Assembly (NCBI GenBank): GCA_034226945.1
Contig: CP120454.1
Location: 496,001 to 560,000, forward strand
Origin: Picochlorum sp. SENEW3
Taxonomy: Eukaryota
Direction of reading: 5' to 3'
Length of the DNA stretch: 64,000 nt
The position numbers and the translations under genes were made by a program. The notes under the pieces were generated by a model that made no database searches, had not been told where the DNA came from, and saw only the letters and a program-made list of their open reading frames with translations. Position 1 is the first letter of the stretch. Each line of letters opens with the position of its first letter. Shown one piece after another: positions 1 to 64,000 of the stretch.

Positions 1-1055
1 CCGTCCAAATCGGTCATATCTACACGTTCATTCCATGAACAAGGATCAAATCTACCAAGAGTTGAAGCTTGTATCCCCCATGCGGCCACCGAACCTGATC
101 CGCCGCCGAACACAGCAACCAACTCTGCCTCTCTGTCTCCCTCACCTGGCACACATGCCCATGTCATTGCTTGAACACTTTCCCCAGCAATGTGTAAGTG
201 CCCGATATACGACACTCGGTCCTCAAAATGAGTTCCTGATTGTATATCCTCATCCATCCTTAAAGTCTGAAGATGCTGCATCCTCCATAGATGCATCCCT
301 CCATCTTCAGAGGCTATAGAAATGATTGAAAAGCAAAACCCTGTTTGATCATCATATAATGCATCCGACCAAGAGATATTCGTGAATCGAGAATCAGAAA
401 AGCTATCGTCAGTCAAGGTATCCGCTAATGGCGAGAGATTAACAAGCGGTATCCACATGGGAGTAAGGCCATCTGATGCAGCAAACACCATGGCACTTGC
501 ATCATCAAAAACTACTCCCAACACACTTCTCCCTGTATCACTACACATACTTGGCGACCAAGAAATACTAACTACTTTTGGCAACTCAGAATTCCAGTAT
601 GCATCATCAAATAACTGAGATGCACCCAAAGATGCCTCGATTCCTTGCCCCAAGCCCTTCATCTTTTTTGTCATGTCCAGCAGTCTGACAAGATTATTCA
701 AGCTTCCTCCCCTATTTACATCTTCAGACTTCTTGGAAGTCGATGCTTTCTTTTTCTCACCTTCTGTACTATGTCTCGTTTCCCTTTCTCTCAACAGCCT
801 TGCTCTATATTCTTCAAATTCCTCAGCAGGACTATCCAATCTAGGCACCATTTGTCTCCATGCTGCAAGCCCCACCGTCCCATCCATTCGAGACGGGTGA
901 AACACCGTCACGACTGTAGATGCTGCAACGGCAATCAGTCCATCCTCATGGTTCCATACCACACTATTCCCACTCGTTGGCAGAAACTCGAGGGGCTTGG
1001 TCTCTCGAGGAGTCGTCTCAAACGGCTGCACCCCGTTCTCCGCTGCACTCTCCAT
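1..1055 (-). CDS. Partial gene running off the window edge; possible TFIIIC delta/GTF3C4-like WD40 protein
   Basis: Manual minus-strand translation from ATG 1055: MESAAENGVQPF...SVVWNHEDGLIAVAAS...VVSISWSPSMCSDTGRSVLGVV, resembling the TFIIIC_delta N-terminal motifs. Absent from the ORF track, presumably because no stop falls inside the window. Confidence 0.45.
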   Translation of the reverse strand, partial: MESAAENGVQPFETTPRETKPLEFLPTSGNSVVWNHEDGLIAVAASTVVTVFHPSRMDGTVGLAAWRQMVPRLDSPAEEFEEYRARLLRERETRHSTEGEKKKASTSKKSEDVNRGGSLNNLVRLLDMTKKMKGLGQGIEASLGASQLFDDAYWNSELPKVVSISWSPSMCSDTGRSVLGVVFDDASAMVFAASDGLTPMWIPLVNLSPLADTLTDDSFSDSRFTNISWSDALYDDQTGFCFSIISIASEDGGMHLWRMQHLQTLRMDEDIQSGTHFEDRVSYIGHLHIAGESVQAMTWACVPGEGDREAELVAVFGGGSGSVAAWGIQASTLGRFDPCSWNERVDMTDLD

Positions 1056-1492
1056 GCTCAAAATGAAAACAAATTATGTGATTATAATGACTATCAAAGC
1101 CAGATCATGCCGTGTCTATTGTGTATCGCCTTGCAAGGCAACCTGCTCTTTACGATTTCAAAAAATTAACCGACACGACCGTTTCCTTCAGCCCTTCACC
1201 GGCCAATAGGATTGCCTAACTTTGCATGATTTAATTTAATGCGTCATATCTGGGTATACTCTCACGTGATCTCCGGGATCGTGAGTTACAAAATCAATTT
1301 TGACCCGTCCCATGAACGACCTCGATGGATGGGAGAGCAAATGTGTCGGACTTTTGGGACATGAGGGGAGAATCTGTTCCAATCCTCTGCCACTTCTGTG
1401 GCACATTTCTGGGATATACGGCCTAAACCCAAAGTAAATTGTCCCTATTTCTTGATTTAATACCACCATTGCCTTTTTCACCTCACAATAAA

Positions 1493-3145
1493 ATGCTATC
1501 TACCGTTCCGTCGGCGACGCCGACCAGAGCAGCGTTGGTATCAGGTCTGAGTAGAGGTGACCACGGTGTTTTGTCGAGTTTGAGAACTCACATTGTGAAA
1601 ACAAAAGATGATGAAGGGGTCTGTAGGCCAGTACAGCGTGTCAGTCAAGTTTCTGTCCGTTCACCCTATATGACTGCGCGTGCTGTCCGGGCAGACGAGC
1701 AGGGATCCTCCGTGGAGGATGCGAAGACGGTGCAAATCATATCAAATGTGATGAATGCTGTGGAATTGGAGTGGCAGACGATTGCAGATGAGATGGGAGT
1801 GCGGATTGCAGCAGCTGGAGAAGATGTCAGTGAGGGTGAGCAGGAGCTCAGACACCACGTGATCAAGTCGATTGAGATGCTGCAAGCAGGTTTGCTGGAA
1901 CGAGATATGGAAGTTCGTTTGATGCTGTTGGCGGCATTATGTGGAGAGCATTTGCTCTTGTTGGGGCCACCTGGCACTGCCAAGTCCGAGTTGAGCAGAA
2001 GATTATCATCTCTCACAGGTGGTGTCTACTTTGAGCGGCTCTTGACCCGATTCTCTGTTCCAGAGGAATTATTCGGTCCTCTATCTATCAAAGGTCTTGA
2101 GCAAGATGAATATACTCGAAAGACAGATGGGTATTTGCCCACTGCAGAAGTTGCTTTTATTGATGAGATTTTCAAGGCTAATTCGGCGATTTTGAATGCT
2201 CTATTGACCTTGTTGAACGAACGATTGTTCGATAATGGTGCAGAGAGACTACCAGTACCACTCTTGTGTCTGGTAGGGGCTTCAAACGAGTTGCCTGAGA
2301 GTGAGGAACTTGATGCATTATATGACCGTTTCTTGATCAGGAAATCTGTTGATCAGGTATCCAAAGGTCAATTAGCAAATTTGGCAAGGCTTGCAAGTGG
2401 GGGTATGGCACCTTACGCATCTTCAGATGATCATGCCACGTACCTGAGCCTGGATGATTTCAAGTATACTGGAGCCAGAGCAATTGAGGCTGTGGATATC
2501 TCGGATGAGATGATTGATCTGCTCACTGAACTACGAAATTATCTACAAGATAAATGCGAACCACCGATTTATGTATCTGATAGACGTTTCATGAAGGCTG
2601 TGAATCTGATGCAAGTGGCTGCCTATGCTGATGGTCGTTCACAGGTGTCCGAGTCAGACTGCTTGCTGCTTGAATACGTCATGGGAAACAAGCCAGATGA
2701 TTCTGAAAAAGTTCGTCGCAAGGTTCTCGACATATTGGCCTCTGATATTGGGATGCAACAGTGCGAATTGCTCTTCCTAGGCCTCTTTGGAAGATCCTGC
2801 AATGCCTTGGAGCAAGGTGATGGGGAAGACATTGCCGCCATCCTGAACGATTGCCGTAATTTAAATGACATCTTGGTGTCTCGATTGGAAAATGTCCGAG
2901 AATCTGTGGAATTAGATTTCCCACACCTCAAGAGTTCCATCTGGCTGAGCAATGCCAATGTCAATTCAGCAATCCAGTTCTTGTCTCCACATGCAGAGGA
3001 GAACAAGTCCAAACTGGAGGACATGGTCAAAGAAACATTGATTCTGCAAAACGCTCTTGCGAACAAGGTTGAGGGTGGAATCCTGGAGAAGCTGCTCCCA
3101 AAGAGATTCAAGCAGTACCAGAAGGGCATTGCAGACAAGGCATAG
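1493..3145 (+). CDS. RavA/MoxR-family AAA+ ATPase with probable transit peptide
   Basis: GEHLLLLGPPGTAKSEL (Walker A), LLTRFSVPEELFGP, FIDEIFKANSAILNALL (Walker B), GASNELP, ALYDRF, SDRR. Confidence 0.85.
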   Translation: MLSTVPSATPTRAALVSGLSRGDHGVLSSLRTHIVKTKDDEGVCRPVQRVSQVSVRSPYMTARAVRADEQGSSVEDAKTVQIISNVMNAVELEWQTIADEMGVRIAAAGEDVSEGEQELRHHVIKSIEMLQAGLLERDMEVRLMLLAALCGEHLLLLGPPGTAKSELSRRLSSLTGGVYFERLLTRFSVPEELFGPLSIKGLEQDEYTRKTDGYLPTAEVAFIDEIFKANSAILNALLTLLNERLFDNGAERLPVPLLCLVGASNELPESEELDALYDRFLIRKSVDQVSKGQLANLARLASGGMAPYASSDDHATYLSLDDFKYTGARAIEAVDISDEMIDLLTELRNYLQDKCEPPIYVSDRRFMKAVNLMQVAAYADGRSQVSESDCLLLEYVMGNKPDDSEKVRRKVLDILASDIGMQQCELLFLGLFGRSCNALEQGDGEDIAAILNDCRNLNDILVSRLENVRESVELDFPHLKSSIWLSNANVNSAIQFLSPHAEENKSKLEDMVKETLILQNALANKVEGGILEKLLPKRFKQYQKGIADKA

Positions 3146-3276
3146 GGACATGTGTTCTAGAAGAATCTTCCCTTTTATTTTGCGTCCCATATGAATACAG
3201 CCTACTGCGGGGCATTATATCTGCATAATTATATATTAATTATTGATCTGTGTCACTAGAGAATCAATTTATCAGA

Positions 3277-4627
3277 ATGAGCGAGGGAAATCCAAATGGA
3301 ATGCCTCAAGGCTTCCCGCAAATGCCCGGAATGCCCGGAATGGGTATGTTTCTTGTGTTATATATGGCTCATGCTATCCATTTGGAATAGAAAATGGTTT
3401 TCTTGGACAGAACAAGGGCGACCCAGCGCCCTATCCAATGAACGTATCCTGCGTCGTTCATCATATCCGACGCCACAAGGCCATATTTTACCATCTCTCT
3501 CTCATTTGTTTATTCTTTTGGTGTGTAGATATGGAAATGCTGCAGCAAATGATGAATGTACGTTGTTTCCTAAGTCTTTGGTTTCGAATGACCTGAACAG
3601 AGCCCTTTGTTTCTGCCACTCGATGTTTCATGGCATATACTGACATCTGTATACCTTGCAGGATCCTAATATTCGCCAAATGACTGAAGCAATCTCTCAG
3701 GACCCTGTTTTTCAGGAGATGGCGAAAGAGATGCAGGAAGCCATGCTGTCTGGGGGAATGGACAACCTCAATATTGGCGGCGAGGGGGGTCAGGCGCCTC
3801 AAATGCCTGGCATGGATCCTAATAAATACATGGATGCTTTCTCAAGGGTGATGCAGAATCCCGAGTTCATGTCTGCTGCCGAAAACCTTGGCAAGGGTAT
3901 TATGGAGCAGTCCATGGATAAGGAATCATTGTCCATGTTGCAAATGTTCCAGAATCCAGAGAATCAGGCTGCACTGAAGGCGAAAATGGAGGAATTGAAG
4001 GATGACCCAGAATTGGGAGAGATGATGAAGGATATTGAGGAGAATGGTCAGGCTGCAATGATGAAGTACATGAATGACCCAGAGATGATGTCCAAGATGG
4101 GGAAGAAATTCCAGGAGGCTATGGCCGATCCGGCATTCAGAAATCAGCTCAAAGATGCGCCTATTGGAGAGGAGGAGGAAGAGGGAGAAGAGCCAGGGCA
4201 GGAGAGTGATGTCATTGGAGCTGCGTCTGCTGGATCTATTGACAGGCTCAAAGAATTGCTCAAGGATGGTGCAGATCCTGATATGAAGGATGAGGAAGGT
4301 CGCACTGCTCTCCATTTTGCCTCTGGGTATGGAGAGTTAGAATGCATGGAAGCTTTATTAGATGCAGGAGCCGATATCAATGCTGTGGATGAGAATAAGA
4401 ATACAGCATTGCATTACTCTGCGGGGTATGGAAATAAGGAAGCAACCGAGCTTCTGGTGAAAAAGTGCGTATTATATTAATATAAGAGTGTTTATTTCCT
4501 CTGCATGAATAACTGAAATGTTTGATGATGCAGGGGTGTTGACAAGGCATTGAAGAATGCAGAGGATAAGACTGCCAAGGAAGTTGCCGAGATGAATGAT
4601 CAGGAGGATGTTGCCAAGCTTTTGTAA
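3277..4627 (+). CDS. AKR2-like protein (STI1-like Met-rich region plus C-terminal ankyrin repeats); multi-exon
   Basis: [29 protein letters not shown]; ankyrin motifs [12 protein letters not shown] and [15 protein letters not shown] introns flank the 3656-4480 ORF. Confidence 0.8.
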
Positions 4628-4673
4628 AGATGACATGTAAGAATTTTTTATATGGATATTTTGTAAAAGCATT

Positions 4674-7600
4674 TTAAATGCCTTCTGCTTGTTTCCTCTC
4701 GCGGACAATGCCCATATATTTGTCGAGTAGAGGCTTGCTCTTGACACATGTGTCGATGAAGGTCTTCCACCCAATGACATCACTTGCTCCTTCGATACGT
4801 TCCAACGCATCAACAGCACGGAGGCAGCTTCGAATCATGTCCTCGTTTCTGTCTACCTCTTGACGTACCGCATCCGACTTGACTTTTGCCGTGAGGGTTG
4901 ATGTGAAAGGATCAACCATGCGCTCCAGCCTGCTCAGGAGTAGTATTGGATCCTGATTGGCAATGGAAATTATCAAATCGTGGCATTTCAATTTCACATC
5001 ATACTGGTCTGTGCAACCTGATACAATTGCGTCTGCAATGGCGTCATGCTCGGGGAGGCGATTCCAACATTTGGAAATCAATATACCAAGACAATCAAAT
5101 GCAGATTTGCGCTGCTCCAAACCATCGTCTACCTTGTGCTTGAATGGTCCTAGATTGATGACTCGAACCAGGTTTGGATCAGGTTTCGTTTGTTCTAAAA
5201 GAGGAGGAGTACTCGTTGCCAATAGAGGAGCGACCAATTTGAACTTGTTATGTGCAGCAAGACTCAGCAGCAAAGTTGCTGCTCTCCTCACAGACACATC
5301 TGGATCTGACATTAGTTGCAGCGCTTCTGGAATCCATGTGGCAGCTAATAGGTCATCGATTCGATGTTCAGATTCTAAAGTTGCATTTCTCAAACCCATC
5401 AGAGCCATTATCTTGGATCTAGAATTCGGGGACTTCAACTGCTCTGCAAATGTGGGCAAGACCACATCAGGGGCAATCAGGGAAGCATGGCCATAACAGT
5501 CTGCGATGATAGATCGAACTTCCTCATTATTTTGATCGTCGGCATTTCTTTCGATGAGTATTTCGACAATTCTCCTAATCTTGCTTGGATCCAAATTGCA
5601 GGCGTCATTGGAAGACACAATCTCCAGTCCCTCATTCAAGGCTTTCAACATGTGATACTGGTTCTTCTTGTCGCCAGTTTGAGATAAATTTCCCAAAACA
5701 AAATCCAAATGATCAGAACTATTTTTTGAAGCTAAACCTCCCAAAGCTATTGCCGCTGCTTCAGATGTTGCCTCCTCTGGCAAGCAATCTAAGACTGCTT
5801 GTCGCAGCTCTGCTTCCTTATTCAGTGAAAATTGATAGACTCCCATGTCTTTGATACAGTACAGGCAAAAGATCTTCACGTCCTGTGCCGGATTTTTAAT
5901 TGCCTCTAGAACCTCACGTTCAACGAAATGACATGCGTCCTGAGAGGGCTGTGCAAGCTGGGCCACACATGTAGCTGCAGAAATACTTGCATTCTTTGAA
6001 TTTGCCTGCATTCCAAAATTAAACATTTTCTCAATCACCTCTTGTCTGTGGGCTGGGATTTGATTCAATGTTTTGGATAAAAACCCTCGAAGCTTTTCAA
6101 GAGACGCCTTTTGCAGTGTTGGGCTCGACATGAGCTGCTGGATGTTGCTGAAAACGCGCTCCAGCATGGAGAATGCCATATCTGGATGAGTGTCTGCAGC
6201 ATTCTCCAAGAAATCCATGACGGCATTTGAAACCCCTAGATCATCTGATATCAAAGGGGCCAATTCATCTATGATGGAATTGAGCTCCTCGGATCCCAAG
6301 GCACCATCTTTGCAAGTGATCACAGACGACAAGGTTTCAACAGATAAAATTCTCAGTTGCCTATCAAGTTTCTTCAAATATGATTTGATCGATGATATCG
6401 CATCATCAAGGGCATCTTGAACATCTAAATGCAAAGGAGAATCTATTATTTTCTTCAAAGCTCGCAATGCACTCAATCTTGTAGTCTCGTTATTCAGTTT
6501 TTCAATCAGAACCGCCACAATCTGCACAATAATGGGAGCCCATCAAAGCAAGCACAATTGAAGACAAAAATTTTCAAAAAGCATAGTATACGCACATCTT
6601 TGAGCCTCGGCAAGTGACCAGTATAATCCTCACTAGGCCCTTGGATCTTGGCCCTCTTGGTGTTACTTGGCATTGCAGCAAAGTCCTTTGCCAATGCTTC
6701 AACCTGGGTGCCTTCCAAGAGATCTCCCATCCAGGCTAACGACTCTGCCGCACAATCTATCGCAGCGTTTTTGACTTCCTGAGGTTTATCAGAGACTGAC
6801 AAAACATCAGAGATTGTCAGAAACAGGGGCAAGACGAGACCCGCCAAGTTCTGTGGCACTGGTTGGGATACATCTGGACGTATCAGATGCACCAATCGTC
6901 TGCACGTCTTCAAGGCTATCGCCGCTGATGCAAAATATTTCTTCTTTGCACACTCTAAAACTTCCTCGGAAATTTTCACGAGATCTTCCTCATTGTCAGG
7001 CCCTGGCATACCATCAAATCCAGCTTCAATGCATTCAAGCACTTGGACTTGCAGCGCAAATGCCGAGTCTTCTTGCAAACATGCCACAATATCACTGGAC
7101 AATTTCGGCAATACAAGCGAGAACAAAGCTGGTCTCATTACTACCATACTATGTAGAGCCTTATACACACAGCATTTTGTCTGTACAGTCTGTTTTTTTA
7201 CTAATCGAGCAAATTTAACCACCACATCCTCAGCATCCCTGTCAAATTTCTGTACAAGCTCATCGTCTTTGGAATCGGCATCGACAACTTTTAATAATTC
7301 CAAATATGAATTGAAAATGTCCTGTCTCACCGTGTCCTCCCGCTCTGAAATCGCCCTTTTGATCAAAATAGGTTGCAGCAGATCATACAGATCTGAAACA
7401 TGTGCAGGATACTGTTTCACCTCGGTGCAAATAAGCTTCGACGCAGCCCTGCGCACTTTCCAGCTACTATCATCATCATCAGAGAATGCATCTTCATCGT
7501 CATAGTCTTCTTCCTCTTCTTGCTCCTCCTCATCGCCCATATCAGAGTCAACCAGGGGTTCATCCTCTTCCATATCACTATCAGCTGCATAATTTGGGTC

Positions 7601-8610
7601 ATACCTAATGCATCTACCAGCTACTTTGGCGATATCAGACCTTTTATTTTCTGTGCTTCCTGAGCATTTTGAAACGCAGAGTTCCAAGACTACCAAGCAG
7701 GACTCAACAAGATCCACACCATCCTCATCCTCCAGTGCCGCCCCAACAAAATCAAAGCACAAGGACAGCAATTCCTGAATATGCGCATCCATTCTATACC
7801 CAGCTCCTCGTGCGATATACGACATGGCCATCATCATCGTCTGGATCTTATTCATCGCGGATGTTCCCGGATGCTGTCTCATGTTCTCCAAAATCTTTCG
7901 ACACAACCCATCAAAATGCTTCCCTGGCAGAGATGCTGCCATCTTTCCCAAACACTGCATCGCCTTTTTGCGAATTCCAGGACGTGCATTATCAAACTCT
8001 CCAACACAGGTATCCGCGATAGCACACATGTCTGGGAATAATGGGCCATGCTGTGTCAGGAATACAAGCAACAGATCATATCCATTTAAAGTCACCTCCT
8101 CCTTGTCATCCACAACACATGCCATCAATCGAGGCCCCAAGAATTCTGCCGCACCTAGAGCAGTCACTCGAGCATGATCATAGACACCAATACTCTGAAT
8201 CACCGTTTTTACCCCCAAATACGCAATATCTCTCCTCATACCATCCTTGTCTCCCTTCATCTGATCAAGAAGAACAGCACACATGGAATCCAGATGCTTG
8301 GCATCAACCTTGCCCACAAGCGTCCCCAAACAGGTATTCGCCAAACCACTAATATCTCCAGAACTATCATTCAGTTGCTTCAATACCGCTGAGATGATCT
8401 TCTGAGTCTCAAAATCATCCAAAACCAGGTGAGAACTCTTCAACTCCCGAGCCAAATCACTCGTTGCCATATACCTGAAATCCTTATCGGCTGAAGAGAT
8501 CTGCATTTGTAGCATACATATGATTAGAGTACTCGTCTATGAAAAGGTGACCGGAATAGAATCCAACAACCCACCTTGTCCAAGATCAAATTCAAAGCAA
8601 CCGAACTCAT
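4674..8610 (-). CDS. CAND1: Cullin-associated NEDD8-dissociated protein 1
   Basis: Exon 1 MSSVALNLILDK, then DKDFRYMATSDL, DDDDSSWKVRRAASK, NLGPFKHKVDDGLEQRKSAF; the two ORFs are joined by an intron at ~6523-6595. Confidence 0.95.
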
Positions 8611-9242
8611 CGTGGCACTTCACTCTCTCTATTCAAAATGCTGCACAATTTAATATATAGGGTCATTTGCGGATGAATAAAACCCCACGAGTGCGCTTTT
8701 TTAATACATTTGAATACATCCTGCTCTTGTCAAGAAAGACATGGATACATACCCACAGTACACCACACGCCATAAGCACTATCTCGCTTTATTCAAATAT
8801 TTAATATAGAAATATTGTGAATCAGAAACGGCATCTCTTGCTTGTACGGCACGAATGTTGTCGGAATCGTTCGTAATAAAATAGAATAAAAAAGATAGGC
8901 ACCCAGATCGCACAATGTCTCTGTATGAGCCTGGGTAATTCCTCGGCCATCCACATATCAAATTCAGATTACGAGGGTACTCACGTGAAACATGCAATAC
9001 ACAATGGCAACCAGAGCGGTACGTGATTCTGTGGTCGAGGCCTCGCATTAGCATCGCACGTGACGATCTTTTGCTGGGTGGGCACGATTGGATTCTTATG
9101 CACCCGATTATGTTTAGATTGATTTCTAGCATATGATCAAGGCAGATCATTGACGGATGTGCGATCTGATGTATTGTAGACTGCTGCCAAGGCAGTTCTG
9201 AACTTGGGCTTGAACGCCAGCTGTGCTCGTCGCCCAGTCGGT

Positions 9243-9863
9243 ATGACGATGATGAACACGATGTCGATGAACAAGGTTGCAAGAACGAGTGGGTTTGGTA
9301 TGACCCAGGTGCAATCTGCCGCCGGAATCCGTTCTGCAGCACGAACAAGCATTGTTGCTGCTGCAGAGGTGTCCAACAAGGTGTATTTCGACATCACTGT
9401 TGGCGGTGAGGATGTCGGTCGTATTACAATGGGATTGTACGGGGATGAGGTGCCAAAGACTGCCGAGAATTTCAGGCAGTTGTGCACTGGTGAGGCTGGT
9501 TTTGGGTACAAGGGCTGTGGGTTCCACAGAGTCATTCCTCAGTTTATGATCCAGGGAGGAGACTTTACCAACGGAAATGGAACTGGTGGAAAGTCTATTT
9601 ATGGAAGAACATTCCCAGATGAGAACTTCAACGTCAAGCATGAGAAGCCAGGATTGTTGTCCATGGCCAATGCTGGCCCAAACACAAATGGATCCCAGTT
9701 CTTCATCACCACCGTGGAGACACCATGGCTTGATGGAAGGCATACTGTGTTTGGAGAGGTCTTGGAGGGAATGGATGTTGTGTCTACTATTGAGGGTACC
9801 CAGACAGGACCAATGGATCGCCCTGTCAAGGCAGTTGTCATCAAAGACTGTGGAGAGTTGTAA
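9243..9863 (+). CDS. Cyclophilin-type peptidyl-prolyl isomerase, likely plastid-targeted
   Basis: [61 protein letters not shown]. Confidence 0.95.
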
Positions 9864-9896
9864 TTCAACTACTAGTATGTAATTACCAAGCTTGCA

Positions 9897-12016
9897 TTAT
9901 TGATTGTATCCAGATGTTGTGATGGAATCTTTGGAACCAAACGATTCGTCCCATACAGTATGGAACCAACCTTCCTTGTCAATCCTCTCGTATGTGTGCG
10001 AGCCGAAAAAGTCCCTCTGTGCTTGCACCAGATTTGCAGTGCCTCTTCCTCTTCTGTAGGTGTCAAAGTATCCCAGGGAAGCTGTCATTCCTGGAACGCC
10101 GATACCAGCACTCACAGCGAGACCAACTACTCTTCTCCATGCAGCCTGGCGTTCAGCGAGGTCCTTGGCAAAGTCAGGATCTACCAAGAGGTTCTTCAGG
10201 TCTGCATCCCGGGCATAGGCCTGTTTGATACGATCGAGGAATCCAGCTCGAATAATACAACCTCCTTTCCAAATACGTGCCAAGCTTCCCAAATCAACAT
10301 TCCAACCTTTTTCGGCACTCTTGGCACGAATAATATTGTATCCCTGGGCATAACTGCAAATCTTGGAAGCGTACAATGCATCCTTGACATCGTTGATCAG
10401 CTGGGCCTTATCCACGCCTCCTGAAAACTCACTTGCGGGTGCAACATTTTGATTCTTATATGCTGCTTCAGCTTGTTCGCGTTCATCTTTGAGGCCTGAC
10501 AAGAAGCGAGCATCCAAAGCAGCTGCCATTGTTGGGGCTGCTACAGACATCTCTGCTGCCTGCTGAATGGTCCATTTTCCAGTTCCCTGCAAAACATAGA
10601 ATATATTGATAAGTATGAATACTATTTTTGGGGCATATGTCTCGGGAAACGGTGGCGAAAGTGGTCTCGAGGGCCGCAAAACGTGGTCGTTCCCGACTAC
10701 ACCTTCAAAAAAACAATCATGTTCGAAATTCTAGCCGTGTCACGATGGCGAAGACCGCAAGGTGTTCAGCTTGGCGCAGTGGTAGCGTGCGGGGCCCATA
10801 ACCCCGAGGTCCATGGTTCGAGTCCATGAGCTGAAATCTCTTTTTGTTCCATTCAAGGAAAATGCACACACCTTCATACCAGTTTTATCCAATACTTTGT
10901 CAACCAAAAACCCATCCCCTTGCTCATCCTTCTTTTTGAAGATTGCAGCAGTAATTTGAATCAAAAACGACTCCAATTCACTCTTATTCCAATCATCAAA
11001 CACCTGTGCCAATTCTTCGTTAGACAACCCACCAACGGACTTGAGCACATCATACGCCTCTGCAATGAGCTGCATATCTCCGTACTCAATTCCATTATGC
11101 ACCATCTTGACAAAGTTTCCTGAACCTCCAGGTCCTATGTAGGTCACACATGGACCGTCATCAGTCTGTGCTGCAACCTTCTCAACAATTTGCGCAAGAT
11201 AGGAATATGCCTCAGCATCTCCTCCAGGCATCATCGCTGGACCGCGACGAGCACCCTCCTCTCCTCCGGATACACCCATTCCTATCTCAATGATTCCTTT
11301 CTCTTTCAACGCAGCTTGACGACGTTCTGTGTTCTCATACCATTCATTTCCTCCATCAATGATGATATCCCCAGGCTCCATATATTCTGACAATGCCTCA
11401 ATAGTAGCATCCACAGGAGCCCCTGCTTTAACGAGAATGATTACTCGCCTTGGGCGCTCCAAAGACATGACAAAGTCCTTCATATCCTTGAATCCCTTGA
11501 GGTTGTCCCCCAACCCTTCCTTTGAAGCTCGAGCCACACATGCATCAGTCTTCTCAGACGAACGATTGAACACAGAAATCTTAAAGCCTTTCTCCGCCAC
11601 ATTCAGAGCCAAATTCTGCGCAACAATCCACCCACACGTGAGAACCCTGTCACAGAAACTTGACAGATACAGACACACACCTGACCCATGACCGCCAGCC
11701 CAACGAGACCGATAACAGACTCTGCAGATTCCCTGTACATAAATAAGTATATCTTAGGCCTTTATTCACGCACAGTCTGTCTCTTGTCCGTTACGAATAC
11801 AAAAACCTACCCAGTCGATGCCATGATGCTACGGTGAGACGTTGATTCAGCACACACACGTGATCTCGCCTGTTCAGGTTTACTTTGGGCTCTATTGATC
11901 TGAAATCGTTTAGGTTTTGCAACTGAGATAGCCAAGTGAGCACCTGAAACAACTGTTCGTGTTGATCTCAAGCACTCCACCGTTGTTCTTCCCTTGAAAG
12001 AACTTTTCGCGTTCAT
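9897..12016 (-). CDS. gnd: 6-phosphogluconate dehydrogenase (decarboxylating) with transit peptide; multi-exon
   Basis: GLVGLAVMG|QNLALNVAEKG, IIDGGNEWY, VKMVHNGIEYGDMQ, KTGMK|GTGKWT, QAQRDFFGSHTYER; intron 10587-10871. Confidence 0.95.
10765..10836 (+). tRNA. tRNA-Met (CAT), antisense within a 6PGD intron
   Basis: 72-nt cloverleaf TTCAGCT TG GCGC AGTGGTA GCGT G CGGGG CCCATAA CCCCG AGGTC CATGG TTCGAGT CCATG AGCTGAA A, followed by a T5 Pol III terminator at ~10841. Confidence 0.9.
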
Positions 12017-12676
12017 CAAGGATAAATTTTATAATTTAAACGGATTTTTACATAGTATGCTGGGGCTACGGTGCCAAAACATGAAAAGAATTGGTCGACC
12101 AAATCAAGGCAAGTGTATCTGTCAATCATGCCATGGCATGCCAACACTGTATTGGTAATACATAGAATTAGGATAATCTTCTCCATTCTATCCTTTCTAG
12201 CCCCAGTTGGCAAGAATTGAAGGACAAGAATGTTGAGATGTTTCCTGTACTATCGGACAGGATTTCTTGTCCAATGGGCTCTCTTGTGATACTGGATCTC
12301 CTGAGAAGGATACGTGTTCTTCTTGTTGAGAACAGGTTTGCGTCCATATGACTGTAGTCCTCAACAGCTGCTGTGGTTTGATTGGTACTTGAGTATCTCT
12401 GAGAACTTTGTATGGCAGCTTGATATCTGATGGCAGCTCGTCGATGCCATGCGCAGGATCCAGACTCTGGCGTCTTTATGTTTGTGGGCGCCCTGCCAAC
12501 GTCGCGCCTTTTCAACATTTATCATGCATGACCTATATCTGCGATGTGCATTGCACATTCCGTTCAAGACCATTCATAATATACAATTGTATAAAACTTT
12601 CAAACTAGAAACGCAAGATATCGCGTTTCGTGAGGCAAAGTGTTGTTTGACGTTCGCGTTGGTCTCACGATCTGAA

Positions 12677-13578
12677 ATGAACGGGAAAAATCTGCTGCTC
12701 GCCGCAGCCATCATTGGTACTGGTACGCTCCTCAAATATTACAATTTTAAATTTTTTGGTGAATGGAGGCCTTGAAGGGATGATTCGGGGCATGTTGTTG
12801 ATGTTTCAGTCTCGGTGTTTTCAAAGTTCTCAACGACTCCAGGTGTCGTTGACTTTGTATCTGGGTAGCATTATGCATCGTGTGCAACGCTAAATAATTT
12901 ATATTATTTTTTTGATTTTTTGCAGTGCGCCATGTACGACCAGTGCGCCGAATGAGGAATCTCATCTCCTCGATCCATGGCCGACATGTCACGACATTGC
13001 AGGTTGACAAGTTGCCAATGGACATCGAAAGGGTGCTCGCATCTGATGATGACGATGATTTTGACATTATAATGACTGATTTTGTCAGTATTGCCAAAAA
13101 GGCGGCGTTGGTACCCCCCAAAAAGTCGTGCCTGAAAAAGACTGGTGCTCCCTCTCGAAACGTCAGCGTGACCTTTGAGGGACAGAAGAAGGCTTGGGTG
13201 CCCAAGTCGCTTATGAGGAAAAAGGCTGAAGCCAAACAAAAGGCTTTGGAAGCGGCTAAGAAAGAGGCTGAGTTACCTTCGACTCCAGCCGTGTTGAAAA
13301 GAGGCAAGGAAGAAGCTCCATGCAGTATCAGTATGGATTCCTCAGGGGATGTACCGTCTCCGTTTGGGGAAAGTATCACGTCTGGTCAGAGTCCACCCAA
13401 ACCTGTACCTGCAACGAAACGAGTCCAAATTCTCGTGAGAGCATCATCAATTGACTCTGCAGAGTCTATTAGCCCAAAGATTGACGACTGCGCAGAAAAA
13501 ACGTGCGAGTCCCCTGCAGGCGGTGATTCCTCTTTCCAACCAGGGTACGAGACTCTCACCTGCACGTCTCTCCACTGA
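12677..13578 (+). CDS. Hypothetical protein with N-terminal hydrophobic segment; probably two exons
   Basis: MNGKNLLLAAAIIGTGTLLKYY exon with a GTGAAT donor, TTTTTGCAG acceptor at ~12925, then a K/S/P-rich ORF. Confidence 0.55.
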
Positions 13579-13585
13579 AAACGAC

Positions 13586-13906
13586 ATGCCAGTACTCACG
13601 GTCTCAAATTCATACCAATTGGAGAGAAATACTCTTATACAAGTTTTGAAGAGCATGGGAATCTTTGAGTATGTTTCACACATGCTCTCTCCTGGATACA
13701 AGAGTACCATGTCACAGACAAACATGAGGACGCATCTTGACCGCAGTCCTGCCGACAACTATGTCGATTTCTCTCAGTATGTCACATCTGAAGACGATAC
13801 AAAGTATGCAGTTGATAAAATTGTTGAGTATGATTTTGCAGGCCAACTGTGTGGACTTGAAGACAATGTTGAGAATCTGAAAGATTACACGTTAAACATT
13901 GTCTGA
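13586..13906 (+). CDS. Small hypothetical protein (106 aa)
   Basis: MPVLTVSNSYQLERNTLIQ...DYTLNIV; protein-like composition; starts 7 nt after the upstream stop. Confidence 0.45.
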   Translation: MPVLTVSNSYQLERNTLIQVLKSMGIFEYVSHMLSPGYKSTMSQTNMRTHLDRSPADNYVDFSQYVTSEDDTKYAVDKIVEYDFAGQLCGLEDNVENLKDYTLNIV

Positions 13907-14008
13907 CACACCATTCCACAACAACCTTGATGTACTCTTTTTTTTTTTTCTTCCTCCTTTCCATAAAATATTTACATCTTGAAACAAAGTATGTAAAGAA
14001 AAAACCCA

Positions 14009-14624
14009 TCACCTCTTCCCACCTTTTCCATGGCTCATAGATGCCACAGCGATGGCACCCACCACCCCCAGAATGGCAGCCCCGGCACCAATCCCAATCA
14101 AACCCTCCTTGACCAGTTCATTTTCAACATGCTCTAACAACGACTCTGCCTGTCTAAAATCTGGGTTTACTTTCAGAAGACCCTGCAATGTCTCTCGAGC
14201 ACGCAGGTATTCCTTCTTCCTATACTCCCCCACAGCTTTCAGATACAACAACTCCCTCCTGCTCACCATCTCACTTGTCGACTCTGGATGCGATAAAAGA
14301 GCTTGAACGAAATCTAATCCCATATCGATGTCTCTACCTTTGGCACGCGAATGGACCAATGCCCAGCAATAACTGCATTCGAACATAAAAAATCAATGTT
14401 GAGCAGACAGAGAACTAAAACTCCTGTACTTGAAGTTTCCCGTACTTGAAGCATGACTCCATCCCTGGGTCATTCGCAGCTAATGTTCTCTCTTCATATT
14501 CCTTTTTAAGTGCTCGAATATGCTCTTTGGCTGTAAATGGTATTCCTGCGGCATCCCTGTCCGGATCCTCTTGAGACTTGAAACCCGCAAATATATCACG
14601 AATTGGGATATTGAATAATGCCAT
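14009..14624 (-). CDS. FIS1: Mitochondrial fission protein Fis1
   Basis: YCWALVHSR, RRELLYLKAVGEYR, NPDFRQAESL, C-terminal TM GLIGIGAGAAILGVVG; one intron. Confidence 0.9.
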
Positions 14625-14671
14625 GATGTAACTTGTTTTACCCGTCACATGAAATATTTTAATTATTTTCC

Positions 14672-16446
14672 CTACTTGGATTTTCTCAAGGGTTTCTTCT
14701 TTTCAACCTTGCCCGGCTGATGGCCTCGCTCCTTCAAAAAGGAAGGCTTCCTCTTTTTCTTCTTGTCGTCCTTTGTCTCTTTTTCATCATCCTCTTCTGT
14801 CACACGATTTCTATTCCTATTTCTATTTCTCACCTTTTTCAATTTGAGCAACCAAGGGTCCACATCACCCCCTGCTGCTTTGATAATGTTTGCCACACTG
14901 CGGAGTTTGCTCACATCATCTTCAGTAAAAAAGGTAATGGCTTTTCCATGACGCCCAGCCCTTCCTGTTCTACCCACTCGATGCACATAATCAATAGTTG
15001 AATTCGGAAAGTCCATGTTGATCACCGTCTCCACGCCAGCAAAATCCAACCCTCTGGCAACCAAATCTGTTGCAATCAAAACCCATGTGGTGCCCTGCCT
15101 AAACTTTTCCACCGCCTTCTCTCGAGCTGCTTGACTTTGAGAGGCATGCAGAGAGTCGACATGAACGCCTTCAAACATGAGTTCTCGATGCACCTCTTTT
15201 GCCCTCTCCTTGGTATTGACAAAGATCAAGACGGGTGGGCGCAATCCATCCGATATCAATTGCCGAATGGCAAGTAGCTTTCCATTCTCCCGCCCGACAA
15301 ACAGCAACTTCTGCTCCACCGAAGTCGCAGAAATATTACGTTCTCCTACAGTGATCCTCAGGGGATCTCTCAAGACAGACCGTGCCAAATTCTCCACCGT
15401 CTCTGGCAATGTGGCACTACATAAACATCTACAAATACCATCATTCGAGCATGCCGCCAAGCATGCATCTATTTGATCCGCGAAACCCATTTCAAAGAGC
15501 TTATCAGCTTCATCCAACACGAGCGTTCCTACATTATCCAATTGAATCTTTCCCTCTTTTGCCATAGACTCCAACCGCAAAGGATTTGCCAGCAATATAT
15601 CCACTTTTGAGAAATCCGTTCCCGCTGCCGTCGCCTTTGACAACACACTACATCGAAGTTTCAAACCGGGGAGTAACGGCATCAGAACCCGCCCAGTCTG
15701 CATACTCAATTCCTTTGTTGGCGAGATCACCACAGCCCGAATTCCCTCCACCTCTGGATTCTCATACCGCTGCTTCTTTACCCTCATAATCAGAGGGATC
15801 AGAAACGCCAACGTCTTACCACTACCCGTCGGAGCAACAACCATGAGCTCACGCCCCTCACAGAGTGCCGGTATTGCCTGCTTTTGAACTGCTGTGGGAG
15901 TCTCAAACCCACCCAGTCTCAGATTTGCCATCAACCGTGCATTCGGCCCCGAATCCTCCAGCTCATCAAACCCTGTAATTGGTGCAGGTGGAGCCGAACC
16001 AGACACTTTGATTCTGTTTCTCTTACGCAGTACATTGGCTCTCTCGAAGGGATCCTTGGTCTGAATATCATCCCCTTCTCGAGGAGCACCTTGTTGTTTT
16101 TCTTCGTCCTCTACTTCTTCAACATCCTCTTCTTCTTCCTCGTCTTCTATATGATCTGAATAGAACACATGAATAATATATTTATTTGGTAATACGACAA
16201 GAATGCATACAGAAAGCACAGCGAGAACCATTGAATCTTTTGGCGCCATGCCATGCATTGTTCCACACACATACCCTCTTTCTCAGCTTCAATGCCCCGC
16301 TTCTTCGTCTCTTCCAAAGCTTTTTCAAATATACTAATATCCTGACAAAATGATTGCCTATCAAATCGAATACCAAGCGTCAGAGTGTCAAACACACTCG
16401 TCGAATGGGAATGCGTCTCCATATCTCTTCGAGAGAGTACTCCCAT
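14672..16446 (-). CDS. DEAD-box RNA helicase ROK1/DDX52-like; multi-exon
   Basis: APTGSGKT, PTKEL, DEAD, SAT, PPVLIFV, HRVGRTGRAG; N-terminal LTLGIRFD exon. Confidence 0.9.
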
Positions 16447-17561
16447 TCACAATTACGCCTTCTCGAATATAGAGGGCTACTTAATAACTTTTTATCATCA
16501 ATTGTATCTTACATGGCTGGGTGCAACTCGAATGTCATGTATCCCATCATCATGATGGTTGTCAAGATGCTTGCTCATGGGCCATGGGCCCGGCCCCAAT
16601 TAATTGGGTTGGATCCATCCACTGTCCAGACAGTAGTCACTGCATGCAGTGATTCACAGGTCGTTGACCCGACAGACCTTGTGAAGGGATTGGCATGAAA
16701 GCATACTACCACACAAGTGGGCCAGTAGTTAGGATGATGATGGTGGATGATTTGCTCTACAGATTTCAAGCATATACCCTGTAAGAGCGTGCACTGAACG
16801 TCCTGAGACTAATGGTTAGGTTCGGTCGGCTGACGGTCCACACCGTAGTAGAGACTGCACTATGTTGGTATCCTGGTAACACAGGCCTTGATTATAATGT
16901 GTTACACGATGGTTTATGTAGTAGAATGGTAAATAATCTTATGAGTCCTCGAGTATAGACTCTGGTTCATGGTTATATTGTGTAATCTTCTTGGTAGCTT
17001 GATTCCTTAATAAGAGAGTGCCTTGAGGCATCATCTGTGCTGTTACATACCCACATACTAGTTGTATGATACTACTGGTATGATACCAGGCGAAGTAGGT
17101 CGCCTGGCGAAAAATCTATAAATTCATACATCAACCAAAATGTTGTTTTCAACCAGATGCTGTACACACTTTTAACAAAGAAAGTTTGAAGGAGTAAAGG
17201 TGAATTTTCAAACTTCGGCTTCGAGAAGCTTCTCGGCCATATATGGTTGCTTTCGAATAAGCGTTTCGAAATGCAGGCTGCGGCGTCTCGGAAGAGGAGG
17301 CGTCTTTGTTTTCGCTTGTGGAGCCTCAGCACGTGATCGAGTGGCTCGATAGCATATAATTTGTTGGTTTGATTTGTAACATCTCATTACGAGAGTGATT
17401 ATCATTGTTTGAACGGCTATAACACGTGAGTGTGATGTGTAACACTTTTGGAACTTTTGGAATCGCTGTGCCAGAATCTCAGAATAAAAGGCTGAGGCCG
17501 ATGGTCAGCACTCCATATGAAAATAGAAGTGTATCAGTGAAAAAAATATCTGTTTAGCCTC

Positions 17562-19100
17562 TTGCAGCCACACGACCACGCGACAAACTTGGAACAGCCA
17601 CGCAACCACGCGACAAACATGGAACAGACACGCGACCACGCGACAAACGTGGAACAGGCACAGAGCGAATTCATCAATCATCTTGATCACGTGGCCCATT
17701 CAAAGTTCAAAAAACTGCTCATGACAGTTGGTGATGTAACTACTGGTATGGTCCCATCTCAAGTTGAATTCAGTTCATTTTTGGACAAGTGTAGGGAAAC
17801 ATATTTTCCATTATTATTGGACACAATTGGTAAAAATGTGGATGAACATCTCACCATATGGTGTCTACAACAATCAATGGATGAGGATGAAGACAAGTGT
17901 CGTCATTTGCTCTTTTGTGCTGTGGGACTCGACAGACCAGACATTATACAGGTCGTCATGAAATACTTTTTGGATCGGAATGTGTGTGCTACATATGACA
18001 CAATCTCCAGGGTCATCACTGATGCCATCCACCTTGCTGCCATGAGGGGAGATGTCACCATGGTGGGGTTGCTTGCTAACTACATCAAGTACGATCCCAA
18101 AAGAGGGACATGTTTGAAGCCTCGTTATTTTCACATTCATGAGACATACAAACATGAGGAACATGATTGTATGGGACCGATTCAGACTGCCGCGTACTAT
18201 GGGCATGTTGGAGTCATCAACCTGTTGGTGGAGCGTGGATGGGTGATTGACCGTTTGCAAGAGGAGAACAATTTATGTATACGCCATTACGCGTCCTCTT
18301 TCCAAAGTATGGTCGAGCATTATCCGTTGCACATTGCTGTGTTGGGAGAGCAATACGATGTTGTCCAATACTTGGTGGAGCAGCATGGATTATCTTTCGA
18401 GAGACTTGACGATTGCAATGCGACGGTACTCTACTACGTCAGGAGCCAGGGCATGTTGAAGTTTTTGAATGAAAAATACAACATAGTGTCTGACTTCTAT
18501 CAATTACACTATCGCTCTCATCTTGGTAGTCCTCTCGCCTGTATAGATGACCCCAACTTGTTCGAAGCAATGATCACAGCCGGTATTGATTTGGAAGACC
18601 ATTTGGACCTATACGGTGGGACAGTGCTATTTGATGAGAACAAGTTGGCTTCCGCCGATATTGTGAGATATATTCTGCGCCACGGGATCGACCTGGATGC
18701 GAAAGACAATGATGGTGACACAGTTTTGCACGTCGCTGCCCAGTACAAGATCCCATTTGAGGTCATGGAACTATTGGTGGATCATGGTGCACCTATCGAT
18801 GTATTGAACAATAAACAACAGACGCCGTACAATGTTGCATGCTCAGTGAATGCCAATGTTCGTGTCAGAGAATTATTGAGGATCGAACAATCACATCCCG
18901 TGAATCATAAATGTGAAGATGTTCCAGCAACAGAGGAGAGTGGACGCTGTATCATCTGCCAGGAGAATATCGCAAGGATTTCCTTCGTCGGGTGTGGACA
19001 TGTCGCCTGTTATTATTGCTACAGTGAAATTTGGTACAGGTCCCATGAGTGCCATGTCTGTCGCAGACCACTGGACAAGGTTATCAGAATCTTCCTTTGA
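17562..19100 (+). CDS. Ankyrin-repeat plus C-terminal RING (C3HC4-type) protein; start uncertain
   Basis: AIHLAAMRGD, PIQTAAYYGH, PLHIAVLGEQ, DGDTVLHVAA; RING CIICQE...GCGHVACYYC...CHVCRRP. Confidence 0.85.
   Translation: MQPHDHATNLEQPRNHATNMEQTRDHATNVEQAQSEFINHLDHVAHSKFKKLLMTVGDVTTGMVPSQVEFSSFLDKCRETYFPLLLDTIGKNVDEHLTIWCLQQSMDEDEDKCRHLLFCAVGLDRPDIIQVVMKYFLDRNVCATYDTISRVITDAIHLAAMRGDVTMVGLLANYIKYDPKRGTCLKPRYFHIHETYKHEEHDCMGPIQTAAYYGHVGVINLLVERGWVIDRLQEENNLCIRHYASSFQSMVEHYPLHIAVLGEQYDVVQYLVEQHGLSFERLDDCNATVLYYVRSQGMLKFLNEKYNIVSDFYQLHYRSHLGSPLACIDDPNLFEAMITAGIDLEDHLDLYGGTVLFDENKLASADIVRYILRHGIDLDAKDNDGDTVLHVAAQYKIPFEVMELLVDHGAPIDVLNNKQQTPYNVACSVNANVRVRELLRIEQSHPVNHKCEDVPATEESGRCIICQENIARISFVGCGHVACYYCYSEIWYRSHECHVCRRPLDKVIRIFL
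17571..17660 (+). repeat. 30-bp tandem repeat, about 3 copies, coding
   Basis: Unit core ACCACGCGACAAAC(T/A/G)TGGAACAG, encoding HDHATNLEQP / RNHATNMEQT / RDHATNVEQA. Confidence 0.85.
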
Positions 19101-19213
19101 TCTTTTTCTTGGTTGATGTTTGAACCTCTTGTTTGACAACAACTTGTAAACAAGAGTCTTTTGTTTTTGTATTACATTGTAACCGGACCGGTTAAACCGG
19201 AAAATATAAAATT

Positions 19214-19509
19214 TTAATTACCGGCAAATGCCAAGCCACCAAGTCCATTGGCCACTTTGAACAGATTGAATGAGGTTGCAAAGACCATGATTTTCCCTGC
19301 TTGGTACCAGGCCTGAGTTTAGCCACAATGTGTGAGGTCTGGATGCGACTGTAATTGCACGTTCCTGATCCGCTTGGCGATTCCGGGAATAGGGCAAAAC
19401 TGGAATCCCCATTGTACGAATCCAATGGCACATACACAAAGAGCAACTCTTTGACTGGCCGTGAGAAGTCGATGGGGATCTTTTTTACGGTGCTTTCACC
19501 CTCAGACAC
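19214..19509 (-). pseudogene. NCLDV double-jelly-roll major capsid protein, C-terminal fragment (internally deleted, frameshifted)
   Basis: IPIDFSRPVKELLFV, SFALFPESPSGSGTCNYSRI and, after a frameshift, KIMVFATSFNLFKVANGLGGLAFAGN* match in order the MCP motifs LNFNHPVKEL, SFALxPExxQPSGTxNFSRI and IFAxNYNxLRIxxGMGGLAF. Confidence 0.85.
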
Positions 19510-19592
19510 TATGCAATAATTGTGAATGCATATTCCAAATCAGATTAGCATTTGAAAATACCGGTATTTTACCCGCGCAACAGGCTGACGAC

Positions 19593-20503
19593 ATGGACGT
19601 GTCAAAAAGCTCAATGCAGGAGATGGGGCTTCTCCCTCTTTAGTGAAACGAATTTCTGAAGCAGATATTGATAAAGATGGCACCTTGAGCATTCATGAGG
19701 TATTCCAGTTGGTTCGTAGCGAACAACGAGCCCAGGCTGACCGCAAGCTATTTCGCAACTTTTTGATTGCCCTGATCGTGGCCAACCTTATTCTTGTCGC
19801 TGTCGTCGTAGGATCAATGTTTGCTATTGTGAAATTGACGAATGAATTGGACGATGATGGAGGGGTGCTCGTGAGCACCAACACTGGAGACGTCATTGGC
19901 ACTGGTGTGGCAACGGACCTCGTTGATTTGTCACGCATGTTCAACGACTCGAGTCTAGCTGAGCAACTCAATCAGGTCATTGTGATGGAAGAGGAAAATT
20001 TTGCGGTGCATCGGGTCGGAAGCATCCGGGCATTTCCTGAGAAGGAGGCAGTTGTAATTGTGAGTCAAGATGGCAGCCTCATTCAGGTGGACACGTATGG
20101 AAGCTGGTATTTAGATGACACCATCGGGAAGCACCTGGCCAGTAACGCATCAAGTCGGATCAGTGATGCAGGCAGGCGCCTTCAATCTACTACATGCGAG
20201 TCCATTGTTAAAGATGTCTCCTGTACTCCAATGGGAGAGGTGACATTTGGCACACAATCAATATCACATCCCTCTAGTTGTGTGTCTGCCATCCCCCAGT
20301 GTGCAAAGTGCGAATCGCGTGACTGTCGTGGCTTTGATTTGCGTCGAAGAGGTATATATGTGTGGGCTGAAGATGCAGATTACAGGCAATGCGTGGAAGA
20401 GAAGTGTAACAAAATTCTTGGCTGTGGGTATACAGTTCAGTACCCTCCACTTTTGCCACCTGTCGTGTCATGGCATCCTCATCCGCCCAACTGCAGGGGT
20501 TGA
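19593..20503 (+). CDS. EF-hand plus transmembrane protein with Cys-rich C-terminus; 5' end lacks an in-frame ATG (possible pseudogene)
   Basis: DIDKDGTLSIHE EF loop, TM FLIALIVANLILVAVVVGSMFAIV, GRRLQ motif, Cys-rich tail; ATG 19593 is in a different frame. Confidence 0.6.
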
Positions 20504-21088
20504 TTGAGGACTCTAGTTCTTTTCTTTTTTCACTCTCTGATCTGTACTTTGCTGAGTAATGTTCCCCATCACCTATACCTAGCCTTGCCAGAAAACCTGT
20601 TATTTGCCTGGACGTGTTACTGGGAATGACAAGAAAACATCTCTGATGTGATTGAGGCTGCTTGAAATATAGACGCATTCACCACGCTCTGGTAGTGAAA
20701 TCATTTTTATTACCCACCATGATGCTGACACATATGTCTCTCATATATCCATACATGTGATGTGCGTGTGTGACACATGTAGACATGGCTGGGGGTGATC
20801 ACCCATCATCATTCCACATATGAGACTTGTTCACACACAGATCTGTGAGCGACCTACAGCGAGATGACCCTTCATATCGCCTGCCAATAGCCCTATTTCT
20901 ATTATTCTAAACAATTATCTCTAATACATTCTGATGTATAGCTTGTGATCAAATATATTTTCGTCAGTCAGTCGCCAGACAAGTATTATTTCAGCCTTTC
21001 AAAAGGAGAGAGTCGAGCATTAGACACTGCAGTTTGCCTGTAGCACAAAAGTATTATATAAATTTCATATAGCATAGAGATTCGCGTC

Positions 21089-21956
21089 ATGAGTGCAATC
21101 CGCTGTGGTCTTGTTCAACCACATTGTATGTTGAATTCTGGGTACAAGAAGACACAGCACCACTCCAGACCATGGCAGACGACCCATGGATGTACATATA
21201 ATTACAGAATGATGCATCATCCGTCACTTGATACTCCCATGGGGAGTGGGCAGAGCCGTATGGCAGTATGCCATGGCTTCTTTTTAAACAACTTATTTGG
21301 TGGAAGGTACGTTATTATTATTATCTTCTTCTTCTTCAGTATCATAGTAATAAAGGTAATAAATACATGATTGTTGAACGTGATGGATTTGCAGTGATCC
21401 ATCCAGCAGCAGCAATAGTAGTGAAAGTCTTGGGCCAGACCCAGACCCAGTGCGGGATTGGTCACAGGAGGATATCGATCAGGTCGTGATCATGACCTGG
21501 AAAGTTTCCAATAGTGATATAGAATACGATATAGTGTATAGAAATGGTGGCCTTGTGGATGCTGCTGCCGTGGAAGCATTATGTGAGAAAGTGAACTGGC
21601 CCAAAAGGCCTCAACACAAGGTGGATGCCGCCCTTAAGAATAGCTTTTTGGTCTCATCAATTACATTAGAAAAACCGGGATGTCTTCCTGAAGAAAGGAG
21701 GTTGATCGGAACAGCTCGATGCACGTCTGATGGTGCTTTTAATGCGACAATATGGGATGTCATGGTGGACCCTGAATTTCAGGGGCAAGGCCTTGGAAAG
21801 GCCTTGCTGGAACTCATGGTGAGGACATTATTGAGAAGAGAAATCAGCAACATAACCTTGTTTGCGGATGCACAAGTTGTCGATTTTTACAAGCGCATGG
21901 GATTTGATGTGGATCCTGAAGGTATCAAGGGCATGTTCTTCAGATTCGGTTATTGA
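21089..21956 (+). CDS. Plastid GNAT acetyltransferase (NSI/SNAT-like); two exons
   Basis: LCEKVNWPKRP, ARCTSDGAFNATIWDVMVDPEFQGQGLGKAL, ITLFADAQVVDFYKRMGF. Confidence 0.9.
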
Positions 21957-22163
21957 GCGAGATACTGCCTGATCTGCGTTGATTACATTTTCATTTTCAT
22001 TATTATTTCTTCTGTGAATACATACATAAACCTTTTTCGAGTCGTCGTGGGAATTCCGCCAATTGGCTGGTATAGAATAGTGATGATCTGATATTTCAGA
22101 GACATTTCGGTAGCATCTGAAGGTTTAGCATTGAAATACAGAATGCCAATCATTAAAAGGAAT

Positions 22164-24065
22164 ATGTCCACTGTTATTTTGTTGTTGATAGTCGCATTGT
22201 CAGCTGTGAGGGGCGATGTGACGGAATCAACTGACAACAGAAAATTGCATTCTTGCCGAGAAAAGCTCCTAGAGTTGGAAGATGAGCATGAGGATCTTCT
22301 GAAGCGATTTAATGTTTTGTCAGAAGAGTATAAAGATGTAAAGAAGGAGCTTCGGGCTACTATCGCGTGTGAGACGACGTTGGATGAGACGACTCGACTG
22401 TTGGATGAGGTGAGGGAGGATGTGGAGCAGAGGAAGGAGCAATTGAAGAATATGGATGTTTTATTGGTTCAGTGTGAGAGGAAGAGGGATAATTGTCTGG
22501 TGGATCTGCATGTGAGTGAGACGAGTTTGGAGGAGTCGTTGGCCAGGGAGCGGCAGTTGGAGAGGCAGTTGAACAAGGAGGATTGTGTGGCGGTGAAGCG
22601 GGATGCTGTGTCGTATCGAGACCAGGCGGAGCAGTGTCTGATTGATTTGGATGCATTGAAAAAGAGGGAGGAGGAGTTGGTGAAGAGAGCTGGAGATCTG
22701 GAAGAGGTGGAGAAGGAATTGGAGACGACCAAGGGGTTGTTGGAGGCAGCATCGAGCGATCGGGAGTCGTTGAATGGGCGAATGGATGCGCTTGAAAAGA
22801 AGACTGTTGTGTTGGAAGAGGTTGAGAGGGAATTGGAGACAACCAAGGTGTCTTTGCAGCGTGCAGAGTCTTCATTGGAGTCTAGAAGCAATGAATTGAA
22901 TGCAACAAAGACTGCATTGAACTCGTTGCTTGAATCCCTTGATTCACATTTACAATATGAGGCGCTGAAAGACGCCCATGAGAAGGAGATTTTGCCATAC
23001 TGGTTGGAACGTCTCGTGAAGAAGGGTGTGCATGTCTGTGATGAGGCATACCACAAGTATGTGCAGCCATTGCATGAATCGTTCGGGGAGGCTGTTCGAA
23101 TGAGAAAAAAGCATGTTGCTGGGAGGGTAAAGAGTATTCATGGGACTGTCAAGTATCACGCATCTCGAGTGGTGAGTGTGTATGTGGTGCCAATGATGTC
23201 AAAAACAAACTTTATGCTGCGTGCACAATTCCCAGGTGGATGGAGGGCCTGTGTGGATACCACAAGATCTGTGGCGGAACTGAGTAGAAATGTGGTAAAT
23301 ACATATTTGAATACATGCCGAGAGTTTGGAATGCATATCAAGCATCGTGGTATGGAGGCGATTGAACATCAGATTGTCAAGGTGTCATTCCTGCAGCAAC
23401 TTGATTCACGCATTGTTGCCTCATCAGCATTTTGGACACTAGTGGGGCTCATCACTCTTCCGCTTGGCATATTTATTTTCATCATGGTGTCCAAAGTCGT
23501 GGTGTATTATTGTAGGAGTGGTACCGCGAGCGTTTCTATTGTGAATATATCAGATGCTATTGGGCTGATTGAGGAGGATATTGGTTATACATTTTCACTC
23601 AAAGACAATCTCATTCAGGCATTAGAAGGCTCGCCTCATCTCTATCAGGTTGGAATGGCAGTGGTGAATCTGTTGCTCGCGAAGCAGCAGAACAATGCCA
23701 GAGCTACGTTGGCAGAGGTGGAAGCAAGAAGCCTTTGTAGTGCGTCTCTTGGCCGAATCGTGCAACGCGGGCCTGGCAGGAAGAGTTTACAGGCAGCACG
23801 ACAGCAGAAGAATGTTCTCTATATTGCCATATTAGCTGCCGTGTTTCGGGATTCACGGGAATCAGTTCAAACTGTGTTGAATGTTTGGAATGGCAGGGGT
23901 TCCCCAGCAGCAGTGCCTCCTGTGAGAGAGGAAGAAATAGAAGAGGAAATAAAAAAGGAAGAAGATGAGGAAATAGAAGAGGAAATGAGCGAGAAGGATG
24001 AATCGGAGGATGTTGAGTTGGAAGATGATGCATCTGAAGATGATGAAAGTGACACATCATCATGA
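22164..24065 (+). CDS. Signal peptide, coiled-coil and TM protein with a degenerate RNase III-like domain and acidic tail
   Basis: MSTVILLLIVALSAVRG; long heptad region; TM AFWTLVGLITLPLGIFIFIMV; IEEDIGYTFSLKDNLIQAL...AILAAVFRDS. Confidence 0.7.
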   Translation: MSTVILLLIVALSAVRGDVTESTDNRKLHSCREKLLELEDEHEDLLKRFNVLSEEYKDVKKELRATIACETTLDETTRLLDEVREDVEQRKEQLKNMDVLLVQCERKRDNCLVDLHVSETSLEESLARERQLERQLNKEDCVAVKRDAVSYRDQAEQCLIDLDALKKREEELVKRAGDLEEVEKELETTKGLLEAASSDRESLNGRMDALEKKTVVLEEVERELETTKVSLQRAESSLESRSNELNATKTALNSLLESLDSHLQYEALKDAHEKEILPYWLERLVKKGVHVCDEAYHKYVQPLHESFGEAVRMRKKHVAGRVKSIHGTVKYHASRVVSVYVVPMMSKTNFMLRAQFPGGWRACVDTTRSVAELSRNVVNTYLNTCREFGMHIKHRGMEAIEHQIVKVSFLQQLDSRIVASSAFWTLVGLITLPLGIFIFIMVSKVVVYYCRSGTASVSIVNISDAIGLIEEDIGYTFSLKDNLIQALEGSPHLYQVGMAVVNLLLAKQQNNARATLAEVEARSLCSASLGRIVQRGPGRKSLQAARQQKNVLYIAILAAVFRDSRESVQTVLNVWNGRGSPAAVPPVREEEIEEEIKKEEDEEIEEEMSEKDESEDVELEDDASEDDESDTSS

Positions 24066-24111
24066 TCTGTACACTTTCAGAATATCCATTACCTATATAT
24101 ACACATAACAT

Positions 24112-25134
24112 TTATTTGTGTCGTCGTTGCGCCACGCGACCCACTGATTGAACAATCCATGCCATCACCAGGGGCACACCGACCCGTTGGACCACCATAC
24201 CAAGAAATTTCCTGATCCCATCTCCATGTGCTTGTGGCAATAACCTTGACACCTCTCGCTCTCGATCATCTATAGAGCGAATACTATACACATTTGTTTC
24301 CGGAGTTATCTCCTCTGACCCGAACATGGAACCTTCCAGGCTGCATACACGATCAAGAAGGCTATTCATCTGCTCCTGCATGGAAGAATACATCCTCCAC
24401 ACCGCCTTGGAATCCTCCTCCATCCTCCCAAGCATCCTTCTCATCTCTTGAATCTGCCTCATATCATCCGTCTTTGACACAGTCTGCTCCTGCATCAATC
24501 GACGAATCACGCCATCGAGAAACAACACGTGCTTTCTCAGCTCGCTACTTTCCCCACTCCCAGATTCATCCATCCGAACCATCAGTGTTTGAATCGCATC
24601 ATGCATCTGCTCCATTTTCCTATCCCTCTCTCCAGCCGCTGCCCTCACCAAACCGCTGATATCAGCATTATCCTTCTCATACGCATCTATATACTCGTTC
24701 ATCGAATCCACATCCAGCTCCACATCCTCTTCAATTGTCCTCACAAGCTCCATCACAGACTCTGTCCCCATGGTTCCATCAGTCACCCTCTCCATGTGAA
24801 ACGAGGGCAACTCGTCCAACGACAATCTATTCGGACTCGCATGCATCGCTTTAATTTTCATGTCCTCGGACGTGTCGTAGACCGCATCACTGCTGCGCTG
24901 CCCTGCTGCCTTGACAGCAGATTCTTTCGTACATGCCTCATATGTCTTGAACAAGAGAGGAGACAACGGTGTATCACCTAATTCCCCCACAGAATCTGAA
25001 CTAGAATGCGTAGACATACCCTGCTGTGCAGATTCATACTCGCTTTCATCGCTTTGCTTCTGTTTCTGTCGTCCAACTTGCAACCGAAACACTTTCTTCC
25101 TTGTCTCGTCTCTCATCATCCTGAAGGATTTCAT
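24112..25134 (-). CDS. Hypothetical coiled-coil protein with hydrophobic C-terminus
   Basis: 340-aa intronless ORF. Confidence 0.65.
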   Translation of the reverse strand: MKSFRMMRDETRKKVFRLQVGRQKQKQSDESEYESAQQGMSTHSSSDSVGELGDTPLSPLLFKTYEACTKESAVKAAGQRSSDAVYDTSEDMKIKAMHASPNRLSLDELPSFHMERVTDGTMGTESVMELVRTIEEDVELDVDSMNEYIDAYEKDNADISGLVRAAAGERDRKMEQMHDAIQTLMVRMDESGSGESSELRKHVLFLDGVIRRLMQEQTVSKTDDMRQIQEMRRMLGRMEEDSKAVWRMYSSMQEQMNSLLDRVCSLEGSMFGSEEITPETNVYSIRSIDDREREVSRLLPQAHGDGIRKFLGMVVQRVGVPLVMAWIVQSVGRVAQRRHK

Positions 25135-25410
25135 TCGAGTCTAAATTTTGTATCGGACCATCATCTGCTGACGAGGTATTCATCGGATGACCAGGATTTG
25201 ACAGCGAGTGTTGTTAGCGCTCTCGCGTGCCTCGAGACAATCTATCCGGTCAATGGTACCGTTGACTAGATGGAAGCTATGCATCATCACTTTTAGAGGC
25301 CAAATTCATGCAGTCCTGATCGAGATTGCATGGGGAGGATATACGCGCACTGCATCAGCTGCACATGTACTCATATTTTATATTCATTTTTATCCGATAT
25401 TGTTCAGGGA

Positions 25411-26337
25411 ATGCGAGCGTACAGACCCATTGAGCAATCACAGGGCGCCGTGGACGCGTTTGAACTCGTCAGCGATGCTGAAGAGATTTTTAGGCTACCA
25501 GAGGACATGGAATCTTCACCAATAGTTATTATTCCATCTGTATCTGTGGGTAATGTGGGTCAATTGGCGATTGATCTGTTGGTAGAGTCGTCCTCAGGTG
25601 GTGGAGAAGAGGATCACGCTCGTCTCTGCGGTGTTGTTCATCATCCTCTTGTGCTGCCTTGTTACGGAGGATATCCATATAGTTTGGATACAAGGGGCGG
25701 CGATGGCAATAAAAAGCCCATGGCGCATCCTATTGATATCTACCATGTGCCACAGACCCCAGTGTTTGTACTCCAGCAGAGAGCGCCTGCTGCGGCGGGA
25801 TGCCAGATGGATTTCGCAATGGATTTGATGGGATGGTTGGCTGCAGGTGGGGTGACGAATGTGTGGATTGTGGGTGGGTTGGATGCCACGTTGCGTCGTG
25901 ATGAAGATATTGGCAGTGGTGATGATGCTCATCTTCGCTATGTGATGGCGAGTCACCGAGCAGAGTCAAAGGATGTTACAGAATCATGCCTACTCAAGCG
26001 TGGGATTCAGGCATTGTGTGGAACAGAGCAGAATGAGAATAGCAGGCACTGGAAGGGTATTTGGGACAAGGAGCGGGTGCACATGCCTTGGGCACTGTTG
26101 GATGCAGCAAAGGATGCAGGGTTGGATGCTGTAGGGGTATTCAAGTTTGTGTTGGAAGGTGATAATACTGCTGATGCACAGATTGTGGCTAGGGCTGTGA
26201 TTGACGTGGTATTTTCATCGTGGGAGAGTCGCCTTCCTGATGGATGGAGGGACGGATCTTCTTGTTTCCTGAAGGAACCTCCATCTTGGCATTGGATTAG
26301 ACAATCTCGACCAACGCCGCCAGGATATGTATTTTAA
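25411..26337 (+). CDS. PSMG2: Proteasome assembly chaperone 2 (PAC2)-like
   Basis: IIPSVSVGNVGQLAIDLL, FVLEGDNTADA, PPSW. Confidence 0.8.
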   Translation: MRAYRPIEQSQGAVDAFELVSDAEEIFRLPEDMESSPIVIIPSVSVGNVGQLAIDLLVESSSGGGEEDHARLCGVVHHPLVLPCYGGYPYSLDTRGGDGNKKPMAHPIDIYHVPQTPVFVLQQRAPAAAGCQMDFAMDLMGWLAAGGVTNVWIVGGLDATLRRDEDIGSGDDAHLRYVMASHRAESKDVTESCLLKRGIQALCGTEQNENSRHWKGIWDKERVHMPWALLDAAKDAGLDAVGVFKFVLEGDNTADAQIVARAVIDVVFSSWESRLPDGWRDGSSCFLKEPPSWHWIRQSRPTPPGYVF

Positions 26338-26366
26338 ATTATTATAATCATGTTGAATTTGTTATA

Positions 26367-27341
26367 ATGAGAGTGTGTCGTGTTCAGCCTGGTTTTTCTG
26401 TGACCACGACGCGAGTGTCGAAAAGGCAGGTCACGTCGTCTGTACGGACGCCGGCATGGCCATACACAAGTACTTGGCATCATCACGATAGTTCTCTTCA
26501 CCGTTATAGTGGAGCAGGGTCATGGGTGACGAGGTCTGTCGGGTTTGATGTGGTTCAGAATGTGGACCAACTGGTTGCGACAGAGTTGGGTGGGCTGTTG
26601 GGTCCATCAACGTTTCTTCTCGTCTTGGGTGCTGGTTTGTTGACGAGTTTTTCTCCCTGTACGCTAAGTGTTCTTCCTTTGACCATCGGATATATCGGAG
26701 GGTACGATGACGGTGGTTCCGAGGGGTCTTCGTTGGTGGTGAGGTCTGCAGCCTTTGCAGCTGGTTTGGCCACCACGCTGTCTGCCTTGGGGCTCTTGTC
26801 TGTGTCCTTGGGCAAGGCCTATGGTCAGGTATGTGTGTATTTGATACTATATGGACAGGTTGAAGCAGATAATGAAAAATAATATTGTCACCCTGTTCAT
26901 CACATCATGTAGGTTGGAGGTCCATGGTTGGCTCTGACAGTGAGTGGCGTTGCCATTGCCATGGGGCTGTCGTTGCTCGAAGTGATCACCATTCCTCTTC
27001 CTTCAATTAATATTGAAATAGGATCGGAGTGGGATGTGTCGAAGGAAGTGAAAGCATACCTGGCTGGAATGACGTTTGCGTTGGTGGCATCGCCATGTAG
27101 TACACCCGTGTTGGCAACACTCCTGGCGTATGTGAGCACAACGGATGACTATAGTCGCGGTGCATTGCTCCTGTTCACATATGCCTTGGGTTATGTGGCT
27201 CCATTAATGGGAGCAGCTATTTTTACGGATTCGTTGAAGAAAATAATCTCTGTTCGACAGTTTACTGGGTGGGTGACAGCAGCCAGTGGTGTTTTGCTGA
27301 TTTCAGGAGGTACATATGGCATGTTGTCCCGGTTACTGTGA
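26367..27341 (+). CDS. ccdA: Cytochrome c biogenesis protein CcdA, plastid; two exons
   Basis: AGLLTSFSPCTLSVLPLTIGYIGG; ALVASPCSTPVLATLLAYV. Confidence 0.92.
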
Positions 27342-27366
27342 CGTATTTTTCTTACGTATATATATG

Positions 27367-30204
27367 TTATGATTTAATTTTCGATGCTCTAACTTGAAGC
27401 AGCAGGGAATTGGCCATGACTGCCAAGGAACTGCACCCCATGAGGGCCCCTGATAATGCAGGGGTGAGTCCAAGGCCGTTGATGGGGAGCATGACGCCAG
27501 CTGCGAGGGGCAGGCAAATCATATTGTAGCCAAAGGCCCACGCCATATTCTGTCGAATTGTGTTCATAGTCATTTTACTGAGTCGGAAGGTGTCGATGAC
27601 CTGTGGCAGACGGTCACCAAGAAGCACGATATCTGCAACTTCGGATGCTACAGCCACACCACCACCCATGGCAATGCCTACATCAGCCTCTGCCAAGGCA
27701 GCAGCGTCGTTGACCCCGTCACCCACCATGGCTACAATGTGGCCCTTTGCTTTGAGATTATTTATTGCATCGACCTTTCCTATGGGCGTCACACCGGCGA
27801 TGACATTCTCTCTGTCGATTCCAAGTTGTGAGGCAACATGCTGTGATGTGGTCTGCTGATCCCCACTCAGCATCACAGGGGTGATGCCTGACTCTTTCAG
27901 TTTCTTTAGCACTTGTCGGGCATTATGTCTCACCTGATCCGCAATCTCAATTGATCCAACGATGTTGTTCTCCATACCGACGTATACAACGGTGTGTCCT
28001 GGATTGAGTTTTGCTGTGTGCAGGCCTTCTGCAGAGGATGAGGCCCCAGTCTTTTGCATGACCCAGTCCAAGTTGCCGACGTATATATTCTTGCCATCGA
28101 CAATACCCTCAGCCCCTTTACCGGGAACTTGATTGAAGGAGTCAGATGAGACTCTTCTCTGTGGTATCTGCGTATCAGCAAGTGCTTGCTGTACAATGGC
28201 ATGAGCAATTGGATGGGAACTATTTTCTTCAATAGCAGCAGCATAGGACAGACATTCTGTTTCACTGACATTGTCATCTGTACTGACACGAACAACAGTT
28301 GGTTTTCCCGTGGTGAGAGTTCCTGTTTTATCAAATACGATTGTATCAACGTTGGACGCTGCTTCAAGGACATCACCTCCCCGAACGAGGAGGCCCCGTC
28401 GAGCCCCAGCTCCAGTTCCAACCAAAACTGCCGTTGGTGCCGCGAGACCGAGGGCACATGGGCATGCTACAACTAGTACATTGCATGCTAGCTGTAAACT
28501 TAACGCGATAGTTGCCGCTGCTTTTGAAGCACCCCCGCTGAGGGAGGTTTCTAGTACTCTAGGGAACATCTTTGCACCAAACCCACTCCAAAAGAGAAAG
28601 GTCGCTGCTGCAACTCCCATGACGCCGTACGCAAACTTACCAGCGACGATGTCAGATAATCTTTGAATTGGTGCTGTTCGACCCTGCGCCGTTTCGACCA
28701 AATTGACAATGTTTGATACAGCAGCGTCTCCCCCAGAAGCAGTGCATCGGACAACCAGTGTACCATCAAAGTTTGTCGTACCAGCAGTCACTGTGTCTCC
28801 TACACCCATTGTATTTATCATCGTAACAAACTTTTCTCATATAATGCACAGTATATATAAAACCTTACCTTGGGATTTATTCACAGGAAGTGATTCACCT
28901 GTAATGCTTGACTCATCACATGTACTACGACCGCGTACAACCTCACCATCAACAGGAATCTGATCTCCTGGAAGAATGGTCACCAAGTCTCCCTGTGATA
29001 CATTTTCTGATGGTATTTCTCTCCATGAAGTCCCATCCGATAACACCACGCGCGCCATGGGCGGCAACAGACCCGACAGTGCAGCCATGTCAGAGGATGC
29101 TTGAATTTTTGCTCGCTCTTCAAGGGCCCTGCCAAGCAGTATGAATCCAAGAAGCATTGCTGGCTCCTCAAAGAATGTTCTCCAACCTAATTGTGGAAGC
29201 ATCACAGCCACAGAGCTTATTCCAAAGGCAGCAGTGACTCCTAAACCGACAAGACTATTCATATCAGGCGCTCCCTTGGCAAGGGATTTGAAGCCATCAA
29301 CGATAATACTTCTCCCCGGACCCAGAATAGCAACAGCAGAAAGAGCAGCTGTTCCCATGGTGCTTGAGAGCATTTTAAGAAATGGTGGAGCAGCATTGCC
29401 GAACCAGTGAACAATATGATGCAGCATACACGCAGATGCAAGACCCCAAGAAACCACCACTTGAAACGTTTTTTCTCTCAACCTTGCAATCCTCTCCTCC
29501 CTCTTTGCCTTGACTACTTTTGACGCTGCACTTGTTCCTGATCCTAAAGGTCTAAAAGTAGCTTTGTATCCCTTTTCTGTCAGTATTTGAGCCAATTGTT
29601 GGCCCAATTCTTCTAATCTGCCCTGCTCCCCAACTTCAATATCCACGTCTCCTGGCATGACAACACGTACCACTGCCGTCTCTGTCGCCAAATTCACAGA
29701 CGCGCCTAGAACATACTCTTCGTCCAATAAGATTTGCTTCACTCGAGACACACACCCGGCACAACGCATCCCAGTGACATCCAAAATGACGATATCCTCC
29801 ATCACAGACCCATGTGTCTTGAGCAATGCCGATCCCTCCTCCATTGGAAACCTTGCTCCCTCATCATGATCATCATCCCCGCCATCTCCTACCCCACCGT
29901 ACCCCGAGTTTCTTCCACCTCCACCCACATTATCAGGCAGCGCATAGACGATACCAGATCGCAGTCGGCAAGGACGCAACCGACAGGTTTCACAAAATAT
30001 CACACCTCTTGACTTCAATACCCTCGATTCCTTACAACTTGCGACCAAATCCACTCGTTGAATGCCGTGATAATGCAATGTACCACTCATATGCACTAAT
30101 GCATGCCTCCCAATCGCTTGTGCTCTACCTGCCTTGGGTCTCAGGCATGGCGACATGTCAAGCCTGGCAACACGACACCTCCATTGTATCGGAGAGTGCA
30201 GCAT
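27367..30204 (-). CDS. Plastid copper-transporting P1B ATPase (PAA1-like); intron at ~28801-28869
   Basis: GMRCAGC HMA motif, TGES, VVACPCALGLA, DKTGT, SHP, GDGVNDA. Confidence 0.93.
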
Positions 30205-30457
30205 TGTGCCTCAGTTGCGATTTATACTGTTACTATTGGAGCCATCGTGGTCAAAGATATTCGAGTATTGCAGAATCAGGGAGAGATGTGCTTTTTCTTT
30301 GTCCTATTTAAGAAACAACGATTTCAAAAAGAAAGTTTGGTAGTCCATGTAACATTCCATGCAAGCTTTTTTCTTGGTACAAAGCAATTATAATACTATT
30401 TAAAACCAAATAGAAGAGATTAGGGGCGATGACGTGAGATAGTAAGCCTGAAAACGC

Positions 30458-31411
30458 ATGGAACACCAGCCAGAAGGGTCTGTCGGTTTTAGCGACCTCA
30501 AAGTTGGGTATGCCACAGACGATCATCACGAGTCCCCTGGTGGTGACTGTACACCAAATGATGGACGGAGACAGAAGCGGAGAAGGGCTTTTCTAATTCA
30601 GCATCACCATGTGCAAGAGAGTGTTGGCCAAGAGGAAGAGGGTGTTGAGGATGCTGTGAGAAGAGCATGCCGCTTACCAGATTTTGGAGAGATGTCTCCG
30701 AATCATTCCATGTCGAGCGTTGAAGGTATACCTACTATGAATAGAATGGGGTCACCCAATGCGACTTCTTCTCCTGGACAACGAGGTGGGGTCCAAGAGG
30801 ATCAGGCATTGCTGGATGGAGAGAGGGTTGTGAGTGTCGGAGTTGGGGGGTATAGGGTGGATGTGGATACCGATATGATGAATATGGTACAGCAAAGTCA
30901 GCGTACGATGAAATCAACACCTCAGCAGCCTCGAAGAAGGCAACAACAGACGCCAAAATCACGACCAAGGAGAAGCAGACTGGGGCACATGCCAGCAGCA
31001 CGTGGTGGGCCTGAAACGCCCAGTGTTCAGAACTTGATATCCAATATTCCAGCGCCATCTCCATCAGATGCTGGTAGAAATAGAATGCGGACACCATCGA
31101 GTCTTGCGAAGCAAGCAGATGCGTTGGATGCAAGAGTGCAGTACCTTGCATCCTCTGGCGGAAGGCTCCTGTCCACCCTCAAACTCACAGTGCTCCGCAC
31201 AGTCATGGAACAAGGAAAGATGAAGTCTCTTTGCCACTGTGAAGATTCTCTCGGCGTCTTTCGTGGATCTCAGATTATAGTCATAAGCAGTTTCGTGCCT
31301 GATTTGGCACAGGACGAAGCAATTGTAGTGAACAAACCATGGTTGGTGCTTGATGATGATAATGTGCCAATTATGATCTGTCTTGGCCACGTCCAACCCA
31401 TTAAAAGATAA
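30458..31411 (+). CDS. Hypothetical protein, disordered N-terminus and small folded C-terminus
   Basis: 317-aa ORF with ATG start. Confidence 0.6.
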   Translation: MEHQPEGSVGFSDLKVGYATDDHHESPGGDCTPNDGRRQKRRRAFLIQHHHVQESVGQEEEGVEDAVRRACRLPDFGEMSPNHSMSSVEGIPTMNRMGSPNATSSPGQRGGVQEDQALLDGERVVSVGVGGYRVDVDTDMMNMVQQSQRTMKSTPQQPRRRQQQTPKSRPRRSRLGHMPAARGGPETPSVQNLISNIPAPSPSDAGRNRMRTPSSLAKQADALDARVQYLASSGGRLLSTLKLTVLRTVMEQGKMKSLCHCEDSLGVFRGSQIIVISSFVPDLAQDEAIVVNKPWLVLDDDNVPIMICLGHVQPIKR

Positions 31412-31603
31412 TTTTTTATCATTATGAACATGAATATAGCAATTTCTGGATCAACAGCGCATCGTCAGTGTGTCGTGACGTCTCGGACGTCAGTGGCACA
31501 TTCATGCCATGCTTCCCCCTCTTTCCGCAGAATGCGGGTATCTAAGGTATGATTTTACATTTCTAATGAAATATGAAATTATTTCAAACATGGATATGGG
31601 CCA

Positions 31604-33079
31604 ATGCAGGCTGTTTTCCTCCATGGGCAAAAGCCTCCAACGAGTCGTCAGAGCCTCCGTTGCAGAGGCCGATCTTTGACGATCATGAATGCTTCCGCAT
31701 CCAAAACACCGGAACTTGGAGTCAAAGAGGAAAAGGTATCTGAGGCGACGATAAAGTTGGAAGTGACGGTGCCTGCGCGAATGTGTCAGGCAGCCTACAG
31801 GTCTACCCTGAAGGAGTGGAATGACAAGATTGCGTGTACAGGATTTCGCAAGGGAAAGGCGCCTGAAAATGTCTTGATTGAGCAGCTTGGAGGAAAGAAG
31901 AGAGTGTATGCTACTGTGTTGGCTAATTTGATTGAGAATGTCATGGGACCAGCATTGGAAAAGGCACCAAGCTCAATGTCTGCTATTTCTGATAGTGAGA
32001 AGATTTTCGAGTCTGGAGAGGAATTGGAAGCGCGCTTCAACCCAACTGAAGATTTGACGTTTTCTGTGCTGTTTGATGTGATGCCTGAGTTGACGTGGAA
32101 GAAGCCATACAAGGATTTGTCAATCACTGTGACGGAGGTGACCAACGATGAGCGCAATACTGCCATTGTGGAGAAGAAGCTTCGCCAATTGTCCAAGGAA
32201 GGTGCTGATATGTCTGTTGTGTCAGGAAGGGGTGTGAAGACTGGAGATGTGGTCATCATTGATTTTGATGCATCAATCAATGGGGAGCCTATTCCTGGAG
32301 CTATGAGGCAGGGTATGCAGTTGGATACTGATACTGCTGATGAGGATTTCTTGCCAGGTGTTGCTGGAGCTGTGGAAGGTATGAAAGCTGGAGAAGAGAA
32401 GGAAACTCAAGTGACGTTCCCAACGTCCGAGGACTTTTCTCCAGCTGCCCTCCGTGGTGAGGTGGCAGATATCAAGGTCAAGCTGTCAGAGGTGTTTGAG
32501 TATGACCTTCCAGAGCTCACGGACGAATGGGCTGTGGCAAAGATGGGACCTGGGTCTACTTTGAAAGATGTGAAACAGAGGCTGTTGGAAAACACGATTG
32601 CAGAGGAAGAAGACCGTTTGGAGCAAATTATTGCTGATGCTTTTACTGATGCTGTGGCATCCAATTTGGATGTGAATGTTCCTAATTCATTGATTCAAGA
32701 AGCTGGTCAGAACGAGTATTCTCGCGAATTGAATTCTCTCATCACCAAGGGTACTATTTCGTATGAGCAGGCTCAACAGCTTGCATCACCACAGATGCTT
32801 GAGCAGTATATTAAGAACAAGCGGGATGATCTGGAACAACTCCAAAAGGCTGCACTCGGGTTTGCAGATATCCTGGAAAAAGAAAATCTGACACCCACCG
32901 AGGATCAGATCAATGAAGAATTCGAGAAGGCTATGGAAGCCATCAGACAAATGCAGAGGTCTGATGAGTTGAATGAGGAGGGAGTCAGAGATCAAGTAAC
33001 ACAGTCATTGGAAACTCAGCTTGTCATGAATTGGCTTTCAACCAACTGCGAGGTGAACAAACTCCCATTCGAAGGGTAA
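31604..33079 (+). CDS. tig: Plastid trigger factor
   Basis: GFRKGKAP signature; GDVVIIDF and FLPG FKBP-like region. Confidence 0.9.
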   Translation: MQAVFLHGQKPPTSRQSLRCRGRSLTIMNASASKTPELGVKEEKVSEATIKLEVTVPARMCQAAYRSTLKEWNDKIACTGFRKGKAPENVLIEQLGGKKRVYATVLANLIENVMGPALEKAPSSMSAISDSEKIFESGEELEARFNPTEDLTFSVLFDVMPELTWKKPYKDLSITVTEVTNDERNTAIVEKKLRQLSKEGADMSVVSGRGVKTGDVVIIDFDASINGEPIPGAMRQGMQLDTDTADEDFLPGVAGAVEGMKAGEEKETQVTFPTSEDFSPAALRGEVADIKVKLSEVFEYDLPELTDEWAVAKMGPGSTLKDVKQRLLENTIAEEEDRLEQIIADAFTDAVASNLDVNVPNSLIQEAGQNEYSRELNSLITKGTISYEQAQQLASPQMLEQYIKNKRDDLEQLQKAALGFADILEKENLTPTEDQINEEFEKAMEAIRQMQRSDELNEEGVRDQVTQSLETQLVMNWLSTNCEVNKLPFEG

Positions 33080-33116
33080 TGTATGATTCAATTATAACAT
33101 CATAAGTTATACATAT

Positions 33117-34000
33117 TCATTTTTCATCAATGCGTAGTCGAGCTGCAACCTTGTATTTTTGTTGAGATTTGCTAGAAAGTGACTGTTCAAAGACCCAATG
33201 ATCTACCACTTGAAATACATCCTCACCCCCTGCTACAATATCACCATTTTTATCATACGCTTTAAACGCCTGCGTGCTAGGTATTCTTACGGTGAGTTGG
33301 ACAAATGCTGTCTCATCATTCTTTTGATCAGCTGCAATGACCCTTGCCTGGACCAATTGTACATCATACAAATCGGGCTTTTCTACCATTCTCCATTCGA
33401 CTCTATGCCAATCTGCTTTTTCTCTATGCTTCAGTTGCTTCTTCATATCTGAATAGATGGCTGGTGTGGCCAGCTGCCGCAATTTTGACAAGTCTGCCTT
33501 TGCCAAGGCCTCACATGCACTCGTGTATGTTTCTAATGCATCCAGTTTGAAGTCTCGAAGGTTCCAATTTTTACTCTTCTTCAGTTTAGAGAGTGAATAC
33601 ATGGATTTCCATGAATCTTTCCACCTATTCCATCGAATGCCCCAGCCTGATGGAGTAAAATACGAGGACAATGGCAACTGCTTTTTGGGGCCCTTGTATG
33701 GTTCTGCCAAGACGTTACTAGACACCATGGAGGGCTTGATGTACTTTGCCCCCCAAATCTCTGCTTTTGAACCCACTGTGCTCTGCATACCTTTGGGCAT
33801 CTTGCTTGCAAATGTAGCAAGCTGAAGGGAACTGGTAGCAAGACACTTGAGAGTCAACAGCCCGTCCTCTCCACCCTGCACATCGCATAATGTGGTATGC
33901 CATTAATTCAATTCAAAATATCCAATTGTAAGATATCACCTACCAGATACTTTGAGATCTGTCCCATCCGGACCAGGCCACTGCTAAGAGATCTCTGCAT
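33117..34000 (-). CDS. Tim44-like domain protein (mL45-like), mitochondrial; two exons
   Basis: FVQLTVRI, AYDKNGDIVAG, VVDHWVFEQSL; presequence exon MQRSLSSGLVRMG. Confidence 0.75.
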
Positions 34001-34070
34001 TTCTATTGGTAAGGCGCCTCTCCTAAAACCAAAAGCAAACACCAATGTGAAAAAATAAAAAATTATGACA

Positions 34071-36320
34071 TCATGATGGTTGCGTTTCATGTGCTAAAGA
34101 TTCCTCTTTATCATGCACCTCTGGAAATGTCAATGTGACTGATGTTCCTGATCTCACAGGTTGTGCTTTATCTCCTACTTCAGTCAGCACAAAAAATCGT
34201 ACTGCTACCACGTCTAAATCTAGCCTTTGGTTTCTGACAATGTATATAGGGGCTGTGATAGTAGAAAGATACTTGGCATCACCCCAGATGAGGTGGTCAT
34301 TATCTGGGTTTTGAATTGCCGTCTTCATCCAGACTTGGAACCTGCGAATGGCCCTTTCAGATTCCCACACGAGGCTCAGGGTGATTTCCTTTCCAACAGA
34401 GTTCTCAGAATCATCAGAAACGAATCGTAAATCGACATTTTCAGGAATGATTGGCCCGACAGGGGAGCATTGAGGAAATGGTTCATTCATAAACCACATG
34501 GAGATATTTCCAATTGCAGCATGGCACTTGCACATGGATCCACTGGTCAAAGGTCGAATAATCGCATCAATGTTTGTTATGTATCCCTCTTCGAAAACCC
34601 AAGACGGTACATCCGGGGCTGGTATGCCAAACTCACAAGAAATCCATGAGTGGCCTTCCAATGGCTTGATATCATCAGCGTCCTTCTCTAATGTGTTCAG
34701 ACAAACCAGTCCATTCTTGGACTGTTTTGATGGATGTTTAACGAGAGCAGTGGACGAAAAGCTTGGCTGAGAATCCTGAAGTGACAATGTCGTTCTATCA
34801 CCAATACAATCCAATTCCAACATGACAGTTTCTCTCTTCTCCGAAGCATTCAAATTTCTCGACACTTTCAATACTATTCGTAGACAAATACCCTTTGAAA
34901 TCGCTGATGTACACCGCAAAGATATTCCGTGTTTCCCAGCGAGTCCAATATACGACTGAAACAGTCTGACTCTTGTTGGCTCGCCAACACCTCCTTTAAT
35001 CACAAAGCAATTAGATCGATTATACGCCGTTCCCTTTGTCACAAAGCACGTCATAACATTCGTGTGTAGAGAGTCGTATATCCAGGGCGTGCTCTGTACA
35101 CTTTGTAGACTGAGATTGTACCATGGAGACCCAACAGGGTCACACATGTGCCCAGCAGAGTAATATGCAGACCCTGACCCAATGCTGAAATCTGTCGAGA
35201 AGGGCAACGTCATTATCGTTTGCCGTCTTCTATTCCATACTTTATCAATACGATACCAAAATTCATCATCGAAATCATACCACTCCCGATACATGGTCGA
35301 CAGCGGCCCGTCGTCGTCACCATTTGCTGATGGTGCACCATTCTGCGCCTTGTCCATGTAATGCTGATATGGCCAACAACACCCAAACAGCGCCACATTC
35401 ATACCCGCGTTCTTCACTGCTTCCAAACCAAGATATGTATTCATACCACCACCTCCGTACGTCCCCCTTCCAAAACAGTCAACGCCTAAAAACACATCAC
35501 CTCTTCGTTCTCCAGCAGCATCCCGAATCCTATTTGGATCTCCTTCCTTCCACGTATAATTTATCCAAATTCCATCGCATCGCTCAAAGAAGGGTCTATT
35601 CATCTTTGTAAGGCTATTCTGCCAGTCCAAGCGACCTTCAATTGTCACCGCATCGTACCAAATCACGTGCGAATGTGGTATGGCTGTATGCATTGCTGTT
35701 GTCAGCAATGACACAAACTCCAACATCATGGACACCTCGTCCGTCTCCAACGCATTCTCAATATTCAATATCCATCCATCAAATCTGTAATATAATGCTA
35801 TATTTACAAGCTGCTGCACACATCGCTCCACCTTTGACCTCGAAGACAGCATATCACTGCATATCCGTCGCCCCTCATCCCACTCTGTAATCACAGTACC
35901 AAGAATGGGACACCCATGTTTATGCGCCGCGTTCGTCCATCCTGGAGGAGGAATCGTGATGAAATGGTGACTGAAATACACAAAACCATCTATGGCGTGC
36001 CAATGCCGAAATACGTATCCATGAGGATCCCTCCCGCCAAGCACATGGCGATCCTCCAAATACCCTCCTTGCATATCATGGCAGCAGAGAATTTTCTCCC
36101 CATCTGACTGCAATCCTTCCACTCGCAACTTGGGAAGCTTCTCATACGGAACATATAACTCTCGAGACACATAGTCCTGAGCAGGCTTCCACGACAACAA
36201 TTCATCAACATTCTTGAGAGGTGAAAACTCCCCACACATGTCTCGTACGAGAGTCTCTGGCATTGTCATGTGGCAGGTATCACCTTCCTGTTGCATACTT
36301 TCAGTCGCATCCCCCATCAT
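34071..36320 (-). CDS. ENGASE: Cytosolic endo-beta-N-acetylglucosaminidase (GH85)
   Basis: CHDMQGGYLED, YFSHHFITIPPPGWTNAAHKHG, FDGWILNIEN, WYDAVTIEGRLDWQN. Confidence 0.93.
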   Translation of the reverse strand: MMGDATESMQQEGDTCHMTMPETLVRDMCGEFSPLKNVDELLSWKPAQDYVSRELYVPYEKLPKLRVEGLQSDGEKILCCHDMQGGYLEDRHVLGGRDPHGYVFRHWHAIDGFVYFSHHFITIPPPGWTNAAHKHGCPILGTVITEWDEGRRICSDMLSSRSKVERCVQQLVNIALYYRFDGWILNIENALETDEVSMMLEFVSLLTTAMHTAIPHSHVIWYDAVTIEGRLDWQNSLTKMNRPFFERCDGIWINYTWKEGDPNRIRDAAGERRGDVFLGVDCFGRGTYGGGGMNTYLGLEAVKNAGMNVALFGCCWPYQHYMDKAQNGAPSANGDDDGPLSTMYREWYDFDDEFWYRIDKVWNRRRQTIMTLPFSTDFSIGSGSAYYSAGHMCDPVGSPWYNLSLQSVQSTPWIYDSLHTNVMTCFVTKGTAYNRSNCFVIKGGVGEPTRVRLFQSYIGLAGKHGISLRCTSAISKGICLRIVLKVSRNLNASEKRETVMLELDCIGDRTTLSLQDSQPSFSSTALVKHPSKQSKNGLVCLNTLEKDADDIKPLEGHSWISCEFGIPAPDVPSWVFEEGYITNIDAIIRPLTSGSMCKCHAAIGNISMWFMNEPFPQCSPVGPIIPENVDLRFVSDDSENSVGKEITLSLVWESERAIRRFQVWMKTAIQNPDNDHLIWGDAKYLSTITAPIYIVRNQRLDLDVVAVRFFVLTEVGDKAQPVRSGTSVTLTFPEVHDKEESLAHETQPS

Positions 36321-36960
36321 GAACTCTAGGTATCAAGGATAAGGCACGCAACCTCGATATGCTATCCCTCCCCTGTATCTCTCAAAGGCAGGCACAAGAA
36401 CACCAAGTGGAAGAGAAAAAAAGAGTTGCAGCAGCAGTTGATCGTGTCAACAGAACGTTCAGACGTTGCTCTGACTGGCACAAAGACAGACCATGACAAG
36501 ATGCCAACTTTATTGTCAATTTTATATGAATTCTTTCTGGGTATCAATCGCACAGGGTGAGGACAAACGAGACAAGTTGTGGGGACATTTCTTGAGATTT
36601 TTAATTGTCAAATACGGAGTATTTTCAAGTGAAAATGACCAACTCTAATCGCTTGTTTTTCTCATCCTACTCAATACTCTGATGTTCAAATGTATTCAGA
36701 TGTATTTTATTAATTTAATAGATGCATAGCGGGCACGAGATACCGGAAATAGTGCTCGGTTTTGTTTTCCTTGTGTTTGACAAGTAACACCAGTAAGAAG
36801 AACAAGGAACTTTTCACTATTTGCTTCATGTGTCATATGCATCATGATGAACACGTGGTAGAGATGTCGAGTGTATCGTGACAGTCTACTGTTGTTGCTG
36901 TTACTGCATCTGATTGTATTGTGGTGCTGTTGACTGTTTGGGTCTTCCTGGTGACTGAGC

Positions 36961-39187
36961 ATGCCTGCTCTTGTCCTCTTTGGAAGGCGATGGCTGTGCG
37001 CAGGGGATGACCTGGTGATTCCAGCATTGCAGCTGTCTATATTTCATCTGGTACGGTATCATAGACTCTAAGCTTATCGAGGCGTTTCGATGGTGATCCT
37101 GACGTATACATGCATGCCTGTATATATAGACGTGGACAGTGGTATTGTCTGTGTGGCTGGGAGAAGCTCGCAGCGTTATTGATTGTCCAGAGAAACGTTA
37201 TTATGAGGCTACTGTGAGTAGTTTGCTGGGAACATGCGCTATTTCAACGATATTGGAACCTGTCATTGCATACATCAGCTCTCGTGGTGCAATGTTTGAG
37301 ACACGAAAAAGGTCAGGACTCACTCATGTAGTCTATGCTGATTTATGTATGAGTGCGTTACGAGTGGTTGCAACGATATACGGAACGATCACATTATACA
37401 AGCATTCGAATGAATGTCTGAAGTATCCATCTGGATCCTCGTTTAGTTTGGTGAGTTCATATGAGGCAGCTCTTTGGTGTATGTGGATTATGATTGGTTC
37501 CTTGGCTGCATTTTCTCTCTTGGCCTTTAATTTTTTCCCAAATTACAAGGATCCTGAAGTATGGAAGAAACAATTTGTATATATCAGCTACTGGTTTTGT
37601 TGCATTAGTGGGACAAGGGATGAGGTTGATGGCGCTTTTCGACGTCTAGGGGAATTTGTTGGAGACTTACTTGGCCACACAGATCTTACTGTGAGTGATG
37701 TCTTGGTCATATTTTACCTCGGACGAATGAGACAGAGAATGTTTTTGCATGATGATATTGTCGTGAAGGGTGACGATGATGAGGACTCGACTCAAATGAA
37801 TGATGCTGAATCTGGTAGGTTTGTTTTGAAAGCAAAGAGTAGTAGGCGACTGGAACGAATAGGGTCTAGAGCTTCTTTGGATATTGATAATGAAGGACTT
37901 GTAGAGCAATCGAGTGTACAGGAAGCGGCGTACTACATGAAGTATGCCTTTGCTGCGTATGGATGGATGTTGTATGTGTGGGCAAAGCCTGGGACAGGGT
38001 TGGTGAAGCTCTGTTGCAGTGGTTTGATTCCAAATATGCTGAGAGCAAAGCATGGACTTCCTATAAACTTTCGTAAATCTCCGTATTTGAATAGACAAGC
38101 AATTATGTTGGTGTCAGAGCTTGAGCCACCTGATATACTGTTTGTTCGGTTGGAGGGTGAGAATAAGGATGTTTTACCATACTTTATTGGGTTGGATCAC
38201 AAAGAAAGAAAGTTAATTATTTCCATTAGAGGTTCAATGAGTTTTGATGACGTGGTGCGAGATTTAAAGTATGATCCAGTTGATGTTGATGATTGGATTT
38301 GTGCGTATGACACTCCACCAGACTTGGAGGAGATGCATCGAGATGATACTGGTTTTACTGGGCATCGTGGGATTGTGGAGGCAGCTCAAGCAACGATGAA
38401 AGATATAAAATCTACTGGAGTATTGAGGAAACATTTGCTGGATCCTGATGCTCCTCACAGAGAGTACGGAGTTGTTGTCTGTGGTCACAGTTTGGGTGCT
38501 GGATGTGCCTTTTTCGTCAGCTTGCATCTACGATCCGTTTTTCCTAATTTGCGATGTTTTGCGTTTAGTCCTCCTGGTGGACTCGTATCAATTGATTTGG
38601 CGAGTTCATGCAAGGACTGGTGTATCTCTACAGTTTGTGGCAAGGAAGTGATTCCCAGGCTCACGCTGGGGACTCTAGAACGTCTGCGAGATGATCTAGT
38701 GCTCTTGGGTATGTCAAGTAAAATGTCCAAGATTCAGATCTTGATATCAATGATGACGCGGTACATGTGGTCAGACCCAGATTTGTTCTATTCGGAGGAA
38801 AATTTACCTGGAGAACAACAGGAGTGGTTACATGCGTACGAGGAAAGTATTCATGCACCAAGCAATGTACGCAATATATTGAAAAGAGCACGTTCATTTG
38901 CTCCTCCTGGGAAAATAATGTACTTTAAACCTACCGGAAAGGTGAGGAAACACAGACGACTCCGAGGAAAATTATCGAGAGAATACGTGTGTACCTGGTC
39001 AAACCCAGCATCTTTGATTGACAAGGGAATTATTGTCAGTGGAAGAATGATGAAGGACCATATGCCTGATTATAGCTATGCCTTGCTGCAAAAACTTGGT
39101 GGTCTATCATTAAGAAAAAGAAAGTCTGTCTATATTCCAGACGAGGTCGCCAGTAGCGTTATCGAGGATGCGCAAACCTCTCATTGA
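36961..39187 (+). CDS. sn1-specific diacylglycerol lipase (class 3 lipase); two exons
   Basis: MPALVLFGRRWLCAGDDL, ISIRGSMS, GHSLGAG, FSPPGG, DHMPD. Confidence 0.88.
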
Positions 39188-39301
39188 ATGATGGTCAACG
39201 TCAGTCAGTATATGAACGGCAGATTCAGACACATTCTACCGTATAACCCGCCTTTCATATCCTATTATGAATAGAATCTCGTATAAGAATGTAACTCGAA
39301 G

Positions 39302-40318
39302 ATGAGTTCAAAACTTGGGATACATGCCCTCCTCATCAACGAACAAGGTCACGAAACCTTGATTCGTATGGGTGCAGAGATTGACCAGAAATGGCTGCCA
39401 TTCATCCAAAAACATGTACAAGAAACGCAAGATGAAGCAAAAAAACAACAAGATATCTTGAAAGCGATCCAGATCGACGCAGCAGGAGCCAAAGCGGCGT
39501 CCATTATGGAACTCATCAGACTCACAACAGCAACAATCATACAGGATCAGAAACGATATCAGGCTCAACTCAGACGATGCGTTGACATCTCCTTGGAAGG
39601 CATGACATTAATGGTAGAATCATCAAAACAGATCATGGACAAGATAGTGCAGCGCGTCATTCACCAGGCAACTGTGGAAGCAAACAGGATGTACCAAGCA
39701 ATGACACATCTTGAACCTGGAAGAATAACCTCATATCCAGATATCCCACACAGCCATGTTACAAACGGCAGTACCACTGTTCACGACATTAATAAACTGA
39801 ACCAAGAGTATATAGAGTACGATAGAATCTTTCTCGAGAAGACCGCCACGGAGATGTTGCACAATGCAGTCCCTGACCATGATGCTGTGGCTCAGCAGTA
39901 CAACCAGACATGCGAGAAGCTCGAGAGGCTACGAAACACGAACGCTCTCTACGAAGAAAAACTAGAGCGGATCAGAAAACAGCAACACGCATATACTGTG
40001 GACATGAAACATTCAGAGCAGAATCAGCAGCGTGATGAATCACAGCACAAGCAAGCCTGTGTGAATCTGAAAGCAGAGACAGACTCATTGATCCAAGCTG
40101 CATTCCATGCCCAGTCTGAATGCCGATCAATCGAGGAAACGTCGAATGAAATCCTCAAATCAATCTCATGGGAAAGGTATGGCGTTATGTGCGTTGGAAT
40201 ACGAGGCATTACAACTTGAATATATATACATACATGCTGTGTGTGCAGTTCCAAAGTCCTCGAGGAACTAGAGAGTATTGTGAAAACAGCAGAACGGATG
40301 GTCACACGCCATACATGA
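39302..40318 (+). CDS. Hypothetical coiled-coil protein; probable small final exon
   Basis: 305-aa ORF, GTATGG donor near 40177 and TGCAG acceptor near 40248. Confidence 0.55.
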
Positions 40319-40423
40319 TATTACTATGTTTACATGACGCACAACATGGGTAAAGAATACTACGATGTTCATCTCCAAAAAATGAGACGCTCACACCAGT
40401 TGAGCTCGGATGAAATCAAAAGT

Positions 40424-41132
40424 TTAACTAGCGCCAGCGACGCACTTGGCTGAGCAGATCATCTCCTCTCCCATAGCCTACACCAAAATAAAAAATAAAA
40501 AATCAGACACCATACGCATATATCACATGACTACCCCATACAAGCCGTATGAACAAGACACATGTAGGAGGCTCAGACAAGGCTGAAAGTCTGTCATCAA
40601 GAAACTTATGAATTTGATGGTACAAGTTGATCCTCTTTGCCACCACACAATGATAGAACATTTAAAAAATCAAACAAACACGTACAGCGAGGACAGAGAC
40701 AACAACCTCCTTTCCTTCATCAAAGTCAGCCTGAATCTGCTCAGCGAGCTTGTCCAACTCATCAGTTCCCTTTGGCAGAGACAAGTCATCCTTAGTATCT
40801 CCAGAATCCGTCATCAAAGAGCAGAATCCATCGTCAGAGATATCAATGAGCGTATAATCAGTACGAGACACATTTGGAACCTCGCAGTTGTGGGAAGATG
40901 GCTGCAAATCTTCCATCTTCTTGTTTGTGAAAATATCCAACGCCGTAAAGTTACATTTGGCGTGTCCGTGCTTTCCAGTCTTGGATGTAGACACATCCAC
41001 AACCTTGCATGGGCGACCCTTGATCACAATATATCCATTCTTTCTGATGGACCCAGCCTGCATTGGGAATGTCTTGGAAGCTCCAGAGTCGGTAGACTCG
41101 AAGTGAACGTCATGATGCTCGTCGTCAGACAT
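40424..41132 (-). CDS. EIF5A: Translation factor eIF5A; last exon AMGEEMICSAKCVAGAS*
   Basis: STSKTGKHGHAK hypusine motif; intron at ~40478-40684. Confidence 0.96.
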
Positions 41133-41996
41133 TTTGATTCAAACTCCAATATATATTGGTATCTGCATATAGCATTATATTACCTGTACGTTAGAATTCT
41201 GTCCTGCAGCGCCCAGTCTCCCTCAGACCACCTCCTGCCATGACCCATTCCCATCCATTGTGTGATACACATATTGACATATGTATTAAATATGATTTCA
41301 ATCATATCCCATGCATGTATTTCCCTCGCCTCTGCCGCCGCAGCAATGTCCCCACCAGCACCTGCCATGATTGGTGGCCGTTCAACGTACCCGTGAGATA
41401 ATTGATATACGTCAGTTGTGACCTGATCCGTAGTTATTTTTCTTTGATTTGAAAGAGGCCTATTGATGAGAACTCATGCATCCCTTGACGAACTGCCTCG
41501 GGCGTAGCATATAGGCGACCAATCTTCATGAACGATAGCCTCGCTATACGATGATGTTTGATGGGAGGTATTTATCGATTACATAGATTGACACGTGTGT
41601 CCCATCGAATGTATCCTCGGATTGGATCATTATGAGTTGATGCACATGGCGGCTGTGTCTTCGCCGAGCCTTCTGAAATACAGCAAGGCGCAGGTCGGTC
41701 GATCAAGTTGACCCCACTCGGCCCCGCTGGTGCATTAAATTTTATAAACTTGGATAGGTGAGTGAGAATAGTGATAGTAGTAGACTCAATCATATGTATA
41801 CGGGGCGGTCTAGAGGATTGCGAGCGTGGAACGAAGGATGCGGCGACGCCGGCTAAAACCCATCGTTGGTCTCTGTATCCCTCTAGACTGCGCAGTATAT
41901 TGCGAGATTTTGTTTCATAATACTGCTGTGTGGTGTATGGATATGAATTAATGCCTTTTGTTGTGTGCAGAGTAGTACCTCTTTCTTCAGAGCACG

Positions 41997-42592
41997 ATGG
42001 CCGAAGTGACCACCACGTACAATGGAAAGTCCGTGAAGGATGTGCCAGCCCAGGATTTTATCAAGGCTTTCAGCGTGTATTTGAAATCTACCGGAAAGGT
42101 GTGTGTGCATAGAGAGAGTGGGTTGGCGACGTCTCGTATGCCGGCTCATCCATGTCTACTGGATTTTTTTAACGCCTTTCATGTATTATTATTGACACTG
42201 ATTTCTCAATGCAGGTCCAACTTCCTGGATATGTTGACTTTTGCAAAACTGGAAGCTTCAAGGAGCTTGGTCCACAGGATGAGGACTGGTATTTTGTAAA
42301 GACTGCTGCTGTAGCCCGCAGAGTGTATACTAGACATGGAGTTGGAGTTGGAGCCCTCCGTCGTGCCTTTGGAGGACGTAATGGAAAGAACTCCACCTGC
42401 ACCGAGCATCACACCAAGGCTGCTGGAGGAATCATCCGCCATGCTCTTCACACTCTTGAGGACCTTGGCATCGTAGAGAAGATCCCAGGAGGAAAGGGTC
42501 GTCGCATTACACCAGAAGGACAGCGTCAGATGGATCTCGTGGCAGCAAGAGTTGAGGTGCAGAAATTCCACTACATTGAAAGTGCCGAGTAA
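41997..42592 (+). CDS. RPS19: 40S ribosomal protein eS19; two coding exons
   Basis: SVKDVPAQDFIKAF, KTGSFKELGP, GRRITPEGQRQMD. Confidence 0.95.
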
Positions 42593-42641
42593 ACATAGGA
42601 AATTCATAATTTGTATCTGTAAGTAACGTATACATCTACGG

Positions 42642-43512
42642 TTAAGTAACAAATGTGTATACAACATGTGTGTGTTCCCCTTGGACAGGTATTCGAAGTT
42701 CTTTGATTCGACGCAAATGCCGCAGCACGGTGAGAATAGATTTCGACGTCTTGTCTGTTTTCAACGCATTGCCAGTTTTCAGGTCAGATTCAAGGGCAAA
42801 GTGTGTTCCTGCCACGGATGGATGTTTTGCAATGTGCGTGAGCAACCACATGGCATGCTTTCTATCAATACCAGAAGTTTTGTTCCTTTTCGCTGCGTGA
42901 ACAAGCTCGGCATTGGCCTCAGCGTGGCCAGCCAACTCATCCAATGCAGCATTCATCTTGTCCACGGTGAGCCGACCCTTCATGTAGGAAGAAACACCAT
43001 CTAATTCTGCCTCATCAATATATCGCCGTTCAAGCTTTGCATATGTTTTATTCTGTTTCCTTTGACTCTCCTGCTGCTGTAATGGTACTCCTCCTCCAGC
43101 AGCAGATGATGCCTTCTTGTGTTGAACCACCCGTGGTGGTTCTGATGGCATATACGCAGGAATTCTATCCAATACACCCTTCAAACGTTTCTGTTGCATC
43201 TTTGCTGACTCTATAGATGCATCAAGGGATGCAATCGTATTCTTCTCATGATCAAGGACGGCCTTTTCCATCCCTGCGAGTCTGTCCTCAACAAGGTCAA
43301 CGAGGTTGTTGAGCTGCGTCACATCCTGATCAAACAAACCGTCTGCAATGCATTCATACAGTCATTAATTGTATTTAAATACTATAATTGAGGAATTGTA
43401 CGGCCGAAACAGGCAAAGACACACCGTGTTTGAGTAGAACCGTTGCTTCTTGCAATTCGACCAACGTCGAATTGAAATCAGTCACCACGCGTTCAAGAGC
43501 ACCAGGATTCAT
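42642..43512 (-). CDS. SKA1: Spindle and kinetochore-associated protein 1
   Basis: YMKGRLTVDKMNAALDEL, LTVLRHLRRIKELR; upstream exon MNPGALERVV. Confidence 0.8.
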
Positions 43513-43604
43513 TCGTATTCGTATCTATTTTATACATATAGTACCAGGTAGTATTAAATATAGATGTGTCGTCCATGTCAATTCTCACAAGAATCTAATA
43601 ACAA

Positions 43605-45227
43605 TCAGACATTGTTGAGAATGCCTCCTCCAGATGCAGGTGGGGATGCAAACAATGTCACATCCATGGATGCCTCATCAATGCGTCCTGATTTCAGTAA
43701 TGGCCCATAATATTGTTCCTTCACTTGTTTTAAAAACCTATCAACCATGTCTTTCTTGACAAGAGACACAGTACATCCACCCCAACCAGCCCCAGTAAGC
43801 CTGCTGCCAAGAGCACCATTATCCTTTGCAACTTTCACCAACGCATCCAATTCAGGAGACGAACATTCATATGATGTACTGCATGATGTATGAGACATAT
43901 CCATCAGCGATCCGAGAAGCTGTCTGGCCTTGTCCGCATCATAGCGTGTATCAGCACAGATTTGTGCAAAATCAAACACTCTCTGCTTCTCAGAGTACAC
44001 GTGCAGTGCTCTGTGATGGAGTTTGAAACTATCAAACGTGTCTAATACATGTTTTGATGCTTCATCATCAAACAACTCCGTCACCTTGCACCCCAAGATG
44101 TCTTCAATCTCTCGAGTGCTATATGGCGCTTCGTGCAAAAAGTCACACACAGCTGCAACACACCAATTCGGCATAGACTGATCGAGAGGTTCCGTCTTTT
44201 TCAAACACCACTCATCTACAAGTGATTCAACTTGTTTCAGCGTCGTATATTCGATCGCCTTGCGTTTCTCGACACCAAGGCTCTTGGCCAGCACAGCACT
44301 TGCCAGCCGACATTCTACAACCCTCAAATTATACCGGCCCGTTGCAGACTCGGCTTTCTTACTCACCGTGAGGGAATTCGCAATAACAAATACAGAATCA
44401 TCTGGTATGATCACAGGGGAAGCCCGCACTGGGTTGAATTCGATCAACTGCGCCACCCCCTCCTTGCCCATGATGGAAATCGCCTGATCCATGCCTCCAG
44501 ATATAACCCCTACATACCGCTCTGCAAGCGCAGTAAACTCTGCCACCTCCCCTTTTCGCAATCGAGGAACCCCAAGAACTTCCAACATCGCAATCGCCGA
44601 GGAACACACAATAGCGGCAGACGACGACAACCCACTCCCAGTGGGAACCCGACCATCCACCAGCACATCCAACCCAACAGGCTCTGGCACCTTGTCCGGA
44701 TGATGCTTCTTCAAATACTCAAACACCCCTTTGTACGCTCCAATCACATAATTACCCCACGTATGCTTCCCCGTATCCACATGCTGATCAGGATCCATCG
44801 GAAATGTCAACTCGCCATACGTATCAGACTGGGTATTCCTTAGCGTGATGACATCCCTTGACGAATTCTTACGAATAGCCACCACAGTATCCAACGCAAT
44901 CGCCATAGGCAGTACACCATATCCTTCATAATCAATATGCTCACCAATCAAATTCACCCGCCCAGGCGACCGCGCACACACGGACGGAACAGCACCAAAA
45001 TCCTTTTCAAACATGGCATACATATCAGACAAACGTTCCCTTGCACTCGCTGCGTCGTTCTCTGCACAGTAACCAATTGTCGCCTTCTTTATCCGTACGG
45101 ATACACTACCATCTCTGATCTAGTAGAGAAACCCTTGCGCCATGGAATCCAATCAGCAAGCAGAAATAGACGTACCTCCATACGCGGCCTCAACCGTGGC
45201 AAACTCCGACAGTAATTCATCCGCCAT
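43605..45227 (-). CDS. Galactokinase (GHMP family)
   Basis: SPGRVNLIGEHIDY, PTGSGLSSSAA, GGMDQ, GSRLTGAGWGGC. Confidence 0.95.
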
Positions 45228-45539
45228 GATTCTGAATCTATCACTCGGAAACTATGTATAAATTCGTTACTATAGTCACAATCGGTTCAATGATGGGTCA
45301 AAAGAAGATTTGGAAAGGATTTCTCAAGAACATGTTGCCCGACTTTTGCTGTTGGACGGTGGAATTTTCATCTTCTATCAAAGAGCATCTTTGATAGGAG
45401 AAAGTGTTTTGAGATGGACAGGCACATGTGTAGGCTCGTGACAAAACCTTGATTCATCCTTTAAAAACGCTGGGTATAGTAATATCTGCTGGAATAGATG
45501 TATAGAAATCCCAAAGTAGCAGCAATCGCATAGCATAGG

Positions 45540-46089
45540 ATGAAGCACCGAGTCGCTTTTCGACGATTGGGAAGGAGTTCGGCGCATCGCTGGGCTTTAA
45601 TACGGACGCAAGTGAGTCAATTAGTTGAACATGAGAGAATAGAGACGACTGTTCAAAAGGCGAAAGAGTTGAGGAGGGTTGCAGATAAAGTCATCACCTG
45701 GGGAAAGGAGGTGAGTGTTTTGCATTCTTGAAGATTTTCATGGACCTGTATGTAAGGAAGGTATACTCTTGATGGATGACAAATACTAATCAATGAATGC
45801 AATGCAGGGTACTGTTGCTGCGAGGAGGCATGCTGCGAGTGTGTTGAGAAGGGATGAGAATGTGAACAAGGTGTTTGGGCCACTGGCAGAGAGGTATAGG
45901 GATAGAGATGGTGGGTATACGAGGGTAGTTCGTACGCGAAAGAGACGGGATGATGCTGCGCAGCTTGCTTTTATAGAATATATAGATAGACCGGGTGAAT
46001 TGCGGACGCCGCGGCAGGGTCGGACAAAGGGCAACATGTTTGCATCGTCTGCTGCCAAGGCAGCAGCAGCAGCAGCCACTGGTCGATAG
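45540..46089 (+). CDS. Organellar ribosomal protein bL17; two exons
   Basis: MKHRVAFRRLGRSSAHR, HERIETT, RYRDRDGGYTRV. Confidence 0.92.
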
Positions 46090-46145
46090 TACTGTAACAA
46101 GAAAAAAAGCAAAGAAGAAGAACAAGAAGAACGCATGTAATACAA

Positions 46146-46901
46146 CTACGATGCCTGCTTTTCCTGCGTAGCACTGGGAGCACCAAGATTGGGAGGGACT
46201 TGGTCCGTCTTCTGCGCATCCCCATCAGCAGCCACCTGCTCTGCTGCAGGAGCAGGGGCAACGGGCTTGGGTAATGCAATACCAGAGCCCTTTTTATATT
46301 CTTGAAGCACAGGGTATATGTTTTCAAATGCTGTGTTGATCTCCATTCGTGTCTTTGCTCCTGTCAAGACAACTTTACCAGACACAAAGATGAGGAGGAC
46401 AATCTTTGGCTGTTGCATTCTATAAATCAGACCAGGAAACAATTCAGGTTCGTACGAGCAAAACATACTGTGGGATGTCGCCAGACCCTCCAACCTGATG
46501 GGGAATTTCACATCACACGATCCAACCATGTTTTGAATCTTGAATTCCTTGAACGATACAGGATTCCCAAGCTTTTGTAAAATACGAGCAAACTTTCTCG
46601 CTGCATTCCTGGCATCCTCTTCGCTCTTTGACCCAGTACACACCATTTTACCAGAACTGAAAATCAGCGCTGTACTCTTTGGTTCTCTGATTCTCATAAT
46701 CACTGCTGCAAACCTCTTTGGGTTGTACTCGGCATTCCTCGCATGCAATGCAATCTGCTTCAAATCCAAACCTTTACATCCTAGATTAATGGTCGCAACC
46801 ACGTTCTGAAGGGTCGGCACAATGCCACTCCCACCTTGTTGAACTCCGTCAGGCTTATCCTGGGCTACTACAACCTCCTTTGCTCCTTCAGCACTCTCCA
46901 T
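46146..46901 (-). CDS. TBP: TATA-box binding protein
   Basis: [40 protein letters not shown]. Confidence 0.97.
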
Positions 46902-47521
46902 ACTGAAATATATTTATAAACTACTACGAGCTCGTGTATTCTTCGCCACGCAGACACGTGATGCACGACGGTCGTCCCTTCTCCCGACGAGCGTGCCTGT
47001 CTCTCGACTGAAACGGTCTACTCGTATCACAGAGAACTCTAAATCAGAAATAAGGCATACTATATACTCTCCCTATGCGTTGTTTGCTCGACAGACACGT
47101 TGATTAAAAGATTCTTTGATTCGGAATGAGCCTCTGCAGACACCCCACAGGCGCTCTATTTTTTTATACTGCTATACTGTCACGAAATATCCTATGTAAA
47201 AATCTTATGCTGCTGTGAGCAGCAGTCCGTGACCAATTGAATTGGAATGGATGGGCCATCCGGCACAGTGGCGACTGCCAAGTTCTGGATTGTCATGGGC
47301 CACACCTCTGCTACTGCTTGTGATGGTGTGGCAGAAGATTGTCTCTCTGTCGGTCACAAGGTACTCTTGATGGGTCGCAAGGCATACCAAGACTTGGCAA
47401 TGTTGTCATCATAGATCCATGCTTGTATTGGACCCTGTTGGGCTATTACATACTGTTTTTGTTATTGAATATTGAACCTGAGTAGGTGAGAAAGACTCAC
47501 GAGTCCACGGTTCTGTCGAGA

Positions 47522-48368
47522 ATGTTCAAGGCGATCAGTGCTCGACCACCAATTGCTGTCAGACAACAGACGCGACGTTTGATCTCACAAAAGAGGATTT
47601 CAGTGCACGCAAGACAGATTGTTGCCATGAGTCAGGCAGACCCATTGTATGATATTACGGTCAAGGGCGATCCTGAGAAGAATACCCTTGCAGATTGCCC
47701 CTTCTCCCATAGAGCTCTCTTGTGTCTGGAGGAGAAGAAGGTTCCATACACGAAGACGTATGTGGATTTGGATCACAAGCCACAGTGGATGTTGGATTTG
47801 AATCCAGCTGGTACAGTGCCTTTGATGAAGGAATTGGCAACTGGGACATGGACGGTTGGATCAGATGTGGTGTCTGATGCTTTGGAGGAGAAGCAACCAG
47901 AGCCATCGTGTGGTACTGTGGAGGGTTCTCCACAGGTTGCCGGGTCTTTGTTGGGCGCTTTCAAAGAGTTTGCAAAGGCGGAGGGTGAGGAAGAATCCAA
48001 GGAGAAGGAGGCTGCTCTTGTGAAGCAGTTGGAGGAGTTGAATGATTTCTTAAAGACAACAAACCCATATATTGGGGGTGCCTCTCCATGTCAGACTGAC
48101 TTTTTGGTGATGCCACGCTTGTATCACTTGAAGATTGCGTTGAAGCATTTTAGGGTATGCTGTGATTGATTGTGTTTTTGCATGAGAAGCACAGTGTGCT
48201 GACAAGAGTTTCTTCCTGATGCAGAATTGGGATATGCCAAGCAACTTGACTGCTGTCCAGACATACATGGACACCTTCATGGGACGAGACAGCTGGAAGA
48301 ATACATACTATTCTCCAGAGCTTGTGATCAAGGGCTGGGAGCGTCATGGCATCAAGAAGCATGTATAA
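47522..48368 (+). CDS. DHAR: Dehydroascorbate reductase (GST fold); two exons
   Basis: DCPFSHRALLCLEEKKVPY, NPAGTVP, PRLYHL. Confidence 0.9.
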
Positions 48369-48397
48369 TTATGAGATGGATCACTGCATATACATTA

Positions 48398-49183
48398 TTA
48401 CCGTTTTGTTCGTTTTGGTTTTCCAAAACTGGTCGGGAGACCCTTCAACGTAATATCATGTTTTTTGTCCTGCGCTATTGGGCGTGACAGTAATGCAGCT
48501 TTGGCGCGTTCCATTTCCTCTATATTCCTGAGTTTATGCTCAAGACTGACAGGGACCTCATCTACACTTACAACAGTAGCAACTGGCTCGTCGTGAACAA
48601 TCTTCCGCTTGGGTGCGATTTCCATTGCCAATTCATCTATAGTTCTATGCTTTGTAGCCGCATCTTGTTGTGGCGCCTTTCTGCCGAGTCGTTCCTCAAG
48701 CCCCTTTTCTATAAATGCATCCCTGCACATGATCATTTCCATTGGAACAATGTTCACGTATCGAATCATGAACATCAATCGATCAATCAACGCACATATC
48801 CTTGTCTTTTTGCTTTTGAGCAGACGCATCAAACGATTCTTTACTAAAGGATGCTTGAAATGAACTAAACTTTTGTGCCTCCTGTGGTGCAATTGCTACA
48901 CTATCATCACCAGCTCTCTGCCCTGCCCGATGCATGGCGTCCTCCTAGCATCATCAATCGTCAAGATATTTCCATTAGAGGATGAATGATGGTATGAGAC
49001 GAGAGAAAGAAACAAAGACGTGACACATACCTTGCTCTTTTTTGCCCTCAACTTTTGAAGCATCTGGATGCCAGAGGGATGCACAGCCAAACTCTTCTCA
49101 TCCTCCTCTTCCTCTTCAGCAAACCTACGAGTCTTCAATCTCCTCTTCTTCCGCGTCTTTTCATCATGAGCATCTTGGGACAT
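48398..49183 (-). CDS. C9orf78/TLS1-like splicing-associated protein; multi-exon
   Basis: VDEVPVSLEHKLRNIEEMERAK resembles the Hep_59 motif; FIEKGL. Confidence 0.6.
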
Positions 49184-49483
49184 TGTTGCACCCTCTGTAA
49201 TTGTTTTGCTTGTCCCTCGAAATAGATATCATCTGCTCCCCCGACAGACAGACAGACACGTGTGTATTCTACTGCTACACATGCACTGAATTAGATACAT
49301 TTATAAAAATGCCTCGTCTGCTGCCGCAAGTATTCTTTCCCGTATTTAAATATCCTAATTAACAACACGCCGTCCCCCGAAAAAAAATACCCATCAAAAT
49401 CGCCTGTATTATGCCATCCTCCACCCCAACATGTATTCAATTTAACAGAAGTATCCCTTGATTGCGAAACCCGTACCAGCACC

Positions 49484-50596
49484 ATGCCTGCCAAGGAACC
49501 GGAGCAAGATCCCCTCCAAGGGCACCCCGTCTTTGAAAAGCTCAAATTCATCAACAGCGGAAGTTTCGGATATGTCATTCTTGCTAGAAACAAGGTATCT
49601 GGTGAGCAAGTCGCCATTAAATTCGTCGAAGTCAAGTAGGTTTTGGAAGATTATCCAATTTCTCTCGCCATGTGTCACGTCGTCGCTCTGCGACTAGGGT
49701 CTTTAGAATCGATACTATATTCATACATATAATGCAGTTCTGATAAGGATCTCAAGCATAGCCAGCGTGAAATCATGAATCACATGCAATTACTTCATCC
49801 ACATGTGGTCCAACTCAAAGAAGTGTTCGCTGCTGGCCCATACTTGGCCATTGTTATGGAGTACGTTCCTAATGGAGACATGTTCAATCATGTTGTGTCC
49901 AGACGGGGGCTGCCAGAGAATGAAGCCCGATGGTTCTTCCAACAATTGGTCCTTGGAATGGACTATTGTCACAGAAAGGGCGTGTGCAATAGAGATATCA
50001 AGTTGGAGAATACGCTCCTGGTGTTGCAAAAGGACAAGAAGCCGTTGTTAAAGATGTGTGATTTTGGGTATGCGAAGCACGACCAACTGGACTCGATAGC
50101 ACATTCCAAGGTTGGGACACCAGGGTACACGGCACCTGAGGTCATAGAATGCAAGGATGGGTCTGGATATGATGGCAAGTTGGCAGATGTGTGGAGTGCA
50201 GGTGTCATGTTATATACAATGCTGTTTGCACGGTATCCATTCGAAAGGCCAGAAGATAAAACACTGAGACCTCATGAAAGGACAAACAAGGTATTGATGA
50301 GAATCCTCAAGGTTGATTATGTTATACCCGAACGACCAGCAATCAGTGGTGAGGCAAAGGATTTAATTCAAAAGATTTTGGTGAAGAATCCAAAGGAACG
50401 GTTGTCTTTGGAGCAGATTCAGAACCATCCATGGTTCCAGACCAACCTGCCCCAAGGGAGCTTGGAATACAACACATGGGCACTGCAAGTGCCAAATCCA
50501 GGCATGCAGCCAGCTGATGTTATTGATGCGCATATTGTTCAAGCATTCAAGGCAAGAAAGAAGTTGAAAGAAGAGGAGCGAAATCGTATGGCCTAA
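49484..50596 (+). CDS. SnRK2-like Ser/Thr kinase; two exons
   Basis: SGSFG, VAIKF, RDIKLEN, CDFGY, SKVGTPGYTAPE, YDGKLADVWS. Confidence 0.92.
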
Positions 50597-50803
50597 TAGA
50601 GTAGAGTTTCTTCCCATCAAAGGACTGCATTACTAGGGAGAATGTCTTTTGGTAGATGCCTGCATGCGATATGGAAACCATGCATGCATGCAGCCAATAA
50701 ACTTGTGTCTGTCTTCATGTAATACAATTTAAAACTATTTAAAATATTTGAAAGAGTATTTTAGACGTGTATTGGGTGCGGTTGTAGTATAATAATAATA
50801 CCA

Positions 50804-52720
50804 ATGGGGAAAACCAGTAAGAAGAAGGCAAGCGCTCTTGCGGCGGAGAAAGAAAAGCAAAAGATGAAGGAAGAGGAGAAGAAAAAGAAGCAAGAATCTT
50901 CTAGTTCAGAGGTATGTGTTTGGATCTGTGGAGGGAACCCTGTGATACTTGGAGTCGCCTGACTGTGCATGCATCATCTTGGGCATGAGCGACGTGGTGT
51001 ACTGATTTGTTTACTGATCGGTTTTCTGATTCTTTTTATTATTCTTGTAATATGTAGGATTCTTCTTCTTCGGAAGAGGAGGACAGTTCTGACGGCAGTT
51101 CGTCTGAGAGCAGCGGAAGTGACGACTCTTCCGATAGCTCTGGTGACGACGACGACGACAAGGATGATGGATCATCATCGTCTTCTTCTTCTGAGGACGA
51201 TTCGTCTTCTTCTTCTGAGGATGATGACGACGATGACAAGGATGATGGATCTTCTTCAGACTCGGATTCTGATGGATCTTCTTCAGACTCAGATTCAGAT
51301 TCTGATGGATCTTCTTCAGACTCAGATTCAGATTCTGATGGATCTTCCTCTGATTCAGATTCAGATTCCGATTCCAAAGAAGAAGACAAGGCTGAAAGCG
51401 ATGGCGCCAAGGATGGTTCTGATTCATCAGACGGATCTTCTTCGTCTTCAGATTCTGATTCATCAGATGGAGATTCTTCAGATTCTGATTCATCAGATGG
51501 AGATTCTTCTTCTTCTTCTGATGATGATGAGTCTTCTGAAGAGGAAAAGGAAGAGCCAAAGAGCAAGAAGAAGAACAAGCGCAAGGCAGAGGAGGAAGCT
51601 CCAGAGCCAGAAGCCAAAAAGAGCAAAGGTGGTAATGCTGATGTGGATGTCAGTTTGGCGAATGGAAGCAGGACTATTTTCATGAGAAATTTGCCATGGT
51701 CTGCGACAGAGGATGATATTCGTAGCTTTTTGGCGGATGCTGGACCAATATACCAAGTCCGTCTTGCAGTTGATTATGATGGCAGGCCAAAAGGCTTTGG
51801 TCACGTAGAGTTTGAATCAGTAGAAGGAGCAGCTGGTGCTATTCAGTTATCTGGAGGATATATTGGTGATAGAGAGATCTATATTGAGACAACAACTGAG
51901 CGACAACAACGTACGTGATATTTCAAGGATGCACTATTTTGTAGGTTTCAGCACTGTCGGTGGAAGACAAACCGTGTGTTGCCGCATGGTCTGCTTCTCT
52001 GTGTGGGATACCTTTGCTTTTGTACTCGTTACATCAGCTCTATGATTGGTATAAAGCCCGTCAGAAACACCGTAGAACAAGGACCCCGGTTGTAGGCTTT
52101 TTGTCTCCTGGGTGGACCAAACGCTGATTCCATTATCGTAGGGAGTGCCGTCGGCACCATTACCCTTTCGGGCTTACCCAGCGAATGTCAAACTATTGTT
52201 ACTGAGCTAACCTTTTATTTTACATTATTCAGGTACGCCAATGGCAGCTGATAATGGCAGCACATTGTTTGTCAAAGGATTTGATAAGTATCTTGGAGAA
52301 GAGGAAGTCAGGAATCAACTGACAGAGGCCTTTTCGGCATATGGAACAGTAAATGGTGTGAGATTGCCAACTGATAGAGAAACAGGAGAACTCAAGGGTA
52401 TTGGTTATGTGGAATTTGCAACTGCTGATGAAAAGAATGCTGCTGTGGAACTTAATGGACAGGAAGCTGCTGGAGGATGGCTCAAGGTTGATCCAAACCC
52501 AGGAGCACCAACACCTCGCTCAGGAGGCGATGGTGGTCGTGGTGGTGGCCGTGGTGGGGGTCGCGGTGGTGGTCGTGGAGGTCGCGGTGGCCGTGGTGGC
52601 GGTGGCCGCAGTGGTGGCCGAGGAGGAGGTGGTGGTGGCCGTGGGCCATCCAGACCAAGGCTATCAATTGATGCAAATGCATCAGGCACTGGAGTCAATA
52701 AGAAGATGACTTTCGATTAG
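50804..52720 (+). CDS. Nucleolin/NSR1-like (S/D-rich tract, two RRMs, RGG tail); three exons
   Basis: IFMRNLPWS..KGFGHVEF; LFVKGFD..KGIGYVEF; GGRGG repeats; introns at ~50912-51057 and 51911-52232. Confidence 0.9.
51060..51540 (+). repeat. Coding low-complexity Ser/Asp repeats, including 30-bp units
   Basis: GATTCAGATTCTGATGGATCTTCTTCAGACTCA-type units. Confidence 0.85.
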
Positions 52721-52818
52721 AGGCATGTAATGTAATGAATGTTTCATTTGTTATGGAATACACATGTAATATCAGATTCTCAAATCTACAATTCTCACAA
52801 AAAAGATGGTCAAGTAGA

Positions 52819-54057
52819 TCATAGCTCCATGACGCTACCATTGATGAGATATGGGCTTGTAAATGTAGTTTGATCCGACGGTTTTGCTCCAATGACGGGT
52901 AGGAGTCTTACTGAAAGAGGCTTTGTTTGCCTGTTGCTTATCGCACGAATATCTAATACATATCCTGCAATCTGCTCTTGGATCTGTTGACTGAGAGCAG
53001 ACGAGCCATCATCTGATACTCCAGGGACGGGGACTGTGTCTAATCCTATACCGCATAATCCTGCGTATAATAAAAGCTTTTGAATGTCGAGATCTCCTCG
53101 AGAAGCTGCATGAGCCAGACTTTCATTTTCAAGCACTGGGAGCATGACACCACAGTATCCTGTCGTAAGGACATTAAGAGATTTTAGGGCTTTGGTAATT
53201 GCATCTATTGTAGCAGGGGTACCCGGTCCCCAAGGTCTTTGATTGCCAAATGGAAATTTCAAGCATTCCTCAAGATTGTGTTCAGGACCTCTCAAATCTG
53301 GTGCAATCGATGCATCAATCCCTTTGTATTCCCATCCATGCTCATCAGCCCATGACATACAGATCTTTTCAATAGGTTGACATGCTGTAAAAAATACTGA
53401 TTCTACCTCCTCTTGTAATAGCGTCAAAGGGCAAGTACTACTTGAGTGCGATCGCTCATGTGCAGTTGAGTAAGCCTGATGCAGCAAGGCACTGTTTTCC
53501 AGTCCTAATGCAAAAGACGTCCCATCTGGACCTGAATACGACGCTGGAAAATAGGGTATTGTCGGCTTACAGTTGACTGATACCCCGAATCGAAAGGTGC
53601 ATCCTGGGCGTTTTCTCTCCATGGCAAGAATCTCTCGAGCAAGATGAAGGGCTTCCGGTGTACCCCACCCCTCCCCAAAATCAACCGACATGCTCGTCAC
53701 CTCAAGGCTGGAAACCAAGTCACTAAGCATACCAGGCCTACATATACATTCTCGGTCACGCAGCGTGCCCAAATTTAGAAATTGAAGCCCTTCTTGCTGA
53801 GCAATTTTTTCAAGCTCTACTGCCTTGTCTACAATATCTGGGCCCATTGTCTCGAGCAAATCCGTCAGAATATTGGTGCTTACACGTATGGTTTGTACTT
53901 CTAGTCCAATGTCTCCTAATCTCTGCTGTATTTGCTGTAAATGCGCGAGCGCATCTCTGATATACGTAGCCCATGCCTCACTGTCTGTCAACGTTTTTTG
54001 TGTACAAGGACAAAAAGCCGTGATCGTCCTCACTTTGAACTTGGGAGACGATGCCAT
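52819..54057 (-). CDS. DUF711/UPF0210 (PFL-like fold) family protein
   Basis: KVRTIT, VQTIRVST, GIDASIAP, GYCGVMLPVLE, CGIGLDTVPVPG, KPLSVRLLPV. Confidence 0.85.
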   Translation of the reverse strand: MASSPKFKVRTITAFCPCTQKTLTDSEAWATYIRDALAHLQQIQQRLGDIGLEVQTIRVSTNILTDLLETMGPDIVDKAVELEKIAQQEGLQFLNLGTLRDRECICRPGMLSDLVSSLEVTSMSVDFGEGWGTPEALHLAREILAMERKRPGCTFRFGVSVNCKPTIPYFPASYSGPDGTSFALGLENSALLHQAYSTAHERSHSSSTCPLTLLQEEVESVFFTACQPIEKICMSWADEHGWEYKGIDASIAPDLRGPEHNLEECLKFPFGNQRPWGPGTPATIDAITKALKSLNVLTTGYCGVMLPVLENESLAHAASRGDLDIQKLLLYAGLCGIGLDTVPVPGVSDDGSSALSQQIQEQIAGYVLDIRAISNRQTKPLSVRLLPVIGAKPSDQTTFTSPYLINGSVMEL

Positions 54058-54380
54058 TTCTAAGATTGATGTTGAGACTTTAAAAAAAATTCTTTAAGAC
54101 GAAACCTGTCGCTCAGTGAGTCACTCACATGGATTCCATCACTAGGATTTTAAATCCATATCGAGTATTTTCTACTTCATGCTCGCGAGAACGAGGAAAT
54201 TGAAACATGGGTATTTCAAATTAATTTATGTGAATTGAAATTAAGCAATATAGAGACTGTATTAATGCCCTTGTCGTCGGCAGCACTGGGTTTGCAGACT
54301 CAGCATGCAACTCCCTGACAAGTTCAGTGCACAAGAAATGCCGCGGGAGTAGAGACTTTTTCACGTCGTGGATTCATAAA

Positions 54381-55715
54381 ATGGACAACGTACATCCTAA
54401 GATAGAGTCAAGTGACACAGAGCCGAGAAAAGATGACTTTGTGATCTCAGGACCGTTTCGCTTGGTATGTGCAATCTCCATGCCAACTCTCCATCACAAC
54501 CGATGATGCATCATCTACCCCATCCGTCGCTTTGAATTGTAGGTAAAACCATATCATTTCGATTTTGTGTGCTCGGTGAAGCAGAGATGGGCAGGGCAGA
54601 CGATCATTGATATATTTGAAAAGGAGTTCAAAGGCAGGAATAGAGCATACTATGAGAATGCATTCAAGGTTGGTAAACTTCGCGTGGAAGGACCCAAGAA
54701 GAAGAAGGGACGAGTAGTGACTACGGATACTTTGCTGAATCAGGGTGAGCGAATGCGGCATCACGTTCATAGACATGAGCCTCCTGTGCCAAACATTCCA
54801 ATTCAAATCATTGAAGCAAATGACGATTTTGTCGTGGTGAACAAGCCACCTGGAATTCCTGTCCATTCTGCTGGACAATATAGAAAAAATACGGTTCATG
54901 GGATACTTCAAGCAGAGCATGGTCACCTGATGCCTATGGCTCCATCCCACCGACTAGACAAGCCTGTGTCGGGCATCTTGGTGTTTAGCAGAAACCGCAA
55001 TGCCGCTGAGCGGATACGCAAAGCCATGGCTTCTGGAGAAACAAAAAAAGTATATGTAGCACGAGTCTTGGGGAGATTTGAGAAGGACATGTTGGTGGAT
55101 GCACCCATGTGTTTTGATTACAATCTTGCCAAGGCAATTGTGAGGGACAATGATGAGCGTGATATGACAAGTAGCAGGAAGAGAAGGCACGAAGACGATG
55201 AAGATGAGAAAGAAGAAGGGAAGAAAAACGACCCCAAAGGCGATTCAATTTTCCGAAGTGCGAAAACAGTGGTTCGGCTCCTAGCACACGCACCTGATGG
55301 AAAGACTAGCTTGGTTGAGTGCCAACCCATCACAGGAAGAACTCATCAAATTAGAGCACATTTGTCTCACATTGGATTCCCCATTGCCAATGACGTCACA
55401 TATGGAGGTACTTGGGGTGGTTATACATCAACAGTAGATCTTGCCAAATCTCTTGGAATCACTAGAAATCTTGACAATCCAGAGCATACAAAAAAGACGA
55501 TAATTCACGGTTCCGAAGCTCTAGACGTGAACGACATTGTTCCAGAAGATTTACGGGATGACGTGTGTCCCCATTGCCCGTATTACGTCGCGAGAGATTA
55601 TCCTGTAGACCTGACACCATTGTGGCTTCATGCAAGGAAATACTCCTTCTGTGATCAAGAATTTCTTGCTCCATATCCCACATGGGCAAAAGAGGATTTT
55701 CCTTCCTTACAATGA
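54381..55715 (+). CDS. RluA-family pseudouridine synthase (RPUSD2/Rib2-like)
   Basis: HRHEPPV, VNKPPGIPVH, HRLDKPVSG, TGRTHQIRAHL. Confidence 0.92.
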
Positions 55716-55742
55716 AACTATATGTATATTATTGACAGATTT

Positions 55743-57092
55743 TTAACCGACAAAGCCAAAGTAATCCATAGGGTCTGCTGAGAGGGCAGTGCGAGCTCCA
55801 GATGATGATATCTCTCTCCCATCTTCATCATCTGATACATCATCTGGATCTCGGCCCTCTTCTATTCGGATACTCCTCAGAGCTTCTTCAATATCCTTTT
55901 GGTTAGGAATGCGCCGTGGTCCCAGAGCCTTTTTAGCTTCCTCCAGGCTCTCATATTCAGGGAGAGGCCGAAGGCCCAAGTTTGCAGGTGTTCTCTTCCA
56001 AGCATCATTTTTTGGTACATCAAAACAGTGCAGCGCCGTATCCAATAAAAAGTCTAGAAGCATGTCAGATGATTCTTCTGGCGAATCCCGGATAAAATTT
56101 GAGGATTGCCCTGCCATCTCTTCTACTGTCAACGATTCTGCCTTTTGGCACAAGCTTGTTACACGACACACGTCCTGCCTTGATATCAGACTGGAATACT
56201 CTCCAAAAGCGAACAACACATGAACCGTGAGGTTTTCTAAGGCCACTTTGAATGCTTCAATATCAAACTGAAACTCGAATAGAGGGTCCATCCTGGCCAT
56301 ATACACGCCCCCCATGGAGTCCTCCCGAAGCAACTCTTTTGCAACATGTTGACAGTATACGTCATCCCCTGTCGCTCGTTCCATCCATATTGTAAATTCC
56401 GTGTCATCCTTCAATTCATCAAAACTCTTTTCCATACAATACCGTGCCAAACGTGGACCAATCGAACTCAAGGGCGACCTCAACCAAGACACTAGGTCAT
56501 ACTCATGCCCATACACAGACTTTTCCTGTCCCAAACTCCTTCTTATCCATGGCTGCTTGGAGCCATCTACACTATCAATCAATACTCCCATTTCCAATGC
56601 CCCAACAGCACCGATTAGTTTTGGACACCTGTGTGCGAGCGTGAGCGCCACAACTGCCCCCATCCCAAGACCAAAAATACACACTGGTGCCACATACAAA
56701 TCCTTTTCTATAATAAACCCATGGAGGTCCCTCACCATGGATTCACATGTATATACTGTAGAATGCGTCGATCGACCGTGTCCCCGAGCATCCAATGCAA
56801 AAACTCGATACCCAGCATTGCCCATTTCTGATGCCACCCCATCCCAGACACTGCTACTCGTCCCAGCCCCATGCAGCAATATAATCACATTCTTTCCACC
56901 AGCAGCTGCACCCCATTCTTTGTACGCCATTCGTATCCCAGTTTCAGATATGTTGATAAACGAGTACTTTATTGTCTGAACAGATCCATACGATGCCTTT
57001 TTTGAACGAATCTTCCCAATCTCTTGGAGGACACTCCAACTCTTTTTTTCCTCTGCCAGAGATGGCCCTAATAGAGCATTATATGCATCCAT
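55743..57092 (-). CDS. Alpha/beta hydrolase-fold protein with atypical nucleophile site (GLGMG)
   Basis: ILLHGAG, ALDARGHGRS, FGLGMGAVVAL. Confidence 0.8.
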   Translation of the reverse strand: MDAYNALLGPSLAEEKKSWSVLQEIGKIRSKKASYGSVQTIKYSFINISETGIRMAYKEWGAAAGGKNVIILLHGAGTSSSVWDGVASEMGNAGYRVFALDARGHGRSTHSTVYTCESMVRDLHGFIIEKDLYVAPVCIFGLGMGAVVALTLAHRCPKLIGAVGALEMGVLIDSVDGSKQPWIRRSLGQEKSVYGHEYDLVSWLRSPLSSIGPRLARYCMEKSFDELKDDTEFTIWMERATGDDVYCQHVAKELLREDSMGGVYMARMDPLFEFQFDIEAFKVALENLTVHVLFAFGEYSSLISRQDVCRVTSLCQKAESLTVEEMAGQSSNFIRDSPEESSDMLLDFLLDTALHCFDVPKNDAWKRTPANLGLRPLPEYESLEEAKKALGPRRIPNQKDIEEALRSIRIEEGRDPDDVSDDEDGREISSSGARTALSADPMDYFGFVG

Positions 57093-57640
57093 GGCTATCT
57101 AATATAGTATTATACCTCTATATTGTACTTACTAGTCCAAGAAAGCGAAGAATATCGACATGAGAAACATTCCAGTCTTTGCTTTGGTCAACGGCTAGTA
57201 AAGACCACCTTCTCCCGACACACTGGAACCTACGAGTACTTGCATGGCCTAAAGAGTCATCTATATTAAACAATGCTGTATGCATGAGGGAACAAGGTAG
57301 CCTCATCCATCGTCGATGGCAAGGGTGTCCATGGAAAGAATTTTTTAATTCCGTTGTCTTGAATTGAATTCAATCTGCATCTTTTTCACTGTTTCTTTAG
57401 AAACGGTCCCATGCAGATGCACTGGTAATATTTCAGGTATTTGTAGTATATAGAACGTAAGACGACGCGTTCAGTCGTGTAGCCTGCTGCTGGAGCATGG
57501 AACAATCGTAAACTTGTTCCATTCGTTGTCGTTCAAGTGGCCCGGTGGACAGGAATTTGGCCTTTTGAGTTAGATTTGTATTTAAATATTTATAAGACAG
57601 AATCGGAGGATCATACGTGTGGGTGAAAAAGACAAGCACG

Positions 57641-59746
57641 ATGCAGCGTCCAGTGCCAGTGAAAAATAAGCAGCCTGCTCCGACGCAGATTACTGCTGAG
57701 CAGATTCTTCGAGAGTCTAAATCTTTGCAAGCAGATGAGTTTCAGGCGCCATCGGTGAAGATTACGGATCCGCAGGAGCTGGCGGAATATCGTATGGGAA
57801 AGAGGAAGGAGTTTGAAGACAATGTGAGACGCGTTGGCAGATGGAATGGATCTATATGGGTCAAGTATGCTCAGTGGGAGGAGACGCAAAAGGACTTTCG
57901 GAGAGCTCGAAGTGTGTGGGAGAGAGCGTTGGAGACTGATCCGAGGAACACAAGTTTGTGGCTAAAGTATGCAGAGATGGAAATGAGGCATAGGTTTGTA
58001 AACCATGCGAGGAATGTGTGGGATAGAGCTGTGACCATGTTGCCAAGAATAGATCAGTTGTGGTATAAATATATCCATATGGAAGAGATGCTTGGTAATG
58101 TTGCGGGTGCTCGACAGATTTTTGAGAGGTGGATGCAGTGGGAGCCAGACCATCATGGCTGGATGGCGTATATTAAAATGGAGCTTCGATATGGGGAGGT
58201 TGATAGGGCGAGAGGTATATACGAAAGGTATATTAGATGTATTCCCTCGGTGAAGGCGTGGGTGAGGTACGCCAAGTTTGAATTGAAGAATGGGAATCCT
58301 GGTCTGGCACGGAGGTGTTATGAGCGGTCTCTGGAAGAGTTGAGTGAGGATGACATCACAGATGAGCTATTTCTGAAATTTGCCGAGTTTGAGGAGATGT
58401 TGGACGAAACTGAAAGAGCAAGGGCTATTTACAAGTATGCTTTGGAGCATTTTAAAGAGGGCGATGCTTCAGCTATTCGACAACGATACATGGCATTTGA
58501 GAAACAGAGAGGGGACCGCGAGGGGATTGAGGAGGCAATATATGTGAAAAGGAGGGAAGAGTATGAGTCCAAGTTGAAGAAGGATCCTTTAGATTATGAT
58601 TTGTGGTTTGATTTGACTCGTTTGGAGGAGGAAGCTGGAGATTTGGCAAAGATACGAAATGCATATGAAATGGCAGTAGCAGCATTGCCACCGGCAGAAG
58701 AGAAGAGGTATTGGGAGCGCTACATCTATATTTGGATAAAGTATGCCCTTTTTGAAGAACTTATCGCAAAAGATATGGAGCGCACTCGAGAAGTGTACAG
58801 GACATGCTTGAAGATCATCCCTCACTCTGCCTTTACGTTTGCAAAGATTTGGATCATGGCAGCTCAGTTTGAGATCAGACAGCATAGATTGGATGCAGCC
58901 CGAAAAATTTTTGGGATGTCGATTGGCATGTGCCCGAAGAATAAATTGTTCAGATCGTATATTGAGATGGAGTTGTCGTTGGGTAATATTGATCGATGCA
59001 GGGTGCTCTATGAAAAGCATTTGGAATTCAATCCAGCATCTGCGGCAGCGTGGGGACAATTCGCCGAACTAGAGACAGCTTTAGGGGAATCTGAAAGAGC
59101 ACGAGCTCTGTATGAAATAGCAATATCTCAGCCCGAAGCTGACATGCCAGAGGCACTATGGAAAGCCTACATCGACTTTGAGATTGCTGAGGAAGACCGC
59201 AGAAATGCTCGAGCTCTGTATGAGAGACTTTTAGAGAAGACACAGCATGTGAAAGTCTGGCTTTCCTATGCGAAATTCGAAGGAACTGCATTAAAAATAT
59301 TAATAGCTGAACAAGAAGGAGAGGACACGTCGAAATTTGCTGGACAAGATGTACAAGAACTTGATGATTCTAGAAATGCAGTAGGCCAGGCTGATCGAGT
59401 CAGGAAAGCTCGGGACATTTATTCCAGAGGCTTCCGCTCCCTCCGTGAGCTACAATTAGACTGCAAAGAAGAAGCAGTGATGTTATTAGAAGCTTGGCGA
59501 AAATTCGAGAAAGAATCTCTCGCATCAGGCTTTGGGTCAGAAGAAGCAGTGCAGGCTGTGGAAGAAAAGATGCCACGGCGTGTCAAGCGAAAAAGACCAA
59601 TCGTGCTGGAAGATGGCACAGAGACTGGTGGTATGGAGGAATATTATGATTACATTTTCCCAGATGAAGCCTCTGCAGCACCTAATATGAAGATTCTAGA
59701 GGCAGCATACAAATGGAAGAAACAGAAAATGGAATCAACAGACTAG
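57641..59746 (+). CDS. CRNKL1: Crooked neck pre-mRNA splicing factor
   Basis: VKNKQPAPTQITAEQILRE, HAT repeats, EEYYDYIFPD, KILEAAYKWKK. Confidence 0.96.
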   Translation: MQRPVPVKNKQPAPTQITAEQILRESKSLQADEFQAPSVKITDPQELAEYRMGKRKEFEDNVRRVGRWNGSIWVKYAQWEETQKDFRRARSVWERALETDPRNTSLWLKYAEMEMRHRFVNHARNVWDRAVTMLPRIDQLWYKYIHMEEMLGNVAGARQIFERWMQWEPDHHGWMAYIKMELRYGEVDRARGIYERYIRCIPSVKAWVRYAKFELKNGNPGLARRCYERSLEELSEDDITDELFLKFAEFEEMLDETERARAIYKYALEHFKEGDASAIRQRYMAFEKQRGDREGIEEAIYVKRREEYESKLKKDPLDYDLWFDLTRLEEEAGDLAKIRNAYEMAVAALPPAEEKRYWERYIYIWIKYALFEELIAKDMERTREVYRTCLKIIPHSAFTFAKIWIMAAQFEIRQHRLDAARKIFGMSIGMCPKNKLFRSYIEMELSLGNIDRCRVLYEKHLEFNPASAAAWGQFAELETALGESERARALYEIAISQPEADMPEALWKAYIDFEIAEEDRRNARALYERLLEKTQHVKVWLSYAKFEGTALKILIAEQEGEDTSKFAGQDVQELDDSRNAVGQADRVRKARDIYSRGFRSLRELQLDCKEEAVMLLEAWRKFEKESLASGFGSEEAVQAVEEKMPRRVKRKRPIVLEDGTETGGMEEYYDYIFPDEASAAPNMKILEAAYKWKKQKMESTD

Positions 59747-59782
59747 TACACTCTGGAGCCACACATGTAACATCATCATTCA

Positions 59783-61183
59783 TTATACATGCGGGTTTCT
59801 TGCATGAGTAGAATACATTCTTTCTGGAGGTGGCTTAAAAGCCGTCACATTGCTTGAACGTGACGACACTATCTGGAATTCCCTCTCGGCATGTCCAGAA
59901 TAAATTTGCCTTGGTCGAGAAATCTTATTCAATGGCTCAGAGACAAATTCTTTCCATTGAGCTACCCAACCTACACACCGTGCCATGGCAAAAATAACCG
60001 TATACATCTCAACTGGAATACCAAGAGCACGCATGACAATGCCTGAATAAAAGTCAATATTAGGATACAAATTCCTCTTGACAAAATACTCATCCTGAAG
60101 CGCGTGGGCTTCCAATGCTTTTGCAATATCCAGCAACGGATCATCAACATCTAGCGATGAAAGAACCTGATCAGAAATTTCCTTCATTATTTTTGCTCTC
60201 GGATCAAACGTTTTGTATACCCGATGTCCAAAACCCATCAACCTGAACGGATTCTCCTTATCCTTTGCCCTCTCAACAAGCAGTGGAATGGCATCAAGAC
60301 CACCCAATTGTTCAATCTCCAACAGCATTTTCATCACGGCTGTCGAAGCGCCACCATGCAGCGGCCCATGTAAAGACGCGATACCACTTGATATGCACGT
60401 AAATGGATTTGCTTGAGAACTCCCTGCAGTCCTCACAGTGGACGTTGATGCATTCTGCTCATGATCCAGATGCAAAATCAAAATCGTCTCCAACGCCTTT
60501 GCCGCCACAGGATCCACCTGATACTTTTGAGTAGGCAACGCATTCATCATGTACAGGAAATTCTCCGAAAAACTCAAATCATTCCGTGGGTAGATGATTG
60601 GCTGCCCCAAATGAACCTTGAATGACATGGCCGCCAGCGTTGGAATCTTTGCAATCAACCGATGGCACGCCCGAATCTGCTGAGCTGGATCAGACACATT
60701 CGCCACTTCTGGATAAAATGCCGCCATCGCACCCACACATCCACACATGATTGCCATTGGATGCGCATCATGTTGGAATCCTTTGAGAAATTCCATAAAC
60801 TTTTCATGAATCAGCGTGTGATTTGTTATATCCAACCGAAAATGCTCCTTCTCATCTACATCCGGAAGCTCTCCATGCAGCAAAAGATACGAACAATCGT
60901 AAAAATCTCCATGCTCCACCAAATCCTCAATCCGATACCCTCTATATAACAAAATGCCCTTGTCCCCATCAATGTACGTAATCTTACTCTCGCAGCTCGC
61001 CGTGCTCATAAACCCAGGATCATATGTACAAATCTTTGTCTGAGAATACAGTTTCGTCACATCAATAAACCTGTTCCCAAACGAATCGTACTTTACCGGA
61101 AGCGAAATATCTGCTGTTCCATCTGGCATTCGCAGCACAGCAACGTCATTGGAACCCGACGGGTTCTTGGAATTATTTTCCAT
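59783..61183 (-). CDS. Citrate synthase (type II / glyoxysomal-like)
   Basis: YDPGFMSTASCES, DHEQNASTS, GPLHGGA, GFGHRVYK, LYPNIDFYSG. Confidence 0.95.
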   Translation of the reverse strand: MENNSKNPSGSNDVAVLRMPDGTADISLPVKYDSFGNRFIDVTKLYSQTKICTYDPGFMSTASCESKITYIDGDKGILLYRGYRIEDLVEHGDFYDCSYLLLHGELPDVDEKEHFRLDITNHTLIHEKFMEFLKGFQHDAHPMAIMCGCVGAMAAFYPEVANVSDPAQQIRACHRLIAKIPTLAAMSFKVHLGQPIIYPRNDLSFSENFLYMMNALPTQKYQVDPVAAKALETILILHLDHEQNASTSTVRTAGSSQANPFTCISSGIASLHGPLHGGASTAVMKMLLEIEQLGGLDAIPLLVERAKDKENPFRLMGFGHRVYKTFDPRAKIMKEISDQVLSSLDVDDPLLDIAKALEAHALQDEYFVKRNLYPNIDFYSGIVMRALGIPVEMYTVIFAMARCVGWVAQWKEFVSEPLNKISRPRQIYSGHAEREFQIVSSRSSNVTAFKPPPERMYSTHARNPHV

Positions 61184-61806
61184 ACTACTATATTAAAAGT
61201 GTTTTTCTATAAGGGTTACTGTTGTTTTTTTTCGCTTACCTTGGAAATGTTTCAGAAGATGAGCCTGCCACGTGGCACTCAAGGCCGCCATCGTTGTTGA
61301 GTGTACCGTCGACAACGAGGTTTGACCGGCCATTACTACTGCTTCTGTTTTCTTTCGGAAACTTGTCTCTTCTTCTTCGAACGAGAATTCTTCTAGACAT
61401 CCATCATCATGTCTCGATTCCTTCATCACCAGTAATGCGATGCATGATATGAAGCGTGGCCCTTGATGAATACCCCACATAAAGCTCGTCAGCCAGTCTC
61501 TCTCTCCCCCATGAAGAGCTGATGGGTACCCACGGTGGCAACTACAACGCAATCACGGTATTCCTATCGGCCAGAGTGCTGCCGAGGTATGCATGTCAAA
61601 TCTTTACACTTTTAATTCATTTATAACACTGTATTAGACAGGATCAAGCAAAAAGATTCCTTCTTGAAGGACGAGTGCAGTCTCTGCAGATCTTTCAAAG
61701 GTCGTTGGTACAAACGCGTGGGGCTCTTTGCCTTCTACCGAGTCTCAGAGGCATACATTTACTTCATACATCTATTTAATAGTATTATTTGATTGCGATA
61801 GACGTT

Positions 61807-62871
61807 ATGTTGCGTGGGAGCGCGACATTCTTGGTGTTCTGGGCTATCTGCCTGTCTCTGGTTGCCAGTCTGCAGGCGACAGCCGATTTTGACCCTCGAT
61901 TTGCGGCATCCAGGAGCTTGAAACGAGTGGATGATGAAGAGATTCTTGCTGTTTCCTCCGTCAATGACACGGCTGTTGATGCGCTTGCCACCTCTGGCTT
62001 GTGCCGGGCTGGGTATGATCTTGTATGGCATGATGACTTCGAATCATCCAAGAGTCTGAATGATTGGAGCTATCTCTTGTACAATGGATGCGAGTATGGA
62101 CTCTGTGGATGGGGGAATAACGAGTTGGAGTATTATACAAACAGTACAAGGAATGTACGGGTGTCAAATGGCAGTCTGAAAATTATTGCACGCAAAGCGA
62201 GCGATGATGATAGAAAGACATGCTGTCCGAGTGGAACATGCAAAAAGGGAGAATGTGAATTCACGTCTGGTAAGGTGAGAACGTTTAACAAGTTTGCAGT
62301 GCGCCCATCGTGGTCATCTGGGAGCAGAACCATTCGAATTGATGCTCGCATCAAGATGCCTGTTGGTCAAGGCTTGTGGCCATCCTTTACATTACTTCCA
62401 GAAGATTCTCCCGAGTTTTGCTTGGGGTGCGGATATTATGGTGACTGGCCACAAAGCGGTGCCATTACATTGTCTCAAAAGGTGAACAAGGACAAGGAAT
62501 ATACAGGAGGCATCTTGTATGGAGGCGTTGCCCCGGATATTGTCGCCTCCACCTTTTCAAAAAAGATATCAGCTAATTTGGAAGGATTTCACACGTATAC
62601 ACTCGAATGGAAACCCACGTCTATGAAGTGGAAGCTTGATGGAAAGACTGTGTTCAAGGCAAAGAGTGGAAAGGGAAATCCTGAAAAGGGATGGTTTAGT
62701 TTGTCGGATACGAGTGAGAAGAATTCTCCATTTGATAAGCCATTTTACCTCGTGGTTGGTATGGCATTGGGAGGAGACCAAACAGGAGCATCACCCAATC
62801 AGGTCAGGAAGACCTTGAAGAATAAAAAGTCAATGGAAATTGAACATATCCGTGTGTGTAAAGGGTTTTAA
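61807..62871 (+). CDS. Secreted GH16 laminarinase-like protein
   Basis: Signal peptide, LVWHDDF, GWGNNELEYYT, GLWPSF, WPQSGAI, PFDKPFYL. Confidence 0.85.
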   Translation: MLRGSATFLVFWAICLSLVASLQATADFDPRFAASRSLKRVDDEEILAVSSVNDTAVDALATSGLCRAGYDLVWHDDFESSKSLNDWSYLLYNGCEYGLCGWGNNELEYYTNSTRNVRVSNGSLKIIARKASDDDRKTCCPSGTCKKGECEFTSGKVRTFNKFAVRPSWSSGSRTIRIDARIKMPVGQGLWPSFTLLPEDSPEFCLGCGYYGDWPQSGAITLSQKVNKDKEYTGGILYGGVAPDIVASTFSKKISANLEGFHTYTLEWKPTSMKWKLDGKTVFKAKSGKGNPEKGWFSLSDTSEKNSPFDKPFYLVVGMALGGDQTGASPNQVRKTLKNKKSMEIEHIRVCKGF

Positions 62872-63046
62872 TGTGTTTATTGATCAAATATGGCATTTAA
62901 TACTCTTGAGTAGCCATCATGCCCAAAAAATCACCACTTGGCTCCGTTTCTGGTCATTGAGAGCATGGTTGGTCAACCTCCATCAAGGAACCCTGTTCAG
63001 TAGCTGCTGATTAAGTCTAATATACAGCATATCTTCATACTTGAAG

Positions 63047-63268
63047 CTAGTTATCATTCAAAACATTCTTCCTCTTCTTCCTCTCAGGCCTCCTGTATCT
63101 CTCAAGTGAACTTGGCTCGAACCGACCTTCATAAAATTTCAAATTTTTGCCGACTGGATCGTCTGCCCTCAGGACTGGCCTTGACCAATCACGATGCATC
63201 ATGATCGAGTTTGGGCCTGAAATCCCACCAATCGACTCCTCTCGACGAGTTCTATCGCATGGTGGCAT
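63047..63268 (-). CDS. Small hypothetical protein (73 aa)
   Basis: ATG-started ORF with a basic C-terminus, 35 nt downstream of the SET gene stop. Confidence 0.35.
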   Translation of the reverse strand: MPPCDRTRREESIGGISGPNSIMMHRDWSRPVLRADDPVGKNLKFYEGRFEPSSLERYRRPERKKRKNVLNDN

Positions 63269-63303
63269 TAATTAGTGTGGGTTACAGCACCAGCCTGGGA
63301 GTT

Positions 63304-63990
63304 CTAAATAACATCATATCCTGATCTATCATAATCTTTTCCGTAATCGATAAACAATTCTTCTCCCGCAGCAATATCTCGATCGGTCACAAACACCAGC
63401 CCAGTGGATGGATCATCCTTGTCATCTTCCACTCTCACATTGACACTCAGACGTGGATGCAGTGATGGTTCATTCACATAACTCAGCGTACAGTCGACAT
63501 CCCATGGCCACCACGTCCCAGGAGACGGCCGCGTACTCGGATACCCACTCTCATCCGATGGATCCAGTATCACCCCTGGTTTTTTTGAAAAGCAGTAATA
63601 CTGTGCCATGGGCGCCAAGACACACTTGGCAGTCATCTCTATATCATTCCTCACTCTCCCTGGGTATGCGCCAAGTACAACATCCCTTGGTATTGCAACC
63701 TTGGAAAACACCCCGTTGCCAGCCCCACTCCCAAGACTGCTCTCTCGTACACGCAACAAATCCTGTCGGGACCATCCTCGTGGCCTCTGTTGATACACAT
63801 ACCATGCAGCACTGCACATGATCTTTGCCCCTTGATACAGCAGACTGATATCACTCATATAGCCAGGGTCATATTCAGCCAACCCTCGCACGACTGTATA
63901 TGGTCGAGTAGTACACTGCTGTGTGATGATGATGGTCTCACAGGGCCTCACCCTTGGTCTTTTGGGTTCTCGTGGCAATGATACAGCCAA
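63304..63990 (-). CDS. SET-domain protein (5' end may lie outside the window)
   Basis: SSLGSGAGNGVFS, LSYVNEP, RDIAAGEELFIDYG. Confidence 0.85.
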   Translation of the reverse strand: MAVSLPREPKRPRVRPCETIIITQQCTTRPYTVVRGLAEYDPGYMSDISLLYQGAKIMCSAAWYVYQQRPRGWSRQDLLRVRESSLGSGAGNGVFSKVAIPRDVVLGAYPGRVRNDIEMTAKCVLAPMAQYYCFSKKPGVILDPSDESGYPSTRPSPGTWWPWDVDCTLSYVNEPSLHPRLSVNVRVEDDKDDPSTGLVFVTDRDIAAGEELFIDYGKDYDRSGYDVI

Positions 63991-64000
63991 AAGACCTGAT

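What the first reader, a model, noticed from the sequence alone, without database searches (positions are those of the whole stretch)
16450..20900. About 4.4 kb accessory island interrupting conserved housekeeping genes
Seen: between ROK1 and the GNAT gene lie ~1.1 kb of non-coding DNA (most gaps here are under 700 nt), an ankyrin-RING gene, the MCP relic and an EF-hand/TM gene with a damaged 5' end. Inference: an insertion of viral or mobile origin in which the capsid gene decayed while the cargo stayed open.
Basis: inference. Interest (0 to 1): 0.7.

Follow-up and report, generated by a model that had tools for sequence, protein, structure and literature searches.

The report
Recent giant-virus DNA scrap in Picochlorum
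One chromosome copy of the tiny green alga Picochlorum carries a 2.3-kb piece of foreign DNA holding the tail of a giant-virus capsid gene and an intact ubiquitin-ligase-like gene. A closely related copy lacks the piece, so it is a small, recent trace of giant-virus contact rather than a 4.4-kb island.

Summary
A 14,329-nt DNA contig from another public run matches the window on both sides. It jumps from 17267 to 19571 with 5 other letters in between. The real presence/absence segment is therefore 17268-19570 (2303 nt).

The segment holds the ankyrin-RING gene (17610-19100, +). It also holds, tail to tail, a remnant of a giant-virus capsid gene (19509-19217, -). The remnant matches 90 of 98 aligned residues of a full-length 512-aa capsid protein from public assemblies (P0150). 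P0150 aligns end to end with chlorovirus PBCV-1 MCPv1. The remnant lacks residues 1-355 and 392-450 and has one frameshift.

The EF-hand/membrane gene lies outside the segment. It is present and intact in the empty form and has relatives at 98 to 41% identity. It is therefore a resident host gene, and the insertion sits 23 nt before its start codon.

Best reading (0.55): recent end-joining capture of chlorovirus-like DNA. A viral origin for the ankyrin-RING gene is inferred, not shown. Giant-virus fragments in Picochlorum genomes are already reported in general, so interest is moderate.

The parts
14672..16270 (-).
   Evidence: Pfam DEAD 129.4 bits and Helicase_C 98.9 bits. PDB matches are all DEAD-box helicases, including the DDX52 N-domain at 8.8e-43. 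The ROK1/DDX52 name itself was not established. The region is covered by the 14,329-nt contig of run X7.
16774..17046 (.). 273-nt dispersed repeat, a separate presence/absence difference
   Evidence: X7's main contig skips 16774-17046, with 6 letters fitting both sides. Depth there is about 120 against 26 on the flanks, with several other contigs, and the repeat is also in RNA run X19. The same 6-nt word stands at both edges. There is one copy in the window.
17268..19570 (.). The real indel: 2303-nt segment, present here and absent from a closely related form
   Evidence: One search shows the joint 17267>19571 with 5 other letters between. It is seen in X7 (contig of 14,329 nt, depth 26.2, 255 letters on each side) and in X5 (depth 5.4, side only 29). 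X5 also holds contigs identical to the window inside the segment (17130-17555 and 18975-19524, 0 differences). No terminal inverted repeats or target duplication were found.
17565..17661 (+). Three tandem 30-nt repeats, read as 10-residue repeats at the N-terminus of the ankyrin-RING ORF
   Evidence: the repeat finder family D1: 3 copies at 89-100% identity with spacing of 30 nt.
17610..19100 (+). Ankyrin-repeat plus C-terminal RING gene (496 codons from the ATG; open from 17562)
   Evidence: Pfam gives Ank_2 84.3 bits, Ank 65.1 bits and zf-C3HC4_3 41.1 bits. All eight Cys/His ligand positions can be read in the translation. The gene matches WPT13342.1 of Picochlorum sp. SENEW3 at 97% identity, differing mainly by a stretch inside the RING that the public model omits. 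The next best of 117 hits is 37% identity over 11% of the query.
19217..19509 (-). Remnant of a giant-virus capsid gene of the PBCV-1 MCPv1 type
   Evidence: Blocks from tblastn: 19509-19402 matches P0150 residues 356-391, 19401-19291 matches 451-487, and 19297-19217 matches 486-512 followed by the natural stop, one frame off. 90 of 98 aligned residues are identical. P0150 residues 1-355 and 392-450 have no counterpart anywhere in the window. The frameshift lies in a short A run at 19291-19297. It is also present in an independent contig of run X5 (18975-19524, 0 differences). P0150 aligns over residues 4-510 with PBCV-1 MCPv1 (8h2i, E 9.9e-72).
19510..19570 (.). 61 nt between the capsid remnant and the right edge of the segment, matching nothing
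   Evidence: tblastn with six capsid proteins at E up to 10 finds no further block. The 60-aa ORF overlapping it has no Pfam family at a meaningful score.
19594..20503 (+). Right flank: resident EF-hand / single-pass membrane gene with a 1-nt frameshift near 19617-19621
   Evidence: The relatives P0118, P0138 and P0139 (303 aa, 98% identity) begin at the equivalent of the ATG at 19594 and read through. The window shifts frame in a short G run and reaches a stop at 19640. The gene lies outside the indel and is present in X7's contig. Spliced-RNA contigs of X15 cover 19938-21304. The public model WPT13343.1 starts at an internal Met and is 173 aa.
21089..21956 (+). Right-hand neighbour: GNAT acetyltransferase gene with a 5' exon and an intron at 21305-21392
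   Evidence: Pfam Acetyltransf_1 52.4 bits. A GT..AG joint 21304>21393 is seen in an RNA contig of X15.

Best explanation
A 2303-nt piece of DNA from a chlorovirus-like giant virus (Nucleocytoviricota, PBCV-1 MCPv1-type capsid lineage) was joined into a chromosome break in one Picochlorum haplotype lineage.

The break lay in the shared upstream region between a DEAD-box helicase gene and an EF-hand/membrane gene, 23 nt before the latter's start codon. Five host letters were lost at the site. There are no repeats at the ends, which fits non-homologous end joining rather than transposition.

The piece carries an intact ankyrin-repeat/RING gene. By its domains it would act as a RING-type E3 ubiquitin ligase, using the ankyrin repeats to pick substrates. 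It also carries, tail to tail and 116 nt away, the last third of a capsid gene that is now non-functional. That remnant has no first 355 codons, an in-frame loss of 59 codons and one frameshift.

The insertion separates the EF-hand/membrane gene from its upstream region. That copy also carries a frameshift, while the copy on the empty form is intact.

Shown: the indel and its limits, the viral nature and damage of the capsid remnant, and that the EF-hand gene is outside the indel.
Inferred: the direction (insertion rather than deletion), a viral origin for the ankyrin-RING gene, ligase activity, and any effect on the EF-hand gene.
For: Indel. One search shows a 14,329-nt contig of DNA run X7, differing from the window by 216 letters over about 9.4 kb (2.3%). 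It lies on 12520-16773, 17047-17267 and 19571-24500 and bridges 17267>19571 with 5 other letters. No X7 contig lies on 17312-19316. The same joint occurs in X5, which also holds window-identical contigs inside the segment, so X5 holds two forms.

Viral nature. The representative search gave 11 hits at E <= 1e-3. Nine of these were scanned with Pfam, and 7 are double-jelly-roll capsid proteins. P0150 is identical at 29/36, 36/37 and 27/27 residues, with the natural stop kept. The shifted C-terminal piece alone gave 70 tblastn matches in the giant-virus loci searched, the best ones at the ends of their capsid genes. P0150 aligns end to end with PBCV-1 MCPv1 at E 9.9e-72, against 2.8e-37 for the main capsid protein. 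A member of the sister cluster sits on a 359,912-nt contig.

Direction and recency. Of 117 hits to the ankyrin-RING protein, only SENEW3's own gene is close. The neighbouring EF-hand gene, by contrast, has six clusters of relatives down to 41% identity, three of them on contigs of 57-84 kb. The last 62 aligned capsid residues differ from P0150 at one position.

Context. 37 further long ORFs of the window gave only cellular families (28) or none (9).

Plausibility. Chloroviruses encode ankyrin proteins that engage the ubiquitin ligase machinery, and a RING E3 ligase (PMC7019647, passages read). Regions with Nucleocytoviricota signatures are reported in four Picochlorum assemblies (PMC11633385, passages read).
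Against: No homology ties the ankyrin-RING gene to any virus.
- Three scans of the viral collection (ankyrin-RING, P0124, P0150) found nothing.
- Among 68 giant-virus capsid loci there is no ankyrin-RING neighbour, only one RING-only match.
- The protein database holds close capsid relatives on contigs of 5.8, 23.7 and 360 kb, yet no ankyrin-RING relative above 37% identity. The nearest sampled viruses therefore probably lack this gene next to their capsid gene.

The gene looks cellular.
- Its codon usage is host-like (z = 0.11), and the segment's GC content (0.443) and tetranucleotides are unremarkable.
- Its domain layout is that of cellular ligases. Atlas look-alikes are XBAT33-like, mib1-like and Chlorophyta clusters (leads only).

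Other weaknesses.
- The 61 nt beyond the capsid remnant are not capsid sequence, so the piece is not a simple colinear cut from an intact capsid gene.
- Five extra letters in the empty form fit a deletion with filler as well as an insertion.
- The X5 joint has only 29 letters on one side, under the tool's own bar of 31.
- No RNA evidence for the ankyrin-RING gene was obtained.
- The EF-hand frameshift lies in a homopolymer and was not checked in an independent run, so it may be an assembly error.
Confidence: 0.55

Rival explanations
1. Composite or host-derived cargo. Only the capsid remnant is viral. The ankyrin-RING gene is a cellular gene, from this alga or another eukaryote. It was either ligated together with a capsid scrap in one multi-fragment end-joining event, or copied here from another genomic site where an old viral scrap already lay beside it.
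For: Codon usage is host-like at z = 0.11. The domain architecture is cellular, and the nearest Atlas clusters include Chlorophyta and XBAT33-like ligases (leads only). No viral relative was found in three scans of the viral collection or among 68 capsid loci. Close capsid relatives on contigs of up to 360 kb have no matching ankyrin-RING protein in the database. There are 61 nt of unrelated sequence at the capsid end of the segment.
Against: No paralogue or donor copy appears in the protein search, although SENEW3's annotated proteins are in it. After SENEW3's own gene, the best hit is 37% identity over 11% of the query. The two genes are 116 nt apart, tail to tail, inside one indel. Giant-virus accessory genes often have host-like composition and no relatives.
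Confidence: 0.25
2. Deletion, not insertion. The segment is an older viral remnant, ancestral to these Picochlorum haplotypes. The 'empty' form arose by a 2.3-kb deletion repaired with 5 filler letters.
For: Five letters in the empty form have no counterpart in the filled form, as seen at end-joined deletions. The composition of the segment is fully host-like, which could reflect a long residence. The capsid gene is already damaged in three ways.
Against: No ankyrin-RING orthologue turns up in relatives whose EF-hand gene is 86-41% identical and sits on long contigs. The limits of the indel coincide with the limits of the foreign material, and the DNA on both sides is ordinary host sequence. 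The capsid remnant is still 90/98 identical to an intact capsid protein.
Confidence: 0.13
3. The capsid piece was never a decaying full gene in the alga. It was already a short capsid-fragment ORF in the donor virus, next to a RING-type gene, and was transferred as such.
For: The internal loss is exactly 59 codons and in frame, and the 5' limit is followed by unrelated sequence rather than more capsid. A 105-codon ORF is still open. Earlier notes of this scan describe giant viruses with rows of small ORFs copying capsid pieces, and RING genes with capsid-derived tails. Those notes are unchecked leads from other genomes.
Against: Nothing of the kind was seen in the 68 viral loci fetched here, though they were not examined for it beyond tblastn. 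The frameshift separates the last 27 residues, which are 27/27 identical to P0150. That looks like recent damage to a once continuous reading frame.
Confidence: 0.07

Closest known systems
Giant-virus (Nucleocytoviricota) sequences integrated in green-algal genomes, including the 'regions with Nucleocytoviricota signatures' reported in four Picochlorum assemblies (PMC11633385, passages read). Also endogenous giant viruses that vary between Chlamydomonas reinhardtii isolates (PMC9693826, abstract in search listing only).
   Same: Giant-virus DNA sits in a green-algal chromosome. It is present in some genomes or haplotypes and absent from close relatives, and a hallmark gene is eroded.
   Different: This is only 2.3 kb with one hallmark-gene fragment. 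The reported Picochlorum regions have a median of about 15 kb, and GEVEs span tens to hundreds of kb with several hallmark genes. Table S6 of PMC11633385, which lists those regions, was not in the part of the supplement I could read, so I cannot say whether this site is listed. The SENEW3 chromosome-scale paper (PMC11092101) has 0 occurrences of 'viral', 'capsid' or 'ankyrin' in its main text.
PBCV-1 capsid protein variant MCPv1 (PDB 8h2i; PMC9617893, passages read)
   Same: The remnant's full-length relative P0150 (512 aa) aligns over residues 4-510 with MCPv1 (520 aa) at E 9.9e-72. That is far better than with the main capsid protein Vp54 at 2.8e-37.
   Different: Only about 98 residues of the C-terminal jelly roll survive here, in two frames. 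No capsid function is possible. The donor clade is known only from unnamed metagenomic proteins: none of the 120 listed relatives carries a virus name.
Ankyrin-RING E3 ubiquitin ligases of cells (plant XBAT/XB3 type, Mind bomb type), and the chlorovirus ankyrin / Skp1 and RING (A481L) ubiquitin-system genes (PMC7019647, passages read)
   Same: N-terminal ankyrin repeats and a C-terminal C3HC4 RING of the zf-C3HC4_3 type. Atlas look-alikes carry these names.
   Different: Outside SENEW3 there is no relative above 37% identity over 11% of the protein. The protein has a unique N-terminal part with three 10-residue repeats. The described chlorovirus ankyrin proteins carry an F-box-like tail, not a RING. 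Activity is untested.

Membership tests
Nucleocytoviricota double-jelly-roll major capsid protein (Pfam Capsid_N PF16903 + Capsid_NCLDV PF04451) | Sequence match to the C-terminal jelly-roll domain | tested here: met
   Pfam gives 25.2 and 13.8 bits in two frames, each under the 34.8 cut-off, but colinear. 90 of 98 residues are identical to the full-length capsid protein P0150.
Nucleocytoviricota double-jelly-roll major capsid protein (Pfam Capsid_N PF16903 + Capsid_NCLDV PF04451) | N-terminal jelly roll present and one uninterrupted reading frame | tested here: not met
   There is no counterpart of P0150 residues 1-355 or 392-450 anywhere in the window, and there is one frameshift. It derives from the family but is a remnant, not a working member.
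Giant endogenous viral element (GEVE) | A long tract with several giant-virus hallmark genes | tested here: not met
   The segment is 2303 nt. 37 other long ORFs of the 64-kb window gave only cellular families (28) or none (9). The rest of the genome could not be searched because no genome is held.
RING-type E3 ubiquitin ligase with ankyrin repeats | Ankyrin repeats plus a C3HC4 RING with all eight metal ligands | tested here: met
   Ank_2 84.3 bits and zf-C3HC4_3 41.1 bits against a cut-off of 27. The ligand positions were read in the translation.
RING-type E3 ubiquitin ligase with ankyrin repeats | Ubiquitin-transfer activity with an E2, and expression | not testable with these tools
   No RNA contig lay on the gene in the two RNA runs laid. 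This is not evidence of silence, because those organisms may lack the segment.
Transposable element | Terminal repeats, target-site duplication, transposase or integrase | tested here: not met
   No terminal inverted or direct repeats at 17268/19570. Five target letters are lost rather than duplicated. No transposase family is present.
EF-hand calcium-binding proteins (for the flanking gene) | Canonical EF-hand loop | tested here: inconclusive
   Pfam EF-hand_1 gives 17.2 bits against a cut-off of 25.4. Most of the loop and the positions beside it are invariant in 7 sequences. There is only one EF-hand.

The most novel reading that the evidence does not exclude
The segment is a virus-to-host gene transfer caught almost in the act and already in use. 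Either the ankyrin-RING ligase, or the still-open 105-codon capsid-fragment ORF, is expressed by the alga. It would then interfere with infection by the donor virus clade, for example by tagging a viral protein for degradation or by poisoning capsomer assembly. That would explain why the ligase gene stays intact on a haplotype where the neighbouring host gene has been damaged.
Probability: 0.07. Interest if true: 0.75.

Novelty: new member of a known kind. Interest (0 to 1): 0.4.

Why it matters
No virus has yet been isolated on Picochlorum, although pond surveys suspect phycodnaviruses (PMC11633385). This site gives a concrete molecular link between a Picochlorum strain and one capsid clade. 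That clade is MCPv1-type and chlorovirus-like, and its intact relatives are present in public assemblies. The link could guide virus isolation and host assignment.

The site is also a clean, small example of how giant-virus DNA enters a compact algal genome. The junctions are blunt with no repeats, the insertion is present on one haplotype lineage only, and it lies directly in front of a host gene.

It corrects two public gene models. The ankyrin-RING model omits part of the RING, and the EF-hand gene is annotated from an internal start.

The kind of event itself, giant-virus fragments in green algae including Picochlorum, is already known.

Tried and rejected
- Whole genome: none is held for this window, so other copies of the segment could not be sought.
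- Viral-collection scans: the EF-hand family, P0124, the ankyrin-RING protein and P0150 all found nothing.
- Capsid-alignment scan: this gave 68 loci at only 30-40% identity. Local tblastn found no ankyrin-RING gene beside their capsid genes, only one RING-only match in L054.
- Full records behind five of those loci are not held.
- Metagenome scan with the EF-hand family: one true relative on a 1.9-kb contig without neighbours. Synteny in distant relatives could therefore not be read. The contigs behind P0119-P0121, P0268 and P0270 could not be fetched.
- Composition and codon usage give no foreign signal.
- Hairpin between the two convergent genes: a local stem exists, but the fold is not better than shuffles (z = -1.32, 18 of 200 shuffles as good). 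It is no evidence of a viral terminator.
- Rfam on 16200-21500: no match.
- Eight small ORFs in the gaps: nothing meaningful in Pfam.
- Table S6 of PMC11633385 was not in the readable part of the supplement.
- No contigs of RNA runs X15 and X19 lie on 17312-19316. This is not evidence about expression or absence.
- The 14,329-nt length shared by X7's contig and the contig of P0138 suggests they are the same contig, but this is not proven.
- Earlier notes of this scan: nothing for this genome or these sequences. A word search gave only leads from other genomes.
- Transposon reading rejected: no terminal repeats, duplication or transposase.

Full report
WHAT THE WINDOW IS. The window is nuclear DNA of a Picochlorum green alga. 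The ankyrin-RING ORF matches WPT13342.1 of Picochlorum sp. SENEW3, and the EF-hand ORF matches WPT13343.1 on the same 1.56-Mb record. Thirty-seven other long ORFs gave ordinary cellular families (CAND1, 6-phosphogluconate dehydrogenase, copper ATPase, trigger factor, TBP, citrate synthase and others) in 28 cases and no family in 9. None matched a viral family.

CHECKING THE OBSERVATION. All four items are real.
- The stretch 16271-17561 (1291 nt) is the longest of 41 gaps between long ORFs. The median gap is 267 nt and 34 of 41 are under 700 nt.
- The ORF at 17562-19100 has strong ankyrin and zf-C3HC4_3 RING matches.
- On the minus strand, 19509-19217 encodes pieces of a giant-virus capsid protein. 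Pfam scores are sub-threshold (25.2 and 13.8 bits, cut-off 34.8) but fall on successive parts of the profile in two frames.
- The library-wide search gave 11 hits at E <= 1e-3. Of the 9 scanned with Pfam, 7 are complete double-jelly-roll capsid proteins and 2 are bacterial Ig/cadherin-repeat proteins. Two hits were not scanned.
- The EF-hand ORF lacks its start. The relatives P0118, P0138 and P0139 begin at the equivalent of the ATG at 19594 and read through, whereas the window shifts frame in a short G run.

THE DECISIVE RESULT. I laid contigs of four public runs on 12500-24500.
- A 14,329-nt contig of DNA run X7 (depth 26) matches the window with about 2.3% differences. It covers 12520-16773, 17047-17267 and 19571-24500.
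- It omits 16774-17046 and, separately, 17268-19570. The second omission is replaced by 5 other letters.
- No X7 contig lies on 17312-19316.
- Run X5 (a named culture, coded organism B) shows the same joint with the same 5 letters. It rests on one contig of depth 5.4 with only 29 letters on one side, under the tool's bar of 31.
- X5 also holds contigs identical to the window inside the segment (17130-17555 and 18975-19524). At many sites on the left flank (12936-13548 and 15527-15797) about half of its depth carries the other letter. X5 therefore holds both forms, either as two haplotypes or as two strains.
- The SENEW3 genome paper reports that the strain is at least diploid (PMC11092101, passages).

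The unit that comes and goes is thus 2303 nt and contains the ankyrin-RING gene and the capsid remnant only.

THE CAPSID REMNANT. A search with the first representative hit (P0124) brought much closer full-length proteins. Against P0150 (512 aa), tblastn gives three colinear blocks:
- residues 356-391 at 29/36 identities;
- residues 451-487 at 36/37, in the same frame and directly abutting the first block;
- residues 486-512 at 27/27, followed by the natural stop, in a shifted frame.

That is 90 identities in 98 distinct residues. Residues 1-355 and 392-450 have no counterpart in the window. The 61 nt between the first block and the segment's right edge are unrelated to the capsid. The frameshift lies in a short A run and is present in the independent X5 contig (0 differences over 18975-19524), so it is not an assembly error.

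P0150 aligns from residue 4 to 510 with PBCV-1 MCPv1 (PDB 8h2i) at E 9.9e-72, against 2.8e-37 for the main capsid protein. MCPv1 is a capsid-protein variant with a large surface insertion that builds special capsomers (PMC9617893, passages). The donor was therefore a chlorovirus-like virus, and the gene was the MCPv1-type paralogue.

None of the 120 listed relatives carries a virus name. A member of the sister cluster lies on a 359,912-nt contig, a size expected for such a virus. The first block is the least conserved, but the same stretch also varies between the intact proteins P0149 and P0150. The differences therefore look like virus diversity rather than decay in the alga.

THE ANKYRIN-RING GENE. 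It has 496 codons from the ATG at 17610. At the N-terminus are three 10-residue repeats. Ankyrin repeats run through most of the protein, and the RING at the end has all eight ligand positions. By its domains it should be a RING-type E3 ubiquitin ligase whose ankyrin part selects substrates. This is an inference from the families.

The gene is an orphan. Of 117 hits, only SENEW3's own gene is close, and the next best is 37% identity over 11% of the protein. Evidence for a viral origin is indirect:
- it lies 116 nt from the capsid stop, tail to tail, inside one indel;
- chloroviruses are known to carry ankyrin proteins that plug into the ubiquitin ligase machinery, and a RING E3 ligase (PMC7019647).

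Against a viral origin:
- codon usage is host-like (z = 0.11);
- the layout is cellular, with cellular look-alikes in the Atlas (leads only);
- there is no relative in the viral collection, and none beside 68 capsid loci;
- no relative appears in the protein database, although that database holds close capsid relatives on contigs of 5.8, 23.7 and 360 kb.

I put a viral origin for this gene at about one half.

THE EF-HAND/MEMBRANE GENE IS A HOST GENE.
- It lies outside the indel and is present in the empty form.
- It has relatives at 98, 86, 56, 52, 45 and 41% identity, with a strongly conserved EF-hand, membrane span and following domain.
- It has no relative in the viral collection.
- Its Atlas look-alikes are eukaryotic algal clusters (leads only).
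- RNA contigs of run X15 cover it. X15 shows canonical introns in the Fis1-like and GNAT genes, so it is truly spliced RNA.

Without the 2303-nt segment and the 273-nt repeat, the distance from the helicase ORF to this gene's ATG would be 752 nt instead of 3323 nt. That is a normal divergent upstream region. The foreign DNA sits 23 nt before the ATG. It is a fair inference, not shown, that this copy lost its promoter or leader and that the frameshift followed. However, the frameshift is in a homopolymer, and I could not confirm it in an independent run.

DIRECTION OF THE EVENT. Insertion is favoured.
- The edges of the indel coincide with the edges of the foreign material.
- No ankyrin-RING orthologue exists among relatives that do have the EF-hand gene on long contigs.
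- The capsid remnant is still very close to an intact capsid protein.

A deletion with 5 filler letters cannot be excluded without an outgroup. There are no terminal repeats, no target duplication and no transposase. The likely mechanism is therefore end joining at a chromosome break.

COMPARISON WITH WHAT IS KNOWN. Giant-virus DNA in green-algal genomes is well documented. A pond study reports regions with Nucleocytoviricota signatures, median about 15 kb, in four Picochlorum assemblies (PMC11633385). Its table of regions was not readable here. The SENEW3 chromosome paper does not mention 'viral', 'capsid' or 'ankyrin' in its main text.

This site fails the definition of a giant endogenous viral element, because it has one hallmark fragment in 2.3 kb. 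It is best filed as a small giant-virus-derived insertion, a new member of a known kind. Its points of interest are:
- it is polymorphic between near-identical haplotypes;
- it names a capsid clade for a host with no isolated virus;
- it carries an intact ligase-type gene.

VERDICT. Interest is 0.4.

Noticed in passing
window 16774-17046: A 273-nt element is absent from the related 14.3-kb contig. The same 6-nt word stands at both of its edges. In a metagenome run it has about 4-5 times the depth of its flanks, with several other contigs, and it is also present in an RNA run. It looks like a small dispersed (MITE-like) repeat, with one copy in this window.
   Followed up: partly
window 18990-19040 (inside the RING of the ankyrin-RING gene): The public gene model (P0001 = WPT13342.1, 477 aa) omits a stretch inside the RING that holds four of the eight metal-ligand positions, apparently as a predicted intron. 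The uninterrupted ORF keeps a complete RING. No RNA evidence either way.
   Followed up: partly
window 19594-20503: The EF-hand/membrane protein belongs to a conserved family without a Pfam family. It has one EF-hand, one membrane span, a conserved domain of about 100 residues and a variable Cys-rich tail. It has six clusters of relatives, and feature look-alikes in diatom, haptophyte and chlorophyte clusters. The public model WPT13343.1 starts at an internal Met because of the frameshift.
   Followed up: partly
window 14373-14445 and 21305-21392: Canonical introns are supported by spliced RNA contigs of a related organism. One lies on the minus strand between the two exons of the Fis1-like gene. 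The other, on the plus strand, joins a 5' exon (from about 21089) to the GNAT domain exon.
   Followed up: partly
window 17565-17661: Three tandem 30-nt repeats encode 10-residue repeats at the start of the ankyrin-RING ORF. The annotated ATG (17610) lies inside the second repeat.
   Followed up: no
window 16145-16275: In RNA contigs of organism C, 129 nt at the 5' end of the helicase ORF are replaced by 7 other letters, without canonical intron ends. Several runs also lose alignment in the acidic, low-complexity N-terminal region (16100-16150). This end of the helicase gene appears to be variable.
   Followed up: no

Follow-up and report, generated by a model that had tools for sequence, protein, structure and literature searches.

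Endogenous giant-virus DNA is well documented in green algae and in other protists, as far as the accessible parts of the literature go. For Picochlorum, the accessible text of one study, of algal ponds, describes regions with Nucleocytoviricota signatures, with a median length of ~15 kb, in four assemblies, and proposes that Phycodnaviridae infect these algae (PMC11633385). A preprint, likewise in its accessible part, uses Hi-C to tie a Phycodnaviridae to a Picochlorum bin (10.1101/2023.12.06.570405). Picochlorum is farmed in ponds on an industrial scale, with viruses suspected of causing crashes there, and the accessible text of two sources gives no cultured virus-host pair (PMC11633385, 10.64898/2026.08.07.743453). 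In the main text of the paper on the chromosome-scale SENEW3 genome (PMC11092101) the words 'viral' and 'capsid' do not occur, and 'virus' occurs once, in the title of a reference. The solved capsid protein that matters most for what follows is MCPv1 of PBCV-1, which in the accessible descriptions is a minor capsid variant whose capsomers are restricted to the unique vertex; its large DE1 insertion comprises residues 77-188 (PMC9617893, accessible text).

Here we describe a relic of an NCLDV capsid gene in a Picochlorum chromosome, found within a 64-kb stretch of DNA that was analysed as a whole and that we call the window. Like GEVEs and smaller NCLDV insertions, it is eroded giant-virus DNA in the nuclear chromosome of a green alga. 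Unlike GEVEs, it consists of one 293-bp gene fragment, and the ORFs scanned across the 64 kb gave no further hallmark gene; unlike either kind of insertion, its presence varies between closely related read sets. As a piece of eroded viral DNA the relic is ordinary and of a familiar type; what is new is the variable 2303-bp segment that holds it, together with an empty site. A search for published reports naming this locus returned general reports and none that names it, the region list in Table S6 of PMC11633385 lying outside the search. We consider it very probable that the relic is the dead remnant of a chlorovirus-like (Nucleocytoviricota) capsid gene, captured recently by end joining into the Picochlorum nuclear chromosome as part of a strain-variable segment.

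The relic and its lesions

Three collinear pieces of an NCLDV capsid protein lie on the minus strand at 19217-19509 (293 bp), as seen by tblastn and in ORF translation, and all three capsid peptide blocks of the original prediction stand, in order, at the places claimed for them. We number them after P0003, an intact relative of 512 residues. Block 1 (19402-19509, minus strand; tblastn and alignment) comprises 36 residues equivalent to P0003 356-391, with seven differences, H372R among them. Block 2 (19291-19401, minus strand) comprises 37 residues equivalent to 451-487, with the single difference L458S. Block 3 (19217-19291, minus strand), in frame -1 relative to blocks 1 and 2, comprises 25 residues equivalent to 488-512 and agrees with P0003 at every residue from 489 to 512, residue 488 being masked as X at the break. 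Frame A (19291-19509, minus strand) reads VSEGESTVKKIPIDFSRPVKELLFVYVPLDSYNGDS and then SFALFPESPSGSGTCNYSRIQTSHIVAKLRPGTKQGK; the stop-to-stop frame of 115 codons at 19192-19539 (minus strand) contains KKIPIDFSRPVKELLFVYVPLDSYNGDS immediately followed by SFALFPESPSGSGTCNYSRIQTSHIVAKLRPGTKQGK. The second frame (19217-19291, minus strand) reads IMVFATSFNLFKVANGLGGLAFAGN and belongs to an open frame at 19214-19318 with a stop at its end. This is the original capsid stop codon (19214-19216, minus strand), and intact relatives share the ...AFAGN end.

The two frames have one base in common, 19291, which marks a -1 shift ahead of the last 25 residues, close to the position near 19295 at which a frameshift had been proposed. 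The segment said to be missing between blocks 1 and 2 amounts to 59 residues (P0003 392-450), lost in-frame, with the deletion placed at the 19401/19402 boundary. Capsid homology stops upstream of 19509, and the absent N-terminal half corresponds to 355 of the 512 residues of P0003: residues 1-355 have no match anywhere in the 64-kb window at E < 0.67 (tblastn), and tblastn of intact capsids finds no counterpart of the N-terminal jelly roll (PF16903) in the window. The codons that are kept, 98 of ~512, all come from the C-terminal jelly roll. Within the 115-aa frame no Met stands ahead of the part that resembles a capsid, i.e. the relic is without a start codon.

An uninterrupted frame with a start codon is thus broken by the -1 shift at 19291, by the 59-residue gap and by the lack of a Met. 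Because of truncation, internal loss, frame shift and the missing start codon, the relic cannot make a capsid protein; it is a dead fragment that would have no function as a capsid protein and most likely does nothing. Judged by its sequence, it is a fragment derived from the NCLDV major capsid protein family rather than a protein belonging to it. Since the last motif lies in the second frame, the shift also conceals the relic from lists of open reading frames, as the original prediction had pointed out.

Homology to the capsid family

The Pfam profile Capsid_NCLDV (PF04451) matches frame A with E 1.6e-5 (25.2 bits) over its positions 124-157, which fall in block 2, and frame B with E 0.047 (13.8 bits) over positions 173-196 of 196, which fall in block 3. 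Each frame alone stays below the gathering score of 34.8 bits; the two matches are collinear and in order, and a rough simple sum of their bits, which is not a formal test, comes to 39.0 (against 34.8). Compared with solved structures, frame A gives a weak match to PBCV-1 Vp54 (1m4x_A) at two places, 224-267 and 331-354, whose distance of ~90 residues points to an internal loss in the relic. With intact capsids as queries, tblastn against the 64-kb window finds the relic site alone (P0003, E 3e-31; P0004, 9e-27; P0005, 9e-25), all remaining matches of these three proteins having E >= 0.67.

For residue-by-residue comparison the relic frames were joined with X at the break, which gives 97 columns. 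The relic is identical to P0003 at 89 of 97 aligned residues (92%), to the ten close proteins at 80-89/97 and to the next seven relatives at 46-58/97. The ten close proteins have 77 invariant columns, and the relic deviates at three of these (N361S, H372R and L458S); the His at 372 is invariant in 17 of 17 compared proteins and is R in the relic. A tree on the 97 columns places the relic within the clade of the ten close proteins with an ultrafast bootstrap of 99, its place inside that clade not being settled. Identity, tblastn and tree each mark the relic as homologous to full members of the NCLDV capsid family, which carry PF16903 and PF04451. The tblastn value of 3e-31, the 89/97 identity and the lesions together bear out the original reading of a decayed NCLDV capsid remnant in an algal chromosome.

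The parent capsid clade

A search for longer relatives of a 67-aa piece of the relic returned P0003, P0004 and P0005, which are intact and 512 aa long, with identities over the matched part of 97%, 91% and 86%, respectively. These cluster representatives each carry PF16903 and PF04451, and their 90% clusters yield seven further proteins, P0006-P0012 (JGI/IMG, ENA, Logan), the longest contig measuring 359,912 nt and another 23,686 nt. The ten close proteins are ~512 aa long, with the exception of a 298-aa fragment, one protein of 511 aa and one of 520 aa. The source had been proposed to be a possibly undescribed NCLDV lineage. It is uncultured, but it is not unseen, as ten intact relatives (80-89/97) are present in metagenome and Logan data.

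P0003 aligns end-to-end with PBCV-1 MCPv1 (8h2i_bu; E 9.9e-72, residues 4-510 against 3-519 of 520). Its match to Vp54, the main capsid protein, is weaker (E 2.8e-37), as are those to other NCLDV capsids. By these alignments the best solved relative of the ten-protein clade is MCPv1, not Vp54. The closeness of P0003 to a chlorovirus MCPv1 marks the parent gene as a chlorovirus-like gene of the double jelly-roll capsid family, a placement made by PDB E-values only. The alignment to MCPv1 runs over the whole length of P0003, including a long stretch at the DE1 insertion of MCPv1, and the three blocks of the relic have their counterparts in conserved stretches of the second jelly roll and in the C-terminal ...NGLGGLAFA motif. 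In contrast to MCPv1, the window holds 98 broken residues, and the similarity of the relatives is modest outside the core. MCPv1 is a vertex-specific variant in PBCV-1; the parent protein may have been either the main capsid protein of its own virus or such a variant.

Contig collections gave little more. P0003 had no match in IMG/VR contigs and none in a metagenome contig collection, and a degenerate pattern for a conserved 14-residue capsid block had 0 matches in viral contigs (IMG/VR). An alignment of the capsids (A1) found at least one locus in viral contigs, at 28% identity, and six loci in metagenome contigs, at 28-35% identity (L002-L007). One viral-contig match to the 67-aa piece (L001) was rejected: it lies on a phage contig with terminase-like and HNH-like ORFs, matches HIVAKLRP only and is taken as chance.

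Host context

The window represents ordinary nuclear DNA from a compact green alga. It encodes, among others, CAND1, 6-phosphogluconate dehydrogenase (6PGD), a DEAD-box helicase, TBP, SKA1, a plastid-type trigger factor, citrate synthase, eIF5A and ribosomal proteins. Pfam scans took in the 44 ORFs of the 64-kb window that are >=150 aa long and, of the 156 others that reach >=60 aa, 122; in these 44 + 122 ORFs there was no second viral hallmark gene, and the Pfam families were cellular only. The set of genes by which a GEVE is recognised (several of polB, A32 ATPase, D5 primase-helicase, VLTF3, RNA polymerase and others, in a long viral region) does not occur among these ORFs of the 64 kb. Four long ORFs, of 310-657 aa, are without a Pfam family at E <= 1e-3 (22092-24065, plus; 24112-25140, minus; 30452-31411, plus; 39287-40219, plus). 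A 342-aa ORF among them has a borderline spectrin-repeat match (E 0.001). These ORFs are probably lineage-specific host genes.

A variable 2303-bp segment with an empty site

We compared contigs of four public runs (X1, X5, X8 and X12) over 17000-22000, with no outgroup. X1 covers 17020-22000 in a single contig of 34,275 nt with 0 differences, and may be the window's own source and hence not independent. X5 comes from another study and carries another organism label. Its contigs are identical to the window at 17130-17555, 17943-18170 and 18975-19524, and the last of these (record 16, 550 nt, 0 differences) runs from before the capsid stop, through frame shift and deletion point, to past the 5' end of homology. 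The original prediction had named reads showing a misassembly as what would undo it; this exact repeat of 18975-19524 in a different study speaks for the assembled sequence.

A 270-nt contig of X5 skips the locus, joining 17267 to 19571 through five extra letters, TCAGC, with a shorter side of 29 letters; 15 further loose letters match 17224-17238 at 14 of 15. X12, which stems from a third study, has two loose contig ends ahead of 19571/19572 that agree with 17244-17267 at 22 of 24 letters and carry the same TCAGC. X12 and X8 give no cover of 17334-19504 at >=85% likeness, a blank that was not counted as evidence alone. The X5 joint and the X12 ends together indicate that some genomes or haplotypes carry a segment of 2303 bp (17268-19570), with both an ankyrin-RING ORF and the relic of the capsid gene in it, while others lack it. 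An empty site at 17268-19570 is thus observed, with a certainty limited by the short sides of the joint (29 letters in X5 and 29-30 in X12, against a bridge threshold of 31 letters). That the variable segment holds the ankyrin-RING ORF as well was absent from the original prediction.

Capsid homology ends 61 nt short of where the segment itself ends on the right. We read an end so near the edge as a sign that one foreign piece was gained or lost as a whole, and this makes an insertion in this lineage the likelier event. The variable segment shows no terminal repeats and no target-site duplication, and the 64-kb window holds no second copy of it. A perfect 16-nt palindrome (8+8; 19555-19570), the only one of that length in 17200-19650, abuts the right edge exactly.

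Some smaller features of the segment deserve mention. The palindrome at 19555-19570 could be a scar of hairpin-ended DNA, a viral motif or chance. The spacer at 19126-19200, between the convergent ORFs, contains, as read by eye, a 9-bp stem (CTCTTGTTT...AAACAAGAG), a palindromic AACCGGACCGGTT stretch just past the capsid stop, and TGTAA motifs on both strands.

The ankyrin-RING neighbour

The ORF at 17619-19100 (plus strand; 493 aa and a stop, intact) encodes ankyrin repeats (Ank_2, E 7.5e-24) followed by a C-terminal C3HC4 RING finger (zf-C3HC4_3, E 1.6e-10; both Pfam). It converges tail to tail with the relic, with 113 nt from stop to stop. Across all 477 aligned residues, with one 16-residue gap within the RING, its protein is the same as P0140, which NCBI lists as '26S proteasome non-ATPase regulatory subunit 10 [Picochlorum sp. 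SENEW3]' on a contig of 1,562,225 nt; this identity marks the host as a Picochlorum. The 16 residues, CGHVACYYCYSEIWYR, are encoded inside the RING at 18996-19043 and are missing from the P0140 model, where a spurious intron probably accounts for the gap. Only the ankyrin repeats lie behind the name 'proteasome non-ATPase regulatory subunit 10'.

At its 5' end the ORF overlaps a 30-nt tandem repeat in three copies (17565-17661, plus strand; family D1, copies 89% identical), which encode a recurring ...HATN.EQ... peptide. The probable start codon, at 17619, lies in the second copy, and the P0140 alignment begins at that M.

Among 4128 scored candidates, the SENEW3 protein is the only relative of this ORF at E <= 1e-20, and no relative was found in IMG/VR contigs. 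Of the Atlas clusters with ankyrin-RING architecture, the nearest are eukaryotic, several of them from Chlorophyta; one of the ten clusters listed is viral, and it is phage-like and has a U-box. The codon-usage score of the ORF (-1.086) is that of the host (mean -1.080, sd 0.063), and its GC3 is host-like too. The relic scores low (-1.224), a value that comes from 98 codons only.

Right of the segment

Beyond the right edge, an ORF for an EF-hand/membrane protein (19589-20503, plus strand) lacks an ATG in its own frame in the 5' part (19593-19643). An ATG at 19593 lies in another frame and meets a stop after 16 codons. X12 has one additional C behind 19624, and by frame arithmetic this would bring the ATG at 19593 into frame with a 304-aa ORF, so that the EF-hand/membrane gene may be frame-shifted in the window's strain. 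As the X5 empty-site contig has the window's shorter version, this frame change is not tied to the segment. Further right, an X8 contig skips 88 nt (21305-21392) with GT..AG ends, immediately upstream of a GNAT acetyltransferase ORF (21384-21956) and running into its start, which suggests a spliced intron and that X8 contains RNA.

Discussion

The locus can be accounted for by a short series of events. The starting material would have been viral DNA, or a piece of an older and larger integrated element elsewhere in the genome, captured by end joining at an intergenic chromosome break; all three lesions (truncation, in-frame loss, frame shift) may date to the capture or to shortly afterwards. 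The protein identity of 92% to intact environmental capsids, the few private changes and the presence/absence variation all argue that the event was recent. In calling the relic a fossil, the original prediction was right about its viral nature and overstated its age: with 89 of 97 residues identical to an intact capsid and an empty site in two runs, it appears to be young and strain-variable. The foreign DNA at the locus amounts to 2.3 kb at most.

Recent capture has to be weighed against an opposite polarity, in which the segment is ancestral, the relic predates the split of the strains and the empty site is a 2.3-kb deletion. The filler letters are compatible with this order of events, in that deletions repaired by end joining likewise leave a few such letters as in TCAGC. 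Under an unrelated deletion, however, a gap edge lying 61 nt past the end of capsid homology would be a coincidence. The empty state, moreover, occurs in two read sets, one of which is ~2% off the window in its flanks (the divergence counted in X8 record 25 is 29 differing letters and 7 gaps over 1372 nt), while those X5 contigs that carry the segment show no difference from the window and the relic is 92% identical to extant capsid proteins that are intact. We regard an ancestral segment as unlikely. An assembly chimera or viral contamination is scarcely credible: a source culture or sample could contain viral DNA, and X1 may be the window's own data, but the X5 contig that spans the lesions with 0 differences belongs to a different study, host DNA stands on both flanks in the single 34,275-nt contig, and a contaminating gene would be intact, whereas this piece is truncated, deleted and frame-shifted. 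The capsid genes of polinton-like viruses and virophages also encode double jelly rolls, and these elements are linked to Picochlorum blooms in the accessible text of PMC11633385. An origin from such a gene is nonetheless very improbable, as the intact relatives have both NCLDV capsid Pfam domains, so that they do not show the double jelly roll without those domains that would be expected of a polinton or virophage protein, and as P0003 aligns end-to-end with MCPv1 across the large first-jelly-roll insertion (PMC9617893, accessible text).

Within the preferred reading of a recent viral capture, the origin of the ankyrin-RING gene can be seen in two ways. The gene may have arrived with the relic, the whole 2303-bp segment being a single giant-virus piece of which the host now keeps one gene. 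The two ORFs lie tail to tail 113 nt apart in the same variable segment, with the relic within 61 nt of its edge; the ankyrin-RING ORF is whole next to a broken relic and has, at E <= 1e-20, no relative save the identical SENEW3 protein. Ankyrin-repeat and RING proteins are, besides, often encoded by giant viruses. Against a viral source, the codon usage of the ORF is the same as that of host genes, the architecture is common in Chlorophyta and viral in one of ten listed Atlas clusters, and IMG/VR gave no relative. A one-piece viral origin is thus a tentative idea that we place just short of an even chance. A fuller version, in which a very recent and strain-variable viral capture gave Picochlorum a viral gene for an ankyrin-RING protein resembling a ubiquitin ligase, and in which the palindrome at the right edge is a hairpin end opened off-centre, seems doubtful to us.

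The relic is the same kind of link as that of the uncultured Phycodnaviridae suspected on Picochlorum, seen from the host side. Those viruses, chlorovirus-like or phycodnavirus-like, are tied to Picochlorum by co-occurrence or proximity ligation. As host-side evidence, the relic indicates that an uncultured chlorovirus-like clade, represented by ten intact capsids, infects or recently infected Picochlorum. Occupied and empty alleles of the locus make the age and the mechanism of one transfer of DNA from a virus to an alga testable. The ankyrin-RING gene, at present annotated as a proteasome subunit, may be a strain-specific acquisition. Should a recent capture that included a viral ankyrin-RING gene prove true, the locus would be a case, caught in the act, of linear giant-virus fragments turning into host genes.
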